DNA of 9,490 nucleotides. Source: an uncultured Gammaproteobacteria bacterium. Lineage in GTDB: Bacteria; Patescibacteriota; Patescibacteriia; UBA2591; UBA6264. The notes beneath the pieces are model-generated. The model did not search any database. It saw nothing but the letters and a program-made list of their open reading frames with translations, and had not been told where the DNA came from. Shown piece after piece: positions 1 through 9,490 of this stretch; position 1 is the stretch's first letter; each line of letters begins with the position of its first letter. The stretch is taken from NCBI GenBank assembly GCA_964507075.1, contig CAZDOL010000019.1, positions 1 to 9,490 of the forward strand, given 5' to 3'. The translations under genes were made by a program, and so were the position numbers.

Positions 1-4
1 AGAC

Positions 5-37
5 AAAAAGTTTGGTGGCTCGGCCACCAAACTTTTT
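5..37 (-). terminator. Rho-independent, bidirectional-type terminator hairpin downstream of the histidine kinase gene
   Basis: Perfect inverted repeat aaaaagtttggtggc (5-19), loop tcg, gccaccaaacttttt (23-37). The GC core is flanked by A and T runs and lies about 20 nt past the stop codon at 57-59. Confidence 0.75.
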
Positions 38-56
38 TTAGAATTCTTTAAAATTT

Positions 57-989
57 TTATTTGCTTTGTAGTAAGGGCAGTCTAATGGTAAATTTTACGC
101 CTTTCTCTGTATTCTCGGCTACAACTTCTCCATGGTCCTTCTTGATGCTATCTCGTACCATAGCAAGACCCAAACCTGTGTTCCCTGTTTCTTCATCCTT
201 AAATCCCTTTTCAAATATTTTTTCCTGAATTCCGTCTGGAAGTTGACTTCCATTATTCTCAACTTCTATTATAACATATTTTTCGTCTTCTTTATTAATT
301 GTTATGTCTATTTCTGTTGCTTGACCGTGCCTGAAGGCATTAGCAACAATATTATCAAGAATTGAACACAAAGAAACATTTGTTTTAATTAAACATTTAT
401 CATGACTATCATTTATCTTAATTTTTAAATTATCATAAACATTCTTTATGTCTTCTGCTACTTGCCGAACATTATATAAATTTAATTCTCCCGATGCTAT
501 AGCTTCTTCAGTCTCATCTACTTCTTTAATTAACATCTCCATTCCTTTAATCTTTGATTGGGCTTCATCACGAACATATTCTTTGTCTTCATAATTGTCC
601 ATATCTAAAAGATGAGCAGAAGATATCAAAACTGCCAGTTTGTTTATTATATCATGACGAAATATAGAAAGAATTATTTGTAAGGAATTTTCTTTCTCAG
701 AATCTTTATTTTTTTCCAATGACTTAACTTTGGTGTCACGAATTATATCAATTGCATTTCTTATTTTTTTTTCTAATGCATCAGATGTTATGGGCGTTTC
801 TTCATTATTTTCATTGAAAAATTTTGATTTAAATAATTTTATAATCTCTGTTGTTTCTTTTTCGGCAATATCAATAAGTGATTCCAAAGAATTGGATTTT
901 TGTTTTTTTTCAGAAGGTTTATTTACATCGTCCAATGGTGGCTGTAGTTCTTTGTCGTCATTTTCGTAAACACTCATATTAAAATTCAT
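57..989 (-). CDS. Soluble (no TM segment) sensor histidine kinase
   Basis: 310 aa ORF. H-box-like SIFRHDIINKLAVL. HATPase_c motifs: N box DNIVANAFRHG, G boxes EVENNGSQLP and ETGNTGLGLAMV. The N-terminal ~100 aa are low-complexity and charged, with no hydrophobic helices. Confidence 0.85.
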   Translation of the reverse strand: MNFNMSVYENDDKELQPPLDDVNKPSEKKQKSNSLESLIDIAEKETTEIIKLFKSKFFNENNEETPITSDALEKKIRNAIDIIRDTKVKSLEKNKDSEKENSLQIILSIFRHDIINKLAVLISSAHLLDMDNYEDKEYVRDEAQSKIKGMEMLIKEVDETEEAIASGELNLYNVRQVAEDIKNVYDNLKIKINDSHDKCLIKTNVSLCSILDNIVANAFRHGQATEIDITINKEDEKYVIIEVENNGSQLPDGIQEKIFEKGFKDEETGNTGLGLAMVRDSIKKDHGEVVAENTEKGVKFTIRLPLLQSK

Positions 990-997
990 TAAATTAA

Positions 998-2023
998 TTA
1001 ATGCTCCAGAATTTTTAATTCTACTTGATTATTTTCAATTTTTAATAATCCCCTACCTCCGATAGGAAAAGTAATCATAGGATTAGTGTGCCCAAAGTTC
1101 ACGTTAGAGACAATAGGCATTCTTGCTAATTCTTTTTTAGAATGAATAATATATTTTAGTTTATCAATATTTATATCTACTTTCTTCTGGAATTTGCCAA
1201 TAACAATACCTTTTACTTTGTTGAAATTCGGTTGATGGATAAGCGATTGTAAATTACGGTCAAAATCTATACTAAAAGAATCTCCTGCCATATCATCGTC
1301 TTCTATAAACAAAATTGAATCAGTTAAATCAGGCATAAATTCTGTGCCTTGAAGTAAATTAAAAGTGCACAAATTACCGCCCAAAATTTTTCCTTCAGCA
1401 TGACCTTCGTTAATAATAATAAAACCGTCATTTTTAATTAGATTTCTTTTTTCCTGGTCTATATACCAAGTATCATCACTCCATGTTGGAGATGGTTTTA
1501 CTTCAAACCCTTCTTCTTGCATTAAACATTTTTGAAAATATTCTAAATTATATTCAAATTCTTTTTTCATGCCCCATGTTGAAAAATGAAGCCCGTGATA
1601 TGTAATCAAGTTTGTTTTGGCAGTTATAGCGTTTAAAAGCGCTGTTATGTCTGAATATCCACACAAAATCTTAGGATTATTTTTAATCAAATTATAATCC
1701 AAATAAGAAAGAATTTGATTGGAGTTAAAACCACCAATCACAGTTAAAATTGCTTTAACTTTTTTATCTTCAAAAGCTTGGTGAATGTCATCCACTCGAG
1801 ACTCTACAGAAGAGGACATAAACATATCTGATTCTCCGCAATGTTTTGAAAAGCTCACTCGAAAACCTTGAGATTCTATTTTATCCTGAGCTAAAAAAAT
1901 ATTTTCTTTAGACAACAAAGACAGACTCCGCGCCGGAGCAATAACTCTTATCTCGTCTCCTGTTTTTAATTTGTCAGGAATTAACATATCAATTATTGTC
2001 TCAGATTCTTTTAAAATTAACAA
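998..2023 (-). CDS. LD-carboxypeptidase, peptidase family S66 (LdcA/MccF-like)
   Basis: Family hallmarks: GDEIRVIAPA near the N-terminus, nucleophile motif CGYSDITAL, acidic LFIEDDD, and FGHTNP histidine motif. The track start at 2023 is a TTG. The first ATG is at 1987 (MLIPDKLKTGDEI...) and may be the true start. Confidence 0.88.
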   Translation of the reverse strand: MLILKESETIIDMLIPDKLKTGDEIRVIAPARSLSLLSKENIFLAQDKIESQGFRVSFSKHCGESDMFMSSSVESRVDDIHQAFEDKKVKAILTVIGGFNSNQILSYLDYNLIKNNPKILCGYSDITALLNAITAKTNLITYHGLHFSTWGMKKEFEYNLEYFQKCLMQEEGFEVKPSPTWSDDTWYIDQEKRNLIKNDGFIIINEGHAEGKILGGNLCTFNLLQGTEFMPDLTDSILFIEDDDMAGDSFSIDFDRNLQSLIHQPNFNKVKGIVIGKFQKKVDINIDKLKYIIHSKKELARMPIVSNVNFGHTNPMITFPIGGRGLLKIENNQVELKILEH

Positions 2024-2075
2024 CTAAAAAAATAAATATAAAAGATCGACACAACCTCCCGTTACACCGATCTTT
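2024..2075 (-). terminator. Probable rho-independent terminator after the lysine-rich protein gene
   Basis: Stem aaagatcg (2041-2048) pairs with cgatcttt (2068-2075). G:U pairs could extend the stem on the minus-strand RNA. On the minus strand it is followed by tatatttattttttt (2040-2024). It lies 25 nt past the stop at 2101-2103. Confidence 0.5.
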
Positions 2076-2100
2076 TATTTTAAAGGTTTTCAAAAACTGA

Positions 2101-2307
2101 TTATTTCTTGCGAGCCTTGGTTGCTTTCTTGGTTACTTTCTTGACTGTCTTGCGTACAGGTTTCTTGGTCACTTTCTTGGCGACCCTCTTCTTTGCTACT
2201 GGTTTCTTCACTGCTTTCTTGATTACTTTCTTTTTTGCTACTGGTTTCTTCACTGCTTTCTTGATTGCTTTGCGTACAGGTTTCTTAGTTACTTTTTTGC
2301 CAGCCAT
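2101..2307 (-). CDS. Lysine-rich, highly basic repeat protein (histone H1 / Hc1-like nucleoid-associated protein candidate)
   Basis: 68 aa made almost entirely of K, V, A, P, T and R, with repeated KKPV(A/R)KK units. The antisense ORF 2108..2338 is a mirror artefact of the repeat. Confidence 0.7.
   Translation of the reverse strand: MAGKKVTKKPVRKAIKKAVKKPVAKKKVIKKAVKKPVAKKRVAKKVTKKPVRKTVKKVTKKATKARKK
2194..2266. repeat. Intragenic direct repeat (31-nt perfect copies, 42-nt period)
   Basis: tgctactggtttcttcactgctttcttgatt occurs at 2194-2224 and again at 2236-2266. A second, imperfect pair tgcgtacaggtttctt... lies at 2151-2180 and 2271-2300. These encode the IKKAVKKPVAKK and VTKKPVRK protein repeats. 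Confidence 0.9.
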
Positions 2308-2422
2308 ATTTTTAAAAAATTATATAAACTTTTTATAACTTGATCGCCGACCTTTAGATGTCTTATATATTATAATACAATTAAATTTAAAAAGATACTG
2401 TAAATATTTATCAACAGTTGAA

Positions 2423-2962
2423 TTATTTTTCTTTACAAATTTTTTGTTGAGATAAATTAACAACATCTCCGATTGAACCATTCGAGATGTAAAATGTTTT
2501 TCCTTCGTCATCACACAATACCGTAGAACGCATAGTAATTCTAATAACCTCACCCTCAAAATTACTTATTTTTATTCTATCGCCTATTCCATATTGATTC
2601 TCTATTAAAATAAATAATCCCGAAACGAAATCTTTGACCAGAGATTGAGCTCCAAAACCAACAGCCAAACCGAGCACCCCTAGTCCAGCTAGTATTGGTT
2701 TTATGTCTATTCCAAACAGATTTAAAATCATAAATAAGACAACAATATAAATAACAATATTACCAATAGCTAGAACAACATGCCCTAAAGTTTTTGCTCT
2801 TTTTTCTTTTTGGGAAACATGTTTATCGTCTCCGTCATCAACTATCTTAACAATTCTTTTAACTATGGTTCTTAAAATGATCTTTCCAAAAGCGAATAAA
2901 AAAATTATCCAAATAATATCTATAGCGTTTTGTCTAATAATATTAATTATAAATTCTAACAT
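2423..2962 (-). CDS. Small-conductance mechanosensitive channel, MscS family (short form)
   Basis: 179 aa with three hydrophobic helices. Contains the conserved pore-helix and beta-domain signature LGLAVGFGAQSLVKDFVSGLFILIENQYGIGDRIKI...GEVIRITMRSTVL. It ends right after the beta domain, so no C-terminal alpha/beta domain is present. Confidence 0.85.
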   Translation of the reverse strand: MLEFIINIIRQNAIDIIWIIFLFAFGKIILRTIVKRIVKIVDDGDDKHVSQKEKRAKTLGHVVLAIGNIVIYIVVLFMILNLFGIDIKPILAGLGVLGLAVGFGAQSLVKDFVSGLFILIENQYGIGDRIKISNFEGEVIRITMRSTVLCDDEGKTFYISNGSIGDVVNLSQQKICKEK

Positions 2963-3020
2963 AAAGTTTATTTATTTAATGTCTAAATAAATGATATCTC
3001 ACCTCAATTAAAAGGTCAAG

Positions 3021-3056
3021 ACAGAAAAACCGTCAATGACATGACGGTTTTTCTGT
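3021..3056 (-). terminator. Rho-independent, bidirectional-type terminator after the secreted coiled-coil protein gene
   Basis: 15-bp perfect inverted repeat acagaaaaaccgtca (3021-3035) and tgacggtttttctgt (3042-3056). The core ccgtca/tgacgg is followed by a T-run on either strand. It lies 22 nt past the stop at 3079-3081. Confidence 0.75.
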
Positions 3057-3078
3057 TCTATTGAATAATTAGATTTAT

Positions 3079-3828
3079 TTAATTCCGTTTGGAAAATAAC
3101 TTCGAAAACCAGCCGAACAAACTAAATCCTTGCCTTTCGTCTGTAATTTCTTTTTCTATTTCAGAACTTACTTGCTTCATAACTTCAATTTGCTGAGTTA
3201 ATATTTCTCTATCTGTTTCATTCTCTAACCCATCTTTCACAACCTCTAATTCTTCTATTTTTTCTTGATGCTTGGTTAGTTTTTCTTCTGCTATATTTAA
3301 ATTAGAATTATCAGATCCGACTAAAAATTTAACAAAACCTTTTCGTTCTTGAGCCTGATTCAATGCAGTATCGGCTTCCTCTTGGATTTGATTTTGGACT
3401 CTAGCAATTTCTCTAATTTGAGTACCAACGCCTTCATTTCTTTCTGCAACTTGCAACATTTCTTGAACAGAATTAGCTACTTTACTGCGCCTGGCAACTG
3501 CTTGCTCACTTGGCTCATGACTTATTCCTTTTTTGACTTTTTCTCCATCAACTTCTTGGATAAATCCCTGTTTTTTTTGCCCCAAAACTTCATCATTTTC
3601 CACTTCTAACAAAACGCTCTCTTCGACCCTACGATCTTGAGTTCCGGTACCTTGAATTCTTTTTTCTATCCCAACCTCTTCTAATGGAACTTCTTGATCA
3701 AATTCCATTGTTTCTATATTCTGCTGATCACGAGTCCTTGCTTGCTCTTCTGCTCTTGCTTGAATTGAGCTAATGGGGAAAAGCGTTAAGACTAAAAGTG
3801 TGATTAAAATGAGTCTCAAATGTTTCAT
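3079..3828 (-). CDS. Secreted acidic coiled-coil protein, function unknown
   Basis: 249 aa. N-terminal signal peptide MKHLRLILITLLVLTLFPISSIQARA. The remainder is E/Q/K-rich and looks helical or coiled-coil. No catalytic motif recognised. Confidence 0.7.
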   Translation of the reverse strand: MKHLRLILITLLVLTLFPISSIQARAEEQARTRDQQNIETMEFDQEVPLEEVGIEKRIQGTGTQDRRVEESVLLEVENDEVLGQKKQGFIQEVDGEKVKKGISHEPSEQAVARRSKVANSVQEMLQVAERNEGVGTQIREIARVQNQIQEEADTALNQAQERKGFVKFLVGSDNSNLNIAEEKLTKHQEKIEELEVVKDGLENETDREILTQQIEVMKQVSSEIEKEITDERQGFSLFGWFSKLFSKRN

Positions 3829-3940
3829 AAATAGATTGATTAATTAATTAAAACTTAAAGACTTCTTTAAATAAAAGATACCTTATCTTGGAGAAAAAAT
3901 CAATAAGAAAAATATTCTCTTGTTTTGAGAACAAATTAAA

Positions 3941-4978
3941 TTAAGTATTTCGAACGAGCTTCTGTAATCTTTTTTTCAACTTATGACTTTTGCAATGTTT
4001 AAGCATCCCGTAATACGATTGCATTGATTGATCAAAAAAATCCCTTGAAACCAATCCTTGATTCAATTTTATTTTGTTTTCCTTAATTTTACTAAACATT
4101 TTCTTTTTACTTTTGGTCCGAAGCGTTATATAATAAGGCAAGACAACATAGCCCAGGAAATCAATTCCCTGACTAAACTTTTTGATTTCAACTTTTTGTG
4201 GATGAAGTTCTAAATCCAGCTTCTTGTTTAAAAAATCTTTAATCAAGACAACAAGGCATTCAAGGTATTTTTGGTCTTGACTAACAATGGCAAAATCATC
4301 AGCATATCTAAAATAATACTTAATCTTTAATTGTTTTTTAACAAACCAATCAAATTTATCTAAAAATATATTTGCAAAAATTTGTGAGGTTAAATTGCCA
4401 ATCGGCAAACCTCTCTCTTTTGAAAAACCATCCATATCATTTACGGAAAAACTTGATATAATCTGTTGAATTAACCACAAAAATCTACGATCATGTATTC
4501 TGTTTTTTATCATATCAAAAAGTTTTCGATGAGAAATGCTATGAAAAAATTTCTTAATATCACCCTTTAAAACATAAGCCGTTTGAGTATAGTTCTGGCT
4601 CACTTTCCTCAAAACATTGGATAAGTTTTTAACCGCCAAATGAGTGCCTTTATTATCTCTGGATGAATAGGAATGATAAATAAAAATAGGGTTAAATGTT
4701 CTATACAATTCTTTAAAAACAATGTGATGAATTAATCTGTCTTTAACTTCGGCTTTATCAATTATTCTGTGTTTAGGGTCGTAAATATGAAACCTGACAT
4801 AAGGCTCGTGCCTATAGGTTAAATCATATAATTCGGAATGAAGTTTAAAAATATTGTCTTCCAAATGCCGTTCAAATTCCATTACATCATATTTTTTAGA
4901 TTTACCATTTTTGAATTCGTCCCAACAAAGCAAAATATTTTCCAAACTAATTAAATTATCATAAATATTATGGAACAT
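3941..4978 (-). CDS. DGR reverse transcriptase
   Basis: 345 aa. Contains the DGR-diagnostic motif 4 GLPIGNLTSQIFANIFL (I/LGxxxSQ rather than the group II intron type), YxDD box FRYADDFAIV, and a conserved N-terminus ENILLCWDEFKNGKSKK. Its short length leaves no room for an endonuclease domain and I recognised none. Confidence 0.95.
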   Translation of the reverse strand: MFHNIYDNLISLENILLCWDEFKNGKSKKYDVMEFERHLEDNIFKLHSELYDLTYRHEPYVRFHIYDPKHRIIDKAEVKDRLIHHIVFKELYRTFNPIFIYHSYSSRDNKGTHLAVKNLSNVLRKVSQNYTQTAYVLKGDIKKFFHSISHRKLFDMIKNRIHDRRFLWLIQQIISSFSVNDMDGFSKERGLPIGNLTSQIFANIFLDKFDWFVKKQLKIKYYFRYADDFAIVSQDQKYLECLVVLIKDFLNKKLDLELHPQKVEIKKFSQGIDFLGYVVLPYYITLRTKSKKKMFSKIKENKIKLNQGLVSRDFFDQSMQSYYGMLKHCKSHKLKKRLQKLVRNT

Positions 4979-5320
4979 AAAAATAACGATATCCCAATAA
5001 TTAAAAATTTATACGAGCTATATAAAATATACTATAGTTATTCTACTCTATTTCCCAAAAAAGACAGATATACTTTAGGAGCTAAATGTGAAATGTATAT
5101 TATCGCCACGCTCGAACTCCTACTGGAAGCTAGTTGTGCTTATAGAGAAGAAAAACTGGAATTAATAAAAAAAGCCAACGCCAAGTTTGATACTTTAAAA
5201 CTGTTTGTTCGTCTTTTAAAAGATTTAAAAATCATTGACACTAAAAAATACATTGAACTGCAAGGAAGAATCCAGGAGATCGGCAAAATGCTGGGAGGGT
5301 GGCAAAGATCTCTGGGTTAA
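4970..5320 (+). CDS. avd: Avd-like accessory variability determinant (four-helix-bundle protein, 23S rRNA intervening-sequence protein family)
   Basis: 116 aa, helical and basic. The N-terminal pattern IPIIKNLYELYKIYYSYSTLFPKKDRYTLG matches the family consensus (FPkxexYsLg). It lies next to the DGR RT and TR. It is on the opposite strand to the rest of the element. Confidence 0.85.
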   Translation: MEHKNNDIPIIKNLYELYKIYYSYSTLFPKKDRYTLGAKCEMYIIATLELLLEASCAYREEKLELIKKANAKFDTLKLFVRLLKDLKIIDTKKYIELQGRIQEIGKMLGGWQRSLG

Positions 5321-5326
5321 GCAATA

Positions 5327-5357
5327 AATAAAGACCTCTTTAAACGAGATCTTTATT
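5327..5357. terminator. Imperfect hairpin between the convergent avd 3' end and the TR 3' flank (candidate bidirectional terminator)
   Basis: aataaagacctc (5327-5338), loop tttaaac, gagatctttatt (5346-5357). This gives 11 of 12 pairs with one C/A mismatch. It starts 7 nt after the avd stop at 5318-5320. It is AT-rich and therefore weak. Confidence 0.4.
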
Positions 5358-5389
5358 GATATAGACCTGTCTACCAGTAAGTAGGCGCA

Positions 5390-5510
5390 ACCCGAGGAAG
5401 ACGAGCCCGCCCGAATAGTTGTCATAAGCGTTAGCCAAATCGTCCGTGTTGTCGAAGTCAAGCTTGTCGTCGTTAGCTTTGAAGTTGAGCGAAGAGCCAG
5501 AGGACTGCCA
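5390..5510 (-). repeat. DGR template repeat (TR)
   Basis: Ungapped 120-121 nt match to 5920-6040. At all 14 mismatches this copy carries A on the minus strand. It is non-coding in the VR frame, with a stop just upstream. In the VR frame it carries five AAC codons. Confidence 0.93.
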
Positions 5511-5810
5511 GAAATTTGTCTTTTCCCATCTTTATCCACTGGGAAAATAGCTCGAAAAGTAATATTTCCCCTGTATTTTATTCGGCTCCTACCCGCCAGA
5601 GGCGGGTGTGCCTTGGCGCAAACCTTAGAAAAAGACAAGTAGTGCCTAAATTCTCGCATACTCTCCTATGGTCCAAATTTAAACCATAAAATTCTGATGC
5701 GTTGGTAGAAATCTAGAGTTTCGGCGAACCGTTATCCCCACCCGCCAACAAGCAGGACATGAGACCGGTTACATTAACCTACTCCTGTTCTCATTCTATC
5801 ATACTTCACA

Positions 5811-5844
5811 AAGAAAAACTAGGTGCAACGTTGTCGCACCTAGT
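5811..5844 (-). terminator. Rho-independent terminator of the DGR target gene
   Basis: 9-bp stem actaggtgc (5818-5826) pairs with gcacctagt (5836-5844), loop aacgttgtc. On the minus strand it is followed by TTTTCTT. It lies about 75 nt past the stop at 5918-5920. A T-run also follows on the plus strand. Confidence 0.65.
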
Positions 5845-5917
5845 GTTTTTCAAAAATGACCAAGAACCAAAATTCCTAGTCCAAAGACCAAGAAGACAAA
5901 AGACCAAATTCCTTCCA

Positions 5918-6805
5918 CTACCCGAGGAAGACGAGCCCGCCCGAACAGCTGACATAAGCGCAAGCCAAATCGTCCGTGAAGTCGAAGGCAAGCAAGTCGT
6001 CGAGAGCTTTGAAGTAGAGCGAAGAGCCAGAGGACCGCCATTGTAAAGCTGCTAAATCCAAGCCCGAGGTATTCCAATCTCGAGCAAGAATGTCGGGATA
6101 CATCACCATAGCAATGGCAGTATCCATACCTGAAAGGATAAATCCTTCTGGTAATGTTGACATTTGCTTTCTGTCGGCGTTGACAGAGAACCCTTGTAAA
6201 GGATTCGGGAAATGAAGTCCGATAACAGGACCTTCTTTCATTCGCTCAATGAGCTGGTCATGGCGGGCCCCATCAACAATGCTGACATTATTAGCCAGAG
6301 TGCCTTGGCGATAATTATTGAAACTCCGATGATCAAAGGCCTTGCCATAACTTTCCTTAACTCCTGCCAGATACAGTTCCATTTCGGCACCAAGATCATT
6401 ATTCACAATCTTGGGCATAATCACTGGCAGATAGACGCCTTTAGCGATATTGGCGATCTGAGGATTACCATTGACGATAGCCAACAGACGTTCGGTTTCG
6501 GACTTGAGCTGTTCGGCAGTTACGCCTGTGTCAATGCCGAGACATCCGTGAAGTCTCAAAATGCGATTGGCGAAATCCACGTCCTTCTTCAGTTTGGGCT
6601 GAATAAGGTGAAAATCTTTGTCTGGGTCACAAACGTTAGTTTGTAGTCCCTTAGGAATTCGGCGACCGCGTTTGTCAAAGAGTATTTTGACAATATCTTC
6701 AAATTTAACTGAAACCTCACCTCTCAATAATTTTTTTGCGTTCTCTTCTCCGATGATGTTAAGGAGCGCTTCATCTTGCCCTCTAGTCCAATCTGCGTAT
6801 TTCAT
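5918..6805 (-). CDS. DGR variable (target) protein of unrecognised family with a C-terminal VR
   Basis: 295 aa ORF preceded by a strong SD (AGGAGG). The last 40 codons (WRSSGSSLYFKALDDLLAFDFTDDLACAYVSCSGGLVFLG*) are the VR. No signal peptide or TM helix is visible. I recognise no N-terminal domain. Confidence 0.9.
   Translation of the reverse strand: MKYADWTRGQDEALLNIIGEENAKKLLRGEVSVKFEDIVKILFDKRGRRIPKGLQTNVCDPDKDFHLIQPKLKKDVDFANRILRLHGCLGIDTGVTAEQLKSETERLLAIVNGNPQIANIAKGVYLPVIMPKIVNNDLGAEMELYLAGVKESYGKAFDHRSFNNYRQGTLANNVSIVDGARHDQLIERMKEGPVIGLHFPNPLQGFSVNADRKQMSTLPEGFILSGMDTAIAMVMYPDILARDWNTSGLDLAALQWRSSGSSLYFKALDDLLAFDFTDDLACAYVSCSGGLVFLG
5920..6040 (-). repeat. DGR variable repeat (VR)
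   Basis: Copy of the TR at the 3' end of the target ORF. It has 14 substitutions, all at TR-adenine positions. Homology ends exactly at the stop codon. Confidence 0.93.
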
Positions 6806-6809
6806 GTGT

Positions 6810-6815
6810 CCTCCT
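6810..6815 (-). promoter_or_regulatory. Shine-Dalgarno site of the target gene
   Basis: The minus strand reads aaAGGAGGacacATG. The perfect AGGAGG sits 4 nt upstream of the ATG at 6805-6803. Confidence 0.75.
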
Positions 6816-6913
6816 TTTCAGGCTAAAAGCCCGAAAAATATTTTTTTCCTCTGCCTGAGGATTGGGATCTTTCCGGAGTTGGAAAGATATGTTTAATATA
6901 TCAAATTTTTACC

Positions 6914-6939
6914 AAAAAGTCAAGCATGCTTGCTTGACT
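6914..6939 (-). terminator. Rho-independent terminator of the ABC transporter operon
   Basis: Stem agtcaagca (6918-6926) pairs with tgcttgact (6931-6939), loop tgct. On the minus strand it is followed by TTTTGGT. It lies 45 nt past the permease stop at 6984-6986. Confidence 0.6.
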
Positions 6940-6983
6940 AAAATTAAGTATTTTTCGTTCAAAATTGATATTTTTATTAATTT

Positions 6984-8207
6984 TTATTCATAACGTAAGG
7001 CTTCAATGGGATTAAGTTTAGCGGCTTGTTGAGCCGGATAATATCCAAAAATTACACCAATGGTCACCGCCACAGTGAAGGCTAAAATAATAGAGGAAAA
7101 ATTGACAGTAGTATTCATTCCTCCAAAATGACCAACCAAATAAGAAGCTAAATAGCCAACCAAAATACCAATAACTCCTCCGATAAACGTTAGGGTGATG
7201 GATTCTATTAAAAATTGAAGACTAATATCTATTTTTTTAGCTCCCAGAGATTTACGCAAACCTATTTCTCTAGTTCTCTCGGTAACAATGGTTAACATCA
7301 TATTCATAATGCCAATACCACCAACCAACAAAGATATGCCAGCAATAGCTCCTAAAAGCAAAGTCATCGTGCCCGTGACCGAAGACATTGTGTCCATAAC
7401 ATCAGTTTGATTCATAATATTGAAATCGGCTAATAAAGGATCATCAATTTTATGTCTCTTTAATAATAAAGAAGTGACTCCCTCTTGAACAATATCCATT
7501 AATTCTTTAGAGGAAACTTGAATATCAATAGAATTTATTGAATTAGTGCCCGTTAAATAATGTTGAGCTGTAGCCAGAGGGATATAAACCCTGTCATCAG
7601 CGTTCATAAAACCAGTGCCCCCCTTTTCCTTGGTTAATCCAATAACGACAAATTCCTGAGAATCAATTCTGATTTTTTCTCCTACTGGATTAACATCTTC
7701 TCCAAACAAATCTATGCTAGTTGTTGGACCAAGAACAGCTACTTTTGATATTTTCTGATTTTGAGATTCACTAACAAAGGTGCCCATCTCCATTTCTATA
7801 TCTTTTACTGATGAATAATCTTCTTTTACTCCATAAACGCTAGTGTTGGTATTAGCCCCTTTGACAACTATCTGTTTATTGCTAGAAACTATTGGAGAAA
7901 CGCTTTCTATATTTTCAACATATTTTTCAATTGCTTCAGCATCACCAAGGGTTAAAGTATTTGCTGAACCTCGACCGGATTTTACCATAGAACCAAAGCC
8001 TTGACTTGCTCCTGGACTAACCATTAATAGGTTGGAGCCTAATGATTGAATCTGATCTTCTATTTGAGTAGCAGCCCCTTGTCCAATAGAAATCATAGTA
8101 ATCACTGAAGCAATTCCAATAACTATTCCTAAAATAGTCAAAGCTGACCTTGATTTATTGCTGGCCAGAGAAAAAAATGTTTCTTTAAATAAGTCAGAAA
8201 AAAACAT
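6984..8207 (-). CDS. ABC transporter permease, MacB/FtsX family
   Basis: 407 aa. N-terminal TM helix (ALTILGIVIGIASVITMISIG), a large extracytoplasmic domain of about 220 aa, and a C-terminal FtsX-type 3-TM bundle with the motif VTERTREIGLRKSLGAKK. Confidence 0.9.
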   Translation of the reverse strand: MFFSDLFKETFFSLASNKSRSALTILGIVIGIASVITMISIGQGAATQIEDQIQSLGSNLLMVSPGASQGFGSMVKSGRGSANTLTLGDAEAIEKYVENIESVSPIVSSNKQIVVKGANTNTSVYGVKEDYSSVKDIEMEMGTFVSESQNQKISKVAVLGPTTSIDLFGEDVNPVGEKIRIDSQEFVVIGLTKEKGGTGFMNADDRVYIPLATAQHYLTGTNSINSIDIQVSSKELMDIVQEGVTSLLLKRHKIDDPLLADFNIMNQTDVMDTMSSVTGTMTLLLGAIAGISLLVGGIGIMNMMLTIVTERTREIGLRKSLGAKKIDISLQFLIESITLTFIGGVIGILVGYLASYLVGHFGGMNTTVNFSSIILAFTVAVTIGVIFGYYPAQQAAKLNPIEALRYE

Positions 8208-8218
8208 ATTATAAATAT

Positions 8219-8923
8219 TTATTTTAGGATTGAATTATTCTCAGCACTATCGGAAACTATAAATCCATCCTTAATTTCAATAATTCTATTCGTATATTTG
8301 GCTACATACTTTTCGTGAGTGATTAGAATGATAGTATGACCTTTTTCTTCATTGAGTTTTTTAAATGTATTCAAGGCAATATCTCCACTCTTGGAATCTA
8401 AATTACCTGTTGGCTCATCCGCTAAGACAAGATTTGGTTCATTAATTAAGGCGCGAGCAATGGCTACTCTTTGCATCTGTCCCCCTGACAATTGGTTCGA
8501 CAAATGATTCCAACGATCTTTGTCCAGGCCAACTGCCCTTAAAGCTTTTTCTGCTTTCTCTAAACGTTGAGATTTTGATGTCTGGGAATCATAAATTAAA
8601 GGAATCATAACATTCCTTAAAACGCTAGCCCTAGAAAGAAGATTAAAAGATTGGAAAACAAATCCAATCTCTCTTGACCTTATTTCAGCCAATTCGTTAT
8701 CTGACAATTCAAAAACATCTCTATCGTTCAAAAAATATTTACCTTCCGTTGGTCTGTCTAAAGCTCCTAAAATATGCATTAAAGTAGACTTCCCAGAACC
8801 CGAAGGACCAATTATAGACACAAACTCGCCCTTCTTGATCTCAAAGGATACTTTTTTCAAGACTGTCAATTCATTTTGCTTTCCAACAAAATATTTCTTA
8901 ACAATATTCTCGCACTTGATCAT
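8219..8923 (-). CDS. ABC transporter ATP-binding protein (MacB/LolD-type)
   Basis: 234 aa. Walker A GPSGSGKST, Q-loop FVFQSFNLL, signature LSGGQMQRVAIARAL, Walker B LVLADEPTGNLD, H-loop ILITHE. Confidence 0.95.
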   Translation of the reverse strand: MIKCENIVKKYFVGKQNELTVLKKVSFEIKKGEFVSIIGPSGSGKSTLMHILGALDRPTEGKYFLNDRDVFELSDNELAEIRSREIGFVFQSFNLLSRASVLRNVMIPLIYDSQTSKSQRLEKAEKALRAVGLDKDRWNHLSNQLSGGQMQRVAIARALINEPNLVLADEPTGNLDSKSGDIALNTFKKLNEEKGHTIILITHEKYVAKYTNRIIEIKDGFIVSDSAENNSILK

Positions 8924-8939
8924 TAATTTTTTTTATTAA

Positions 8940-9490
8940 CTAATGCATTATCATTCTCATCGTCCCGTTCATGCTGCTTCCTCCCGGAGCCCTGAAATTT
9001 TCTCTTGTCCCCGAATTAATAATATTCCCACTTCCTGAGCCTTGTAGAATAATTTCGTCACCATCAGTTAGTCCTTCGGTAATTTCTGTCGTTATTTCAT
9101 CAGTTAATCCCGTGGTAACCATTATTGGTTGAGGTTCCCCCTCGACTAAAACACTAACTATCTTTTTGTCTCCCATTTCTTTTATAGCTTCCGCCGGAAT
9201 CAATAAAGCATCTTCACAAGAATCAATAACGATTTCTGCATCAACACTCATGCCTGGTTTAATTTTCTCATCTTCAATATCAAACCCTATTTTAATACCA
9301 TAACTTACCACTCCACTAGAAACATTACCAATGGCATCTATTTCTATTATTTGACCTTCAATAGATAAATCCTCTAAAGCGTCAAATTTTAGAATAGCCT
9401 TTTGATCAAGCTCTATCTGCGCAGCTTCTATTTCATTAAGAGTTATCTCAGCTATTTTTTGAGTAGTGATTAAATTAGATATAACTGTAC
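8940..9490 (-). CDS. Efflux periplasmic adaptor / membrane-fusion protein (MacA/HlyD family), 5'-truncated by the window edge
   Basis: The track ORF starts at an internal GTG (9311). The same frame stays open to 9488 and reads ...ITLNEIEAAQIELDQKAILKFDALEDLSIEGQIIEIDAIGNVSSGVVSYGIKIGF.... This is the typical beta-barrel/MPD region of HlyD-family adaptors. It sits directly upstream of the ABC ATPase and permease genes. Confidence 0.8.
   Translation of the reverse strand, partial: TVISNLITTQKIAEITLNEIEAAQIELDQKAILKFDALEDLSIEGQIIEIDAIGNVSSGVVSYGIKIGFDIEDEKIKPGMSVDAEIVIDSCEDALLIPAEAIKEMGDKKIVSVLVEGEPQPIMVTTGLTDEITTEITEGLTDGDEIILQGSGSGNIINSGTRENFRAPGGSSMNGTMRMIMH

Follow-up and report, generated by a model that had tools for sequence, protein, structure and literature searches.

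A recently active chromosomal diversity-generating retroelement of the Patescibacteria type whose RNA order apparently differs from that of Bordetella

The window, as we call the whole 9,490-nt stretch of DNA analysed here, contains one long repeat, which raises the question of whether its two copies are the template repeat (TR) and variable repeat (VR) of a diversity-generating retroelement (DGR), as a preliminary description had proposed, and, if so, of what kind the element is and how its template RNA is organized. Over the whole window, a repeat finder returned a single long repeat, an ungapped direct repeat of 121 nt at 88% identity between positions 5390-5510 and 5920-6040. Base-by-base comparison of the 121 nt exactly reproduced the 5390/5920 alignment and the 14 mismatches listed in the preliminary description (TR coordinates 5416, 5419, 5422, 5431, 5432, 5449, 5450, 5458, 5464, 5465, 5473, 5474, 5486 and 5506). 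At all 14 sites the 5390-5510 copy carries T on the plus strand, that is, A on the minus strand. The claim that every mismatch falls on such an adenine was thereby upheld, with changes in the VR at 14 of the 26 minus-strand adenines of the TR and at none of its 95 other positions, and a recount returned the same spectrum of minus-strand changes as before (A>T eight times, A>G four times and A>C twice). An ordinary duplication, unrelated to reverse transcription, in which point mutation or partial gene conversion drove the copies apart can be dismissed with near certainty: although such a process might in principle yield a direct repeat at 88% identity, all 14 differences are confined to a single base in one copy (p = 1.3e-11, hypergeometric, for 14 of 14 mismatches on the 26 TR adenines), a second allele differs at 18 sites that are all TR adenines with no change elsewhere in 6.4 kb, and reverse transcriptase (RT) and Avd genes adjoin the repeats, with the same pattern in at least 13 related loci.

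The placement of the two copies also agrees with what had been described. The VR lies within a coding target gene, at its C-terminal end, and corresponds to codons 256-295, the last 40 of ORF 5918..6805 on the minus strand; the target C-terminus reads ...WRSSGSSLYFKALDDLLAFDFTDDLACAYVSCSGGLVFLG, and the TR translated in the VR frame contains five AAC codons, as had been stated. An IMH/IMH*-type 3' boundary is present: the last 26 nt of the TR are free of adenine and GC-rich (IMH*-like), and beyond the repeat end the VR continues with AGUGG, which includes the TAG stop codon, and the TR with UGCGC. Gene finders also call a 144-aa ORF (5225..5659, minus strand) that spans the TR. This ORF had no match in a protein family search and open frames over the TR are not conserved among relatives; we therefore rejected it as a real gene and regard the TR as effectively non-coding, in line with the earlier reading.

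The proteins expected of a DGR accompany the repeat pair and lend further weight to the TR/VR reading. The RT matches RVT_1 (1.7e-25) and phrog_1423 (1.4e-107), and its gene lies on the same strand as the TR at a distance of 412 nt. RTs of the DGR clade are recognized by the signature [LIV]GxxxSQ; the window RT belongs to this clade, with the conserved motifs IGNLTSQIFAN and YADD. Its scores fall below the cutoffs of the group II intron model (TIGR04416, 154 bits vs 300) and of the retron model (NF038233, 60 bits vs 235), and the Rfam search returned neither a group II match nor any other, so that both a group II intron and a retron were rejected. An Avd accessory protein, found in most although not all DGRs, is encoded next to the RT and matches PF22296 (6e-18), NCBIfam DivGenRetAVD (83.5 bits vs a cutoff of 80) and phrog_3206 (PHROG 'Avd protein of DGR'). 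The starts of avd and RT, each at an ATG, share 9 nt within the palindrome ATTATGgaaCATAAT. The element is flanked by cellular genes (for a MacB/FtsX ABC exporter, an LD-carboxypeptidase, MscS and a histidine kinase), which places it in a chromosome. We are highly confident that positions 3941-6805 constitute a chromosomal DGR of the Patescibacteria type; its features are collected in Table 1.

Table 1. Features of the retroelement and of its RNA, in window coordinates.
Feature	Position	Strand	Remarks
Target (variable-protein) gene, 295 aa	5918..6805	-	VR at 3' end
VR	5920..6040	-	last 40 codons of target; 18 differences in allele L143, all at TR-A sites
G.U-rich hairpin, ~40 nt downstream of VR	5858..5881	-	conserved; 92% of cells paired, 3 compensatory pairs (alignment A5)
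Intrinsic terminator of target, 12-bp stem and U-run	5818..5844	-	9/12 pairs compensatory (A5)
Extended -10-like box TGaTAGAAT, immediately before the 5' end of the conserved RNA	5793..5801	-	conserved TGATAAAAT/TGGTATAAT block in A5
DGR RNA 5' domain: box GAGUAGGUUAAUG, hairpin P1, UCGCCGAAA, P2/P3 (P2/P3 missing from some relatives)	5657..5784	-	conserved
Helix alpha, 5' strand (AUUUAGGCAC)	5642..5651	-	pairs with TR 3' flank; RNAalifold
Linker UAC, 3 nt, between the 5' strands of alpha and beta	5639-5641	-	
Helix beta, 5' strand (UUGUCUUUUUCU)	5627..5638	-	pairs with TR 5' flank; in window MFE
Short hairpin, single-stranded AUAAAAUACAG, stem-loop P6, GUG box	5528..5623	-	AUAAAAUACAG and GUG box conserved
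Helix beta, 3' strand (GGGAAAAGACAA)	5516..5527	-	ends 6 nt upstream of TR
TR	5390..5510	-	26 adenines; identical in L143
Helix alpha, 3' strand (GCGCCUACUU)	5379..5388	-	starts 2 nt past the end of VR/TR homology
12-bp stem-loop and U-run after TR	5327..5357	-	abuts avd stop codon; 11/12 pairs compensatory
avd accessory gene, 116 aa	4970..5320	+	antisense to TR, RT and target
DGR reverse transcriptase, 345 aa, intact	3941..4978	-	IGNLTSQ and YADD motifs; RVT_1

Evidence of diversification in populations comes from the closest database neighbour of the target protein, P0002, which agrees with it at every one of residues 1-255, all differences being in the VR. The contig that encodes P0002 (L143) derives from an independent metagenome and shares 6,462 nt with the window, over which 18 bases differ; all 18 lie within the VR (5946-6036) at TR-adenine positions, and the mismatches between the TR and the VR of this second allele are likewise all at TR adenines (17/17). 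Since every one of the 18 differences is at a TR-adenine site of the VR, diversification has taken place in nature, and since the background of 6.4 kb is otherwise 100% identical, the switch must have been very recent. The population survey called for in the preliminary description is thus answered in part, by two assembled alleles, between which variation is confined to TR-adenine positions and the TR is invariant. The two 6.4-kb sequences, differing only at VR sites templated by TR adenines, constitute a natural before-and-after pair. The exact VR allele of the window was found on at least 20 contigs from several sequencing runs, from which we infer that switching is episodic and not continuous.

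This recurrence of one VR allele on at least 20 contigs from different runs would also suit a DGR relic, now inactive in this lineage, whose VR differences record past activity, as would the frame-shifted RT genes of many relatives and the observation that about two-thirds of the full-length target-homologue loci have no DGR part within 6 kb. Such a relic is nonetheless very improbable here: the window RT is complete, with both motifs, avd, TR and RNA helices are without exception intact, and L143 shows the switch of allele on an otherwise identical 6.4-kb background, so that it is very recent. The element is a genuine and recently active DGR, known in kind, in which the order of the RNA parts seems to differ from that in Bordetella.

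The protein that is diversified is apparently cytoplasmic, and no library predicts its function. Neither a signal peptide nor a transmembrane segment was predicted, and the protein had no match in Pfam (searched also at E <= 10, on 25 family members), NCBIfam, PADLOC, PHROGs or the PDB sequence profile. Its AlphaFold2 model has a mean pLDDT of 72, with values below 50 in the VR region, and a Foldseek search with this model, so limited in the VR, returned no PDB or BFVD match at E below 0.5. A C-type lectin or Ig-like scaffold for the VR is typical of DGRs without being strictly defining. A word-indexed search placed at least 215 clusters at 90% identity in the target family (58-72% identity), and an exhaustive search 549 clusters at 50% identity; the members with a name belong to the Patescibacteria (Portnoy-, Falkow-, Uhr-, Doudna- and Parcubacteria). 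Across the family the protein body shows strong conservation, the C-terminus follows the pattern W.S...SL.F.A....L.F..T..LA.A....SGGLLFLG, and the C-terminal positions that vary within the family are those templated by TR adenines. A conserved target family of cytoplasmic appearance bears on the question of what CPR DGRs diversify. The target gene has a high GC content; off-target adenine mutagenesis was considered as its cause and rejected, because A and T are both depleted.

All 57 genome loci with the target family belong to Patescibacteria-type MAGs, and at least 13 of the 57 share the order target-VR, spacer, TR, antisense avd and RT, with A-biased TR/VR mismatches. CPR DGRs have been described as a separate clade with a non-canonical order and orientation of avd and TR (PMC5758913), and their targets as devoid of transmembrane or recognisable domains (PMC8144416). 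The window comes from the same host group as the CPR/Patescibacteria DGRs (the 'CPR set' of Wu et al. 2018; DGR clade 2 of Roux et al. 2021) and shares with them the avd/TR arrangement and targets lacking recognisable domains, with no difference in gene content or architecture. Its arrangement would probably correspond to architecture B3 of Wu et al. 2018. The element is accordingly a member of this known group and, as a DGR, adds little, CPR bacteria being already known as rich in such DGRs with domain-less targets. With the prototype, the BPP-1 DGR (mtd-avd-TR-brt), it shares a TR/VR pair with adenine-specific substitutions, a C-terminal VR, an RT with an accessory protein of the pentameric Avd type and a repeat whose 3' end is GC-rich and lacks A. 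BPP-1 is a phage element, whereas that of the window is chromosomal and resides in a Patescibacterium; its target is cellular and apparently cytoplasmic, with no detectable Mtd or C-type lectin signature.

Directly 5' of the TR, and reaching up to it, lies a conserved, structured sequence of ~270 nt. Relatives were compared in a spacer alignment of 13 loci, extending from the VR end to the avd stop, and in A4, an unbiased MAFFT alignment of 32 non-redundant loci that served as input for RNAalifold. The A4 prediction includes, among others, two long-range helices, alpha and beta, through which the TR flanks on both sides pair with one contiguous strand upstream. Over all helices, 89.7% of cells are paired, as against 72.5% in shuffles (0 of 500 reached the observed value) and 41-53% when the partners were slid; compensatory changes, affecting both sides, were counted for 59 of the 68 pairs. 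In helix alpha 92.9% of cells are paired (8 of 9 pairs compensatory) and in helix beta 98.2% (10 of 12). A profile of the ~270-nt segment matches 62 loci, among them DGRs that have unrelated targets but belong to the same RT clade. R1, a covariance model of the RNA core, was searched against the window and 96 related RT-bearing loci and matches 79 of these 97 sequences, once per locus; every match is on the RT strand and precedes the RT gene, usually by 0.5-0.7 kb. The presence of the module upstream of loci with differing targets indicates that it tracks the RT clade and not the target.

Parts of this RNA vary among loci: P2/P3 are missing from some relatives, and the short hairpin between helix beta and AUAAAAUACAG contains an insertion specific to the window. 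A search of the entire window against Rfam 15 at E <= 1 gave no family match, by which we rejected RT-10 and other curated Rfam motifs as identities of the RNA, and neither tRNA nor tmRNA was found in the window. The -10-like box upstream of the conserved segment may be the promoter of the TR-containing RNA, as its position suggests; a consensus promoter scan did not pick it up. At the other end, the TR is followed by ~10 nt and then by a stem-loop resembling a terminator and by the stop codon of the convergent avd gene. This stem-loop is the terminator of the TR RNA and, by analogy with Bordetella, may also be a counterpart of the Avd-binding stem-loop. The G.U-rich hairpin downstream of the VR may likewise correspond to the target-recognition hairpin of Bordetella, or else be part of the target's terminator.

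The arrangement of helices alpha and beta recalls the Bordetella RNP, in which two adjacent duplexes enclose a looped-out TR: the template:primer duplex (TR117-129 with Sp47-56, where A56 is the priming nucleotide) and, 2 nt away on Sp, the 'cPRT Stop' duplex of an upstream avd segment with Sp59-70 (bioRxiv 10.1101/2023.10.23.563531). From there Sp continues with a short stem-loop, unpaired adenosines, a single-stranded 'Thumb Ring' and a long RT-binding stem-loop, and an Avd-binding stem-loop directly follows the TR (bioRxiv 10.1101/2023.10.23.563531). The strand in the window presents the same order, namely alpha, 3 nt, beta, a short hairpin, an A-rich single strand (AUAAAAUACAG) and P6, and a 12-bp stem-loop likewise comes directly after the TR flank; here too the TR is looped out between two duplexes formed on one strand, with a linker within 2-3 nt. 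In contrast to Bordetella, where the module (Sp) lies 3' of the TR, that of the window lies wholly 5' of it, with the pairing strand (5627-5651) 116-141 nt 5' of the TR start. Element order and geometry thus suggest, by analogy, that the window RNA may be a circular permutation of the Bordetella RNA, and that the largest environmental DGR clade has conserved the Bordetella primer/stop architecture in permuted form. If this is true, searches for an 'Sp' downstream of the TR would miss the permuted module. Handa et al. reported putative stem-loops and up- and downstream duplexes in many DGRs, including those of CPR, in a span from 40 nt before to 100 nt after each TR (bioRxiv 10.1101/2023.10.23.563531); given that span, the 5' module of the window would have escaped their survey.

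On the model that we propose, a minus-strand RNA starting near 5784 would comprise the 5' module, the TR (5510-5390), a 10-nt 3' flank and the terminator stem-loop, which would make a compact design of ~460 nt (module, template and terminator) for engineering. RT and Avd would reverse-transcribe the TR with misincorporation at template adenines. Helix alpha (5642-5651 with 5379-5388) would act as the template:primer duplex, the 2'-OH near U5641/C5642 priming cDNA synthesis in cis from 5390, the final base of the homology. Helix beta (5627-5638 with 5516-5527) would act as the stop duplex, with the cDNA ending just beyond the TR 5' end. In taking the place of the homologous VR (6040-5920), the cDNA would alter as many as 26 positions within the target's last 40 codons. 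At the position that adjoins helix alpha, the VR has TAG and the TR TTG, a difference kept in at least 14 relatives, which indicates that the cDNA-derived tract ends where helix alpha begins. Retrons prime their own reverse transcription at an internal 2'-OH that is held in place by a duplex of template and primer strands. Self-priming from a 2'-OH held by a closing duplex would therefore be common to both systems, on the window side as a proposal; they differ in that the msDNA of retrons accumulates, whereas the product of the window's element is proposed to home into the VR. Other structured RNAs beside bacterial RT genes are the Rfam motifs RT-1 to RT-19, at least one of which belongs to a DGR, with RT-10 in BPP-1 located between TR and brt (PMC5737381, Weinberg et al. 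2017). The window RNA resembles these motifs as a structured RNA by an RT gene and matches none of them.

The main rival explanation left is restricted to what the 5' RNA module does. The DGR would be active, but the module would be a leader or an RNA for stability, Avd/RT loading or regulation, and priming would take place 3' of the TR as in Bordetella, for example after read-through into antisense avd. The function of the module is assigned by analogy only, and putative stem-loops and duplexes close to the TR have been proposed by Handa et al. for CPR DGRs too. Helix alpha is moreover weak in the window's own sequence (6 of 7 bp) and has a competing pairing: in the window MFE fold the TR 3' flank is paired with the conserved 5' box GAGUAGGU rather than within helix alpha. 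This pairing, possibly an alternative conformer, amounts to only 5 bp in relatives, and in one of them (L045, examined by eye) a change is compensated in helix alpha and not in the 5' box pairing. We consider a role other than priming somewhat unlikely, given that one upstream strand covaries with both TR flanks in the two-duplex geometry of Bordetella, that only ~10 nt follow the TR before the terminator-like stem-loop and the avd stop, and that the core module occurs in 79 of 97 RT-bearing sequences, tracking the RT clade and not the target.

In the RT ORF of relatives we also observed a (GA/CT)n tract, polymorphic in length, that toggles the reading frame; it is absent from the window. Descriptions of such a repeat tract in the RT gene, or of the 5' structured RNA, were not found in the CPR DGR surveys or the other literature searched. 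We regard the chances as evenly poised that a permuted primer/stop RNA operates in the Patescibacteria clade, priming ~250 nt upstream of the template 3' end, and that slippage in the (GA/CT)n tract makes the RT phase-variable in part of that clade. Such a tract in the RT gene of the relatives would be a simple means of keeping the mutator off in most cells.

Inspection of the 82 distinct reverse transcriptase (RT) genes in the RT clade of the window identified 17 that carry, inside the open reading frame, a dinucleotide tract, (GA)n or (CT)n with n = 5-16, located between the sequences encoding IISSFS and GLPIGNLTSQ; some genes have G10-12 or C12. The reading frame is lost at the tract in 8 or 9 of the 17. 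The RT genes of two related loci, L050 and L065, align with no mismatches and one 4-nt gap, one having (CT)16 and being out of frame, the other having (CT)14 and being in frame. The window RT gene has only AAAAGAGAGAGG at this site and is in frame. The tract of the relatives suggests a DGR reverse transcriptase that is phase-variable through strand slippage; a literature search returned no paper joining DGRs and repeat-mediated phase variation.

Features of the window and of related loci from other genomes or metagenomes (L-numbers), with strand in brackets
Feature	Sequence	Position
Dinucleotide tract in RT gene	L013	8395-8425
Dinucleotide tract in RT gene	L047	8395-8440
Dinucleotide tract in RT gene	L018, L020, L050, L065, others	
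Equivalent of the tract site	window	about 4405-4440 (-)
Two target paralogues beside one TR	L034	4310-8307
Two target paralogues beside one TR	L048	6001-8120
Target genes without DGR parts within 6 kb	L007, L008, L012, L015, L025-L027, L029, L032, L035, L036, L038, L042, L043, L046, L049, L052, L053, L060	
avd (+)/RT (-) start overlap	window	4967-4981
TR 3' flank	window	5379-5388
Conserved 5' box	window	5772-5784
39-nt hairpin insertion	window	about 5585-5625
Shared end of contigs L002-L005	window	~5625
144-aa ORF	window	5225-5659 (-)
68-aa protein	window	2101-2307 (-)
249-aa protein	window	3079-3828 (-)

The divergent start codons of avd and RT share 9 nt within the perfect palindrome ATTATGgaaCATAAT, an overlap also present in the closest relatives. 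The avd promoter must lie inside the RT gene, and the RT promoter inside avd.

The target gene is far richer in GC than its surroundings (0.44-0.46 vs ~0.31 across window positions 5100-6900), also at third codon positions (GC3 of 0.42 vs 0.20-0.31). This excess recurs in 47 of 50 loci (L006-L060 set; median +0.11), whether or not the gene is adjacent to a DGR, and the GC content of avd and RT is equal to or lower than that of the flank. Simple adenine mutagenesis was rejected as its source, since the target gene is depleted in T as well as in A. At 19 loci, no TR, avd or RT was found within 6 kb of the target-family gene. The C-termini of these genes nonetheless look diversified, and in L060 part of the RNA 5' module survives; such genes could result from repeated loss of the DGR, or DGRs could act on them in trans. 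Some relatives carry multi-target DGRs, in which two target paralogues, in tandem or flanking, lie beside a single TR.

In the minimum free energy fold of the window, the TR 3' flank (GCGCCUACUU) forms 8 bp with the conserved 5' box (GAGUAGGU) of the RNA module and is not paired with the upstream strand of helix alpha (5642-5651). Box and upstream strand have UAGG(C/U) in common, and the predicted pairing with the box may represent an alternative conformer. Besides the window, only L013 and a few other sequences have the hairpin insertion in this module. Four short-read contigs with the identical target gene (L002-L005) all stop at the border of this insertion, probably through indel polymorphism or an assembly break. 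Public assemblies call as a gene a 144-aa ORF that overlaps the TR and the RNA module. A family search with this ORF gave no match, open frames over the TR differ widely in length among relatives (several being short), and the call is probably spurious.

The cassette was absent from loci of other phyla and is Patescibacteria-specific among the loci found. Some cassette-bearing MAGs (L012, L017, L026, L027, L029 and others) are labelled 'uncultured Gammaproteobacteria' or 'Candidatus Saccharibacteria'; their loci are low in GC, and the naming is probably automatic and not to be relied on.

Elsewhere in the window, an extremely lysine-rich 68-aa protein with KKPV/KKVTKK repeats (MAGKKVTKKPVRKAIKKAVKKPVAKKK...) resembles a histone-H1-like DNA-binding protein, and its gene explains the periodic repeats D2-D5 (12-42 nt). 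The gene immediately downstream of RT encodes a 249-aa protein whose N-terminus looks like a signal peptide and which also contains a long acidic stretch rich in Q/E. A family search with this protein gave no match and nothing ties it to the DGR; its gene is co-linear in L001 and L143.

Follow-up and report, generated by a model that had tools for sequence, protein, structure and literature searches.

The window analysed here, a stretch of DNA of 9,490 nucleotides, carries an open reading frame of 295 codons whose product, beginning MKYADWTRGQDEALLNIIGEE, had been proposed by a sequence-only reading to be the target of a DGR. The locus raises the question of what kind of protein is diversified here, by which machinery, and on which side of the cell membrane it acts. 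Taken as a whole, the observations are best explained if the ORF encodes the variable protein of an active DGR of the Patescibacteria type, a reading that we regard as likely. The features on which it rests are collected in Table 1.

Table 1 Position of the target gene and of the elements of the DGR cassette along the window.
Feature	Position	Strand	Remarks
DGR reverse transcriptase (RT)	3941..4978	-	345 aa, frame intact; PF00078 (RVT_1) 1.7e-25; phrog_1423 1.4e-107
avd accessory gene	4970..5320	+	116 aa; NF033474 DivGenRetAVD 83.5 bits (cutoff 80); PF22296 bAvd; phrog_3206
Terminator-like hairpin	5327..5357	-	about 30 nt past TR; abuts the 3' end of antisense avd; equivalent after TR in 13/13 cassette loci
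Template repeat (TR)	5390..5510	-	121 nt; 26 adenines in 18 codons
Conserved structured RNA leader	5511..5787	-	start GAGUAGGUUAAUG; directly 5' of TR; RNAalifold and covariance model
-10-like box before leader	5803-5793	-	TATGAT/TAGAAT; leader start just after
Intrinsic-terminator-like hairpin	5818..5844	-	12 bp and T-run, closing the target transcription unit; equivalent in 13/13 cassette loci
Target (variable protein) gene	5918..6805	-	295 aa; strong RBS; homologues found
Variable repeat (VR)	5920..6040	-	codons 256-295 and first stop-codon base
IMH-like invariant G+C-rich VR 3' end	5920..5945	-	TTCGGGCGGGCTCGTCTTCCTCGGGT; same in TR; codes for SGGLVFLG
Promoter-like site of target gene	6895..6923	-	TTGACT, 17 nt, TATATT, extended TG; 10/12 consensus matches; pattern match only

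Repeats, natural alleles and the diversifying module

The VR and the TR form a 121-nt direct repeat with 14 internal mismatches, each of which replaces a TR adenine by another nucleotide in the VR. They are spread over codons 257, 264, 268, 271, 273, 276, 282, 285, 286 and 287 of the target. The identity extends through GGGT, the T of which is the first base of the stop codon (TAG in the VR, TTG in the TR), and is gone within about 6 nt beyond, in agreement with the proposal that the VR runs to the last codon. The ten variable positions given by the sequence-only reading are indeed the codons that mismatch the TR, but the variable set is larger than that, since the TR holds 26 adenines distributed over 18 codons, and a natural allele of the same protein differs from that of the window at 14 codons.

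This allele belongs to the closest relative in the databases (P0002), in which residues 1-256 are the same as in the target and 14 residues differ within 257-287. The contig that encodes it (L122, JGI sample 3300005645) shows 18 substitutions over 6,462 nt with respect to the window and is otherwise identical to it. All 18 substitutions fall inside the VR (5946-6036) and all 18 are at TR adenines. Because the two alleles differ only in the VR and only at adenines of the TR, the DGR is, on this comparison of sequences, active in nature. Adenine-only differences between VR and TR, an adjoining RT and Avd, an IMH-like end and adenine-templated natural alleles are thus found together, and the ORF retains its assignment as a DGR target.

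Both repeats close with a common G+C-rich block of 26 nt, and the two sequences part after the stop codon. By analogy with the IMH of Bordetella (Wu 2018, PMC5758913), this block may be taken to act as the IMH. The SGGLVFLG end of the protein would then be invariant because its coding sequence is the IMH homing site.

As for the machinery, the start codon of avd overlaps the RT start by 9 nt, the two genes being divergent. The window and 12 genome loci have one layout, consisting of the target, a terminator hairpin, a spacer of 230-455 nt, the TR, avd on the opposite strand and the RT, and the TR/VR mismatches of the 12 further loci are overwhelmingly at adenines. Of 80 loci in the metagenome set, 66 have a recognisable avd, which without exception adjoins the RT on its upstream side and is encoded on the other strand; for the remaining 14 no avd was detected or the contig stops there. 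The arrangement of the window, with TR, opposite-strand avd and RT and with the target upstream, is that of architecture B3, TR-(avd)-RT, which accounts for 90% of CPR DGRs (Wu 2018, PMC5758913). In such a system, RT-Avd would copy the TR RNA with misincorporation at adenines, and the TR-derived cDNA would replace the VR.

Not every member of the family has this module beside it. No TR, avd or RT was detected within 6 kb in 18 of the 31 family loci that could be assessed, each of the 18 having at least 1.5 kb of downstream sequence, so that the family protein is also retained without a nearby diversifying element. The VR-like scaffold and the low adenine content of that region are kept in these engine-less members.

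In a pair of syntenic loci (L003 and L013), a module of about 1.85 kb comprising leader, TR, avd and RT is cleanly present in one and missing from the other, the site being located between the target terminator and the promoter of the next gene. In the related RT genes a tract of (AG)5-11 or G10 occupies a single site immediately before the GLPIGN motif. At this repeat tract the reading frame changes in 7 of the 12 genome loci, so that the first and second halves of the RT are out of frame with each other, while two metagenome loci with (AG)10 have the RT in frame; the RT of the window is without a tract insertion and is intact. A pair of loci with a frameshifted RT (L198 and L014) differs at 3 of 7,061 nt, none of them in the VR, while between the window and L122, where the RT is intact, the VR is the only region that differs. 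The repeat tract would fit an on/off switch of the diversifier in these relatives.

The absence of the TR-avd-RT module from 18 of the 31 loci and the frameshift in 7 of the 12 related RT genes might suggest that the VR/TR pair is a relic and that the target is no longer diversified. At the window both RT and avd are intact, however, and the 18 VR-only differences from L122 at TR adenines refute the idea for this locus, where we give it hardly any credence.

A structured leader RNA upstream of the template repeat

The spacer between target and TR contains, in this order, the target terminator, the -10-like box and a conserved leader that begins GAGUAGGCUAAUG and reaches up to the TR. Alignment of the leader from 13 loci with RNAalifold gave 51 base pairs, 24 of which show compensatory changes. 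Pairing was possible in 94.5% of the cells, against 44-52% when the partners were slid, and none of 500 shuffles attained 94.5%. A covariance model (R1) built on the 3' 112 positions matched the window at 5512-5648 (-) and 58 other loci, corresponding to 59 of 99 sources. The matches always occur on the strand of the RT, upstream of avd and RT. Among them are loci with targets from other families and an RT of only 44-54% identity, while none was obtained in the engine-less loci. Where TR and VR were mapped, the leader is directly 5' of the TR in 13 of 13 cassette loci and in 29 of the 30 metagenome loci tested. In the alignment of the 59 sequences 24 of 26 pairs are compensatory, a proportion that favours the structure by construction as the alignment is fitted to the model. 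To the extent that covariation among sequences can tell, the leader is a supported RNA structure common to CPR DGRs. A search of the window against Rfam at E ≤ 1 matched no family. A 5'/3' closing helix (GUAGG/CCUAC) apparent in the minimum-free-energy fold of the TR RNA of the window was dropped, as it is not conserved at the other loci.

A second terminator hairpin is located about 10-30 nt past the TR in the cassette loci, and that of the window (5327..5357) probably works in both directions and terminates the TR RNA. The TR would accordingly be transcribed as a separate short RNA, made up of promoter, structured leader, TR and terminator. It resembles the DGR RNA of Bordetella (TR and 3' spacer; Rfam RT-10 motif) in being a structured non-coding RNA that is physically continuous with the TR and conserved along with the lineage of the RT. 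It differs from it in that the structured part is here 5' of the TR, with only some 10-30 nt between TR and terminator hairpin; in BPP-1, by contrast, the RT-10 motif lies between TR and RT (Weinberg 2017).

No description of such a leader RNA, of the repeat tracts in the RT or of a clean gain or loss of the engine was found in Rfam or in the accessible DGR literature. All three, the last of them beside a resident target, bear on how DGRs work and are regulated.

Protein family, scaffold and predicted fold

The target was said to be of an unrecognised family, and this was confirmed, as it has no match in Pfam, NCBIfam, PHROGs, PADLOC or the sequences of the PDB, and the family profile likewise found nothing among PDB sequences. 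A word-indexed homology search returned 215 relatives with 58-72% identity, all unnamed or annotated as hypothetical. An exhaustive profile search extended the family to 553 clusters (at 50% identity) with E ≤ 1e-3, 295 of them with E ≤ 1e-30, nearly all of about 300 aa and with the profile covered to its last position. The 39 family loci in genomes are all from MAGs, and their informative titles name Patescibacteria/CPR as the host (Portnoy-, Doudna-, Nealson-, Kerfeld- and Buchananbacteria, Parcubacteria, Saccharibacteria and others), with the exception of L015, a fragment of 1,558 nt titled Candidatus Gastranaerophilales. Ten TPA records among the family loci are titled 'uncultured Gammaproteobacteria', a name that we take to be a placeholder. 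On these titles, L015 excepted, the hosts of the related genome loci are Patescibacteria.

Residues 1-255 are strongly conserved and include the motifs LFDKxGRRIP, GVxLPxxLP and FPNxLQGFSxxAxREQMxxLPEGFxLSGxDTxIAMxMYPDxLARD. Among the last 40 residues, hydrophobic positions that are conserved alternate with near-random ones, as does the entropy along residues 262-276. From 260 sequences the family scaffold was deduced to be W256, S262, L263, F265, A267, L272, F274, L280, A283 and S288-G-G-L-x-F-L-G, and this replaces the list of invariant residues that had been drawn up from the window. The most variable positions of the family are 264, 266, 268, 271, 273, 276, 279, 282, 284 and 286. Such an alternating pattern in the VR is expected of beta strands with one buried and one exposed face, a prediction made from the alignment.

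AlphaFold2, run with an alignment of 35 sequences, gave a best model with pLDDT 81.3 and pTM 0.79, the other four having pLDDT of 61-69, and the model is provisional because only one of the five reached pLDDT 81. In the predicted structure a small bundle of helices at the N-terminus is accompanied by helices at 75-120 and by an alpha/beta core, and the VR is carried by strands at 248-256, 261-267, 271-277 and 287-293. Since AlphaFold gave no folded structure for residues 121-295 in isolation (pLDDT 48.7), the modelling suggests that the VR strands are part of one larger domain and do not constitute a detachable module. According to this picture, the VR would be a beta-strand meander whose conserved side chains are packed into an alpha/beta domain of residues ~70-295, and mutagenic retrohoming would rewrite every second residue of its exposed face, thus giving a diversified ligand-binding surface.

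A different answer to the question of the fold, itself compatible with the ORF being the variable protein of an active DGR, is that the VR-bearing C-terminal region (~194-295) is a very divergent, minimal CLec fold. The predicted elements from residue 194 onwards are loosely in the CTLD order (beta, short alpha, alpha, four beta, the last being the invariant C-terminal strand), and to our knowledge the solved DGR variable proteins are all CLec, the Ig classes excepted, which counts for this possibility. New CLec variants were expected in CPR by Roux 2021, and the archaeal CLec subtype AvpA is likewise unrecognisable by sequence (Wu 2018, PMC5758913).

Several comparisons speak against it. Pfam searches of 35 members, even at E ≤ 10, detected no CLec-type family, namely no FGE-sulfatase, DUF1566 or lectin family, and returned scattered weak matches such as DUF742 in six members and Myb_DNA-bind_4 in three. 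Alignment with hhalign of the 260-sequence family profile to an Mtd-family profile built from IMG/VR loci gave a probability of 0.1-0.3%, a value that concerns the Mtd (CLec1) class only. Foldseek with the predicted model found nothing in the PDB with E ≤ 0.001 (best E 0.93, TM 0.14), and among the 38 PDB matches with E ≤ 10 to this provisional model there was no solved CLec variable protein; BFVD likewise gave no match with E ≤ 0.001, and neither list contained a solved DGR variable protein. The failure of residues 121-295 to fold alone argues in the same direction. Nothing positive is therefore at hand in favour of a CLec fold, which we consider possible but on the doubtful side.

Cellular location and comparison with known systems

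The ATG of the target is preceded by AAGGAGG with a gap of 6 nt, and the reading frame has an in-frame stop 5 codons 5' of the start. Therefore an upstream in-frame extension supplying a hidden signal peptide, which the sequence-only reading had left open, is ruled out. The best 19-residue mean of the Kyte-Doolittle hydropathy is 1.35 and that of the N-terminal 30 residues is -0.83, and in a scan of the target and 270 relatives no N-terminal hydrophobic stretch, signal peptide, lipobox or TM segment was visible, as had been stated for the target alone. The sole hydrophobic peak in the 270 relatives is a conserved internal segment of the core, FILSGxDxxIAMxMYP; one further family sequence was flagged on account of a C-terminal read-through tail. 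Longer relatives owe their N-terminal extensions to one or two further repeats of the opening helical motif, which is about 35 aa long, and these duplications are not signals. Judged from hydropathy, the target is most likely a soluble binding protein inside the cell. The binding role is attributed to it by inference from the general behaviour of DGR targets and not from a feature specific to the family.

The genes flanking the cassette are chromosomal housekeeping genes, encoding a MacB/FtsX permease, an ABC ATPase, MscS, an LD-carboxypeptidase and a histidine kinase. When the neighbourhoods of the homologues were compared, no gene cluster apart from RT and avd was present next to the family in more than 4 of 40 loci, and neither a ligand nor a partner came to light. 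The GC3 of the target gene, its non-VR part included, is above that of the neighbouring genes in 35 of 38 loci, by 14.5 points on average, a rise not seen in RT and avd. Avoidance of adenine was rejected as its source, as four-fold sites are generally enriched in G+C (A x0.74, T x0.86), with no loss specific to A.

An alternative to an intracellular protein is export without an N-terminal signal, by lysis, vesicles, a CPR-specific or C-terminal signal or a dedicated transporter, followed by action at the surface, for instance in the attachment of an episymbiont to its host in the manner of the classical DGR adhesins. According to Roux 2021, the cellular DGR targets that have been characterised are for the most part located at the surface, a passage of PMC11665869 describes Patescibacteria growing on host cells, and in the window a MacB/FtsX-type ABC transporter is directly upstream of the target. 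This transporter was nevertheless rejected as a secretion route, as its position beside the target is not conserved in the family. Moreover, the conserved C-terminus would be accounted for by the requirement for the IMH, and 270 relatives are devoid of signal or TM segment, so that export appears unlikely to us.

It is less probable still that the target serves inside the cell as the hypervariable sensor of a conflict system, directed against phages or hosts and comparable to the DGR-diversified antigen sensors that have been proposed for multicellular bacteria. Predicted cytoplasmic DGR targets fused to NTPases have been proposed as antigen sensors (Dore 2024, PMC10907252), and one distant member of the family (P0266) has an additional N-terminal domain of about 150 aa with weak similarity to PADLOC PDC-S73 (6.6e-4) and to the N-terminus of Avs2 (0.028). 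P0266 is, however, the one such fusion in a family of hundreds of clusters, and it scores weakly; the neighbourhoods show no conserved NTPase, effector or defence gene, and the target itself has no PADLOC match.

The most far-reaching proposal compatible with these data joins several parts: a VR scaffold that is neither CLec nor Ig, built as a beta-meander in an alpha/beta domain of about 225 residues without known structural relative; a protein that stays in the cytoplasm; and an engine with a 5'-leader TR RNA and, in relatives, a repeat-tract switch in the RT. In this complete form it is put forward tentatively, and we hold it to be less likely than not. If true, the scaffold would be a third structural solution to DGR hypervariation. 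The proposal would also answer a question left by Roux 2021, in which the genuine non-membrane-bound state of the CPR targets 'remains to be established', since these targets would then truly be free of the membrane.

The sequence-only reading regarded a target without export signal as unusual, a view that does not hold for this group of bacteria. CPR DGR targets are reported to lack signals and domains (Roux 2021; Wu 2018), and six unknown VR classes (UVR1-6) together with 45 ungrouped VRs, with no assignable fold or function, have been described in CPR (Wu 2018, PMC5758913), so that such proteins are the published norm there; outside CPR, predicted cytoplasmic targets have been described in Thiohalocapsa (Dore 2024, PMC10907252). 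A signal-less, unannotated CPR target is therefore of a known but uncharacterised kind, and as such is of limited surprise. DGR surveys find CPR bacteria to be the group most enriched in DGRs, and their targets remain uncharacterised. The locus offers a tractable example, with a large conserved family, natural alleles that show activity and a clear scaffold pattern, and if its fold is new or the protein is really cytosolic, the range of things diversified by DGRs widens.

Among known systems, the cyanobacterial and Thiohalocapsa targets, which are NTPase/STAND-CLec fusions (Dore 2024), share with the present protein the lack of export signals and a predicted intracellular location. They are large and multidomain, with recognisable NTPase and CLec domains and conflict-system neighbourhoods, whereas the target, with its 295 aa, consists of one unannotated domain and is encoded in the midst of housekeeping genes.

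The CLec variable proteins (Mtd of the Bordetella phage, TvpA of Treponema and TaqVP of Thermus) are like the target in having the VR at the extreme C-terminus, with an invariant last strand encoded by the IMH, and in that variable residues, recognisable by codons with adenines (AAC and others), are set on a conserved scaffold. There is no similarity to them in sequence, profile or Foldseek comparison, and the C-terminal hallmark is SGGLLFLG here and GARGVCDHLILE in the relatives of Mtd. The target also differs from them in having no separable C-terminal domain, trimeric fibre or lipoprotein context.

The closest likeness is to the CPR DGR targets of RT clade 2 in Roux 2021 and of the UVR1-6 and ungrouped VRs in Wu 2018, with which the target has in common the taxon, the B3 order, the small size, the C-terminal VR and the lack of TM segment, signal or known domain, the likeness being one of description and not a mapping to one class. 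To what has been published on such CPR targets the present locus adds the size of the family, the scaffold pattern, a structure model without match to a known fold, the activity seen in natural alleles, and members that persist without the engine.

A conserved RNA leader shared by DGRs with several target families

The region directly 5' of the template repeat (TR) was found to carry a structured RNA leader, conserved and with strong covariation, which was aligned from the window, L001, L004, L008, L012-14, L023, L025, L027, L028, L030 and L038 (all loci encoding relatives of the target protein), plus 46 more loci. In the 13-locus alignment 24 of the 51 predicted pairs were compensatory, and in the 59-locus set compensatory changes occurred in 24 of 26 pairs, with 92% of cells paired versus about 50% in slid controls. 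The leader matched no family in Rfam, and it was not found at loci lacking the DGR engine (TR, avd and RT). It is present in CPR DGRs serving different target families; CPR DGRs that share this leader RNA and arrange avd and RT alike serve at least three other small families with C-terminal variable repeats (VRs), and the C-terminal patterns of these are ...RVxVGxFDSxGLxV...ASRKF, ...YGSASxFLPQ and ...GSRDxxGxVPxVxW...LRxRxAVS.

Features of the window (its coordinates unless stated) and the related loci or proteins that carry them
Feature	Position	Strand	Context or occurrence
-10-like box	5793-5803	-	5' of leader
Structured RNA leader	5511-5787	-	Directly 5' of TR
Terminator-like hairpin	5327-5357	-	About 30 nt after TR; back to back with antisense avd 3' end
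Overlap of avd and RT start codons	4970-4978		Also L001, L008, L012, L013, L014, L028
G+C island	about 5250-6800		Target gene, leader and TR
VR substitutions in L122	5946-6036
68-aa lysine-rich ORF	2101-2307	-
72-nt direct repeat	2122-2193 / 2242-2313		Inside the 68-aa ORF
N-terminal helical motif	Target residues 1-41		Also P0126, P0142, P0162, P0176, P0180, P0203, P0219, P0228
(AG)5-11 tract in RT gene			L004, L008, L013, L014/L198, L025, L028
G10 tract in RT gene			L038
(AG)10 tract in RT gene, in frame			L123, L124
Engine-less loci (18)			L002, L003, L005, L007, L010, L017, L018, L020-22, L024, L029, L032-37
CPR DGR loci with other target families			L136, L139, L149, L150, L151, L157, L162, L166, L168, L173-176, L187, L189, L200-202

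Diversification, presence or absence of the engine, and RT repeat tracts

A natural allele of the window locus was recovered from a metagenome (L122; JGI 3300005645, Ga0077109_1005588). It differs by 18 substitutions in 6,462 nt, all of them within the VR and at TR adenines.

Among family members that could be assessed, over half have neither TR, avd nor RT within 6 kb, and these engine-less members still keep an adenine-poor, VR-like C-terminus. L003 and L013 are syntenic, and a leader-TR-avd-RT module of some 1.85 kb is carried by L013 and cleanly absent from L003.

At related loci the RT reading frame contains a simple-sequence repeat at one conserved spot, just upstream of the GLPIGN motif; the window RT has no such tract. 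RT is frameshifted exactly at the tract in seven of the 12 genome loci, both halves being otherwise intact, and the diversifier may thus be switched on and off by the repeat. The start codons of avd and RT overlap divergently by 9 nt in the window (ATGGAACAT / ATGTTCCAT), and an overlap of equal length occurs at L001, L008, L012, L013, L014 and L028, the loci where both proteins match from residue 1 (tblastn).

Architecture and composition of the target family

At the N-terminus, different family members carry a helical motif, roughly 35 aa long, in one to three tandem copies (pattern xTxGQxEAxxNxxGGxxxxxxxLxG). Weak Pfam matches to DUF742 and Myb/SANT occur in a few members. P0266, a distant member of 409 aa, has an extra N-terminal domain (residues 1-150) with weak matches to the PADLOC candidate PDC-S73 (6.6e-4) and the Avs2 N-terminus (0.028), and is the only effector-like fusion found in the family.

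The G+C content of the island is 44-48%, versus 25-35% in the flanks. GC3 of the target exceeds that of its neighbours in 35 of 38 loci (L001-L038; mean +14.5 points), and RT and avd display no such enrichment across relatives. Four-fold sites of the target showed A x0.74, T x0.86, C x1.26 and G x1.20.

Elsewhere in the window, a short ORF consists nearly entirely of lysine-rich KKPV/AKK repeats. It matched nothing in Pfam, and may encode a small basic nucleoid-type protein.

A probable transcription unit for the template repeat

The TR appears to have its own short transcription unit, made up of the -10-like box, the leader, the TR itself and the terminator-like hairpin. The long 3' spacer of the Bordetella DGR has no counterpart here.
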